This document shows, piece by piece, positions 1 to 64,000 of a stretch of 64,000 bases of DNA. How positions within the stretch are numbered: position 1 is the first letter of the stretch; each line of letters starts with the position of its first letter. The DNA is from Podarcis pityusensis (taxonomy: Eukaryota): assembly GCA_964106645.2 (NCBI GenBank), contig OZ067041.1, one strand, 5' to 3'. The position numbers were made by a program, and so were the translations under genes. The notes under the pieces are model-generated. The model had not been told where the DNA came from, ran no database searches, and saw only the letters and a list, made by a program, of their open reading frames with translations.

Positions 1-3000
1 AGAAAACAGATCCTGCCAATAGGTTCAGTGTCAGATTGCTTCTCTGCAAAAATAAAATAAAATTGCAAAGTGCTTTCAAGAATGAGAGAGCTGACAAAAG
101 CTTCCATACTTTCCTCACTTCTTTTCGGAACCACCCACTTGAAGAAGGTAAAAATGGAACAAATTCAGAGTTTATATTATTTTCAGTATTTTCCCCAGCC
201 ATTTTCTATCTCTGCTTATTGGAAAAAATGAACACCAGACCTATTGAGGGCATGGCTTAGGTGCAGCTCTTTTGAAAGTGAATTCTGACACTGATGAGTT
301 TCATGTATGGAGGTTTCCTCTGCCTTCGCCTAAGCCTAATAGTCTGTCTTCTTTAGCCAAGATCAGAACGGTGTAAAGTAATGGAGCAGTTATGAAAACT
401 TCTGCACGAAAACTTTGATATACAGAATTCTATCCAACATTTGGCAACAATCTAGGATATTCTCACAGATACTCCCCAGCAATGCATTCATCCCAGTCAT
501 ATTTGGACACTCTTTTATTTCCCTGAACACCTTCCTGTGTCACATCTTGTGCAGTGTACCATATACAGAATTGGAGAATATTGCAGATGGGGAGAGAAGA
601 AAAGGTAGCGAAGGATGAATTAAAGATTATGCTGAAATCCTCTTCTCATCTCTCCATGAAGACAGCGTGAAATCTCTGGGTTATCTATAGAGTACCTAAA
701 ATTTTGCTAAATGAAAGGATTTATATACCAATCTCATGTGAAATCTTGGTAGCATCCTGTTACTTATTTCTCCACTGCCTGTGCTGTGGGAAGAAGAAAA
801 CAATGTTGACTGGAAACTTGAAAACCAGTATTTGAGGGTCATGGGTAAATATATTGGCTTGGATCCTGAGTTTGATTCTGTGACCAGAAGACAAAGTATA
901 CAAATGGAACAGTTTTCCCCTACCTGCACCCCCAATGGATCTTACTTGGGAGACTTGTGGGGTATATGTTGTGTGGGGCTGCAGATGGAGGAGTTACTTG
1001 GTAGAAGTCATCCCCCACCTTACATGAGTGGAAGAGCAGGAGTCCCTAAACTTTCAGGGCCCATGGGAACATTTGGAACTTGTTTGTTTGTTTGCTGTAG
1101 GGAATTTTGCTAGTCATCTAATGGCTACTGTGGTTCTTGGGAGGCATGCTAAGTCACACATTGCTGGGAGCCCTACATGGCTGGCTGTCTGTCCAGAAGT
1201 TCTCCATGCTGTGTCTGTATTTCTGGAAGGAAGGTGATCAGGCAAGGCAGCTATCTAGAAGGAGGGCGAAATAACAAAAGACCCCCCAGAAAGAAAGGTG
1301 TGGAAACAAACAGACTCAGAGAGGATTAATCCTGGTGGAGAGCAGGACAAATAATCTCAGATCACCAGAGAGGAGAAGGTAACGGAAAAGCACAGACTCC
1401 CAGAGAATCAGATGCTTACCACGAGCCGCTTGGGGCACAATTCACTGTGGTAGAGTGACGTATAAATAATCCAAGGTGACTAGTGGGCCAAAGCCACTCC
1501 CAAATCTGTGATGTCGGGAGAAGGAAGTCTTGCTTTCTTAATACAAACGTAGTCTTAAAAACAGCTGTAGTTCTTCCTACCATGAGTTTCACAAGACCTC
1601 TGCGGCCTGTAGCAGAGGTGGGTTGGTCTGAGTTTGGAGACACCCCTCCACCAAATAATCACATGGTTCAGAGGAAGGAGACTCTGCCTATAACCAAGAG
1701 GTGGCAATATTCCAAAGAGCAGATATATAGCCACCATTAATTGTAAAGAGTATTGTCGATGTACCAAAAGTTTACTTTGAACAGTGTTTTTTGAGCTGTG
1801 TTAGCTAGCGTTACTCATGTTCTAAATCTATTTGCTGTATGAAGTTCAGAGAAAACAGGTGACTCTTAAAATCCACACAAGCCACCTGAAGGCTGCTCAT
1901 TCATTATCTTAAAAAGCCCACTCTCTACACGGTTTACTCCTGCTGCAGTTCTTTCATCAAAGCCTAATGGTTTGTTTCAAATAATCAAAGTAGAGTTTAT
2001 ATCACTGTCCTCAGGTGTAACTATTTTGTTTCCAGGAGAGCATTATACCACATACCGATGTCACAAGCAATAAATCAAATGATTTCCCCCTCCCCCTCAG
2101 CCTTAGCCAATCTTGTTCACATTTCTAGAACTGCAACATTTGTGGCTTTTGGGAGGGGGGTGGAGAATGTGCACAGAAAACATTGTACGTGAAACGACAC
2201 TTCCATGCGCCCCTTTTAAATGCCAACAAATAAACCAAATTTATGTGTGCATTGCCCTGAATAAAGTGTTTGTGCTGCTGTCTGAGAGGAAGCCATTCCT
2301 TTTTTTTAAATCAATGCACTGTTTTTTTCCTTGCACCAAATCTCAAGCCTTTATTTTCACGGAGCAGCTTTTTTTGGGGGATCCATGTTCACTCCAAAAA
2401 TACAGTTTTAAATCAACCTCCTAAACAAACCAGAAGGTTTTAGGCAACATTATGCCCCAGGTTATGTTTTGGATGACTTCATATCATTGGATCCGCCAGA
2501 ATGAAAAAGCCAAGATGGAAATCCAGCCTTGCGCCATATTTTCTACTAAACTTGTACATTCTACTTGCACAACATGGTTCTCAGCAGTGTTGCACCCTAT
2601 TATGTTGGTCATTTTGGAATGGCATGGGAATGACTCTGAAGCTATTATTCCCTTCACCAAAGGAGACCTGGAATGTCACGTAGGAAATGCCTGCTATGTA
2701 CAAAGTACACTGGGAAATGAAACTCGTCTGACTATCAATCATGTCTCATTTTCAGTTAATGGAATGACACAGATATCAGCAGTAGGAGATTTTTGTCAGT
2801 CCTATTAAGCACAGGGTGAGAGTTGCCTATATTACAGCTTAAGGGGGTAACAGGGGAATAAATGACACACAGGACAAAAGGCTTTCTTTACTGCAGCGAC
2901 TGAACTAATATAAGTGTTAAGTACAATCACCATCAATACCCCGTGGCAAACAGTCAATACTCACCTTGACACGTTTTCCTTGTTCAAACCAAAGGCCCAG

Positions 3001-3581
3001 TTTTATGGATCCCTACTGACATAGGATGCAAATATAATACTACATATGCAAGTTTCAAACAGTACCATCCCATGAAAAACAGCTGGTACAACAAAGATTT
3101 CCATTTTTATTCATTTACCTTGTAGAGTTTGAAATGCAATATAAATTATGACTGAAGCAAGAAGCCAGCCACACTGTATTCCTTTGCACAATGATCCATC
3201 CGCTCCTTAAAAACCCAAACTTGGTGATTCATCCAAGTCTGACAGGGTTTATCTCAAGAAGGCAGGGTCTATTCTACCAGCATGCACTACCAGACAAAGC
3301 AGAGCAGATAAAGTTGTGAAATTAAATATGGCTTGTAAATTTGCCGTAAAGATGATTATGTCTTATTGAACTTCCTCCTACAGATTTAATGCTCTATAAA
3401 CCTGAGGTAAAAACAGAAAAAGCAAGAAAAGTGTCTTTTCAGGGGAGACAAATGCAAAAGGTTTCCTATAAGAAACTTTCCCCAGTATTTAATGGGCTGC
3501 ATTGAAGTCTAAAACATTGGTGTTTTTAAAAAATGTACAAATATCAAGTGCGCAGTTCAAATAACCCCAACAGCTGTAGAC

Positions 3582-3834
3582 CAGGGGTCAGCAAACTTTT
3601 TCAGCAGGGGGATGGTCCACTGTCCCTCAGACCTTGTTGGGGGGGGGCGGACCTTTTTGGGGGGGGGGGAACGAACGAATTCCTATGCCCCACAAATAAC
3701 CCAGAGATGCATTTTAAATAAAAGGACACATTCTACTCATGTGAAAACACGGTGATTCCTGGACCGTCTGAGGGCCGGATTGAGAAGGCGATTGGGCCGG
3801 ATCCAGCCCCCGGGCCTTAGTTTGCCTACCCATG
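3582..3834 (+). mobile_element. Non-autonomous hAT (Charlie/Buster-like) MITE, copy 1
   Basis: Imperfect TIR CAGGGGTCAGCAAACT ... AGTTTGCCTACCCATG; perfect 8-bp TSD CTGTAGAC (3574-3581 and 3835-3842); similar copy at 18103-18330. Confidence 0.9.
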
Positions 3835-4454
3835 CTGTAGACTATCAAAGCTTTCTGTATCACAAAGCTATCCTCAATACAAATTGTAAGCTAAGCTGAA
3901 TAACTTAGATTGGGTGTTCCCCATGTGCGGCGATGGGCACAAAGGCAGCCCAGAAAGTCTCCCTGGGTCTCCAAGAAGCCTCTGCATCCTCTTCTCCATT
4001 CGCTGGGGGTTGCGTGGTGTGCAGGCTTCTTTCTGACAGCCGAAGGAAGCACCACATCTTCATCCTACAGAGTAGATAGCTAGCACTGGTGGTTTTTCTC
4101 ATTGGCAGTCGCTAGTGGTAAGCTCCAAAATGGGGTGGAGGCAGGGTGCCAGAGACTGCAGGTTCCCTGAGTGGTCCAGTGCTCAGGCCCCTCAGCTGAG
4201 CAGTAACTCCCCCTCCAAGAAAAATATTTCCCCTTCCACCAGGCTGGCGTGAGTGCAACACACTGCTCTGTCCTGCTGTTCCTCAGCTGCTTTTAGGATT
4301 GCGTTATAATACTCAAAATAATCCACTTTGTATGGTTTCCCAAATCTTTTTCTGCCATGTGTTAAACCTTAGCTCTTTGCACGGGGCTTCATTTAAAGAT
4401 GAAAAAAAGACTAATGAGGAAGAGCCACCTTAAACTGACTCTTGGATATATACA

Positions 4455-4544
4455 GCACAACCCTGTGCATGTTTATCCAGAAGCAAATCGTACTGTGTCC
4501 GGTAGGATTTATTCGCTAGTAAATGTGCTTAGCGTTGCAGCCTA
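4455..4544. repeat. Short (~90 bp) degenerate palindromic interspersed repeat
   Basis: GCACAACCCTGTGCATGTTTA...TAAATGTGCTTAGCGTTGCAGC fold-back; related copies near 10530-10620, 12048-12096 and 20640-20712. Confidence 0.5.
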
Positions 4545-7113
4545 AAATAAAAGTGTGAATCCAGCCAATGTGAAACGTTAGATTCAAGTAGTAATAGTGA
4601 ACTTCTACAATAAACATTAAATTATTATTTAGAATCCATTATGTATTCTTATTCCAACATGAGGATGAATATTTTAATTCAGAAAAGAGGACTGTAAATT
4701 GACGTGTTATTCTCTATTCATAGTAATTCTGGTTTTGGAAGTTGCAGTGTAACTGAACTTCAGCGTCAGAACAAAGTAACTCAAGCTGTAGGTATGTATA
4801 CCTGCCAACCAAGAATAACAGGCCACATATCTGATCAAGTGGATTCTAGTCAACAACAACAACAACATTTTCTTAGTTTCTCAGAGCAAAATAGCGGCCA
4901 TTTACATACATTTCCCCAACTGTCCACTACATTTTCTCTTTCTTTTAGTATAGTCCCAATTTTATCCATGGATACCATAGTTAGTTGTTACTTGGTTGTT
5001 GAAGAATCAATTTCATACTCACTTCTTGAAAGCTATAAGTGTTTTATCTGGGATTGTCAAAGCTATGTAGGTGTGGCCCTGATGACTCCCTGACAGGGAG
5101 GGTCCTGGAAGCTTACGTAAGTTATTCCAGGCTTTGCAAAGGAAAAGCAGGATGCAAACGAGCCCTGCTCAAGCTTGTTGGCTACCAGCTCTGTAGGTTA
5201 GCCATCTTGGGCCTATTATTCCCTGAGAACAGCATAGTGCTGGATTTAATTGCGAAGCCTCAGGCAGTGGACAGAGTGTATGTTCATTTTCTTAGCTCCT
5301 TTGGTTTTACATGTTCAGATGTTTGAGCTGTCTCTGCCAGCTGTCATTCCACAAGCTGCTGGTTCCTTTTCCACAGACCAGCTGCTTCCCAGTGGTAGGA
5401 AAAGGAAGAAGCTACCCCCTCAACATCTTGCCATTATATAATGCACCACACAGACCACATCAGGTGTATGCTTTTAATTGAAGATACACTGGGGTGTACA
5501 GTCAAGAAACAGAAAATGGATAACAAGAACAATTAAAATACTGTTCTAATGATACTTATAACTCAGGTGGGGAGCAGAAAATGAGGCAGTTGTGAAGTAG
5601 TGAAGGTGCATAGAGCAGTGTTCCACATGGCTTGTTTTTGCTGTGAAGACAACAGTTATGTTAGAAGACCCAGACCAAAATTACCGAATTAGATTTTTGT
5701 TTTTTGGAATGCTCAGCATTGTTTTGCATAGAAAAACCCACATGATAATTTACACTTGGGCCAAATCTTTATTGGAACCAGCGAAAACGTCACAGAATTG
5801 TGGCAAGTTTCACATTCTCCAGAATTCTTGCTTGGGCAAGATGCTATGCAAAGCACGGGATAAGAACAATGAGCTCGCCAAAGGAGCTGTGGACTCAGAA
5901 AGGTTGAAAACCTCTGCCCTATGGAAAGGAGTTCCAAGAACTGAGGAAGAGTGACTATGATTTAATATTTCATAATCTCAAGGACATGGGATGAGACAGC
6001 CTCCAAATAATTTGGTTATACCAGTCGAAGTGTAGCCACCTTGAACCATCTCAGATATTACATGGCAGCAAACCCAGATTTGTCACCACCTGCTCAGTTA
6101 ATAGAGATAAGTAGCTGATCTCTCTGACAATAAACTTGTAGGATGTACATGGACTTACTTCGGTTTGTTACATGTAGTCTTTAGTATCTTGTATCCAGAG
6201 TCTATCAGGTTGGTAATGGGAATTCTGTAAACTGCATGAATTCCTTACTTATTAGTGGTCTGTGCATAACATTCATTGGGGCAAAAAGCAGGATTTCCTG
6301 TTTCCTCCCCAGGAATGGCTCACCAGATTTCTTTCATTTTTGTTAGGTAGAAATAATTTTATGAATGTTAATAGCAAGATTGTTGTAAAATTTTACATTT
6401 CTTATAGACTATTAGCTATTTCTTCAATACTAAAAACTTTTAAAAGGAAGAACTGTTTTTTATTCACCTCTAAAATGTGGTGTCTAAAAGTGACAGGTTA
6501 ATTTCAGATTCAGATTTGATTGAGCATATGCCTTTTTCATGCTTAAGAGAACTAAAATAGAGCTGTCTTTAGAAATTGGTATATTAGGAAAATGAATTCT
6601 AATCAAGGGGAAAAACCCTTTCCCCATACTTGTGTATTTCTAATCATTGTTAGATTTTTCTCCACAGAATACGGTACTTTTCTTGACAAATGTTTAGAAT
6701 TAACAGAACATTTAATTCATACACTTGGTGTAAAATATGCTGTAATATACTTTACAAAAAATAAATTCTAATAGACATGTTAGTTGTACTGTATAGCATA
6801 TCTTTAAAATAACAATTCTAAGTATGAGTGTACTGCTAATGAAAGAATCCAATAATAGTAATAGTAAACAATTACTTTGGCCTACATACCAAAATAATGT
6901 GAATTAAAAATGTGCAGGATAATCATTGTTACTGGGTCACTGTGAAAATGCACCTCATTTATACTTGGATATCTCTGAAATAGTACAATAAATTCCATGT
7001 GAAACATAATAATGTGAAACATTATTATTAGATGTTTAAATGTGTGTGTGTGGGGGGGGAACTGTGGTTAATTTGCTACATCTCCATGATATTCTGATGG
7101 TTAAGGTTACTGT

Positions 7114-7235
7114 AAGGTAAAGGGACCCCTGACCATTAGGTCCAGTCGTGGCTGACTCTGGGGTTGCGGCGCTCATCTCGTTTTATTGGCCGAAGGAGCC
7201 GGCGTACAGCTTCTGGGTCATGTGGCCAACATGAC
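7114..7235 (-). mobile_element. Sauria SINE, 5'-truncated (3' end only)
   Basis: Matches the 3' part of the full copies at 38434 and 43566, including the (ACCTTT)n tail read as AAGGTAAAGGG; flanked by ACTGTA direct repeat. Confidence 0.9.
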
Positions 7236-7898
7236 CACTGTATACATCACTTAATACGGATAAATATTAGTTTTCACCTGCGAATCTGTTTGTTAATTAC
7301 TAGAGCCTGCAAACTGCATTCAGAGCTTGGAAGGTAATTCCCAGCTTTTCATCTAACTACTGAAAGTGTAAACAAGTGTTGATTTCACATTGTTAGGAGA
7401 CTTTATCTAATGTTAACTATCACTATTAATGAAGATGGCGCTACTGATGTGGGTATCCTTACCTGTCCTTACCTATATGTCTCCTTTGTGGGGAATGCAC
7501 TTTGTTTAAGCAAGAGCTTTCATGAAACTTGCACTTTATTTATATGTCTTTGATACATGTGTACCATGGGTGCTGTTTTCCTGAAAGTTTTGCTTTAGAA
7601 GTATATCATATTTAGGCCTTTCCATGGCTAGTAACTGCATTATTTCACACATGGTGCATCTGTAACTGAGGAGGAGAGCACTGTTAATTCGGTGCATTAA
7701 AATAAAGGGGAAAATTATTTTAGACTTGGTGATAACACTGAATAATCACTTTTGGATTTTATCCTCAAGCATACATCCTGCAAGAGTGTTTGAAAGCGAC
7801 AGAAGCTGCCTTTGCCACTTGTACAGCCTCACTTTAAGGAATATTTGGACATTAGCATAAAGGTTGTACATGTTATACAAAGTATAATTAATGAAGCT

Positions 7899-8038
7899 NN
7901 NNNNNNNNNNNNNNNNNNNNNNNNNNNNNNNNNNNNNNNNNNNNNNNNNNNNNNNNNNNNNNNNNNNNNNNNNNNNNNNNNNNNNNNNNNNNNNNNNNNN
8001 NNNNNNNNNNNNNNNNNNNNNNNNNNNNNNNNNNNNNN
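7899..8038. other. Assembly gap
   Basis: Run of N. Confidence 1.
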
Positions 8039-9373
8039 TTTTGTTATTGATTGACACCTACAGACCTCCCTCCCCATGTAGTTTACATTCCTTATGAGTC
8101 TTTTCTCAGTCTTGCATTTTCACTTTTAGCTAATTAGTCTTATTTGGCACCCTGGCCTCTCACCCTTTCCCTGCAACATTCCCTGTGTTAGATAAAGGGT
8201 AAGTAAATTTTTGAAAATGGTCAGTGGGAGGTCTTAGCCTCCTTTGGAATATTTCCTGCATTCGAAAATTGTGTCTTGGTCTGTTTATGTGGGATTATAA
8301 GAACATTTACCATAGAGCTATGAACCAACAAGCCAAACTCAAGCCCATAGAAAGCTATTGATGTGTAACTCTATATTGGATTGTGGTTCTTACATTGCGT
8401 ACTGAAATATCATAGCAGAGAACACATTTTTATGATAGAATGCATGACAGAAGTTCAGATAATGCTAAATTCTTGTACAGTCATATAGCTTACAGCTATA
8501 GCTCTTTAGTTATATTTTGCATCAAGACAATGAATTTTCCAGACACATTGGGAATACAGTGTTGTGCAAGCTTCACCTTGCACCTATGCAAGGTTGGCAA
8601 GTTTTTTAAATATATACAGTAAACCGTATATAATTTTTTTTAGGTTACTCCTAAAGTTTTGTTTCATTTCAGTGTAGGGAAGACACTATGTTAAAATTCG
8701 TCTCTGGAGCCATCAAAATTTCCAGTGAGCTAAATACAGAAGCAAAAGTGTAATACATATTCAAGTCTTATCTGACTTCACACTAATGGAGGATATAAAC
8801 TGGAGTAATTCTGTAGAAGTCAAAGACATTGAGGTTTTCCACAGTGTTTGTAATATCTCATTGGTATCTAAGACTTTCTTGCTTATAATAGCAGTCTGAA
8901 GTTTAATACCTGAACAGTATTGAATAATTGAAATTGATAATTAGAACCCTAAAGTTCAGTATGTACCTTTTTGACAGCGGAGTGGAGTTGAATATAAGAA
9001 TGTTGTTTGCATGACTGTACTGAAAGCAAAACTCAAGCACTTGCAATAAACTGGGTTGTACTGATGAATGAAACCTTGCTGCTTTCCCCCCCTAGACTTA
9101 CTTATTAATAGAAAAAAAATGTTCCTGGATTTAGGCTAATCTTTAGATCTCTTGATGCTGTGGATCATTGTACTGGCAAATTGTGTAGCTTTAGACCTTT
9201 AAGTATCTATTGCCCTGACAAAGGCACACACAACTTTTGCATCAGGTGAGGCATCACATCTGAGATTTCTAGCATTAAGTGATCTTTTCTTTCCTGTAAC
9301 ATTATTTTTTGTACCTTCAAAATGGGTTTATTTGAATGTATATATATTATTAAAAGGTAGAATAAATACATTA

Positions 9374-9925
9374 CCGTATGTTCTGGCGTGCAAGATGACT
9401 TTGTATCCCTGGAATATCACCCCAAAAGTCGGGGGTCGTCTTATACGCCGGGTATACGCGTTGGGAAGGAGGAGAGGGAGCCGGTGAGCAGAGGTGCCCT
9501 TTCTGCCGTCGCTCCTCCTCCCGCCCCACAGAAGGGGACGCGAAAGTCCTTCCGAGCACGGCGCTCACCTGCCCGCCTGCTGCTGCTGTGGGAGCCGGAT
9601 CTGGCCTCTGCCGTGGCCGCATGGTGCTTTGCTTGGCTCGCGGGCACCAGGAAGAGCCTGCCACAGTGAGGTGGTGCACCCCTTCTGCTGTCGCTCCTCC
9701 CTCCCCACAGAAGGGGACGTGGAAAGTCCTTCCGAACGCGGCGTTCACCTGTCCGCCCAATGCCTCGCCTCGGGCTGCTGCTGCTGCGACGGCAGAGGCA
9801 GCGGAGGGGTGCGTGCTCTGCCCCTGGCGGCGCTCAAACTCCATAACTCTAAAACTCTAAAATTGAACAGCAATAGTTGGCGGTCGTCTTATACGCCCAG
9901 TCGCCTAATATGCTGGAATCTACGG
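9374..9925 (+). mobile_element. Tc2/pogo-like (TcMar) non-autonomous element with GC-rich internal duplication
   Basis: TA|CCGTA...TACGG|TA termini; GGTCGTCTTATACGCC near both ends; internal ~80-bp diverged direct repeat (about 9498-9577 and 9679-9757). Confidence 0.8.
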
Positions 9926-10529
9926 TAAATCATTTTCAGAGCAATCCCAACCGTCTTTGTGCTGAGTTGACCCTTCATTGTCTTCCTCCTGACTGCCATA
10001 GAGGAGCTCCCTCTTCTACCTGCTGAAGTTGTGGGGAAGGCGTGGGGCTGAGCTGGCCCAGAATCCATCGGATTCCGAGCTGGCCTGCTGCTGTAATGTG
10101 AAAGCATCAGGACCAATCTGGGTGTCCAATCTGAGCAGCAGTTCTAGGCTGGTGCACCACCTTCTGCCATGGTCCTGCATCTCTGGGAAGCCCCACTAGG
10201 CCAGGAGGTGAGTGGGGGAGAGTTAGGATTGTTTCTTAAGTTCTCACATGGTTGTTTAGGGCATCATAATGGGGTTCCCACACTTGCCACTGTGAATAGG
10301 GCCATGTGAATAACATGATTCTGAGGTATGTGCAGACTTGAGAATATCTCATATATACAATCTTGGGGCTTTTGGGGGAGGCTTTTTACATAAGGAATTT
10401 TTCATTCCTTGTATCACCTGATGTGGTAAACTTTGATATGGTCTTATTCTGAGAGTCCTATTTCTCTAGATTAACTGGCTCCAATCATAATTATTGACTG
10501 TGGAGAACCAAAAGCCTGAAGTAAACTAA

Positions 10530-10620
10530 GGCTGCAGTTGTATACACAATTACCTGGTGGATAAGTTACATTGAACCCAATGAGACTTACTTCTGAGTAG
10601 GCATATATAGGATTGCACTG
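10530..10620. repeat. Short palindromic interspersed repeat
   Basis: GGCTGCAGTTGTATACAC...CATATATAGGATTGCACTG fold-back; same family as 4455-4544 in the opposite orientation. Confidence 0.5.
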
Positions 10621-11184
10621 TAAGGGATCATTTTCTTAAGATCTTCATAACCCTTGATGTAGGAGAGGAATGTTTGGTTTGATGCTGAAGACATTTAAGA
10701 CAACTAGGTAAATATTTTGGGATTTTAATCTTTTGAATCTGGGATGTAATGGTCACAGTGTAGTTGAACACAGTGTTCTTAAATAAATGAACTTATTTAA
10801 AGTTGCAATATGCCTTTAGAATTGAAATGAACTATTATACAGGATGACAATTCACTAGTAGACTAAAGCAAAAGACTGAGGCAAGGTAAGAGGTAGAAAT
10901 ACTGGTAAGATTCTGTTTTGATTACTTCTCAGAATTCAGTTTGTAGCATCAAGAGGACAACGGGAAGTTTGGTGCTAATAACTGCCAGCTACTTAGTGCC
11001 CAGTGTGTGGTCCTGGTTGTCACCATTGTCATCATTGCTTATAGAACCTTGTGATGGGGAAAGATATTTCCCAGTGCATAAAGACTGGATAGCCAGCAAA
11101 ATATACACTTACAACATTTATAACTAAAAACCAGCACATTGCTGCAAACTTTGGGCAACGATGTTTTGGCATTAATCCTCGCAT

Positions 11185-11330
11185 GCCTTAGGCCAATCAT
11201 GGTTAGTTTCAAAAAGTGGAAAGAGGGAAATTTGCATAGAGGAAGACACGGGAGAGAGTGTGTCAGTCTGTGACGTGGTTGCAGTTTCCTATCAAGAATA
11301 TTATGTCTCCATAATAACACAATTGTAAGT
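11185..11330 (+). promoter_or_regulatory. Candidate promoter or non-coding first exon
   Basis: GGCCAATCA (11191), octamer ATTTGCAT (11230), TGACGT (11271), ETS-like CAGTTTCCT (11282), then donor GTAAGT at 11325. Confidence 0.35.
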
Positions 11331-12567
11331 ATGCAGCTTCACTTTGCATTCTTTGCCCTGCCTCTATTTAATGTTTTCCTGGTTACTTTAAATAAGGATG
11401 CTTGTCTCCGCCTTTGTAAGTATGAAATTAGGCAATTTTTTTCATAGACAAATGGAAATAATCCTTTCTCCAACACAAATTAAAATATCTAGAATTCATT
11501 TCTAATCCCAGCATTTTATTATCTTGCTTACTTTTGGAGAAAAAAACCATAGTAGCCTTACATTTTAATCAAATGTGGATTATCACAAAGTCATTTACAG
11601 ATCACTGTGAGACAGCATTAATATATTGCAGAACTGTTGGTTAGTATTCCATATCTTTCCCCACTAAATAACTTTGTAAGGGGCAATTTTGTATTCCTTA
11701 TTGTTAGCTACAAGCCATTTTGGATCTTTACTTTTATGTTTGCATTAGTCTCTAGTTCTTATACAGCTTTTAATTGTTAGATGTTAAGTTCTGCAATTGA
11801 AATTTACCCTTTCCACTGGGAGGATTGAAATTTATTATCCAAAGAGCACAAAGATTTAAGATTCAATTCCCAAAGCTGAGAAGGTCATGATACTTTAGCC
11901 ACAATTAATGAAACTTTTACTTTGAATAATGAAGGATGATTTCTACTCCATTAAAGTGGACACACTAGGAAGTTCCAAATGGCATTTAACCTATCAGCCT
12001 TTTTCTGTGCAAACAAGTGTAAGGAATTATAAACTGTTATAAGTCACACTGGAATTAATAGGATTTATTTCTAAGATAATAAGCGTAGGATTGGAATCTT
12101 TAAAAAAGCTGTTGTGCTTAGAGGTACAGTCAGTGCTTCACTGATCAGATTATTCTATGATCTATCACAATTGCTCTGTTTGGTAATTTATATATATATA
12201 CCAGAAGCATGCAGCAAAGGAATGCACTTAGTTCATATCTGCATGTGAAGTACATTTCCTCTTTCCTCTTCCCTTGCCCTTGTTACAGTGCTGCAGTACT
12301 GTCTACTACTAGAATAACCCTTCTAGGTGTAAATGTTATAGATGTAACATCTAGTGCAGCAACCCCAAGATTCAGCTTGGACCTTTATTTGGACCTTTGG
12401 GAAACAGCCTGCCTCAATCTGAGGTGCTTTGTAGGCTACCTGATTTGGCACTGGGTTCACCTGAGTTTCCTTCGTTTTCATTCTCCAGTCTACTACTGGT
12501 AAATTAAAAAAGGCTGTAACTTTCCCCTCATTTAACAGAAATGGGTGAAATTTGCTGGTATACTAAC

Positions 12568-12702
12568 TAGGGTTGCCATATTTTGAAGAGGGGAAAAGAG
12601 GACACATTTGCTGACTTCTACTTTTAACTATGGATCACTATGACGACTCTACCCATGAAAAAGTAGATGTGTCCTGGAAAAAGAGGACATCTGGCAACCC
12701 TG
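12568..12702. mobile_element. Small hAT (Blackjack-like) MITE
   Basis: TIR TAGGGTTGCCA ... TGGCAACCCTG with internal GAGGACA motifs; no TSD retained. Confidence 0.6.
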
Positions 12703-13494
12703 AAATTCCTGAGTAAATAAAGCATACCAGATTACATACCAATAAGCCCAGGGGCTTTTGTGCTGGACACCTTTAAGGCTTTTTTCTTTTTTGAAAAAGT
12801 AAATGGCTTTAACCTTTTAAAAGTTTGGGAGAAATTAGATGAAATTTGAAGGCACGGTATCCCCTTGTGGATCATGCAAGGTCTCAGAAGGATTTCTGTA
12901 GTGGGTTTCTGGCAGGGTGGACTAGGAATCACTTAATTCCCCATGTATTTTGTGAGCGGTTGATCTGAACTGCAGACCTCAGGGAGGTGTTCTTGGGAAA
13001 GTAAGGTGCACAATATCAGTCAAATAGGTCCAGGGGCTCTTGTGCTAGATACTTTGGATGTTGAGGTGGGAAGAAGTAAAAGGGATTGGTTTTTCGAATA
13101 AATTTCTCTCTGATTACAAGCTAGACTTTTCAGGAAGTGTAGCCTGTCCTGGGGGCAAAATAGGTTGCATTGTGGCAATGATGAATTCTGGTGAGATCTC
13201 ATGCACTCTACAGGTTCTGGCGGTGGGATGAGTGGGGTGCCGGCAGGTGCGCTGCTTTTGGCCTGCACCTCTCAATGTGGCTGCTTCACCTTGCTTCATG
13301 GGCAGGGCAGCCCTGCCTACCAGTCACAGTGGAGCTCTCCCTTCTCTTACTCCTCTCCCCATCGTGGCCTCTTCCTTAAACTTAGGGACATATATTTTGT
13401 TGCTCCTACCCCAAAAAGCACTGGAATTAGAGAATGTTGATAAAATTGTTGCCTCCCTCCCGCTCCTCTTCTGATCCTGGTACATAGTTCTAAG

Positions 13495-13640
13495 CAGTGC
13501 TTTCCCCCCTAAAATAATGTTTAGGGGTACTTCCATTTTCCTACTCGTATTGTAATACTGCCCCTCAATGAGGCCAGACTTAGATTCACAAAATGTTTAG
13601 GGGTATGTGTCCCCCTGCGTCCCCCCAGAAAAAAGCACTG
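13495..13640. mobile_element. Small hAT-type MITE
   Basis: TIR CAGTGCTTT ... AAAGCACTG; 8-bp TSD GTTCTAAG/GTTATAAG (1 mismatch). Confidence 0.8.
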
Positions 13641-14203
13641 GTTATAAGCCCAATGTAGTAGTTTTGTCCTACTCTGTCCCATCCCCCTCGCACATGACAT
13701 CTTGGATCAATTCTCATATGAAATTATAATAAAGAAATTACAAGAGTCTTCAGACTGTAAGATTATATTCATTTCTATTTATAATGCTTTACAACTCTAT
13801 AAAATACCCCCCTCCTCTTACAATACAGTGGCAGGTTGAGTTCTGTTGAGTTCTAGATTCCTTGCTAAGATAATATTAAAACCAGGGTCACATGTACCCT
13901 GTTAGCTCCTACACTATACCTACTCATATAATTTATTTCTGTCTTTTGTAACGTTTGGATATTTTCACATGCCAGGCTTAAATAAACTGATGCTTGACTC
14001 TGGGAGTATTGTAGACATTGCAATTAAACTGCTGAGAATGTGCAACTGATTTCTCTTCCGAAGTCTGTTTTGCATTAACAGAATTCACCCATGGGAGAAA
14101 AAGCAGAAGACAGGCTCTTTAGTGCTCCTTTTGAAAATAATATTTGATATTGAAGTTTATGTACAACAACGAAACTAACTTGAACAAGAGGATTTCCGCA
14201 ACT

Positions 14204-14545
14204 ATTTATTTAGATAATTTGTATCCTGCCTTTCCAAAAAGTTCAAGCAGCTAACAAAAAAATGGAAAACAATACAGATAGGGATGAAAATTGCAATAAA
14301 ATTCAATTGAGTACAGTGGAATACAATTACTTAAAAGAGAGAGAGAGGCCAAAAAACCCCAGAAGCTATAAAAACAGCAGCAAGAAAACCCCTGTCTGTT
14401 AAAGTTCACTAAAATCACTAACAGCTGAAAGCCTTCATAAAGAAGAAGATCTTCACAGTGCAGTGGAAAATCATGAATGAAGGGGAAGGTGGATAAGAGA
14501 ATTCCAAGACCAAGGCTTGGCTACTGAAAAGGCCTTTCTCAGGTC
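14204..14545 (-). mobile_element. L2-clade LINE 3' end remnant
   Basis: TTTATTT tail, then GTATCCTGCCTTTCC...GAATTCCA...TACTGAAAAGGCCTT, resembling the reverse complement of the L2 ORF2 end (RAFSVA..WNSL). Confidence 0.55.
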
Positions 14546-14713
14546 ATAGTTGTTTTGGAGCACTCGTCAAAATGTTCCTATTTTCCATCACTATGGGCAG
14601 AATCCAACCAGACCTAAGCAGCTTTAAGGATACGGCCCTCTGCACAGTTTAAGTGTGACTTGCGTCTGAGTTTTTGTTGTAGGCCCTATTGATTTCAATG
14701 GAAAACAACAGGA

Positions 14714-14812
14714 CCCTGATTCAACTGTGTTTTACTCAGAGTAGACTAATTGAAACCAATGGACTTAACTTAGTCACGTTCATCAATTTCATGGGTTCTA
14801 CTCTGAGCAAGA
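14714..14812. repeat. Palindromic repeat of the CTCAGAGTAGA...TCTACTCTGAG family
   Basis: Inverted arms CTCAGAGTAGA / TCTACTCTGAG; relatives near 21817-21963, 29309 and 59543-59633. Confidence 0.6.
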
Positions 14813-15399
14813 TTGCTCAGTGTAATGCCACTCAAAGTTTTTCAGTTGTACTCATTAAATAGATCATTTCACCTGGGCCATATTAATAGATGCAAGGTTA
14901 TTTTCTGTTTGGAAATTATTTCCAATAATATCTGTACTTCGCAAATGTCAGCACAGTCAGAATGTTTATGATATGAACATTATTTTCCAATATATTGGAT
15001 ACTAATGTTACTGATATTAGTGTTAATGTGATAAATCTTTTCTGCTCTGGAAACAAAGTATTTAGTGCAAAATATGATTCAGTTCTTGGATCTCCCTAGT
15101 TTAAAACATTTTCCTAAAACAGTCCTTAAAGAAAAAAGGACTATGACATAGCAAATGAAATGCATTGATTTTAATAGCTAAAGCACAAATACTTATTATA
15201 TAAAACCTAAAATTAAGATAATTCAGCAGTGCAAAATATTATCCTTGATGGGCACTGGTAAGTACAGATTTATCTGCCCAAAACTTCAGTTTCATTTTTG
15301 TTATTAAGAACACTGAATATTAAAAGAAAATCCTTTTGAATATTTGTTTTACAGCGAGCAATAGGAAAGGATTAAAATACCTTAATCAGACTGGGGAGG

Positions 15400-15571
15400 N
15401 NNNNNNNNNNNNNNNNNNNNNNNNNNNNNNNNNNNNNNNNNNNNNNNNNNNNNNNNNNNNNNNNNNNNNNNNNNNNNNNNNNNNNNNNNNNNNNNNNNNN
15501 NNNNNNNNNNNNNNNNNNNNNNNNNNNNNNNNNNNNNNNNNNNNNNNNNNNNNNNNNNNNNNNNNNNNNNN
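15400..15571. other. Assembly gap
   Basis: Run of N. Confidence 1.
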
Positions 15572-17765
15572 TTTCCCTGACAGATGGACAGGGGTGCACT
15601 CAAATTGAATTCAGCTTTAATTGCATTGTGCCATTTAAAATTTTATCTGCTCCACAGATTTTGTTTACAGGTTTCGGGATTCCAGACCTTTGGAAATATT
15701 CCCCCCCCCCCCGCTCTAGCTGTGTGAAAGACCCCTATAATTCTCTATGAGTACTATCTGATGATTGTTCCTGATTTTCATATCTCCAAATAGTGACTTC
15801 TATTTTTAAACAGCTGCAAAACCAAAATGGTTCCTGTCTGTACGGTTTCAAGTTTGGAATGGAGAGAGGTGTAAATGATGTTTGTTCGCTGTGTGCCTTT
15901 TCCTCTAATCGGTAGAACTCCTTGGAAACAGATACATTTGGAAATAAGGCCAGAACTGTGGAGGCACATCTCTGATTGGTTTCTTTCCTATGAAGGCATT
16001 GTAAATTGTCAATCATTAGTCTGTCACCTTGAGCGGTACATGCCTGAGATTAAAAGATAAAGTTAGAGTGAACGAATAATTATATTGTAAAGATTTATTT
16101 TAGCTTCTGTTTGTCTTGGGTTGTACAGAATGTGCTAACTCTCCCCCCCCCAGCCAGCACATGAAATATTAATAGATTGTTTACTTATGCCCTAATACTT
16201 TTTTGTGATCTTAATTCTGGATATTTTGCCATTTTATTTATTTTTGAAAAGTTTTCCCAATAAATCTGGGACTCTGATGCCTTTGAGCATAATCCAGACA
16301 AAGTTAACGCCATATTCCACGGGAGACTGATAAGTATATTGTCTTTTCTCCCTCTTTTGCACTGAGATTTGACGTTCAACTGTGAGAAAGCGACCTTCAT
16401 TTTTCACACTCTGCTTAGTCTGAATACTGCTTCAAATGTGAGATTTTTCCCCATGGCTCAGTTCAAACACCAGGTTAATTCCTGGTTTGAGTGTATAAAC
16501 CTAACAGGGCAATTGTGGCTTGCAGCTGCTTATCTGCTTCCATCTGTTCAGTAGTCCTGTCTTGAGGTGGAATGCCCTCTGGAGGAGATCAAGTACAGGC
16601 CATAGCTGTGGCTTGTAAATTTAGTCCACGTGTCGAGCCAGATCTACCACAAGCTATGGTTAGCAAATCCACTTCAAACAATGGCTTCCGAAACTGGTTT
16701 CCTGGCCTATTGCAGATTTATGGCTCCTCAGTTTAGGTATCAAACTAGTTCACATAATAACAGCAGCAGCAGCAACCACCACTACCACCACCTTAGGGTT
16801 TTTTTAGCCATCCAGGAAATGATTTTGGGAAGCAGACCACTCTGTAGGAAGATCTGGCAGCAGAGAAGGCCTTTCTCAGAGGAAGTCATGGAGGGACATG
16901 CCCAGCATTTTATCTTTGCAACAGAATGTGAGGTACTGGTAACCTAGGTGGAGAGATAATGACAGCTCAATCTCAGTGCATTTCATGGTTTGTGGAGGAT
17001 TTGAATACAGGACTTTTATTTTTATTGTGTTACTCCACATGGGCTGTCAGTTGTCCAGAAGATAAATGAATACCCCAAGGAGAGCAACCTGCAGCCCTAA
17101 CCCAATTTTATGTAGATGTCCATCGGGTCTCCCCAAACTCCCCCATTTCTTCCTTTCTCTTGGGTTCCTTATTTTTCCAGGGCTTAAAAAAACATGTTTC
17201 CCCACACCTCTGTATTGTTTCAGAACAACGGAGAGGGGCAGCATTTGATAAAAATAGATTCTTTTTCAAACAACATTGTTTTCTGGTTGTATGGCTTTGG
17301 GAAAAGCATTCTCCCATCCCAGTTGCCTGAGAACAAGTTGGTAGGCTTCTGCAATGTATGTATGTGCACCTATACTAAAGTCAGAAAGGAATTGGTTTCA
17401 GTTTTTTCCCAGAACAGTAGCAGCATACTCATTTGAGTATTCAGTAGACCTGAATACCGCTGGGACTTCTAATCCGAGATTGTCATGGTGAAAACAGAAG
17501 GAGTGTAGTCTTTCTTTTGGATTAGTTAATCCAAAACACTTTTATATCTGGATTTTTAGTTAATCCAGAACACCCATCACTTGCGTGAGGTCCCAGGGGG
17601 AAAAGGTTTATCTACAAAGGTTCTCTTAGAGCGGGCTTAATGTAACCACGCCATTGCGTATTCTGTGTGGGTAGCATGTAAGCATCTATCCCATACTTTA
17701 GATCTGAGTCCATGTTATAACCCTCACATTTAGAATTGAAAGAAAACAATGCAGATATAAAATAC

Positions 17766-17833
<68 letters not shown>

Positions 17834-17850
17834 GACAGAGAGAGGCAGAG
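17766..17850. repeat. Compound (GT)n(GA)n microsatellite
   Basis: Read directly from the sequence. Confidence 0.95.
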
Positions 17851-18102
17851 AGGAAGGAGATTCTCTAACTTAATGGAGAATTAGAAGCAGCTCACATTTT
17901 TCATTACCATTATTGGACTGTAGATAATTGAACTAGGGGCATAGAAACAAAGCTGAGGAAGGTAGAATACAAGATAAAAAGGGATACTTTTGGAGCTGCA
18001 GCAAACTTGAATTATTTCTCTTGAAAGGTCTCTCTCACTGTATATTAGTAAATGTATTAGGAAATGAACCAACTTTGAGCCAGTTTGGACATAATGCTAA
18101 AG

Positions 18103-18330
18103 CAGGGGTCAGCAAACTTTTTCAGCAGACCTTGTGGGGGGCTGGACTATATTTTGAAAAAAACAACAATGAATGAATTCCTATGCCCCACAAATAACCC
18201 AGAGATGCATTTTAAATAAAAGGACACACTCTACTCATGTAAAAACATGCTTTCCTGGACCGTCCGCAGGCTGGATTTATAAGGCGATTGGGCCGGATCC
18301 AGCCCCTGGGCCTTAGTTTGCCTACCCATG
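18103..18330 (+). mobile_element. Non-autonomous hAT MITE, copy 2
   Basis: Same TIRs and body as 3582-3834 with a short internal deletion; perfect TSD TGCTAAAG (18095-18102 and 18331-18338). Confidence 0.9.
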
Positions 18331-19589
18331 TGCTAAAGGATGGTTTAATGTGATGTCAGTGAGAATTTACCCTCCTAATCTGGCATGACCATGAGAAAGG
18401 AATTCACAGTATTTTGCTTCTTTTTATTTATCTCAGCAGGCTGTGTCCTATTAAACCCATCCAAACTATGGTTGATCTTAACTCTGCTCAATGGAAATGA
18501 ACCAACTTTAAGGCACAGTCTATGGCAACTAATGGTGGTTAGGATTATCCAGTTTAGGGTTTGGATGACAATCTAAACTGCAGCCAGTGTGAGCTAGAGG
18601 GGACTAGTTAGAAACAACCGTGCATTCTTTGCTATTTTTCATATTTCTGGTTTCTATTTTAAAACATTAAGCTGCTGCTATAAACTCTTGACTAAACTCT
18701 TGTCCTTTTTTGAGAATGGATTTTTATGGCTGGAAACTAAATTAGGTTTTTTTTATTTAAATGGAACTGTATACCCACAAATTCCTCCCCCTCTTCTCTT
18801 GGCAGCCTTGGTCACTTGTAGTTAATTAAGATTTCAGACATGAAGTTGCCAATCAAGATAGCAAATGTACTTCCCTCTCCTGTTTTCACAAGCAGGCACC
18901 TAGAGATTCAGTACATTGCCTTGGTAGCTGGTATGTGATATCTCTCTCTAGTTTATAGCGTGGTACAATGATGCCATTGCCCCATGTGGCAAATGGTGTA
19001 AGCTATTGTAAAACTGTTTGTCTATGTGATTAAGACATTGCAGCAGTGTGCAGCACCATCCAATTACTTTTTTAATTTAATTATGCTAGGAAAAAAGAGA
19101 ATAGCATAATAGAAAGTCTTGTCATAGGGAATATGTAAAATGTAAATTGAAGAGCCATGAACATTTCATGCATTGGCAGTCTGATTTGTTCTTATTTTCA
19201 ACTTGTTATGAAGAGTGAGTTTCTTAAATGCAATAAAACAAGACATAGCAGCATTTAGTAATTACTTAGTTCTACATCAAAATAATTATATACAGTGTGT
19301 GTTTGTAGCTACTCCGAAACCAGAATACTTCGGGGCCCATATCAATTTTGTCTTTTAGACAGTGTAAATAAAGCTGAATCTTCAACTTTCAAATTAAAAC
19401 TGATAACCTTGGGCAATCAGGGCTTTTATAAAAAAAAGAAGGGGGGAGACTTTAGCTTGCCTTGGAACAGGTTGTGTCTCTGGAATGCTTCTGGGACTAA
19501 AGAGATCAATTAAGTGTGTATAAACAAACAGTTGGAAAAAAGCTACTAAAACAACAGAGGAGAAATCTCTCTATTGGGCTCCAGGGGCC

Positions 19590-19953
19590 NNNNNNNNNNN
19601 NNNNNNNNNNNNNNNNNNNNNNNNNNNNNNNNNNNNNNNNNNNNNNNNNNNNNNNNNNNNNNNNNNNNNNNNNNNNNNNNNNNNNNNNNNNNNNNNNNNN
19701 NNNNNNNNNNNNNNNNNNNNNNNNNNNNNNNNNNNNNNNNNNNNNNNNNNNNNNNNNNNNNNNNNNNNNNNNNNNNNNNNNNNNNNNNNNNNNNNNNNNN
19801 NNNNNNNNNNNNNNNNNNNNNNNNNNNNNNNNNNNNNNNNNNNNNNNNNNNNNNNNNNNNNNNNNNNNNNNNNNNNNNNNNNNNNNNNNNNNNNNNNNNN
19901 NNNNNNNNNNNNNNNNNNNNNNNNNNNNNNNNNNNNNNNNNNNNNNNNNNNNN
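19590..19953. other. Assembly gap
   Basis: Run of N. Confidence 1.
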
Positions 19954-20939
19954 ATTCTGTCATAGGATGCTAACATAGTTTTTAAAAATATGCCTGCCTC
20001 AATAAACTTGCCCTTTCGCTGCATGACAAAGATTATTGGGCTTAAATTTTTATTTCTAAAAAAAAGAAAGACCTTGGACTGTTAATCTTTTTAGTAACTG
20101 GAGCCATTTGTTCCAAATCAGATTTTTAATAATTTACACATCTTGACATAAAAAGACTTTCTTATTTTAATAGCCACGCCATTCGAAACCCTTAAAAGGA
20201 CCTTTACAATAAGGGTGGGAGGAAGGTAGAACTCAAGATCATTGGCAAGGGCTTCAGATTTTCAGTTGACTAGCAAAAAGCATTTGAAAGGCCCCCCCCC
20301 CCCCAAAGCAGAGTGCTGAAAAAGAATGCTTGGAAGAAAACCAGAAATTGATTTGTTGGTGAAAGGACTTATGAGCTTGGCTCTGGTACTGGTCACAAAT
20401 TCCTGGGCTGAGCATGTGCTCAGAGTCTCCCTGTCACTTAATTCTTAGCTTATTCTTCCCACCTGAGCCACTGTTTTACATATAGCTCTGGATGGCAAGT
20501 CTCAGTATTTTAGTAGAGGACTAAGTAGTAAATCCCAAGGGTCTGAAGTCTTTTCACCCTGTCTTCTAGTTCTTAAACTGATAATTTATAGATTATAGAC
20601 CCCCTTACTTTTTATATTTGGTAATGGTATTCTTATAGGACAGTTCTGTTTATGTTCATTCAGAAGTATATCCTGTTGTGTTCAATAGAAACTGGGTATA
20701 GAATTACATCCAAAAGTATTTACGGTTATTGTGTAAATTTATGTTGCCTTCCTTTTTAAGCTGTTTCCTATGGTGCACACGTCTCTGTCCTTCTATCTGA
20801 AATGGTGAAACCACATTCCATTTACTAGTTCATATTGTCTAGTTGCTGTTGCTTTGCTTGTCCCTTGGACGCGTAGAAGAAACAAAACATGATCCTTTGG
20901 TTTCACGTTATGTCCAAACCAGGGATTGTTTCTCCACAG

Positions 20940-21088
20940 TGGCGGACCTCGGTGTCTCGAATTTCAGCAACGCCCTGTTCAACGCCAAAATCTGGCCCAC
21001 TCGCCTCTTGCCTTCCATTGGATGTCATAGTTGCCATGCCTGCTTCGGCACCCCATCCTTGGCGCAAGAGATTTGCCTTTGTGCTTAA
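20940..21088 (+). other. Candidate coding exon or conserved element (strand uncertain)
   Basis: Acceptor TTTCTCCACAG; frame xADLGVSNFSNALFNAKIWPTRLL...CLCA* with mostly G/C third positions; CpGs retained; aligned antisense frame also open with a Kozak-context ATG. Confidence 0.3.
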
Positions 21089-21880
21089 CATAACATAGTC
21101 ACTTAAAGCAACGGTTTATTGTTGGCTTGCTGAAACTTGTTAGGAAGAAACATTAGAAAGTAATGTGAAGAAAAGTTTTCCTAAATTTGCTTATCTTGCC
21201 TATGCCAGCTGGGGGAGGAACAAACTAGGAATGATCAGGCAACATGCTCGTTCCTGGTAAATCACAATGCCAGAAAGTCTGATTCATGATGATGAGTGAA
21301 CATGGCTGACGAAAGAAAGAAACACCATCAGAACATTTCCAAGCCCAGAATTCCTAAAACACCAGAGGGTGCATCCAGACAGGTTTTTTAACAAGGATTG
21401 GTGCTCCTCATACATGCAAGTTCTTTTACAGCATCCACACAACATCGTTGTCAACCAACTGTCAGTCTGCATCTCCACCTTCACCCCCCAGTTAGTCTGG
21501 ATTCAATATGGTAGAAATCCACAAAGTTAAAAAACAAACAAACTGTTGTCAGTGACCTGTTTGTGGTGTCTCAATGACCTACCTGCAGTATTAAGCCCCA
21601 TTTTGGAAACACTTATAGCCCATTTTTTGAGTCAAGAAAAATTAAAACCATCAGTTTAGAAAATTTATGGGCTCATGCAGTCATTAGCATCTGTGGCACC
21701 TTAGTCCAGTCGAAATTAAGCTAATTTCCATTGCAGTTGCAATGATTAAACTTCTTGGGTAGTTTTATTGCTTATATTACTCTGCAAGGTGCCATGTAGA
21801 CTATACAAATTCATTAGGTTGTATTCAGTGTAAGTTCCACTCAGAGTAGATCCACTGCAGTTAAGAGACATGACTAATTT

Positions 21881-21916
21881 AGAGTCGGACATGACTAAAC
21901 GACTAAGCAACAACAA
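21881..21916 (+). mobile_element. BovB extreme 3' micro-fragment inside a palindromic repeat
   Basis: AGAGTCGGACATGACTAAACGACTAAGCAACAACAA resembles the BovB terminus at about 54910-54942. Confidence 0.7.
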
Positions 21917-24900
21917 GAAGTTTCACTGTGCCTACTGTGGGTAATACTTAATTGAATGCAACCCATAACAATAAGAGCAAGCTTTGGGCAAAACAGGTGA
22001 TTCTGGAGATTTTGTAGAACACAAGAATCTAAAATGCCGTTCGAAGGTTTCTTACTGTATATTTATCTGCCATGTAAGTTTTTTTTTAAAAAAACAACAT
22101 TTTGAATATAACCCTTTTCAAATTTGTAGTGTAGTAATTTGTCTCCTGTATAGTCAATATTGTTAAACTGGAGTTGCCACATAAATATTCAGAAAAATGA
22201 TACCGAGTCACAAAGTTCCAAGGTAATGTTTGCAAAGTAGCACTTTGCAGATGGGAGGGACAGAAGAGGGAAGCTACTGTTGACTTTGTCCTGTTACAGC
22301 AATTTTAGATGGACAAATTGCAGTTGAGGAAATTTCATGACTCGGTAAAATGAGCAATGATGACATCTGTGGATGCAGGTCTGTTCATATCTTTGCAGAG
22401 CCTTTAGGGAAATAAATATCTCGGAACATTCGGTGAAGTGAAGCTCACTCAATAAATCAACCTGACACAATAACACTTCTGGCACATGAAGCTTTGCTTT
22501 CTCCTCAGCACCACCTACCCCTCTGTGTTCCTGAGCTACCAAATGGTGTCTCCCCACAGGCCTCTAAATCAAATTGGTGCACACAAATACAGTGAGAATT
22601 TATTGGGAATTGGTTTTGTTTGGCAAAAACATTACTTATTAGATGAACTGAGATGATAATACATTTTGACCCTTTAAGTACTGAACCGTTTTAGACATCT
22701 TGATACAAGTAAAGAAGACTCATGGAAACTGCCTGCTTAACTTTAAGCAGGGAAAAAACCCAAACCTTTTTCACTGCCTCTGCCTTCCAGTAAGTCGTTG
22801 CACTGCTCCAGTATAGAGATACCAATAGTACTTTGCAGTCTATACGTAGTCTACAAATTGGGAACCAGCTTTGAAAACGAACACTTCCTTTTTCTTCCTC
22901 CCTAGTTTGCCACAAACCAATTTTCTTTCACTATGTAGCCTTAACTGTGGTTTAATATTACATACATACTGGTGTTCCATCTTAGCTTAGGTCCGAAAGC
23001 AGTGTTGGACGTGGATTTCCAGATGCTTTTTACAACAATTCGTAATTAGCACTGGCAAATGATTGGAGGGTGAAATTCATCAGAGTTTGGGTAGGGTAGG
23101 GGATATCTTCCCAACGCTGATTTTCTATTTCTAAATCATCGTTGGCAGATCTATTGGCACCTGTTTAAACAACATTCGTTTGCAATTGTGTTCAAATGAT
23201 AAAATACATTCTTCACAAACTCTAAAAATTATCTGTGTAAATAGTTGTAAGCAGAGAGATTCTCCCTTATTAACTCTATTCCTGGCCAGCAATGGTCTGT
23301 GTGACCATAGGCCAAAGAGGGGCTACTGTACATCTGCTGGCAAACTGCTGTGCAGTCATGACATCACACGTATTTCCATGGAGACAGAACATTTAAAGCT
23401 ATCTCTTCTTCATTTTCATTCTTAACAAGATTGGTCCCGACTGATTAGCTCTTGATGTAAACCTGGATTGACTCTGGATTTATTTCATAACAATTAAAAG
23501 TACTTTTTGCAGGATTTAAAATAAACGTCGTAATAGCTTCTCACTAGGACCTGGCAGATATTCTTTAAAAAACACACCATGCAGCAGTGAGTGTGTGAAC
23601 ACCTGGGCAACTGTTTTGTGATCACCTAGCAGTAAGCGCTTTGAGATAAATTTATCCAGAGCAGATTTATCAAGTTTTTAGTGGGATTTAACCAAGATTA
23701 GCTAATTTTAATATTAAGAAGAGCGTCCCTAGTACATTCTAGAGAAGAAACAGTGCCCCTTCAAAGCTAGAAGCATGCCCCATGGTGACAACCTAATGTA
23801 ACCGATCAAATTTTGGGCTAATGAACCTTGGCCGGTGACCTTTCATGTAGTGATGGATCACATGTGCCAAAGCTAAACTATCTACAAAATTACTGCAATG
23901 TTAAAGCTTCAACTAGGAGCTTCATTTGTTTTTCTTCTGGTTAAAAAAAAAAAGTCTGTTTCAAATCCTATTTGCCCCTTATCTCTGTTTGTTCAGTTGT
24001 TTTTAATATCACGTACTGAAAGAATTTCAATAGCTGTTTCACCATGAAGTCATTTGTTATCCTTCAGCGGGTCTTTGCCTTCTGAATTGTAAAGTAGGCC
24101 TTCACTATTTGCATCCTCCAGATGGAGCAGCGTATAAACACTCCCAGATATTTCTAGTAAGTATGAAAAAAAACCATCTCATTTGTCCTTTCTGTGAATA
24201 AATAAGAGAGTGTCAAATTTTATAGACTAATAAATTTGTATGCTGGGAGTGACATTGAATCTCTCATGGCCTGCAATGTCAGAGACCCTGAGAGAGACGA
24301 TCTTTTTTTGTTTTGTTTTCAAATGTATACTAAGTCAAGTAGAGGTTCAATAAAAAGCCAGGGAATTTGATTGTGTTGTTTGTCCGCCCAGTAGACTAAT
24401 TCAGTTGCAATTTGCCATGAGGAAATACAATTTACATTTTTCCCAGGGTTGCATAAGCAATCACAAAGATGGTCACGAAAGAAGAATGGAAGGAATGGTT
24501 AAGAAGCACTTTAAAGCCATATTTTATATGTACTTAAAAGAAAATAACACTTTCGAACCGAAAATGATTTTTGCGCTTCTGGCCTTCTATATAATGCAGT
24601 ATGTCATATAAGCCAGAATTGTCAGGGAAAATCCACCAGAAAGGTTATCTGTGTACATGCCATTGAAATGAATGGGTTTTCCCCCAGTTTTCTTCATTTC
24701 AGTTGGGTTTCAGAGGAAAAGTTCCCTAGTGGTTTTTTGTGTGTTTGTTTGCTTGGCATTCTCAACATTGTACTGCCTGGTGTTGTTGAATGGGTCTTTT
24801 TCAACACCTTTTTTTAATACCAAAAGAACATGCAGCAAATACATTCTCATTTTCATTTCAATATTAAATCCCCCAAAATATTATAGCCCCACGGTCCTTT

Positions 24901-25977
24901 TGCATTTGATTGCAATCTCTTCTCCATCTCCTACTTAACAGAGTAACAGTTAAGATGGATTTTAGAAAAATAAAAAATAAAATCCTGAATGTGTTTTTAA
25001 TAAATTCCTAAGAAGCAACTTTTCTGAGAAGCTACTCCAAGATATAGTGTATTTTTGGTAGATCTCTCTGAAATTCTTGTTTGGAAAGGGTCTATTCATT
25101 TCCATTAACCAAATTTTTGGGTAACTGCATCACATAGCAAATTTCAGCTATGTTGAACTGACTGCGGAGCCTTGATTATATATATAACTGTTACTTAGAA
25201 GTAACCTCTACGGTGGCTACCTGATTGGTTGGGGCATGAAAGTCCAGTTCCTAGGATGGAATTCTGTACCTGAGAAAAATGACTAGAGAATCCACAATTC
25301 CACTATGCATTCTTTCATGCACAGTATATTTTTGTAGAGTATATATCCATGAGTTGCTACAGGAGCACCATTTCAGCATATATTTTTTTGCAAGGGCAAG
25401 GGATGTCTTTGATGTATATGCACCAAAAGAAGCATATTTTAAGAACATTTTTTAGTCCCTCCTAACCAGAGATTTAGATTTTTATGTAGAATAATCTCAC
25501 TTCAGTAGCACAGAGTGAGTAAGTTGAAAACCACCCGTCAGCTAATTTCACCATTGAATCTCTATCCATTGCCCCCAGGTGACTTCAGGAAGTGCTTCTA
25601 CCTCTGTCATTATTCACTGACCACAAAACATTCTACAGAGGACATCAATAAATTATATCTAATATTTATTTTCTTTGCATAGTAATTAGAGAGGAATGAG
25701 GCAAACTCATAGTATCCAGCATTGAATTGATTTGTGGAAATGTATTTTGATGAGTGAAGTTCTAAGCTTACCAAAGTGAAATATTTGAGAAAGAAATATT
25801 TGAAATCAATATTATGAAATCTTATGAAATTGTTATATAGCAACAAAGAGACTCAATAAAACAAATTAAAATGTAAAGTATAAGCAACTGTGTTGTATCT
25901 CTATTAGCAGTGGTTGCTTTGTCATCCAAGACAGATAGTAGACATTTCTCTGATAATATCTCAGATTGTGATACCGC

Positions 25978-26094
25978 CATAGAATCATAGAGTTGAAAGG
26001 GACCACTAGGATCAGGTAGTCCAACTCCCTGCAATGCTTGAACCCACAACCTTGAGATTAAAAGTCTCATGCTCAACTAATTGAGCTACCCCAG
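25978..26094 (-). mobile_element. tRNA-Lys-derived SINE with CR1-like 3' tail (internally deleted)
   Basis: Reverse complement has a TAGCTCAATTAGTTGAGCATGAGAC...GGTTCAAG head and ends CTCTATGATTCTATG. Confidence 0.75.
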
Positions 26095-27003
26095 CTTGGA
26101 TTTTGTTCGCTTGTAAAGGTAAGAGATTCTTAAGAAACATCATCCCCCACACATATGGCAATTTTTAGCAAAAGTGCTAATGAAAATTTGTCAGCCATTT
26201 AGTTTTGCATTTTTCCTGATATACACATTTCATATGGACTTTCGTTTAAGAGACACATTTTTGCAAGCAGTGTTCTTCTGCATGCTTCTTTTAAAAAAAT
26301 AAAAGCATTTTTGTTTGGGGGGGGGAGAAGAGGAACTGCATCGCAAAATTCAGAAGAGCAGGGCTCCATTGTGGCCCATGGCACTGCCCCTCCCCCGTTT
26401 GCATGCAAGATGGATTGTACCATATGTTATATCCAAAACTTAGTGCCCTTGATTCAACAAGTTCAAAATGGGCATAACTGTTAAAATCATAATTTTGCCC
26501 TAAGTTTAATAGAGCCGCTCCTTCTGCCCGCAGCATACCAACCCACACAGTGGTGAGTGCCTGCAAGGTAGTGCATACATGTATGCTTTCTCTTGGTCAT
26601 ATGTACGCCATGCACAAATTCTTGTCTGAGAAGTTTTGCTTGAGTATCATAAAGTTACACAAAGTTTGTGCTTTATTTATAGTGCAATCCATCCCAGTGC
26701 TTCAATGTATGAGGAAGGATGTCAGGGTAATCCATGATTCACCATGATGTAAAGAGCTGCACCGAGCTTCGGCCTTGCATGCTCTCCTCTTCTCCTCAAG
26801 CATGACTGTGGAGAGGAGATATAGAAGCTTTCGCTTCCGTTTAAGTGAATCATAGCTTTCCATGTCACCCAAGTCTGGCAAACTGCAGTTAACTTTTACT
26901 ACTGCTGGTTCCAAACAAGCCAACTTAGTGACTGAAACTGGCTTGCTTCCATGAACAGTTGTTAAGATTAACCACAGTTACAGGTCTAGGTGACACACTG
27001 AGT

Positions 27004-28335
27004 TGAGCGAAATAAGTATTTGATCCCTTTGCAAACAATGACTTAGTACTTGGTGGCAAAACCCTTGTTGGCAATTACAGAGGTCAGCCGTTTCTTGTAG
27101 GTGGCCACCAGGTTTGCACACATCTCAGGAGGTATTTTGTCCCACTCCTCTTTGCAGATCCTCTCCAAGTCAGTAAGATTCCGAGGCTGATGTGTAGCTA
27201 CTTGAACCTTCAGCTCCCTCCACAGATTTTCAATGGGATTAAGGTCTGGAGACTGGCTAGGCCACTCCAGGACCTTAATGTGCTTCTTCTTGAGCCACTC
27301 CTTTGTTGCCTTGGCCGTGTGTTTTGTGTCATTGCCATGCTGGAATACCCATCCTCGACCCATTTTCAATGCCCTGGCTGAGGGAAGGAGGTGCTCACCC
27401 AAGATTTGACGATACATGGTCCCGTCCATCGTCCCTTCAATGCGGTGAAGGTGTCCTGTCCCCTTAGGAGAAAAGCACCCCCAAAGCATAATATGTCCTT
27501 CTCCATGTTTGACGGTGGGGATGGTGTTCTTGGGGCCGTAGGCAGCATTCCTCCTCCTCCAAACATGGTGAGTTGAGTTGATGCCAAAGAGCTCGATTTT
27601 GGTCTCATCTGACCACAACTTTCACCCACTTTCACCCACTTTCTCCTCTGGGTCATTCAGATGTGCATTGGCAAACTGCAGACAGCTTGAGCAAGGGGAC
27701 CTTGCAGGCTCTGCAAGATCTCTGTCCTTCACGGCGTAGTGTGTTACCAACTGTTTTCATGGTGACTATGGTCCCAGCTGCCCTGACATCACTGACAAGT
27801 TCCCCCCATGTAGTTCTGGGCTTCTTCATCACAGTACTCCTGATCATTGCAACTCCACAAGATGAGATCTTGCATGGAGCTCCAGACCGAGGGAGGTTGG
27901 CAGTTATTTTGTGTTTCTTTCATTTGCGAATTATTGCACCAACTGTTGTCACCTTCTCACCAAGCTGCTTGGCAATAGTCTTGTAGCCCAGTCCAGCCTT
28001 GTGCAGGTCTACAATGTTGTCCCTGACATCCTTGGACAGCTGTTTGGTCTTGGTCATGGTGGCTACTTTGGAATCTGCTGGATTGATTGCTTCTGTCGAC
28101 AGGTGTCTTTTGTACAGGTACTGTAACAAGCTGGGATTATAGGTGAGACCTCTCCCTTACAGCAGGTGCTTCTAATCTCAGCTCCTTACATACAGTGAAG
28201 ATACCAGGTAGCCTGACATCTGGCTGGTTGATAGGGGATCAAATACTTATTTCACTCATTATAATGCACATCAATCTCTGGCTTTTGTCTTCTGGGTGTT
28301 TTCCTGTTGTTATTCTGTCTCTCACAGCTACAGTA
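27004..28335 (-). mobile_element. Tc1-family DNA transposon, decayed, outer ends truncated
   Basis: Inverted motif GGGATCAAATACTTATTTC(A/G)CTCA at 27004-27027 and 28235-28258 flanking a transposase. Confidence 0.92.
27043..28057 (-). pseudogene. Tc1-like DD34E transposase pseudogene
   Basis: MTKTKQLSKDVRDNIVDLHKAG (paired-like HTH); stop at 27920-27922; frameshifts near 27620-27690 including a 10-bp duplication TTTCACCCAC; WSDETK, FQHGND (catalytic D replaced by G), 34 aa, SPDLNPIE; ends GFATKY*. Confidence 0.93.
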
Positions 28336-28376
28336 GTTTACTGTAGCTGTGAGAGACAGGGTAACAACAGGAAAAC
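28298..28376. repeat. 38-bp inverted repeat with 3-nt loop
   Basis: Arms 28298-28335 and 28339-28376, 36/38 complementary. Confidence 0.95.
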
Positions 28377-29061
28377 CTGCTTAGATACATAAAGGAGGCC
28401 ACATCAGTGTACGGCAAGTCACATACTGGAACTCCGATTTCAAATTAATTGACCAGTCTTGAATCTGACTAAGAATTAGAAACAACCACCTTGCCATCGT
28501 TTTGTTAGTCTGTTATTCTTAACAGATCCTACTAAGTTCATTAATATAGGTACAACTCAGGTAATCATCTGCTTAAATCATTATCATTGAAATCATTGAA
28601 AGCACTTAACTTTAGCTCAGTTTCTAAATTATTAGTTATTAGTGAGCAAGCTAGAGGGTTATGCTGGAAGAGCTGTGCGTGCTTTGGGGGTCGTGGAGCA
28701 GGTTTTGTTTCCCCCTGAGAGGAAAACAACATGTCCCAAATGCTTCCTTGATCCATGTTCACAGCCCCTTTTCAAGGCAGTTCCTTCACCTCGTTTTTCA
28801 TTCCAGAACACTTAGAGTCTCTTACTTGAAATTCCTTCTAAAATTACTGTTGTGAAGATTCTGACTTGGCCCTTTATACCAAATGAAATCAAGATGAAAA
28901 AAAGAAAAAGATTGCATTTTCTTAAAATTGTCCTCCTCCTTCCTGTCACGCTTGTTCGTGTTCCTTGTTTCCTCCACAAAGTTTAGACTGTAAGCACCTT
29001 AAGGCATTGGACTTGCCTTTTGCTTCCATTCCTCTGTTAAACACAAGGCATGTTTATTGTA

Positions 29062-29092
29062 CAACAACAACAGCAGCAGCAGCAGCAGCAGC

Positions 29093-29135
<43 letters not shown>

Positions 29136-29136
29136 G
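29062..29136. repeat. (CAA)3(CAG)7(CAA)14 CAG microsatellite
   Basis: Read directly from the sequence. Confidence 0.95.
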
Positions 29137-30606
29137 TGTGTTGTTATTTTTTGCGTGAAGTAAGATAAATCTAATGTATAAATCTGAAATGTTGGTTGAA
29201 GGATCTCGCCCTGCCAAAGCATTCTTTTCCATTCTAAGTGAAGTGGTCCAGAATTTCACTTGCCTCCTGTTTCTAACATAGGGTGATATCCAGTATTGCA
29301 TGAACCATTCTCAGAGTAGAGCCATTGAAATAAATATCTGCATTGTATGTAGATGTCTATTAAATCCCAGGAGCTGTAATACAATATAAGTAGAATGGTG
29401 AATATTAAGAATTTTTTTTTATGTAAAAAAGTTATTGGCTTGATGTAAAAAGTGGGAATGTTGTTTTGTTTAAAAGAGCTATTTATGCACCTAAGTGATT
29501 GCTATCCTTGGGGGAGAACTATGAAGCAAGGGAGATTTATTTGTGGGGGGAGGATGTGTGTGCTGTTTCAAGTTGGTGCTAAGAGAGAGATAAAATCCTC
29601 TCTCTCGGTGTGTGTGCCCATGTTTGCATTTTGTATATAATTTGTGGGCATGTATATATGACTTGCATGCCACTCAGTTAATGGAAGCACCCATCCTTAT
29701 GCTAGTTGTATGTAGTGCTTTTCTCTTTATGCTTCTGAAAACGCCAGCAATTTCTTCAGTCACTCCTAAGCCCTCTTTATCTCTTTTTAATGTAAGTGCA
29801 CTGAAGTTTTCCCTTTTGTTTGCTGCCCTTCCATTATTTACTTTGATCCTCTGTGAGAAAATCTGAAAGTGTGTTGTCCTAAATGCTAGCTTTTCACCAA
29901 AAAGATTTGAGGCCTTGTCCCTCATGTGGAAGAAAAAAGCTCTTGTGTGAAGATGCGGGTTTTGTTTAGTTCTCTATCCCTGGTGGGAGCCTTAATTGCA
30001 TTTCTCTCTCACACACAGAGGCTGGCTGCTGAGTGCCTTCCCTCCCCGCTGATGCCGGAGTTTTCAAGCTCTATTACACTATGGCAGTGAAAATTCCTTG
30101 GTCTAAGTTAAAGAGTCTGTTTATTATTTTATTTTTAAGAGATTTTAAAGTATTGTCAATTCACCATTCACAGTAATTGCAACGAACAGTTGGCTAGCTT
30201 TATTCCCACCCTTCCCTTTTCTTCCTAGATGTTTCTACAAGTTTTATAACTTCCTATAAATTTACATCCTGTTCAATTTAGGATCCTAAATTTCATGGAT
30301 TACTTCCTGGGCTAATAAACATAATGTTAAGCAGGACGTATTACCTGTTAAACAGAAATATGTATTAACAATTTGGAATGGATTAATGTACAGCTGGCCT
30401 CGTGTTACTTTCTTTTGTTGGGTATATTTTGGTCTTCTAAAGCAAAACTTCCTTAGTTTTGACCCTAAATGGTCTCTCAGAATCTCTCAGTCATTACCAA
30501 AATATGGTAGATATTAGGAGATGGGCACTTTGAAGGCATATTTAAAAGATATCGCAGAAAATATTTCTAGATACATTGTGGAAAATTTCTGAATTTCTAT
30601 ACAGTA

Positions 30607-30924
30607 CAGTGGTACCTCAGGTTAAGTACTTAATTCGTTCTGGAGGTCCGTTCTTAACCTGAAACTGTTCTTAACCTGAAGCACCACTTTAGCTAATGGA
30701 GCCTCCTGCTGCCGGCGTGCCGCTGGGGCACGATTTCTGTTCTCATCCTGAAGCAAAGTTCTTAACCTGAAGCACTATTTCTGGGTTAGTGGAGTCTGTA
30801 ACCTGAAGCATATGTAACCTGAAGCGTATGTAACCTGAAGCGTATGTAACCTATTTCTGGGTTAGTGGAGTCTGTAACCTGAAGCATATGTAACCTGAAG
30901 CGTATGTAACCTGAGGTACCACTG
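30607..30924. mobile_element. Tc1/mariner (Tigger-like) MITE
   Basis: TA|CAGTGGTACCTCAGGTTA...TAACCTGAGGTACCACTG|TA; many TAACCTGAAG subterminal repeats and a tandem internal duplication. Confidence 0.9.
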
Positions 30925-31511
30925 TACTGTTAATGCTTGCTGTTGATCGAGCACCAATATGAATGATTCATAATGTTAAGATCTCAGTTCAAAATCGGAG
31001 TAGTCACTTACTTTTCTAAAGTTCTGAGTTATCTGTCCAAGAAATGCTAGTTTCAATAAGATTAATTAATTTCCCTTGCAAATTCCTACTTTCCAGTCAA
31101 AGCCTGATGGTAATTTTTGAACATAATGTTCACTGTAGTTTCTTCCAGAGATAACAAGGCCAGGTGAACAAGGGTGGAAGGATTAGCAAGTGCCCTTCAA
31201 ATGGAACGGGCACCTGTACCAATACTGAAACTTTCACATCATGGCACCTATGTGCCATAGTACTTAGTAGTGGGTGGGGATAAAAGCTGGGGTCAGTGAG
31301 TAGCCAGATGAACACCAGCCTTTGTATGCTGGATCTTAAACCCATTTAGGCATTTTGAGTCTTTGTCAGTTGCCAGTAGTTCCCACTGAGCTCTATGGAA
31401 CAAAGTATACTAGCTGTTGAGGTACAGTTGGGTGTGGGGGGGAAACCTGAAATCCTGCCTCCCTCACAATGCTAGGGTTACCTGTGCATTGCTCTACCTT
31501 CTTTGTAATCA

Positions 31512-31647
31512 CATAATTGTAGGGTTTGAAGGGGCCACAAGGGTCATCTAGTCTAACTGCCTGCAATTCAGGAATCTTCTGCCCAGTGTGGGTCTAGAAC
31601 CCTCAACCCTGATATTAAGAATCTCATGCTGCACTGACTGAGCCATC
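31512..31647 (-). mobile_element. tRNA-Lys-derived SINE with CR1-like tail
   Basis: Reverse-complement homologue of 50821-50951. Confidence 0.75.
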
Positions 31648-33619
31648 TGATTCATCTTCACTCATGGGTGGTGGCAGGAGCACTGCGTATGAGGTAATGT
31701 TGCAGTGGAAACTGAACCTCTTACATCACTCCTAACAGTGGTCCGGCGTCAGCCAGCAGGGACTTCGTGAAGGATGCTAAATTTCTCTTGAGTCCTATTC
31801 CTCCACCCAGCCTTAATGAGAGGCATATTGTTAGTTCTATGATAAAAAGAAGCATGACATTTTATGTAGGACAGTGCTGGTCCTAGAATGCAGCTTTTTA
31901 GAATGCAGCGGACTACAGTCAAGCCAGTGTATGCTGTAGCTAAAATGAATCCATGAAATTGATCATTTCATTCTGTTCATTTGTTGCTTTCGTATGATGC
32001 ATGTGTGGTATATTTTTAGAATACCTTAAAAATTGGAGGGGCTTTTTGCTGAGGCTATTGAAAGGGAATGCATTTAGTTAGTACAACCTCTGCGGTGTAG
32101 AGTTGTCATTCTGCCTAGGTGCTAAAAAAGTTCCAAGACATTGGGACATGATTGTGACCGCATAGGGAAACCAGGGAGCAAGGCACAAAGATTGGGTGAA
32201 ACTGGGTCACATTTTATTTCTTTAGCATACCAGATCTGTAGAAGGGAACCAAGATTCAGGATGCTAATTATGCATAGCAAACTGGATGAGCCAGTGCTTC
32301 CAAGAGTAAGTAGCTTTTCATATACTCTTTTCCTGAAGTCCCACCATTTCAAGGGAGTAGGAAGGCCTTGCTGTTCCATTCCCTCCTGGCGTTCCACAAC
32401 TCGGTGCAGATGTTATGGGTTGGCCTCAGAGATGGTCCTTGCTCTGCTAGCGGGTTCCTGAAGGCAGTTCTCAGAACTGTACCCTTCACCCTTAAAAGTC
32501 CCTAAGGGTGCTCACCAACACTATCCAGCCAGGCTTGTCAACTGGCATGAGGAAAAATAAAACCTACTTGGCCCCCAAAATATGACTAACCAATGCCTGT
32601 ACTGAATAAAGGGTGAGAGGATGGATGCCACAATGAACACATAACATGGTTCAGGCTTAAATAGTCCAACATCAAACCCTGTATCCCGTGATGCCAGCAC
32701 AGCATGCATATGTACACATGAAGCCAGATGTCAGGCTTCCCTTTCCTAAGTGGCAAAGGCCTCTGTAGTTGTCTTTGGTGTGGTGGCAGCAGGATTCCTT
32801 CCTCCTTCTATCTGTAGTTGGTGGTGAGAATAAAGATAATTGTTTATTTGATCTGTGCATGTTGCACTGTATATGCCTGGCCATCGGTCGTCAGTTGATA
32901 CCCACTGAAGCTGATGGGAACAGGGCAGAGGGCAACTAACAACAGATGGAGCTAGGGGCAGTCCCAGCCAGGGAGCACAATTGATACAGATACACACTGT
33001 CTATTGGGATTTTTTTTTTTGTCATCCAGACTCCAGCCCTCTAGAACATATACATTTTACTATTGTTTCTGTTCAGAATGGCCTTCAAATTCCATTCTTT
33101 ATGCTGCTAGATAAAAATACAGAAATGGCAAGTGTCATATTTATATGTAGTTTCATGGTTTAGAGCTATAACATTGCTCACTTAATACTGGGGAAATTAA
33201 GAGAAAAGTGGAGTAAGAAATATTTTGGATTCATCATTATGACTTATGTTGGCATTCACCTGACTTCAGACAGAATAAATTAGGAGTCTATTCAAAGTTA
33301 TTAATTGGAAGGGGGCCCAACTGCATGGTTACATTTTTTTTTTAATCCTCAGAGGTAACACTAAACAAATTCATGAAACCTGGTAAAGACCAGGACATCC
33401 TTATTCTTGGAAGATCCATATAGTGATTCTGCATTACAGAAGAGGAAAGAATTTGGATTGATTCCATTACTGTGGTTGTGCTTGGGCATCCACAGATAAT
33501 TGAAAAATCCATGAATGTTTAATAAAACATTCTGCTAAATTCTTGTCTGGAAATGTTAATCTCTCATATACAGGAAAGACAGTGCTATATCATCCAATAT
33601 GCCCGAATCCATATATGTG

Positions 33620-33890
33620 TGTTCAAATCCCATACTCAACCATAAAGCTCACTGGGTGACCTTAAGTTCAGTTATCATTTATTTATTTACTTATTAAATT
33701 CACTTGCCTGGTTTGGAAGTAATGTGAAACCATAGTTTAGTGTTACAAGAACGAGTCTAGCGTCATCTAGGCTCACTAGCTCACATTCCCTTTTCCCTCA
33801 GACTCGTCTACCTCAAAGGGTTGTTAGAATAAAAGTGGGGGAGGAGAATGCCTTGAACTCTTTGGAGGAAATATATAGGATATACCTGAA
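33620..33890 (+). mobile_element. MIR/CORE-like SINE remnant interrupted by a palindromic repeat
   Basis: GTTCAAATCCC B-box, GGGTGACCTT core, CTACCTCAAAGGGTTGTT. Confidence 0.5.
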
Positions 33891-35043
33891 ATAGCAAAAT
33901 TACAAATATTACTTTTTTCCTGTGTTTAAGCATCATTCATATCCATCATGGTTTTTTGTTCTCCTGGTTTCTTGCTTTGATATATTCAAAACTCACTTCC
34001 TCTTCTCTCAGACTTAAAATAGCTGAACTTTATTGTAATTTACACTCATATATAAACACAAATTTTAAAAGCTAAAGTTACTGAGTACAATGCAGCTGGA
34101 GTTAAGCACTTTTTCATGGCCGTGCTTAAAACGCTTAAGTGCTAAGCACTTTGGTTAAGTCTTGTAATAATGATAGGAGCTGTGATCTGAAGTCATACAT
34201 ATACGGTTTTCTTCTGAAAATCGAGTTTATTATTCTGGGATAGTTCCCCTCTCCCTTTTCTTGATACTACAGGAATGTGTAAAATTGGGGAGTCAGAAGA
34301 GACTGGATATTAAATCTAAGATCATAGGGCTGCATATATCCTTAGGCTAGAAAAGTTTTTTCCCCTCCTCTTTGTTGTTGTTTCCTTCCTCGTTGTAAGC
34401 ATTAGCATTTGAAAATCTTTGCTGATTGCATTGAAGTTGCTTCTGCTGAGTCAGGTCATCCAGCCTTTTTGAAACTCTGGACACCCATGTTACTAAAACA
34501 AGTGCTTATTAGAATTTTAATTTAACGCCAAATTCTCACACTACAAAGGGAGTTGGGTAGAAACTACTTGGTAGGTATATAATAAAGTGCTCTTGTATTT
34601 TTAATTTTTTAATCCCAACATAGGTACACCCTAAGTAGATAGAAAAATGCAGTAATGACCTGTCTGTTTCTGCACTCAATTCAAAATTATGGTCATGAGT
34701 TTTAAGCTTTCCTTCCAGCACTGTGCAGTGAAGGGCAAGAGACCGCCCCCCCCCCACCTGCAGAGGAGTATGGCGTATATTTCTGCTTGGCCACTGTGAG
34801 AACAGAATGATAGATTAGATGGGTCATTTGCCTGATCCAACATGCTCTTCTGTTCTCTCTGTTGCTGTATATACATGTCTTCCTGTTTGTATGCCTACCA
34901 GTGTGGATGCAAGAGACAGCGGATGCATGCCAACCGTTCCAGCCTTGGTGATGCCCACTTTTGCTTGTTCATGCCCTTCACTGGCATGTGGCCCTAGCAG
35001 GGTAGGCCAACACAAAATGAAGCCTTCAGGACAAAAAGAGATA

Positions 35044-35348
35044 CAGTGGTGCCTCGCAAGACGAAATTAATCCGTTCCGCGAGTCTCTTCGTCTTGCGGT
35101 TTTTCTGTCTTGAGAAGCACGGCTATTAGCAGCTTAGCGGCTATTAACGGCTTAGCGGCTTAGCGGCTATTAACGGCTTAGCGGCTTTAAGAAAAAGGAA
35201 ACAAACTCACAAGAACTCACAAGACGTTTCGTCTTGCGAAGCAAGCCCATAGGGAAATTCGTCTTGTGGAACGACTCAAAAAACGGAAAACTCTTTCGTC
35301 TAGCGAGTTTTTCGTCTTGCGAGGCATTCGTCTTGCGGGGCACCACTG
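35044..35348. mobile_element. Tc1/mariner (Tigger-like) MITE
   Basis: TA|CAGTGGTGCCTCGCAAGACG...CGTCTTGCGGGGCACCACTG|TA; internal CGTCTTGCG and GCTTAGCGGCTATTAAC repeats. Confidence 0.9.
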
Positions 35349-35836
35349 TAGTTCTAGAGAGCTTCCTATCAGCATTCTACTAACAACTGAGAGTTTGATA
35401 GTTAGGGGCCTTATCATGTTCCTAAATCCTGATTGATTTTCTGCCCCGTGGGGCCAGACTTGCCCGTTTTCTAATGGTCTTGTTCTGCTACCCAAAGACT
35501 TTCCCTTTTGGCAAGCCTTTGGCTTACCAAATATTTTAATCTTCAGGGTTTTCTTCTCTGTGTATCTTGTATAGCTTTCTTTTTGGTTGTGATTATTTTG
35601 TATTGTCCTATAAATATTGTTTCAGTTGGTTCTTGAACTTGTAAATTACATTGAAAACTTTTTAGTGGAAAGACACATCAGAAATATTTAAGATAAACAA
35701 ATAAAAGGATACTTATGAAGGGAAGTTCATTAGTTTCCCAGAAGACTTTGTGTTAAACACCCTTCGCCTGTAACTTATTTCAAAAGTGGCTTTTCAAGTT
35801 GTGTGTAAGGCTGCAGATTTGTACTGCACACACTTG

Positions 35837-36123
35837 GGCCTGGTTCACATGTTACATAGAACCATAGTTAAAATAAACTACGACTTGATATAAAAGAACT
35901 AGTGTGTGCTGTTCAGAAGTCCATGATTCACTAAGAAGAAAACCAGAATCTGGCTTAATATTTTCTGAAAACCTAGGCCCATGGTTTGTTCTCATCAAAC
36001 AAACCACAAGCAGAAACAAAAGGGGAAGAACAAAATGTGGATATTTGAGTCGTGTGCATGAACAGACTGCTCATGCATATAGTTAATTTTAACTATGGTT
36101 TAATGTAATGTGTTAGCTAAGCC
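35837..36123. mobile_element. Palindromic non-autonomous DNA element (Harbinger-like, tentative)
   Basis: Arms GGCCTGGTTCACATGTTACATAGAACCATAGTTAAAA / TTTTAACTATGGTTTAATGTAATGTGTTAGCTAAGCC; relatives near 37930-38155, 43061-43483 and 18440-18580. Confidence 0.55.
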
Positions 36124-36347
36124 ACTGTGTAACTATCTAAAACATAGGTACAAGTTATAAAACTAGAGGATAATTCTCACACCGTGAAAAAAAATCCTAA
36201 GACCTCACCGAGCTGCAAGTATGTCCATTGCTCCAAAGAACCACACCACTAGTTCTGTGCATCCAAAAGACTTTTGTTCTCTGTCCAAAATGGCTTCACA
36301 CCAGCTGAACCTTTAGAAAGCAGTTTTTGATACCTGGCAGGATTGTA

Positions 36348-36862
36348 CGTCATGGACTGGCTGGATGCAGAGGATTGGTAGGAGGCACAATCTGGGGAAC
36401 CCTCAAGGGAACCCCCAGGAGAAGCTAGGGGACTGGTGGTGGAATGATGATAAGTGGTCAGAGAGAGAAGAGAGAGCAGACTGGGAGGAGGATTTCTCAG
36501 AAGCTGAAGAAGCATCAGGGTTTAGTGAGAAGCAACAGCTGGGGCAGAGAGGTCCTGATTCAGATGCTGGAGAAGAGGAGGACCAGGAGACAGAGATGAG
36601 GTCAGCTGCTGAAGAGTCCAGGGAGTCTCCCTCTTCTGCTGTGGCCAATTCCCCTCCCCCTGGTCTCCCAGAACATGAAGAGAAAAGAGCAGTGGAGAGA
36701 TTGGTAGTGCACAGACACAGTCTGATCGCTTGGAAGAAACCTTGGAGAGGAGGGAACTTAGGCAGTGTGGGAGGGTAGGGAGCTTCTTTCCTTGCAACTC
36801 CCTCAGTGGACGAAGACGTACTGGGAAGAATTGTTGAGATCGCTAGGCCTGTGCTGTTTTTT
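36348..36862 (+). mobile_element. Probable LTR-type repeat fragment (GA-rich)
   Basis: Abrupt purine-rich, higher-GC block beginning (C)GTCATGGACTGG; low-complexity acidic ORF; classification is inferred. Confidence 0.3.
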
Positions 36863-38433
36863 TTCTTTCTTATTGGGTACACTTAAAAGTAGGTCTTTGC
36901 ATACCAGTCATGAAATACATTCTATTGTCATATTGAAGTTGTAAAGGTTTGAAGTCAAATCTAACTTTAGAAAGGGTTATAGCTTTTGATCCACGTGTCA
37001 TTGATGAAAATTGCTAGTTATCACATCTGCTGCCTGAGAATACAACAATGGGTCCAGGGCCACTCCTAGTCTATAAACTTATATTACCAGGAACAGCAAA
37101 ACATCAATTATTTAAGATTATATCTTCTTTTCCGTTTACAAGATTGCCGTTCTCAAACATGATCATCTGCTGGATAAGCATAAGACACAGCAGCAGGCAG
37201 GCTCCAGATCTGGATGAACACGAGAGATCTGGGTTCTATCAGCAATGAACGCTAGGGCCATTGTTTCCCAGCATCTTCATATACACACACAAAGTTTGGT
37301 GGGTGAATGAATGGGCAAGATAAGACCACAGAAAAAAACGCCATGTTTACCCTTGGGCAACAATCCTATAAAACCTGCTTGGTCTCCCAGCTAGACCTTT
37401 TCGTCTTAACGATGAAATGTATTGGAGAGCCCACAAAAATATCTGTTACAGCCAAGGTACTTACGGCTATCAGTCTCTCAGTAAAGACTGTCAGCAAGAG
37501 TCACAAATACATTATTGGTGCACTGTCCATATTGAAAACCAGGCACACATGGCTTGAGAAAGCCAGTAACACTCAAGTGGGTCTGACTTTCACAGCAGCC
37601 AGGTTCTTCACAAATGAAAGGCAGGAAATGATGTGATTAGTGAAAGTCATCTCAGGTTTTGATTTATTTTTGACAGCAGATTTGAGCTGTCACCTGAGAA
37701 GATGTTCCCATTTCAGCCAGATAAGGATACAAATTTTCCCAGATGACTTTCACCAGGTAAGATGGATAGGACTCCAACTTAGTGGAATACACCATTGAAA
37801 GTGATTTGGATAAAATAAGAGTCTAAGTCTCTGATCCCTTGAACTGTGATGCTGCCTCTAAGTTCGTCTGAGAACAGTTATTTTTGACTGCCAAGTAGGT
37901 AGCATTCACATCACAGCAGATGGTTCTGTGACCTGTTTTACATGTAATGTGAAACTATGGTTTAGTATGAACAAGCAGGGGTGTTGGTGCCATGAGAAAA
38001 TTGTGGCCACTTAGCTCGTTCCCCACTGCTCCCAGGAACCAAGTTATGCTTTGGTCTAGTGTTACATCTGAACCCAAGCTTGTCCTTTGTCTCGCTCCAA
38101 GCAAACCAGGAGCAGTAACCAAGGCCTCTGTTAAAGCTAGTGGCTAGGTTCATGTGGGAGGAGGCTGTCCTCCTTATCTAGTCTCAACCCAGCACCTTGA
38201 ATTGGGACCAAAAGCAAATCCCAAGCAATTTAACAAGATAGTGTGATAAGGTCAGAAAAGCAGATGTCAGAATTCATTTAGCCATAGCTGTGGTTTCCAA
38301 ACTCCTTTCAAGCCCAATGTAGAATATGTTGCAGGAATCTAATCTGTAAGTGACTAAGGCTCATGTAACTGGTCAGACCTGCTTACTCCAGGAATAGGTC
38401 TTTCTTTTTGCACCCATGTTTACTGTATGTTGT

Positions 38434-38789
38434 GGACGTGGGTGGCACTGTGGGTTAAACCACAGAGCCTAGGACTTGCCGATCAGAAGGTTGGTGGTTC
38501 GAATCCCCGCGATGGGGTGAGCTCCCATTGCTCGGTCCCTGCTCCTGCCAACCTAGCAGTTCGAAAGCACGTCAAAGTGCAAGTAGATAAATAGGTACCG
38601 CTCCGGCAGGAAGGTAAACGGCGTTTCCGTGCGCTGCTCTGGTTCGCCAGAAGCGGCTTAGTCATGCTGGCCACATGACCCGGAAGCTGTACGCCGGCTC
38701 CCTCAGCCAATAAAGCGAGATGAGCGCCACAACCCCAGAGTCAGTCACGACTGGACCTAATGGTTAGGGGTCCCTTTACCTTTTTACCT
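38434..38789 (+). mobile_element. Full-length Sauria SINE
   Basis: tRNA-like head (TGGCACTGTGG A-box, GGTTCGAATCC B-box), body, CCCTTTACCTTTTTACC tail; TSD TACTGTATGTTGT / TACTGTATTGTTGT. Confidence 0.95.
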
Positions 38790-41647
38790 TACTGTATTGT
38801 TGTCCAGGACTGATCATTCATGGTAAGCCAGCAATTTCCCAGGATTGAGGGTGTCTTGATGAAAAACATTGAGCTTGGCAAAGCAAAACTGGTAGAAATA
38901 TGGTCAGGACAGAATTTCCTCGTTTAAACTTTGGTATATAGAACTGTCGCTCACGAATTGGTCACTAAAGCCTAATTCACACAAACAGCTGATGGTGGTG
39001 GCTGTACTGCTTAGAATCACTGAAGTGCTTGACACTGCAAGAAGTTAAGCCTCCTTTGGGTGAAAATGGGAATGGACAAGAGTTGTGTATAAATCAATGT
39101 GTCTGTTACATTATAAACAGTGAATTTAAACCAGCTCCTTGGAAGTATGTATAGGTTAGGCTCATAAAGAAAAACATTTTCCCCATTAAAGGCAACCTCT
39201 GCCAGAGACCCTGAGAAGTAAATTAAAGACATGTAAGTGATGGTTAAAATCTGGAGTGACAGGTATTTTTCCCTTTTGTACTTAGAACCTCTGACATGAT
39301 GCAATGAAAAATGATTAGGGCTTTAGCTTGCAAGAGACGTATAGAAACCTGCATTGCACGCAGCCCTTTTTTCATAGTTTAGTTTGTAACACAAACTGGT
39401 TTTGATAGGAACGTCATTTTGCTCTGTGAACAGAAAATGTGCAGTTGCAGAGTACTGGCGTGCTTTTGAAGAGTTAGCACTTTATAAGGGCTAATGTTAT
39501 CAGCATGTTAAATACTATCTTTAGATTCTAGTTGTGTTGAGCCTACAGTAATCCATCAACATTCCATGGAGAACTTTTGTGAAGAGAAGGTGCTGCCCCA
39601 TTAGTCACAACTGCACACGTGGAACACAGGGGCAACAATTTTTCCGCCTTGTCAGTGACCATGCGGATGATGTTACGTCACGACTCAGCGTTGTTCTCGG
39701 GGGCATTCTGTTATTTAAAAGTTGCTACAACTTTTTAAAGTAGGGTCCAGCATTTACCCTCCTTTGAAGGCTTTGCAAACCGGATGCTGTCTAGGTGCTT
39801 TGAACTAAAACTTTTGTTAGCCACAAGCAGCATCCAGTTGGGGAAAGTTGTTTTACTTAGATGATAGCAGCAATGTTTTAAACTAACATATATATATTTC
39901 TGCCCCCTGCTACTTAATAAACTGCATTACCAAAGTTTGAAACGTTTCGTTTCAAACATACTGGCCCATTTCAGACGATGGCTGGCACCAGAGATCAGTA
40001 ACTTCATCCAGTTTCTTGACTCCTCTTGATGAAGATCCATGCAGGTGAGAAACAGTGCATACTATTTTGAACCTGCCCAAGTGCATGATCCATACTGACA
40101 GTGCCTTTCGCAGAATGCTAATGTACTGAATGTTGAATGGGAGCACCCTGAACGCTGATATACTCCATTCTCTTGTGAGAATTCCTTCCTTAGTTCCATT
40201 TCCATCTTCAACCATGGGATAGCATTACAAACACATATTTTTGGCAGGAATCAGCTGCACCAGCGAGCAGTGACTACAAGTCCAACTTTCAGAAGAGATT
40301 GGCTCTACTTGGGAGCTCAGATAGGAAACACTAGAATGTAGCCAATCCCAGCGGGGCTTGCATTTGATGCCAGATTTGGAAAGTGATAAGGCTTCCAGTT
40401 TTTCCTTTGCATCCAAGTCTTTGTACAGCTCACACGTAATGTCACACGTTGTCAGGTGTGGCTTGGTGAAAACAGCATTTCCAGGGCCAAATTAAAGACT
40501 CTGTTGGGTCTAAGTGGGCCCGTGTGCCAGAGGTTCCCTATGCTCTGACACTTCTGAGTCTCAGAAAAATAATGATCCATTTTTTTCCCTTTCCTGTATT
40601 TCAGTATTTGCATATTTCTTCTTCATCATCACCAAGTATTTTATAAAAAAAACTGTGTTGGAATTGCATCTGTTTGAATTGCAATTGTGACTGTTTGGAG
40701 GAATAGAACTTTAGTGGCCTCCCCCGCCCCCATATTGGTAAAATGGCAATAACTTCCTTGGTGTGATAGATTCTGTTAATGTTGCAGCCAAAAGACCAGC
40801 TTGAATGGATCTGAGCTAACCTGCTGGTGTCAAATGTAATAGGCATTTGTATAAAACTGTGCATAACATTCAACTGTAGAGTAAAAAAATCCATTCTGCA
40901 CGGACTGAGCTGAAATATTTCTGTCGGGTGCTAGGCTGAGACTCCTTTGGCTGGGGCCCTAGATAAAGATAGTAGACTCTATTTATAGTTAATAGCTATT
41001 TAGAAAAAAAGGAAAGATTTTTGTGTGTGTTATTTGTGTAACATTTTCATTGGTTTACCCTAAAGATATATACTAGATGATAATAAAGTAATAAAAGATT
41101 GTTTTCACAGCTGTTTGTCTTTGATTACAGATTTCTTTGAAGTACTGCAATAAGACAGACTTTGAACCTGGAAAGAGATCAAATAATGAATTGTTCTGCT
41201 TTGTGAAGCTTAAGAAGGGATTTTATTGTTGAAACATATAGTGCAACATTTTTTTTCCCCTTACAGTTAAATAATGGTTGAAAGTACTATGAGATCATTA
41301 CAGATGGACTAGATTAAAGGGCTTGAGGCCAAACATTAGGAAATGCTGAAGAAGAAAAGATAGTTTTGTAAAATTTGCAATTGCTAAATATTTTTGTTTT
41401 CTTTTAAGTCAAAATGAAAGTTCAAGAGAGTCAACATTTTAGCATTCTTGTAAGAAATTAAACTAATAAGTGAGCAAGTGGCTCATCTGGGAATTTTTAA
41501 AAGCACATATAATTCCATTTCAGTTTGTACTTAACTTGACAACATACACAATAGTGCATTTAGCTGTAAATATCAAAGAGAAAAAACAGAAGTATTAAAA
41601 TGTGCTTTGGATGAAAAGAATAGTATGCTTTGGGATGTGATTAATTT

Positions 41648-41755
41648 ATTTTATTGACATCCTGGCTTTTCCTCAAAGAATTCAAAGGGGAAGTGTGGGT
41701 TGGTTCACATCATCTTATGCTAGCAACAAACCCTGCCAGGTAGGCTGGACTGTGA
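41648..41755 (-). mobile_element. MIR/CORE-like SINE remnant
   Basis: TTTATT tail ... CAACAAACCCTGCCAGGTAGGCTGGACTG pattern. Confidence 0.4.
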
Positions 41756-42290
41756 AGTAATTAACAACATGCAGTGACAAAAGTGAGAGTGAGTTGTACA
41801 TATTTCTTCTTTCTCTCAAAGAACACCCATATAATTATATCCATTATACTGTAATTATGCATTATTTGATGAATTCATCTGGTATATCAACATATAAAAT
41901 GTTAAGATACAGAGCTTGTTATGCTGCCTTTAGTACTTGTAAGTATGCAATTCAACGTAATAAAGCGGAAAAACATTCTTCAGGTTCACAGTTTATTACA
42001 ATATATTTGGTGACTGCAAGTTACAGTGGAGGAGTATTTCTTCAAACAGTAAATGTTTTGAAGTTCATTATTATATATTTTGGGCAGGCAGAATAACATT
42101 AAACTCTCTCTCTGTGTGTGCATATAGGAATCCATTAAACATCTGTGCTTAGCGTATCATTCCCATGAATATAGCTGTTGTGTTATTTAGAGCAAACTTT
42201 TTGCATGTATACAATAGAGAAACCTTTCAAGGAATGGTTTCAATGGCAGCATCAGACAAAGGAATATTGTAACTTTAGAGATTTTTATGA

Positions 42291-42647
42291 NNNNNNNNNN
42301 NNNNNNNNNNNNNNNNNNNNNNNNNNNNNNNNNNNNNNNNNNNNNNNNNNNNNNNNNNNNNNNNNNNNNNNNNNNNNNNNNNNNNNNNNNNNNNNNNNNN
42401 NNNNNNNNNNNNNNNNNNNNNNNNNNNNNNNNNNNNNNNNNNNNNNNNNNNNNNNNNNNNNNNNNNNNNNNNNNNNNNNNNNNNNNNNNNNNNNNNNNNN
42501 NNNNNNNNNNNNNNNNNNNNNNNNNNNNNNNNNNNNNNNNNNNNNNNNNNNNNNNNNNNNNNNNNNNNNNNNNNNNNNNNNNNNNNNNNNNNNNNNNNNN
42601 NNNNNNNNNNNNNNNNNNNNNNNNNNNNNNNNNNNNNNNNNNNNNNN
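42291..42647. other. Assembly gap
   Basis: Run of N. Confidence 1.
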
Positions 42648-43060
42648 AACTTTAAAAAACTGTGCAAAACACACACACTAAAATGCTTCAACAAAAGTGT
42701 TTCTTTGTTGCTTTAACCATACTCATGGCTTTATAAAGACTGCATTGTCTATGGTTTGGTGCATTTAATTAAGGGATATTAATTACTTAAAGGAAAGGTT
42801 TGTCCCTTTTAGAAAGCACTTTTATATTTCTCTTGGAGGGAAAGTAGCGAGTGAACTATAGCAGGGATCAGCATATTTGAACATGTCAAATTTCATTGCT
42901 AATTGCCGTGTGCTCTGTTCAGCACTGTGATAGGTGGGAACAACTAGAAAATCTTTCCACAAATATATCTACTTTTATAGCATAATGCAATCAATCTGTT
43001 TTAATAAATTATTACTAATCTGTTTTTGAATGACCTTTCACAACTTCAGCTATAAAATAT

Positions 43061-43483
43061 TAGCCAATTCTACATGTCACACTAAGCCAAACCATGGTTT
43101 TGTGTGAATGCATGGGCTCCAGGAACGAAGATTGCAGCCTCTTTGCTTCTTACCAATCACATTGCTTCTGTGCAGTGCCAAGCCATATCCTGGCTCAGTG
43201 TGCTAACTAATTCCAGGCTTGTGGTTTAGCTCTCGGGGACAAAGCATGCACGGTCAACTGTAGTACACAACTTGGTTTCTGCTAATAGTACGTTTGGAGA
43301 AAACTAAACCATGATCCCGGGTGTGGAGGAGGCACTTAAGTCAAGCCATGGTTTATCTCATTGCAGTGGAAAAGCAGAACAACAAGGGAAGAGTAGAGCA
43401 GCTACAACTTCTCTTTGGGAGCCCACACACTTGTGTGTTTGCGAAGCCATGGGTTGTCTTAACATGACACATAAACCAGGCTA
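43061..43483. mobile_element. Palindromic non-autonomous element (AAACCATGGTTT family)
   Basis: Arms TAGCC..CATGTCACACTAAGCCAAACCATGG / CCATGGGTTGTCTTAACATGACACATAAACCAGGCTA. Confidence 0.5.
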
Positions 43484-43565
43484 GTGCACCACAAAGTTGC
43501 CTTGAACTATATGAGTAATACTTTATGAACTAAACTAGCTGATGAATTTTGTCAACTGGGTTGGT

Positions 43566-43917
43566 AAAGGTAAAGGGACCCCTGACCATTAGGTCCAGTC
43601 GTGGCTGACTCTGGGGTTGCGGCGCTCATCTCGCTTTATTGGCCGAGGGAGCCGGCGTACAGCTTCCGGGTCATGTGGCCAGCATGACTAAGCTGCTTCT
43701 GGCGAACCAGAGCAGCGCACGGAAACGCTGTTTACCTTCCCGCCGGAGCGGTACTTATTTATCTACTTGCACTTTGACGTGCTTTTGAACTGCTAGGTTG
43801 GCAGGAGCAGGGACCGAGCAACGGGAGCTCACCCCGTCGTGGGGATTCGAACCGCCGACGTTCTGATCGGCAAGTCCTAGGCTCTGTGGTTTAACCCACA
43901 GCGCCACCCGCGTCCCA
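43566..43917 (-). mobile_element. Full-length Sauria SINE
   Basis: Reverse-complement homologue of 38434-38789; perfect 15-bp TSD GTCAACTGGGTTGGT (43551-43565 and 43918-43932); CpG-rich, so probably young. Confidence 0.95.
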
Positions 43918-46693
43918 GTCAACTGGGTTGGTGACTGTTAAAAACGGTGATAAATTCCTAACCAGGTATTAAGTTGGAAAAGAAGATTATGCCGGCTAAT
44001 ACGGAGAATGCATACTGACCTTCAGCATTGTGCCACAAAAATCAATTTCACGTTAGGCTTCAGGAATCCTTGGATCAGATTCCCATCTGGAGTGGAAGGA
44101 TCTGAGATGGTGGGCTTCTGTCTTTTTAATAGCTGTGTAAAACTTCAGCAGGTTCACCTTTTCTCACTCCCATATAATGAGTTGCACCTGCTGTAACACC
44201 TTCCTGTATATTGCTTTTACAAGTATAGGAGGTGACTCCCCCTTATCCCTTCTCGTTTGCTTGCATCAGAAGGAGCCATATCCATTGCTGCTGGTTGTAC
44301 TTTTTCGCAGTTCAGCTAGGAAACCAATTTCAAATCTCACTGCAGCTGCATGGGGACTCAGTCAGATGGGTTCAACTTGCCGCAGCAGACATGCTGTTAG
44401 TGCATGCATGAATCAGTTTCAGGTAAGCCTGTGAGGAACAGAGACAGAAATTTGAAGGTCAGCCTCTAGATTGCATTTTATTGTAATAGAAGAAAGCGTT
44501 CTGTTCCAGGTTTGAACACACCTCCAGATAGTCTCCAGAAGTGGTAAAAGAAGAGCATAGAGGCTTTGTACTGACTCCCCACCCTTCTGGGTTTTTTAAA
44601 ATTAAATATGTAAATACATGTTCTGTCTGTGTTTCACAAGAACCTATTTCTTTTCCCCTCCCCTCCCCTTTAGAGGCAGAGGGAAATGTGGGGGGAGAAT
44701 ACACATAATCATCTATGCTTGTTTTCTTAATACTTCTGTGGTACGTCTAACATATCTCAGACTGAAGTCTCAATGTGATATTTTAAAATTATCTCACTAC
44801 CTAAAATGGGCATAAACTTGAAAGCTGCATTTGTGAATTTTGGATTATTTTCTGTCTGCTTTGGTTTATGAGTAGGCGGCTCCTGATTTGAAGCTACTGT
44901 ACCTTCTGTATTTAAGTATAAATAGAGCCTATTTCAAATCTTTCATTTGTGATTGTTGTAATCCAGGTTATTCTGTTTAGAACTTGTTTTTTTTTTAAAG
45001 CATAACTTGTTGGGTAAGTGAGTTTAAACTTGATTCATTCTTTGATGTTAATGAAACACCAATTTATCGGAAGGCCCTGCAGCCCTAATGAGCAGTTTCT
45101 TTAAAAAGCACATTTAATCAAGGTTTATTTTTAACTTGTTTAAACAGATCTAATAGTTTGTGCTGATTTCATTTCAGTATAATAATTGCTAGCAATCCTA
45201 TTAGTAAGTCATGGAACATGGAAGTTAACACAAATTCCATTCTAATGAGGAAAGTAGAGCAGCGAAAACCCTCTTGGCCAAGGAAGGGTTCATGCTAGGA
45301 GTGGAGTGACAGAAGCCCTTGGACGTTCTGCTGACAATGGATTATTTTTGTTTTTATAGGGATGTCAGGCATGAGTGGTTAGTATTTAAGTGGGTTTTAT
45401 TGTTCGTTAGAAGTGAAGCAGTCATACTATGTTGTACAGAGTGAAGCTGAGCAAAGTTAAATTTTGATGTTAGGAAAATATAATGGACCTCTAAGAAAAA
45501 GCCAGATTTGCTTTCCTTGTTCTGCGTTTTCTAATTTGTATTACATTGGGTGGGTGGGGGCTGTGTAGTGTATGTATGTGTGCAACTTTTCGGTATTCTA
45601 TATTTTGCTCTGAATCAGGATTTCAGGAATGCATTAAGTAAGGAATTCCACGAGGTAACAATTGCGAAGTACAACTTTTGCTGCTTCATCGAAGGATCAC
45701 CGGCAGGAAGTGTCAACAGAATATAGGAGAAGTTTAGAAGTATAAGAAGAGAAGAGAATTGGGCTGTAGGGAGGGGCCCCAGTGAAGCCAGTTAGACGTG
45801 TACGATTTGACAGGGCTTTTTAAAATTTCCAGTGCAGTTGGGAGAAACAGTTGGGTCTGACTGGGCTGTAAAAAAAAGCTCAACAACAAAAAACACTCCT
45901 GACTTTACCAGTGTAGGCACTCTGCTGTTGCCTTGTGGGTTGGGATGATGATGCACCCCTTTTCATTTATCTTTGGATTTAACATAGGGTGTATCAGAAT
46001 TGAAAACATTTTAATTCTCATTCACGTCCATCCCCTGCCCTGCCCTGCCCTACCTCATGTAGCCATCAGAACTGTAGTTCTGTAGCGGAAGCCAACTCCC
46101 TTACTGAGATACAATTTTGAAGGTTCTTTCAGAGACCACACCTAAACTGGTATAGATTAATAGATATAAATGTCCATGTTATGTAAATAGTTAATTTCTG
46201 AGGCAGGTTGTGGGTGTGATTGTCTTTGTGCATGTTATCCATTCTCTTTGGGTTAAACAATACCTCCGCAAAGCTGATTTCCTAATGGCATAAAATACTT
46301 TTATTGTACAGTATGGGAAGAACATGGTATCAGTTGCTTGTAGTGCAAGTACAATTTGTGCACAGTTGTTAGTCTGCAATCTCCACTGAAGGCCCACCTT
46401 CCTTTTCATCAGCCTTTGAAACACAGTGTCATTGTGTTCGAACACCTAGGCACTCCAATGTGAATCTGAGAACTAGGAAGTTGGGAATATTTCTGTGCAT
46501 AGGATTATGTGTACACACTGGTTCATTTGATAAAGCCATGAAAATGGTAAGCAAGAAAGAAGACATGCTTACATTAGTGTTTTTGAAAAATGTGATGGTA
46601 GAGTACACATACTTCTGCGGGGAAGCACACATCTATGTCACATATATAGAGTGAGGCAAGAACAGTAACTGGTTGTCAATTAGTTTCTGGACT

Positions 46694-47130
46694 CAGTTCA
46701 AAGCACTGGTGCTAACCTATAAAGCCTTAAACAGCTCAGGATATCACTACTTTCAGGATCATCTCTACCCATATGAACTGACCCCGGACCCATCTGAGGC
46801 CCTTCTCTGTGACCCCCGTCACTGAGAGGTTCGGAGGATGACAACATAAGAACGGTCCTTTTCTGTGGTGGCTCCCTGTTAGTGAGATGCTTTTCCCAGA
46901 GAGGCTTGCCTGCTGCCATCATTGTATATCTTTAGGCACCAGTCGAAAAAATTCCTCTTTATCTAGGTCTTTCGGCCATTAAACAACCCATGTTTGTCCT
47001 TTTAGAAGTGGAAGGATTGTTATTATGAGTTTTCCTTAAATTGTTTAATTGTTATTGTTTTGTTATGTAAGTTATGTGGTACGCTGCCCTTGGATCTTCG
47101 GATATAGGGTGGTATATAATTTGAGTAAAT
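46694..47130 (+). mobile_element. L2-clade LINE 3' fragment
   Basis: Translates QFKALVLTYKALNSSG..YFQDHLYPY (L2 ORF2 C-terminal FK.L.LTYKAL motif), followed by a T-rich 3' UTR. Confidence 0.75.
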
Positions 47131-47214
47131 GATGATGATGTAAAACATCATGGTGAATTATGCCCTAAATATACCCTTAGTGTAGGCTTTGTTTTGTTCT
47201 ACTATTCTAGGTAA

Positions 47215-47410
47215 ACATTAAGGACATTTGAAGCTGCTTTCAGGTCAGTCTGTTCTTCCATCTAGCCCAGTATTATTTACTCTGACTGGCAGTGACAATC
47301 AGAGTCTTGAGCAGAGGCATTTCATACCAGCTGCTATCTGGTCCTTTGAACTGGAGATGCCAGGGATTGAAGCTTCTGCATACAAGGTATTTGCTGTGCC
47401 ACTAAACTAC
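47215..47410 (-). mobile_element. Degenerate tRNA-derived squamate SINE (Squam3-like, tentative)
   Basis: CTGGAGATGCCAGGGATTGAA (reverse B-box context) and CCATCTAGCCCAGTATT CR1-like tail. Confidence 0.5.
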
Positions 47411-48531
47411 AGGTCATTACATCTGGACGATTCCTTAAGAGTGGATAGGATATACTAGAAATAGAAAAGATCTCCAGGGTTTGTGTAAAGGTGATCAATT
47501 CATTCCATAGGTTTGGTGGATAGGACAACTGTGATAATGGCTAATGAGGTATTTTGGGACAATGGGCAAGTACACAAATCTAGCTGTTCCTCCTATGCAT
47601 AAAATGACTTGGGGTGCACACACACAGCCAAAATCCACATTCACTGTGGCACTATGACCGATTATACTGTAAACCACCCTGTGATCCTTGGATAAGGGCG
47701 GTATATAAATTAAGTAAACAAACAAATGTTCTCTCTGGGTAAGCATTGCAACTTGACAGGCAGAATGATCCCACCTCTCCTCCCCCTGTTCTGGGTGTTC
47801 TCCCCCCCCCCCCGGACCAACTTTGGGGAGGAGAGGGAGGGGAAGCCCCATTGCACAAGTCCTTCTTCCGGGCTTCCGCTGACGGAGCTCATTAGGCGAA
47901 TCTTCCTCAATGCAACATGTCATGCATACAGTTGTTTTCCTTGTTTTATTTCCCTGCAGAAGCCCATTAACTGCATGTCTGTATCTGTGCTGCCTGGAAG
48001 GGGTACAAGCAAAGGGAGAAGACTACCAGGCATGCCCTAAGCACAATAGGAGACTGATATGGCAAAAGTGCCAAAGCAAACAGACTTGGGAGGTTGCAGA
48101 TCTGCCGGCATTATACCTGCTTTGCCTGGTAATCTCTATTCTAGAGACTGGGCACCAAACCAGAATTATATGATTTGGCCTTGGCTGGCTGATTTTCTCC
48201 CCAAAGGAATAACTGGTGCAAGGAAGCCTGAGTCTGTGACGTGGGAGGAAAAGGGGATTTATCTCTGCAGATCATAATCCAGTGGAGCTTTCCTTTGATT
48301 GTGAATAGCAGGTGTGGAGTGGGGAGGAGAGAGAAGGAGGAAGATTCCATAAGGACTGCAGTAGAGGCAAAGGCTTAAAACTCCACTCCCCACACTATGG
48401 TCCCACTTTCCCATGACAGCCAAGTAATGATAAACTATGTACCAAACAAAATCCCGAGTGTGGGTAGACAGATGACTGAGATTAGGCATGTAAAACACAC
48501 ACATATGCACATACATCACATGCCACAATTA

Positions 48532-48762
48532 CAGTCATACCTCGGGTTACAGACGCTTCAGATTGTGGTTTTTTTGGGATACTGACCCGCCGAAACCCTG
48601 AAGTACCATAACGGGTTACTTCCGGGTTTCGGCGGTTGTGCATGCGCAGAAGCGCTAAATCGCAACCCGCGTGTGCGCAGACGCGCCGCTGCGGGTTGCA
48701 AACGCTGCGGGTTGCAAATGTGCATCCTGCACGGATCATGTTCGCAACCCGAGCGTCCACTG
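48532..48762. mobile_element. Tc1/mariner (Tigger-like) MITE
   Basis: TA|CAGTCATACCTCGGGTT...AACCCGAGCGTCCACTG|TA; CpG-rich body with GCGGGTTGCAAA repeats. Confidence 0.85.
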
Positions 48763-50094
48763 TATGTTCTTTACTCAGCCAGTGCCTTCACACGCATTGA
48801 TGTTCTACCTCCATGTACTCGATTTCATGATGAATATATGCAGTGGCCTTGTGTCAATTATTTTGATGCATTGGAGTAAATATATAATTCAACGCACATG
48901 GCTACATAAATCCAGCTGAAGCTTAAAAATAATGCTGATTAGTATCAACACTGTTACTTAGCAGTATTTCGTACTGTAAATACAAAGAAAAACAGTAAAA
49001 TAAGTTGGAACTCATCTGTTCACTGACAAATGCATGCTCTAATAAATAATGTCGTCTGGCTGAAGTCTCTTTTTTCTGCCGTAGAAAAACAAATTCATAC
49101 TATTTGTACTTAATGCTGATACACTCTGCTCTCTGAATACTAAGTTGCTATGTATTTACAAATGTGAAAGAACCTGTGGTCCTTTTATGCATCAGGTCGT
49201 CATAGAAACTAATTAACTTTCATTTCTGTGTCAGGGTAAAGTACTGTAATACAGATGTAAATTGTAGTTCAGGAATTATTTGAATGAAACTAGAAGGAGG
49301 AAAGCATCAAAGTCCTTTTAAAAAATCCAGTAGAAATGAGAAATGCACAACACATCATAGCACACAATGCATCACAACATAATAAAATGCTAATAAGGTG
49401 GCAGAAAGAGGATGCTCTACATCAATATGGTACTTGTGGTAAATATGTAGAAAGGAGTTCGTATGTGTGCAGTCCACAAGATAGTAAAATTACAGCAGTT
49501 GGAATTATTCAGCTGATAAATCAGTTCCAGAAGCTCTGATTCAGAGGATTAAGAAGTAGGTATGTAATAAGGTGAGATGCACATACTGTCCATGAGCCAA
49601 GCTACCATGTAACCAAGACCATGGGGGGTTAGAATCATTTTTCTTACAGAGCAGTTCTCCATACTGCATGGCAAGCTGCTCTTGAATCTCTTGGAGACCA
49701 GAGCTCTAGCAAGAGGTTAAAAGATAAGGAGTGACAAAAGAAGACAGAGAGGAGAAAGTCACAGTAGTCAAGAGATGAGGCAGGATCAGTGTGTGAACCA
49801 TAATTTTTAACGTGGGGGTGATTTTGACCAAAACCTGGTGTTAGAGGGTGGAGTCAGAGTTGGAACAGCAGCTGATGCAAGTGCTGAGATAGGGAGATCT
49901 AGGACTGATCCGTGGAGTTATGGAACAGAAGCATTAATCAGCCCAAAAGGGAGCTTTTAGGCCAGGAAAATCCAGAAGAAAGCAGATGAAAAGGTTCTCT
50001 ATGAAAACACTGAGTGAGAGATGTCACCAGAGTTAGCATTTCCTTGACCCAACTTCACTTCAAACCAAATGCCCCTAAGACTAAATAGTAAATT

Positions 50095-50287
50095 GCATTT
50101 TTGTCCTGTATTTCCTCTGAGTATCTCAGAGCAGTATAAATAGTATCCCTTCTCATTTTGTCCTCGGAAGAACTTTGTACAGAAAGTTAGGCTGAGAGAA
50201 GTAGACCTGTCCAATACAGTGACTGAATAGGATTTGAATCTGGATCTTTCCAGTATGTTCCTGACATTATGGCTGAAATTACACCAC
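50095..50287 (-). mobile_element. MIR/CORE-like SINE
   Basis: CATTTTGTCCTC..AGTTAGGCTGAGAGA..GGATTTGAATCTGG (reverse B-box). Confidence 0.55.
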
Positions 50288-50820
50288 TCTGACTCCTCTT
50301 CCACTCCCACCTACATGTTCACCTTGTTGTTTCTGCTGTAACAGCTGGTGTAGCTGCAGGAAGTGAGGGGGATTTAGAATTCTCAGGAAGAAAACTTTCT
50401 CCAGTATCCTTCATAATTCCCTGATTCAAATCAAGCCTAGGGAAATTTGCCCAGGGAAATTCACTTCCTACGATTAGGAATAGAATCCAAGGACAGGGGG
50501 CTGAAAACCTAGGCCATGAAAGGAGTCAATTAGGAGAGCGCGATCAGTTTCACAAAAAACAACCTGGAGTTTTAGGAAGGATGCCAATGGAGATAATGGG
50601 TGATTCTGGTGAGGACTGTTACTTTTGCATGTGTAGGGAACACAAACCAGATTGAAAGTGGGTGTTAGAAACACAGTTCAAGGCACCCTACACAGTGGGT
50701 GGGTGAGTTAGACCTAAGGCAAAGGTCAGGTAGAGAAAGCAGGAGGCAGCTAGGTCAGATCTCTGACAGTAATATTGAAATCTACAAGAAGTATGCTTGA
50801 AGTATGCTTAAGGAACTCAT

Positions 50821-50951
50821 GATGGCTCAGTCAGTAGAGCATGAGACTCTTAATCTCCGAGTTGTGGGTTCAAGCCCCACGTTGGGCAAAAGATTCCTGC
50901 TCTGCAGAAGGTTGGAGCCTCCAGGTCTCTTTCAACTCCACAATTCTATGA
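50821..50951 (+). mobile_element. tRNA-Lys(CTT)-derived SINE with CR1-like tail
   Basis: GCTCAGTCAGTAGAGCATGAGACTCTTAATCTCCGAGTTGTGGGTTCAAGCCCCACGTTGGGC is close to vertebrate tRNA-Lys-CTT but lacks the 5' acceptor strand; ends TTCAACTCCACAATTCTATGA. Confidence 0.85.
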
Positions 50952-52369
50952 ATGGGCACATGGAGTATGGTGAGAAGCTGGCCCATGTTTCAGGACTGAA
51001 ACAAAAGTTGAGAGGGTGCCAGGGAGATGCAGAAGGGAGTAGAGACTGATGTTTGAGAAGAAATCTGTTAGTGGTGGGGTGGGGAGGATGTTGGGTTGAG
51101 CTTGTGGTTGTTGTTTTTTTACAGAGGTCAATACCACTTCCAAGACCTTTAGCATGATGCATGCGGGAGAAATGATGTCAAAGAAGAGAACAGCAATAAC
51201 TGCAGTGTCGGAGGCAGAGAGCCTGATTTTGTTGAGGGCAAGGGAAGGGATTGAGAGAGAACCACGAGAAATTTAGGGATAGTGCAGGGTTGGGTAGACT
51301 AGTACGCCCAAGGAATAAAAAAAGGTCTCATAGAAAGAGATGGAAGTTTTGGGAGTCATAGATACAGTGAAGTCAATCTCCTGGAGTATGTGGGCCTCTC
51401 AGTAGCTGTCTCTTTTAGGAAGGCGTACCTCAAGGTAGTTACAAGAGTTAAATAGGTGGAGTGGAAGGAGCAGCAGCTAGCAGCTGCAAGCTACTTTCTT
51501 CTTGATGCCTTCTCACTGCAGAGTCCAAGGTCTGAAATCTCCGGGTCACAAACAAGAGATGTTCTTTAGTAGTGTTTTGACAGCTGCCCAAGACTGGGTT
51601 GAGAGACAGTGACAGCAGACAATGTGTTCTTCGCATTCCAGAATAAAAGGAACGAGGGCAGGAGAGACCAGATGTTAGTTTATTGAGAATCTAAGAATTT
51701 AAGAAGTTCCTTGCTGGATGAGACGAAAGGGCTACCCTGATCAACGCAATTGTTCCAATCTGTAACCAACTAAGTGGCTTTGAAAACCCTTCATGGCATG
51801 AAGATTATGGTTATCGCCTGTTAACCAATCAGCTTTTGGTGAATTTTGTTTCCAGCCGCATTTTTAGTTCAGTTCTGTGTGGATTTGCTTTTACTGTGTT
51901 GCTGCAAAATCTGGTAGAGGTGTTATTCAAACCAGCAACAAGAGCATTGTTTTTGCTTTACATTAGTCAAGCAACCAAGATGAGAATAAATAAGTTGTTT
52001 AGAATAAATAAGTTTAATGAAGTTGTTTTTATCAGCAGTTTTTAGCCAAGAGGGGTGTGGATGAGGCGCATATCTGCCTGGACCATGTGGGTGAAGCATG
52101 AATTACAGCCCATGTTCATTTTCAGATTGGTATAGATGCGAAGTGACTTTAATAATTATAAATACAAACACTTGGAAAATACATTGTGGTGCACGAAGCC
52201 ACAAGGATTATGTTGAAACTTCCCATAAGGCTATTTAACAGATTTCCCCCCTGCAGTAAAATCCTTTTTCACCTGATTTATAGCATTTGCGACTCTGAGC
52301 CCCTGTATTTTCTCTGAACAAGTTGCACAGTGCACATAGTAGACAAAGTGTTAAAGAGCTAGGAAAATA

Positions 52370-52509
52370 NNNNNNNNNNNNNNNNNNNNNNNNNNNNNNN
52401 NNNNNNNNNNNNNNNNNNNNNNNNNNNNNNNNNNNNNNNNNNNNNNNNNNNNNNNNNNNNNNNNNNNNNNNNNNNNNNNNNNNNNNNNNNNNNNNNNNNN
52501 NNNNNNNNN
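52370..52509. other. Assembly gap
   Basis: Run of N. Confidence 1.
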
Positions 52510-53795
52510 CTATAAATAACAACCATACTTTTTGCTAAAAAGAGCTTTTTTCCTATCCTAGGTCTTTTGTCTTGGAGATGAATGCTATAATAAATTTGCA
52601 GTCTTGGGGGGAGCATTGCTTGAACTATAACAGCAAGGTTTACAACTGTTGCTTGTATTATGAGGCAGATAAAAAACAACTGTGGAGCTTGATCTTTGTC
52701 ACGGAAATGGATTAAGATTTCAACCTTCAGCTTGGGTCAAGTGTATGATCTTGCCCAAAGCATCCTGCAATTTAAACACTGTATGTGCGATTCTATTCTT
52801 AACCCCAATTCTTCCCTCTTTAAATTCTCCCAAGATACAAAAGTTTGTGGTTTTCTGCATGGAATCAAAGGCAGAAATGTCATATAAAATTAAGAAATCT
52901 GTTTTGGGGGTACATCTTTTCATTACTAAGCTGGCTGTAGATCAACTATATTTGGTGACTGTTGGTGACACTTCATTGAATAAGTGCTAAGGAAATGCTT
53001 GGAAATTCATTCTAGATTTTTCAGTAGACAGGTTAGTAAACTGACTGCTATCTTCTTCCAGGTTTGGTGTTTTCACATGTCAGGAAATAGGCTTTTGGGA
53101 ACCCTCTGTTGGACAGAACCAGACCAGTTTTGTTATGTGCAAGTGCACCTTCGAAAACATGGTTTAACAGAACAATCGTATGCATTTCTACTAAATGCAA
53201 GCAAGCTTCATAGAGTTTGCTGTGACTTGCTCCCAGATATGTGTAGATAGCATTGTTGCCCTTTTTCTTTTTAGCAGTAGTTAGTTCAGCATCTGCTCTT
53301 ATAAATGCATAATATTTGCTTTAAAGATTAAACAATAACTTTAGTTTCCATGTTTAACAAATATAGGCAAACATCTTGACTTTGTGTGTTAATAAACAAA
53401 TTAATTTTTCATCATCACCAGATTCATTTTTGTGAACCAAAATACTTTATCTGTGCAGTAAAAAAAGATGGTATAAAACTATACCGTATAATTCAGATCC
53501 TCTTGTATTTGGCTTGTATATGAAAAAACACAATGCAGTCTTAGCATCAAAGATCATATGGGATAGCTAAAGTTCCCCAAATATGGGGAAGGGAGGGTCT
53601 GTGTATTTACTATGGAGCAGTGATTTGAAAAATTGATACTTTTTGTGAACTGTTTTCACATTTACTTGATTTCTGAAGAACTCCTGTGTGAGGTAAAGCA
53701 TACCAACAGCATCTTCTGAGGTAGAATTGTTTTTCATGAAGCTTTGGTCAGGCCTGCTAAAAAATGCCCATGAACTTAGAGTACCCCCCCAAACA

Positions 53796-53880
53796 CATAA
53801 GAACATAAGAAGAGCCAATGGCCCATACAGTCCACAGTGGCCAACCAGATGCACGTGGGAAGCCCCAAGCAGGGCATGAA
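53796..53880 (-). mobile_element. CR1 3' terminal fragment
   Basis: (CATAAGAA)2 tail followed by CACAGTGGCCAACCAGATGC. Confidence 0.6.
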
Positions 53881-54471
53881 ACATCCAGCATTGTAGACAG
53901 TGCCTCAGAGGTGAAGACTTGTAATGGTGGGGAAACTGTCTTTGGGTGATTAAATATTACAATTTTTTCCGCACTGCAGTACCTGATATGCAACCAAATT
54001 CTCCTTACCGATACAAAACAGCCAAACCTTTCCAGTATGACAAGATCACCATGGGATAGCTTGGTCACCTGTGTGAACTCCTTCTTAGAAGCATATCTTT
54101 TTAATGAGGGGCTATCCCCCCACCTTTTTAAAAGAAGCTTTTTATTAAAAGTTTTCAACAAAAATACAGTAAAAGTCAAACTAGTCTGAAGAAAAAGAAT
54201 AACGAGAAACCAAAATAAGAAGAATCAGAAAGTGAAGAGAAGAGAAAGAATAAATACAAAGGGCCTTCATCACATTTATATCATATCCTTTATCCATACA
54301 CAGAAAGATAGAACCTCCCAGATCCCACCTAGGAGCAGGGACCACTGTCTTCCAACTGTCACCTTCCTGTGTAGGTCCTTAATCCTTCCCAGTTTATATC
54401 ACCATACGCACTTCTGGGAATAGCACTAGTCTCTGAAACATATAACTCTGATTTAAGCCCAATAACACTCA

Positions 54472-54942
54472 TCAGAGACAACATCTTGCTGACAAAGGTC
54501 CATATAGTTTTCCCAGTAGTGATGTATGGAAGTGAGAGCTGGACCATAAAGAAGGCTGATCGCCGAAGAATTGATGCTTTTGAATTATGGTGCTGGAGGA
54601 GACTCTTGAGAGTCCCATGGACTGCAAGAAGATCAAACCTATCCATTCTGAAGGAAATCAGCCCTGAGTGCTCACTGGAAGGACAGATCATGCAGCTGAG
54701 GCTCCAAGACTTTGGCCACCTCATGAGAAGAGAAGACTCGCTGGAAAAGACCCTGATATTGGGAAAGATTGCGGGCACAAGGAGAAGGGGACGACAGAGG
54801 ACGAGATGGTTGGACAGTGTTCTCGAAGCTACTAACATGAGTTTGACCAACCTGTGGGAGGCAGTAAAAGACAGGAGTGCCTGGCGTGCTCTGGTCCATG
54901 GGGTCACGAAGAGTCGGACACGGCTCAATGACTAAACAACAA
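54472..54942 (+). mobile_element. BovB (RTE-clade LINE), 5'-truncated
   Basis: ORF 54486-54935 VFPVVMYGSESWTIKKADRRRIDAFELWCWRRLLRVPWTARRSN...HGVTKSRTRLND*; CAA tail. Confidence 0.95.
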
Positions 54943-56557
54943 TACTATGAGTAAAACTGCCACTCCCGTGTTTTTGGCCAAGTAGAGGTGGTTTTATGAA
55001 GTAGCTCATTCATTCCTTCTTAGTCACAGACCTCTAAGTGTCCTCAACTCAGGAAATGTTTGGGGCATTCAGCACCTCAAATTGTCAGTCAAGCCAATTT
55101 GAAGTGCCCATTAATCAATTAGTTATGAACTTCATCTTTATGCCTTGAGACAGTTAATATGTCAGGTCTTTTGTAGTGTCGCTGAAGCTGCACATTCTTT
55201 GTGAAATACTAATAGAACTTGGCTATTAGGATGGGCATGAAACAAAAAATTATCTTTCCATGAAAACTGAAGATACAAAGATAGGTGACAAGGAACTGCC
55301 ATGGTGACATTTGTATTATGCCTTTTGAAGTGCACTGTCATCTTACATATGTATGGCAGTAATATTTGGAAAGAATGTTAAGTCCCAGATAGCACTGAGC
55401 ATTTTTTATGAGCATAACATATGTAGCGTTTGTGAAACTTAACGTGGGACTTGTATTTGCAAATTTACTTTGGAATACACATCAAATATGATCATGGTCC
55501 AACATACTACCTCACAGTGGCAGTTAATACATCTGAATGCCTAGAACAGGGGTAGCCGATCTGATGCCCTCCAGAAGTTCAGGACTACAGGAGTTGGCCT
55601 AGAAAACAAACAATGATAGCTAAGATATTTCTGTTCTCCTTGAGACCTTCGTATCTGGCCATGGTCTCATCAAAAAGCAGTTTCTCTACCTAAAGGCACC
55701 TATCTGATGACTCGTTTACTGAACATTGTATGAATATTCTAGTATTAATTATTGTCACAAATGCTCATGTAAGCAGGTCTACAAGCATGTATTGGATATT
55801 TGCCTGTTATTAAATGTGTGATAATGTGCAGCAATACTGATGGCTTTGTAGAATTAGGGAGTGGCCTTATTATAATCATTAAATATTAATTAAATTTGTT
55901 ACACCATACACAAAGAACTGTCTCAAAATGACCATCTTAAAAGCCATATTTAAAATGATTTATGATAAACAGTTCCTAAAAATTCTCATCCAACAACACA
56001 ATAAGAAAGATGAATTGACTTATTTACTGATTTGTTCCATTGCAGTGGATGCCCTCCGCGGCCCATGCATTACTACATCTTGTCACTAATTCCTGGAAAG
56101 AGGTGACTAATATGTCCCATGGTTATAAAAGTTTATTCATACTGATAGTGGTTTTGTTTCAGAGGTCAATAAAAAATCTCTTAGGGATCTCTGACTCTTA
56201 AAAAGAAGATTACATTGTTTTCAAGTCTGGAAGAGTTCTGTTGTGTTGCTTTTAAGTCTGTGTAACCAGACTCTGTGTAATTTTATACCTTAAATCAAGA
56301 TTTAATCCCCAAGTCCCTTAATCGCACAAAACCATAAACATCAGAAATATAGCTAGTTTCTTGTTTTAACACCATTATCCCCTTAAAAAAACCCTTCTCC
56401 AGCACACTATAATAAACTTATTATGTGATTCAATTCCGAATTTTGCATTGTTATCAGGTGATATCCAATATTGTGCAAGCAAATTTCCACCCATGCAAAA
56501 GGATGTTCTCTTCTTCTTCTCCCCATGCAACTCTCACCCCCAAATCTTCTTTCAAGA

Positions 56558-56664
56558 AGTGATATCTGAAGAAGTGTGCATGCACACGAAAGCTCATACC
56601 GAGAACAAACTTAGTTGGTCTCTAAGGTGCTATTGGACAATTTTTTTTATTCTTTTCATATATT
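56558..56664 (+). mobile_element. Short Penelope-like-element-derived insertion
   Basis: Flanked by direct repeat TCTTCTTTCAAGA (56545-56557 and 56665-56677); contains a hammerhead core and TTGGTCTCTAAGGTGC, which I recall as typical of reptile Penelope ends. Confidence 0.75.
56560..56601 (+). ncRNA. Minimal type-I hammerhead ribozyme motif
   Basis: UGAUAU-CUGAAGA-A-GUGUG(CAUG)CACAC-GAAA-GC-UC|AUACCG: intact core, stem II, palindromic AGCU stem III, stem I with one A.C mismatch. Confidence 0.75.
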
Positions 56665-59600
56665 TCTTCTTTCAAGAGTCTTCCTCCCCAAGGTGGGGGA
56701 ATAGGAGAAGGGGAAGTTTCATTGTGCTAGGGTAAATCTCTTGGTGGGTGGACCCAGTTGGATCCTTCTTTGTGGTAGTAGTGGTATATTTTTTTATTGG
56801 CTGTTCCTGCCTATCAAGAGCTTTCCTACCATAAAATGCCTACAAATAAAATTTAGGAGTTTTATTTATATATCAAAATGTGTTCTTATGCCATGTGATA
56901 AACAAAACCTGACCACTTGATGCAATTGCTTGTCCATATTAGGCCTGGTACATACATTTAACCTTCTCAATACTAGGTTGTTGATAGGCTTGTTTCCATC
57001 AGTCAGTTTCTGCTTACACTCCCCCTCCCCTCAATTCCTTTCACACCGGGACAAGACGCACCACTTGCTGCAAAGCAAGGAGGAGTGCGAAGAAAGCTGC
57101 AGCTCCCATCTCTTCCCATCCCTCCATGGCTGTTGGAGAGAGGAGGAAGGCGAGGGCTAAGGGAGCCATTTTTGTATTACTATAGCAGATAGTCCTCTGT
57201 CCTTTCCTTTAGATGATGGCAACATGTTCTGTGACATTGCCACTTTTGAGATCTTGCTTCATTAGATTGGGTGACTGTTTATTTGAAATTGTAATGAAAT
57301 ATTTACTTTATAGAGCTATAAGGATTAGCTGAGATAATTGAGTGAGGTTGATTTGGAGCTTTCAGTGTAATAGGTGCCCCCCCTTCCCCTTGTTTGAATA
57401 CAGAGCTCTGCTAGGATGAATGAGGGAGCGAGTGTGTGTCTGCCTGTCACTTTCTCTCTATATATGTTGCTTTTTCTCCTGGAGATAAGTGGGGCCTAAT
57501 GCTGAACAAATACTGGAAATCAGAAGCTACTGAGAATCATTCGCTTCCCTCTTTCCCATGGCAGCATGATAGACACTCAGTCAAAGAGTCTCCCCCCCTC
57601 CTCTCCGCAGAGCAACAATTTTGTCACCACAAGCAAATCCAATTGAAAAGTCCCTTCGACCGGAGGGGAGAAAACTCCAGTTGTCAGAATCAGCAAACAG
57701 AATGAAAAGAACCAAGAGGAGTAAATTGGCACCTGGTGCAGCCGTGGCTGTTTGTGATAGGCTGCTGCATTGTGTTGGGTAGACATTCAAGCATTTTCAG
57801 ATATAATGGAAGAAATTAATGCAAATGAGTGAATGGAATGAAATGTATTTTAATGCAGATTTGAGGGACTCTCGCAAACTGCTTGATAACAAGTCACTGT
57901 TAGAAAAGGCCTACATTGTGAGGATTCATTTTCCCCCCATTTCTTCTCACTAGTGGCTCATAAGGGCCCTTTTGTTCTCTAAGTAAACTCTTTCTAAACT
58001 ATTGACATTGCTCATTTATGTGGATTTCAGATGCCCCCCCCCCCTTCTGACAAAGTAGCCTTGGGTGATCTGGGAAAACGTTAATTGCAAGAGGACAAGG
58101 AAACTGGTTGAAACAAGAAATTCAATCATTAAGTGTAATGTTGCAGTTGTCCATGCCTCATTATAGCATGCACACAAGGCAATAAAATGCATGTTTCACA
58201 AACAAATCTTTTAACAAGTCTAGTTCAAGAGCCTCCAGCTTTACACCCCTTTCTGTCTTTTAGTCTTTGGTCATGATCACAAATAAACTTTAGATGCCCT
58301 GTGCAGTCCTTCAGAATTATTTTAGAGTCCTGTAGATTTCAGTAAAAGCAAGCTTTTCATATTCTGGAATCATTATTTTGCCCATTCACTTTAGTAGTCC
58401 TCTGCTTAGAAGAGAATGCTTCGGTTCTTTTGCTTGTTTTATTATTGCATGGATGCTTGACAACAACAAACAAGATAGAGCAAATGTTCTGTGGAAATTT
58501 TGGTTGTGTGTGTGTGTTTCATTTCACCAAAACATTAAATAGATTTTCACTCATCTGTGCTCTCCTTTCTTTGCTTTTTGTGGGAATTAAAAGCATTTTA
58601 TCTGGCTTCATTGAGTTTAGTGTGTTGTGGGGAGAGAACAGCTAAACAGAAAACATCTTCCTGGGTATCTGTAGCTTTAGAGCTACTAAGCTAAGAGACC
58701 CAAGAGTAAAGCAGTTAGAAGGGAAAGAGGTAACAGATTCAGCATTGTCCAAAAGTTCCAGACCAGTGATTAATGTGTAAGATAATGGACTTGGGAAATG
58801 AGTAAACACTCCCGTACTCCCTGCTTTGTGCTTGAATGACTTGATGACAAGGGCAAAGCAAGGTGAGAATTTAAACAGAACTATAGGAAAAAAGAGACAA
58901 AGACTAGCAACAAGCAAGCCAAAGTGGGAGTTTACTGGTTTGTGCTGTTGAACAGTATAAAATACTTATTTAAACTTTTGAAATGGATTTATTTAATACT
59001 ATTATCCTTAGGTGTGCTCATTTTTTAAGGAAAGAAAAATTAAAGATTGACTTGGTTTGGATAAAACATTAGGGCTGTTAAGCGTTTGTTTTACACACTT
59101 AGTACAACTGCACTTTGCCTTTCAACCCATTTACTCAAGGGATGTTTATAAAAACACTACTTTAACTTTTAAAATTGATTAATAATTTCCCTCAGAACTG
59201 AATAACCAAATAATTTAATTTAATGTAAGACCACCATAAGTATCATTGGCAGAATGCAGATGCTAGTACCCAGAAAAATAAATAAGTAAATGATATTCTG
59301 TTAACTAAACCCACATATTTATAGACCTTGAGATAGATACATATTGAAGTACGTAGTTTGAGTTAGATGAGACGTCAGTAAACAAAAGTTAACTCTTTGT
59401 TAGAATGAAAGGTGGTCTTAATATTTTCTTTTTCAGTTCCTAACATAGTGAAATTAGGCTAAAAATAAACAAGTGTGCCTTTGTAGTAATTGTATCTCCA
59501 TTGATTAAAATTGATTGCTACCTATTAATCAATGAAATCAATGGGTGATATCAAACCCATATTCACAGTAGACCTATTGAGGTCAGTTGACAAGTATGTT

Positions 59601-59879
59601 GATTTCAGTGAGTATATTCTTGAGTGTCACCCAATTGTTTAATAATGTACAATTACACATTATAGTCTAGTAGTAATAAAAGTTTAAAATAGCAACATGT
59701 AAAACTTCAAAGTAACTGTCACATGGGTTCTTTACTTTGGCATCTTAATTAGATATGCTTCCTGAGAACATTCAAAATACAATTATATATGTGTGCTCTT
59801 CATTTGGATTCTAAATGCAGTAACAAATAAGAATTAAAAGATTTTTACACAAAGGTTTCTGATTCTAAATTAGCCAGGC

Positions 59880-60200
59880 CAATCCTGCTGGATCATCTCA
59901 AAAGCCTATCTAGTCCAGCATCAGGTTCATAACAGTGACCAACCTGCAGGAAGTCCCAGAGCAAGACTTGAGTGTAAGAGCACTTACCTCATTTGTGATT
60001 CACAGTCGCTGGTATTTGAAGGTATAATGCTTCCAACATAGCCATTATAACTAGTAGCCATTGATAGCCTTATTATCCATGAATTTGTGTAAACCTCTTT
60101 TAGAGCCATTCTTGTTGGTGGCCATCGCTATGTCTTATGGTAGTGAAATCCATGGTTTAACTGGGCACTCTTATGAAGAAGTATCTCCTTTTGACTGTTG
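59880..60200 (-). mobile_element. CR1 LINE 3' end
   Basis: Minus strand reads RRYFFIRV..KPWISLP..GSKRGLHKFMDNKAINGY* (CR1 ORF2 terminus), then 3' UTR with GCTGGACTAGAT. Confidence 0.75.
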
Positions 60201-61870
60201 TTAATATTCCAACATTCAGAGAGCTTGTTTGAGATCCAATTTCTCTGATGCAACGGCATACTTTTGTGGTATTTTGTAACATTCATGTTTGTATGTGGCA
60301 GTAGTTATTGATAATATTCCTACTTTGTAACAATGTACACCAGTCTTGACGAACCTTATGCTCTCCAGATGTTTTGGACTACAATTCTCATCAGCTCCAG
60401 CTAGCTGCTGCTTCTGTGGCAATCATTCGTGGCCAAGTAAGATAGTCTTTCATGAACACGGTTTTAACAGTGAGTCCATAAGTGGCTGTGGAGGCCCATT
60501 CTGGATCCACACATCCTTCCACAGTGGAGACATAGGTTTCCGGGCAGGAGTTGATCACAGTGAGGGTTTGCCAAATGTGCCTTCTTTCCCTTTTGTCCTG
60601 AGTCTGAGTGTCTTCAAAGCCCATGATGCCTTTGCTAAAGACTGTTCTCCAAATGACTTGGACTGCTTTGGGTATGATCCACTTCACCTCTGGTCCAGAT
60701 CAGAACCTCACTTCAGAAAACCTGAGATTTCCCATTGGCTTACATGGGTAAAATGGAACAACTGCTAAAACTTTTACTTTTTGGCAGAACTTGAAATGTG
60801 CAGGTGTATAGATTCCGTCCCTCCTCCAAGGCTTTTGGGGTAATTTGTATGAAAATAGCAGACGTGATCCTTGATAACCTGTGAAATTTAAGAGGTGTTC
60901 AAGAATTATGATAAATTAAAAAGATGTTGAGGCTTAGTTTTTGTTTCTTGCTCAGTTGACACTAACTGTTCCTTCGACATCTGCTTTTTGTAAATTTTAT
61001 GAAATAAATAAATAAAATCCTTCCCTAAAGCTCTGTGATTGGATATAAATAGGAGAGTCTTGATAAGTTTATTTCTGATTGCAAGCTGGAGCTTTGAGGC
61101 AGAAAACTAAAGCCCTTTCTCACTTAACCCTCTGTTTTTCCTTGTACGGAGATCTTGGAGAGGAAATCTTATCTATTTTTAAACAAACAATCTAACACTG
61201 CATTCTCCAGATCTTAAATACTGAGGCTTAAGAGCAGCTTGATTTATTTTGGTTGATTTCTGGGAAAGCCTGTTCCACCTTGGACAAAGCCGGAATTGCC
61301 CCCAAGCAGTATACTGTTACCAGCCACCCCAATCTCTGCCCAGCAGTAGCAAGAATCTAGGGGTCTTGGCACTTAACCAGGACTTGTGTTCCTTCGGAAT
61401 GAGACACGGCTGAGATACATGGATTTATTTACGCATATAGACACCTTAGCCTTGATGTAGAGAGGGGCAGAACATTGCACATCAAGAGTGTCTCTTGTTG
61501 CTTCTCTTATAGTCTCAGGCAGCTTGAGAAGAAGCCAGCCATGCTCTCCGCATCCTCCTCCAGCCAGTGCCACATGGAGTTCTAGCCCCTCCCCTCATCT
61601 TCCCCCCAAACCTTGCTCCAAATGCAACTCAAGCCTTATGTAAAAAAATAATAATGCATTTTTTGCCCCCTGTAACCCTGGAAACTTCCCCCTCCCAACT
61701 CTGCTGTTGTCTTCTGCTAACTAACATACAGTGGGACAGGAACTCGACCCCCACTCTTGTCTTGACACTTGAATGTGTCATCTTTTGTCAGAATCATGAC
61801 TCTGATATCACCTGCCTTTGTTTTGTGATGGCACCTCTCTGAGGAAGCTGGCTTGACTTATTGTTTAGGC

Positions 61871-62006
61871 CAGGCATAGGCAGACTCAGCCTTCCAGATG
61901 TTTTGGGACTACAACTCCCACCATCCCTGACCATCGGTCCTGTTAGCTAGGGGTGATGGAAGTTGTAGTCCCAAAACATCTGGAGGGCCAAGTTTGCCTA
62001 TGCCTG
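61871..62006. mobile_element. Near-perfect palindromic hAT MITE
   Basis: TIR CAGGCATAGGCA...TGCCTATGCCTG; inner arms CCAGATGTTTTGGGACTACAACT / AGTTGTAGTCCCAAAACATCTGG; perfect TSD GTTTAGGC; truncated relatives near 55547 and 60360. Confidence 0.92.
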
Positions 62007-62934
62007 GTTTAGGCCTTGCAAAATCCATGGATCAAACATCACATTTACTAATTTCAGAAATTATAAGGAGACCCTTGCCCCCTGCAAACCTGTAACAATC
62101 CTATGCTTCTAGCTTTGGACTTTTTGCGAAGCACATACATTGTCTTAGTAGCAGGATATTCTCCACATAATTCCCAGCTGATTCAGAAGGTAGGGGAAGC
62201 TTTAGTGTATCTTTCATCTCTAGCTCATATGACATATGTGTTTGCTCGTTCTCTAGTCTATCTAGGTGCTTAAATTATGACCTCTCTGACACCAGTCAGA
62301 GAGTGTACCAAAGAGCAATTCTGCTATTGAGAGGGAGGAAAGCCTTTTTACTCGCTTTCTACTTTCTACCCAAGCTAGCAAGTGAAGAATGGAAGTCATG
62401 CTTTGATGTGCATAAAGTATTAAGCCTTCCTTACATACATTTTTGCACAAGCATGACTATATCCCTAAGCATCGTTATGTGTTTGCTGTTATTGTACTCA
62501 AACTGTAGGGACAGAAGAATTAATATGTTAGAAAATAAATATTCAACATATATTATTTGCACGGTAATGACCATACAAAAGGATGTGGTTCTACGTTTCC
62601 TTAGATTTTTATTTGCAGCTTGGTTCTTTAAATTGCTACTTCACAAAAAAGGGGGTATAGCCTGATTCTCAAATATTTGGAACATACACCCTACACAACT
62701 TTAGACCAGCAAATGTTCAAATGTATATACCAGAGTGGTGTTAATCATTGTGTTCATAGCATACATTGGCAGGTAATTCAGGTATAAAAAGAGATATCTG
62801 CACAGAAGCTTACAATCTTATTGCTTTAAGCCACTACATGCTCAAACAGATGTTGAAGCAAAGATTAGCTCTCTCTTTCCTTTGCATGTGCTAGTGTACA
62901 AACCTTTTAAAGGCATCTATGAATTATTGCTTTG

Positions 62935-63114
62935 NNNNNNNNNNNNNNNNNNNNNNNNNNNNNNNNNNNNNNNNNNNNNNNNNNNNNNNNNNNNNNNNNN
63001 NNNNNNNNNNNNNNNNNNNNNNNNNNNNNNNNNNNNNNNNNNNNNNNNNNNNNNNNNNNNNNNNNNNNNNNNNNNNNNNNNNNNNNNNNNNNNNNNNNNN
63101 NNNNNNNNNNNNNN
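62935..63114. other. Assembly gap
   Basis: Run of N. Confidence 1.
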
Positions 63115-63803
63115 AAAAGTGCAATTGAGGGAGTTCTGTCATTTTGTGTTGCAATCTATTCATAAGAAAGTTTGCTAAAACATTACATGCTGTATTTTGG
63201 TTTGTGTATTTCTCTAGTTAAGACGGATTCCAGCTTTTGTATGACAAACAAAACCTTTCCGTTTAGCAGGCGCTGGCTTTAATAGGCTTGGTTTAACGAG
63301 TCTCAGTATTGCATCTTTGTATAACATTGTTCTTTTGTCAGTGCTCACACCTGCTGCCTTTGCTGATGATGATGCATTTGGGCTCTCTCCTCTGGGAGTA
63401 ATAAATCTGAGAGCTGTGACTTCATTGCCCTTATGCTTTTATCTGATAGCTGGGAGAAGGTAAACGATGAACTTTTACATGTAGAAAGCTTTTAGTTTCT
63501 TCTCACACCAAAGTATCAGTTAATGTTAAAAGAGCTTTCAAAAATACAGAGAGATACTGTCAATCTGTCCTCAGTAGAATAAATAGTTTGAATGAATTAT
63601 TTTTGTTTTGCAGTCTTTATGGCAACCTGATAGAGAATTTAGAAGGGTATAATATTTTGTTTTATGGAAGTGTGAAAGAAGGATTTAATTATATAAGTAA
63701 CTTGTGGCAGCTAGTTACGTTTCTGTTGGGCTGAGGAGTCCCTTGCACCTGCCCTTTATTTTTATTGCTTCAGATCAACTCGGTAACATTCCTCCCAAAT
63801 GTA

Positions 63804-64000
63804 CCGTATTTTTCGCTCTATAGGACGCACTTTCCCCCCTCCAAAAATAAAGGGGAAATGTGTGTGCGTCCTATGGAGCGAATGCAGGCTTTGGCTGAAG
63901 CCTGGAGAGTGAGAGGGAACTCCCGCCGCGCTCAGAAGGCTTGTGGATAGCAGCCTGTTCTGGGGGCTGGGGTCGGGGGAAGCTCGGGCTTCCCCCGTCC
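63804..64000 (+). mobile_element. Tc2-like non-autonomous element, left end (runs off the window)
   Basis: TA|CCGTATTTTTCGCTCTATAGGACGCAC with inverted GTGCGTCCTATGGAGCGAA, followed by a GC-rich interior as in 9374-9925. Confidence 0.75.

What the first reader, a model, noticed from the sequence alone, without database searches (positions are those of the whole stretch)
56545..56677. 107-bp mobile unit built around a hammerhead ribozyme (Penelope-type, retrozyme-like)
Seen: CTGAAGA at 56566-56572, an extra A, the 14-nt palindrome GTGTGCATGCACAC (stem II), GAAA at 56588-56591, AGCT as a self-complementary stem III, predicted cleavage after UC at 56595, and ATACCG pairing back to TGATAT (one A.C mismatch). 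The unit lies between exact 13-bp direct repeats and interrupts another repeat. Established: Penelope-like retroelements carry minimal type-I hammerheads with very short palindromic stem III, proposed to act as dimers. Inference: this ORF-less ribozyme-plus-tail was retrotransposed with its own TSD, so it could belong to a non-autonomous lizard family. If transcribed, it could cleave an intronic host RNA when paired with another copy.
Basis: partly seen in the sequence, partly recalled or inferred. Interest (0 to 1): 0.78.

Follow-up and report, generated by a model that had tools for sequence, protein, structure and literature searches.

The report
Solo Penelope-type hammerhead mini-retroelement copy
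This 107-bp stretch is one old, single copy of a very abundant short retroelement of lizards that carries the minimal hammerhead-ribozyme motif typical of Penelope-like retrotransposons; it is an ordinary member of a described class and is probably inert here.

Summary
A 107-bp insert (56558-56664) lies between exact 13-bp direct repeats. It carries a complete minimal type-I hammerhead: CUGAAGA, a bulged A, a 14-nt palindromic stem II, GAAA, an AGCU palindrome in place of helix III, cleavage-site C at 56595, and a short helix I with one A.C mismatch. A strict descriptor hits once in the window and never in 300 simulated windows.

The unit is not unique. In contigs of four related species about 5,000 contigs per run pile on 56563-56647. 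Summed depth there is about 100,000 times that of the flanks. Most copies lose homology at the same 5' point, and some are joined head to head, a Penelope-like element (PLE) hallmark. The hammerhead core does not vary at the 10% level, but neither does most of the tail, and no covariation is visible.

All four species hold the insert at this locus, so it is old and no empty site was found. No second copy lies within the 64 kb, Rfam gives no hammerhead hit, the monomer does not fold as a hammerhead, and no RNA evidence exists.

This scan had already noted many such elements elsewhere in this genome, and follow-ups judged them ordinary. The literature describes PLE minimal hammerheads and PLE-derived non-autonomous retrozymes. 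Verdict: real but ordinary, low interest.

The parts
56545..56557 (.). Left copy of the 13-bp target-site duplication TCTTCTTTCAAGA
   Evidence: Exact direct repeat. Family homology in other copies ends a few bases to its right.
56558..56664 (+). 107-bp retro-inserted unit: minimal hammerhead plus conserved tail plus T-rich end. It has no ORF of its own and no poly(A).
56560..56565 (+). Helix I, 5' strand (positions 2.6-2.1). The A at 56562 makes the A.C mismatch. The loose-end consensus suggests other copies read ..AGTG directly before 56563, so this A looks extra or changed.
   Evidence: loose ends.
56566..56572 (+). Catalytic box C3-U4-G5-A6-A7-G8-A9
   Evidence: No variant reaches 10% among family contigs.
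56573..56573 (+). Unpaired nucleotide between A9 and G10.1, a trait of PLE minimal hammerheads
   Evidence: trait described in PMC4209133.
56574..56587 (+). Helix II: 14-nt perfect palindrome with G10.1-C11.1. It folds as 5 bp plus a CAUG loop in cis, or as a 14-bp duplex in trans.
   Evidence: No variant reaches 10% among family contigs.
56588..56591 (+). Catalytic box G12-A13-A14 plus A15.1
56591..56594 (+). AGCU palindrome (15.1, 15.2, 16.2, 16.1). There is no loop III, so helix III can form only between two copies.
   Evidence: The duplex energy is only -2.5 kcal/mol.
56595..56595 (+). C17; predicted cleavage lies 3' of it. About 35% of family depth has U here; both letters are allowed.
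   Evidence: table 3.
56596..56601 (+). Helix I, 3' strand (positions 1.1-1.6). At 56601 most copies have A, whereas this copy has G.
56602..56637 (+). Conserved tail shared by the family. This copy differs from about 98% of family depth at 56633 (T against C).
   Evidence: tables 2, 3 and 8.
56638..56664 (+). T-rich 3' end. Its length and sequence vary among copies, and family homology fades between about 56637 and 56665.
   Evidence: Loose ends behind 56637, 56646, 56647 and 56651.
56665..56677 (.). Right copy of the 13-bp target-site duplication

Best explanation
The unit is a solo insertion of a very abundant, non-coding, Penelope-type mini-retroelement. It holds only the part of a PLE-type RNA that runs from a fixed 5' end, a few bases upstream of hammerhead helix I, through the minimal hammerhead to a T-rich 3' end 69 nt past the cleavage site. 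By inference, a PLE reverse transcriptase/GIY-YIG endonuclease supplied in trans copied it into an AT-rich target and made the 13-bp duplication. This happened before the four related species sampled here diverged. The layout parallels the anole PLE PAc. There, reverse transcription starts inside the RNA about 85-92 nt downstream of the hammerhead cut site, so short products made of hammerhead plus downstream segment are expected. The hammerhead is carried as part of the element. As a single copy with a weakened helix I and no partner nearby, this locus is most likely catalytically and biologically idle.
For: Shown here:
- The motif and the duplication are real and are not chance.
- About 4,900-5,300 contigs per run from four species labels match 56563-56647 at 80% or more. 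Summed depth is 1.07-2.35 million against 8-21 on unique flanks.
- The 5' homology break is at 56563 in 96-107 listed contigs per run, against 14-22 at neighbouring positions. Upstream agreement is only 0.37-0.43, so most copies start where this one does.
- In other copies, joints on opposite strands link 56563-56565 to 56596-56611. These are head-to-head partial copies, the arrangement described for PLEs in PMC8557442.
- There is no poly(A), and this copy holds no protein-coding gene; its only open frame is the 28-codon one noted in passing.
- Flank contigs of organisms E, F and G run into the insert up to 56588-56590. Contigs of E and G also run out of it from 56642.

From papers:
- A long helix II, the bulged base after A9, G10.1-C11.1, a palindromic 15.1-16.1 tetranucleotide and a 4-5 bp helix I define PLE minimal hammerheads. 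Most occur as single scattered motifs (PMC4209133).
- PAc starts reverse transcription internally at +111-118 and has its hammerhead cut site at +26 (PMC11167929).
- Non-LTR retrozymes are PLE-derived, with consensus lengths of 51-972 bp and dispersed solo monomers (bioRxiv 10.64898/2026.07.22.740005).
Against: - No autonomous PLE with this hammerhead and tail in its pLTR was found or could be searched for. None lies in the window, and the pattern scans of public contigs were empty.
- The PAc hammerhead region has the same architecture but an unrelated sequence, so the parent lineage is unknown.
- Rfam hammerhead models give no hit even at E up to 10.
- No covariation is visible. The only sites varying at 10% or more (56595, 56601, 56603, 56607, 56633) lie outside paired core positions or at the end of helix I. 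The tail is as uniform as the ribozyme, so uniformity may reflect common descent and not selection.
- The tool warns that summed contig depth is not a copy number.
Confidence: 0.58

Rival explanations
1. It is an ordinary, randomly 5'-truncated 3' end of a full-length autonomous Penelope-like element, with no separate short family. The coincident 5' ends would then be an artefact of how contigs were laid on a copy that itself ends there.
For: 5' truncation is the rule for PLE insertions (PMC8557442). A reference that ends at 56558 forces every longer copy to show a loose end there too. Earlier notes report longer non-coding hammerhead insertions in this genome.
Against: If most copies continued into a shared pLTR or ORF, the 30-letter loose-end consensus upstream of 56563 would agree well. 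It agrees only 0.37-0.43, with just the last 5-8 letters recurring. Truncation inside the unit would spread breaks across 56563-56647, yet the best-supported breaks all sit at 56561-56564.
Confidence: 0.25
2. It is a monomer shed from a tandem-array non-LTR retrozyme. In that model arrays are transcribed, the hammerheads cut as dimers, monomers circularise, and the circles are reverse-transcribed, so this locus is a dead-end solo product.
For: The published model for animal type-I hammerhead repeats includes solo monomers as offspring (PMC7229834; preprint). Earlier notes in this genome report tandem arrays of Penelope-type hammerhead units (not tested here).
Against: This locus has one unit, with no tandem partner and no permuted junction. 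The unit starts upstream of the hammerhead and not at the cleavage site, which does not fit a linearised circle copied once. No circular RNA or any RNA evidence exists. For PAc, cleavage was not needed for insertion and no reads ended at the cut site (PMC11167929).
Confidence: 0.15
3. It is a functional host ribozyme that cleaves a host, possibly intronic, transcript, like the conserved amniote intronic hammerheads.
For: The core is intact. The insert has been kept at this locus in four related species.
Against: Retention over the small flank divergence seen here (0.5-2.8%) is expected for neutral DNA. The copy differs from the family's majority letter in helix I. The monomer does not adopt the hammerhead fold: the minimum-energy fold is -7.1 kcal/mol with stem II only, against -4.3 for helices I plus II, and the z-score is -0.21. 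There is no partner copy within 64 kb. PLE minimal hammerheads cleave poorly even as dimers (PMC4209133). No Rfam HH9/HH10 or other hammerhead hit was found. No gene context could be established.
Confidence: 0.02

Closest known systems
Minimal hammerhead ribozymes of Penelope-like elements (Cervera & de la Pena 2014, PMC4209133; Lunse, Weinberg & Breaker 2017, cited in PMC6765202)
   Same: It has the same core boxes and the unpaired base after A9. It has a long helix II closed by G10.1-C11.1 and no loop III but a palindromic tetranucleotide, here AGCU. Helix I is short with no defined loop. Such motifs occur in thousands of mostly single, scattered copies per genome, and cleavage is predicted only as a dimer.
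   Different: Here the motif sits in a discrete unit of about 90-110 bp and not in the pLTR of an identifiable element with an ORF. Stem II is a perfect 14-nt palindrome. This copy has an A.C mismatch in helix I.
PAc / Poseidon_Ac of Anolis carolinensis (Frangieh et al. 2024, PMC11167929)
   Same: It is a lizard PLE whose hammerhead lies just upstream of the internal site where reverse transcription starts. Insertions therefore end a fixed distance past the hammerhead: about 85-92 nt in PAc and 69 nt here. It has an AT-rich target preference and a minimal ACGU/AGCU-type helix III.
   Different: PAc is a 2.7-kb autonomous element with an RT and GIY-YIG ORF that starts in stem II. The sequence of its hammerhead and downstream region is unrelated to this unit. 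Here an ATG in the stem II loop opens only a 28-codon frame to the end of the unit.
Animal non-LTR retrozymes (Cervera & de la Pena 2020, PMC7229834; Li, Clavereau & Pollet 2026 preprint)
   Same: They are short, non-coding, AT-rich units with a type-I hammerhead, duplications longer than 4 bp and a PLE origin. Solo monomers are dispersed through the genome. Reptile families average 176 bp and the overall range starts at 51 bp.
   Different: Retrozymes are defined by tandem arrays and circular RNAs, and this locus is a single unit with no RNA evidence. Classical retrozyme hammerheads have canonical loops I and II with tertiary contacts, whereas this is the minimal PLE variant.
Schistosome Sm-alpha/Sj-alpha SINE-like hammerhead elements
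   Same: They are short, very abundant, non-autonomous retroposons that carry a hammerhead.
   Different: Those have a tRNA-like Pol III promoter head and a canonical hammerhead. No tRNA-like or A/B-box part is seen here.

Membership tests
Hammerhead ribozyme, type I, minimal PLE variant | Catalytic boxes C3U4G5A6N7G8A9 and G12A13A14 | tested here: met
   56566-56572 and 56588-56590. No variant reaches 10% across family contigs.
Hammerhead ribozyme, type I, minimal PLE variant | A15.1-U16.1 pair and a non-G at position 17 | tested here: met
   A56591, U56594 and C56595. Other copies have C or U at position 17.
Hammerhead ribozyme, type I, minimal PLE variant | Helix II closed by G10.1-C11.1, longer than the canonical 4 bp, preceded by one unpaired base | tested here: met
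   Bulged A at 56573. G56574-C56587 closes a stem of 5 bp plus a 4-nt loop, which is a 14-nt palindrome.
Hammerhead ribozyme, type I, minimal PLE variant | Helix I of 4-5 bp or more | tested here: inconclusive
   This copy has 3 contiguous pairs, then an A.C mismatch, then C-G and G.U. The majority letters of other copies near 56562 and 56601 differ, but full copies could not be retrieved.
Hammerhead ribozyme, type I, minimal PLE variant | Palindromic 15.1-16.1 segment that allows helix III in a dimer | tested here: met
   AGCU at 56591-56594. The duplex energy is only -2.5 kcal/mol. Actual dimer formation is not testable here.
Hammerhead ribozyme, type I, minimal PLE variant | Covariation that supports the helices | tested here: inconclusive
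   No helix position varies at 10% or more among thousands of contigs, so there is nothing to covary.
Hammerhead ribozyme, type I, minimal PLE variant | Match to curated covariance models (Rfam Hammerhead_1, _3, _II, HH9, HH10) | tested here: not met
   No hammerhead family appears at gathering score or at E up to 10 on 401 bases. This is expected, because those models require loops that the minimal variant lacks.
Hammerhead ribozyme, type I, minimal PLE variant | Self-cleavage | not testable with these tools
   It needs in vitro transcription of monomer and tandem constructs.
Penelope-like element (autonomous) | ORF that encodes a telomerase-like RT and a GIY-YIG endonuclease | tested here: not met
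   The unit is 107 bp. None of the ten long ORFs scanned in the window is an RT or a GIY-YIG endonuclease.
Penelope-like element-derived insertion (non-autonomous or truncated) | Minimal hammerhead near the 3' end, no poly(A), a variable-length duplication, and an AT-rich target | tested here: met
   The criteria come from PMC4209133, PMC8557442 and PMC11167929.
Penelope-like element-derived insertion (non-autonomous or truncated) | Family shows partial tandems and/or inverted 5'-truncated copies joined head to head | tested here: met
   In other copies, opposite-strand joints link 56563-56565 to 56596-56611 in all four runs (table 5). This locus shows neither arrangement.
Penelope-like element-derived insertion (non-autonomous or truncated) | Sequence identity of the unit with the pLTR or 5' ORF end of an autonomous PLE in the same genome | not testable with these tools
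   No eukaryotic genome collection or repeat library was on hand. Pattern scans of metagenome and viral contigs were empty.
Non-LTR retrozyme | Two or more tandem units, each with a hammerhead | tested here: not met
   There is a single unit and no other copy in 64 kb.
Non-LTR retrozyme | Unit-length circular RNA | not testable with these tools
   No listed run that holds the stretch is on record as RNA.
SINE (Pol III head) | Head derived from tRNA, 7SL or 5S, with an internal promoter | tested here: not met
   No Rfam or ARAGORN hit lies in the unit.

The most novel reading that the evidence does not exclude
The family may be a discrete, roughly 90-110-nt, SINE-like parasite of Penelope-like elements with copy numbers around 10^4-10^5. 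That would place it among the shortest and most numerous PLE-dependent elements in a vertebrate. It would consist only of the hammerhead plus the segment that the PLE enzyme needs to start reverse transcription. In other copies the breakpoints of inverted partial arms fall at 56596-56611, directly 3' of the predicted cut. These could be genomic footprints of templates that had self-cleaved in vivo.
Probability: 0.12. Interest if true: 0.5.

Novelty: new member of a known kind. Interest (0 to 1): 0.14.

Why it matters
It matters little for this locus. The finding adds one more old, solo copy to a class that is already described, and this scan has met that class many times elsewhere in the same genome. 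The family as a whole could be a convenient natural data set. Thousands of short copies with a fixed 5' end might show what a PLE enzyme minimally needs in its template. They might also show whether hammerhead cleavage ever shapes the inserted products, which is still an open question for PLEs.

Tried and rejected
- Rfam at gathering score on the whole window, and at E up to 10 on 401 bases around the unit, gave no hammerhead family.
- A search for further copies in the window by pattern, blastn-short and nhmmer found none.
- Exact-pattern scans of metagenome contigs (twice) and viral contigs, for the hammerhead and for the hammerhead-tail junction, gave 0 hits. These collections are not expected to hold lizard DNA.
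- A literature search for the stem II and tail strings gave 0 papers. Lunse et al. 2017 is not held.
- The empty-site join of the flanks has no second copy in the window.
- A Pfam scan of ten long ORFs gave no PLE protein and no host-gene clue, so the 'intronic' claim stays untested.
- Chance origin is rejected. A host-function ribozyme is rejected as unlikely.
- I did not build a family consensus or a 'repaired' version of this copy. Differences from the majority letters are only described.
Full report
**Observation**

- Exact 13-bp direct repeats TCTTCTTTCAAGA lie at 56545-56557 and 56665-56677. They enclose 107 bp, 56558-56664.
- Inside lie CUGAAGA (56566-56572), one extra A (56573), the 14-nt palindrome at 56574-56587 and GAAA (56588-56591).
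- The tetranucleotide AGCU (56591-56594) follows directly, then C (56595).
- ATACCG (56596-56601) can pair with TGATAT (56560-56565). That helix has three Watson-Crick pairs, an A.C mismatch, a C-G pair and a G.U pair.

In standard hammerhead numbering this is C3-A9, a bulged base, helix II closed by G10.1-C11.1, then G12-A14. The segment A15.1-G15.2-C16.2-U16.1 has no loop III. C17 is the cleavage site, and helix I is short and open-ended.

The loose core pattern alone is at chance level in this window, 7 matches against 5.6 expected. A strict descriptor requires the boxes, a G-C-closed stem II of at least 4 bp, the palindromic helix III stand-in, a non-G at position 17 and at least 3 contiguous helix I pairs. 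It hits only this site on either strand and hits none of 300 Markov-simulated windows.

**Is it a repeat?**

The 64-kb window holds no second copy. The joined flanks also have no other copy in the window.

I then laid Logan contigs of four runs on 56000-57200 at 80% likeness. By their coded labels the runs are four different but closely related organisms (A, E, F, G).
- **Abundance.** Each run put about 4,900-5,300 contigs on 56563-56647. Summed word depth there is 1.07-2.35 million, against 8-21 on the unique flanks. The tool warns that this is not a copy number. The ratio is about 10^5 in all four runs, so I read it only as 'tens of thousands of copies or more'.
- **Variation.** At 56601 and 56633 this copy carries the minority letter. 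No core or stem II position varies at that level.
- **Limit of that evidence.** The tail is just as uniform. The data therefore show neither covariation nor extra conservation of the ribozyme over the rest of the unit.

**Family boundaries and arrangements**

- **5' side.** The best-supported homology breaks are at 56563 (96-107 listed contigs per run), with 14-22 at 56561, 56562 or 56564. The 30 letters upstream agree only 0.37-0.43, and just the last few (..AGTG) recur. Most copies therefore begin within a few bases of where this one begins. This copy seems to carry an extra or changed A at 56562, the very base that spoils helix I.
- **3' side.** Homology continues into a T-rich run of variable length and fades between about 56637 and 56665. 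This matches the end of the insert here.
- **Inverted joints.** Several contigs in every run join 56563-56565 to 56596-56611 on the opposite strand. These are head-to-head partial copies, an arrangement that Craig et al. describe as typical for PLE insertions (PMC8557442).

**Age**

- In organisms E, F and G, contigs anchored in the left flank run into the insert as far as 56588-56590.
- In E and G, contigs run from 56642 through the right repeat into the right flank (table 8).
- No contig skips the insert, so all four organisms carry it and no empty site was found.
- Flank differences from the window are about 0.5% (E), 1.4% (F) and 2.8% (G).

The insertion therefore predates the split of these organisms. 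I could not verify that because the organism names are coded.

**What it is**

Cervera and de la Pena list the traits of PLE minimal hammerheads: a long helix II, an unpaired base after A9, G10.1-C11.1, a palindromic 15.2-16.2 segment without loop III, and a helix I of 4-5 bp without a defined loop. They found thousands of mostly single, scattered copies per genome, thought to be truncated PLEs, with weak cleavage only as dimers (PMC4209133). All of these traits are present here.

Frangieh et al. showed the following for the anole PLE PAc (PMC11167929).
- The hammerhead overlaps the start of the ORF.
- The cut site is at +26.
- Reverse transcription starts internally at +111-118.
- The template segment needed for insertion lies just downstream of the hammerhead.
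- Hammerhead mutants insert normally.
- No RNA-seq reads end at the cut site.

The PAc consensus in their File S1 has the same architecture as this unit (CUGAGGA, bulge, stem II, GAAA, ACGU-C) but an unrelated sequence. The unit here ends 69 nt past its cut site. By analogy it is the piece of a PLE-type RNA between a fixed 5' end and the internal start site of reverse transcription.

[quoted passage not shown] Family consensus lengths run from 51 to 972 bp, with a mean of 176 bp in reptiles, and solo monomers are dispersed.

**What it probably does**

Most likely it does nothing at this locus.
- The 51-nt region folds only into stem II, at -7.1 kcal/mol with a z-score of -0.21.
- The hammerhead-like pairing of helices I and II is worth -4.3 kcal/mol. 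The intermolecular AGCU duplex adds -2.5 kcal/mol.
- The perfect palindrome would pair in trans far more strongly, at -25 kcal/mol.
- There is no partner copy in cis.
- No listed run that holds the stretch is on record as RNA.
- Whether the site is intronic could not be checked. The long ORFs of the window gave only a DDE_3 transposase remnant.

**Rivals**

- **Random truncation of a full PLE.** This fits the general habit of PLEs but not the low agreement upstream of the common 5' break.
- **Solo offspring of a tandem retrozyme array.** This remains possible. This scan's earlier notes report tandem arrays elsewhere in this genome, which I did not test. However, the unit is not permuted around the cleavage site.
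- **A host-selected ribozyme.** This is very unlikely.

**Earlier work of this scan**

Eighty-one notes in this same genome mention hammerhead and Penelope. The follow-ups shown all judged such loci ordinary members of an abundant non-coding PLE offshoot. My own read-laying result agrees with them independently.

**Limits**

- No eukaryotic genome collection or repeat library was available, so the parent PLE, the true copy number and full copies for a covariance test are missing.
- Pattern scans of metagenome and viral contigs were empty.
- I recall similar hammerhead-plus-tail sequences from other sauropsid genomes. That is memory only and was not tested.

**Verdict**

The functional speculation is unsupported, and the kind of element is already known. 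Interest is low.

Noticed in passing
window 56596-56611 (as seen in other copies of the family, table 5): In head-to-head arrangements elsewhere in the four genomes, the inverted partial arm always breaks within 16 nt just 3' of the predicted hammerhead cleavage site. Four contigs break exactly at 56596. This could be a detection window effect, or it could hint that cleaved RNAs serve as templates.
   Followed up: partly
window 56580-56664 (+): The ATG in the stem II loop opens a frame that stays open for 28 codons to the end of the unit and runs on into the flank. In the anole PLE PAc the ORF also starts in stem II. This may be a relic of a parent ORF start, or chance.
   Followed up: partly
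window 50823-50880 (+) and 26035-26095 (-): Two tRNA-like Rfam hits (39.9 and 32.8 bits) share a similar sequence, but ARAGORN calls no tRNA gene. They are probably heads of a tRNA-derived SINE.
   Followed up: no
window 27043-27618 (-): A 191-aa ORF matches Pfam DDE_3 at E 4e-13. It is a remnant of a Tc1/mariner-type DNA transposon.
   Followed up: no
window 56656-56737 and 56123-56163: The flank stretches show about 5-10 times and about 2-3 times raised contig depth in all four runs.
   Followed up: no
window 7899-8038, 15400-15571, 19590-19953, 42291-42647, 52370-52509, 62935-63114: There are six runs of N, 140-364 bases long. Several long 'ORFs' listed lie across two of them and are artefacts.
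   Followed up: no
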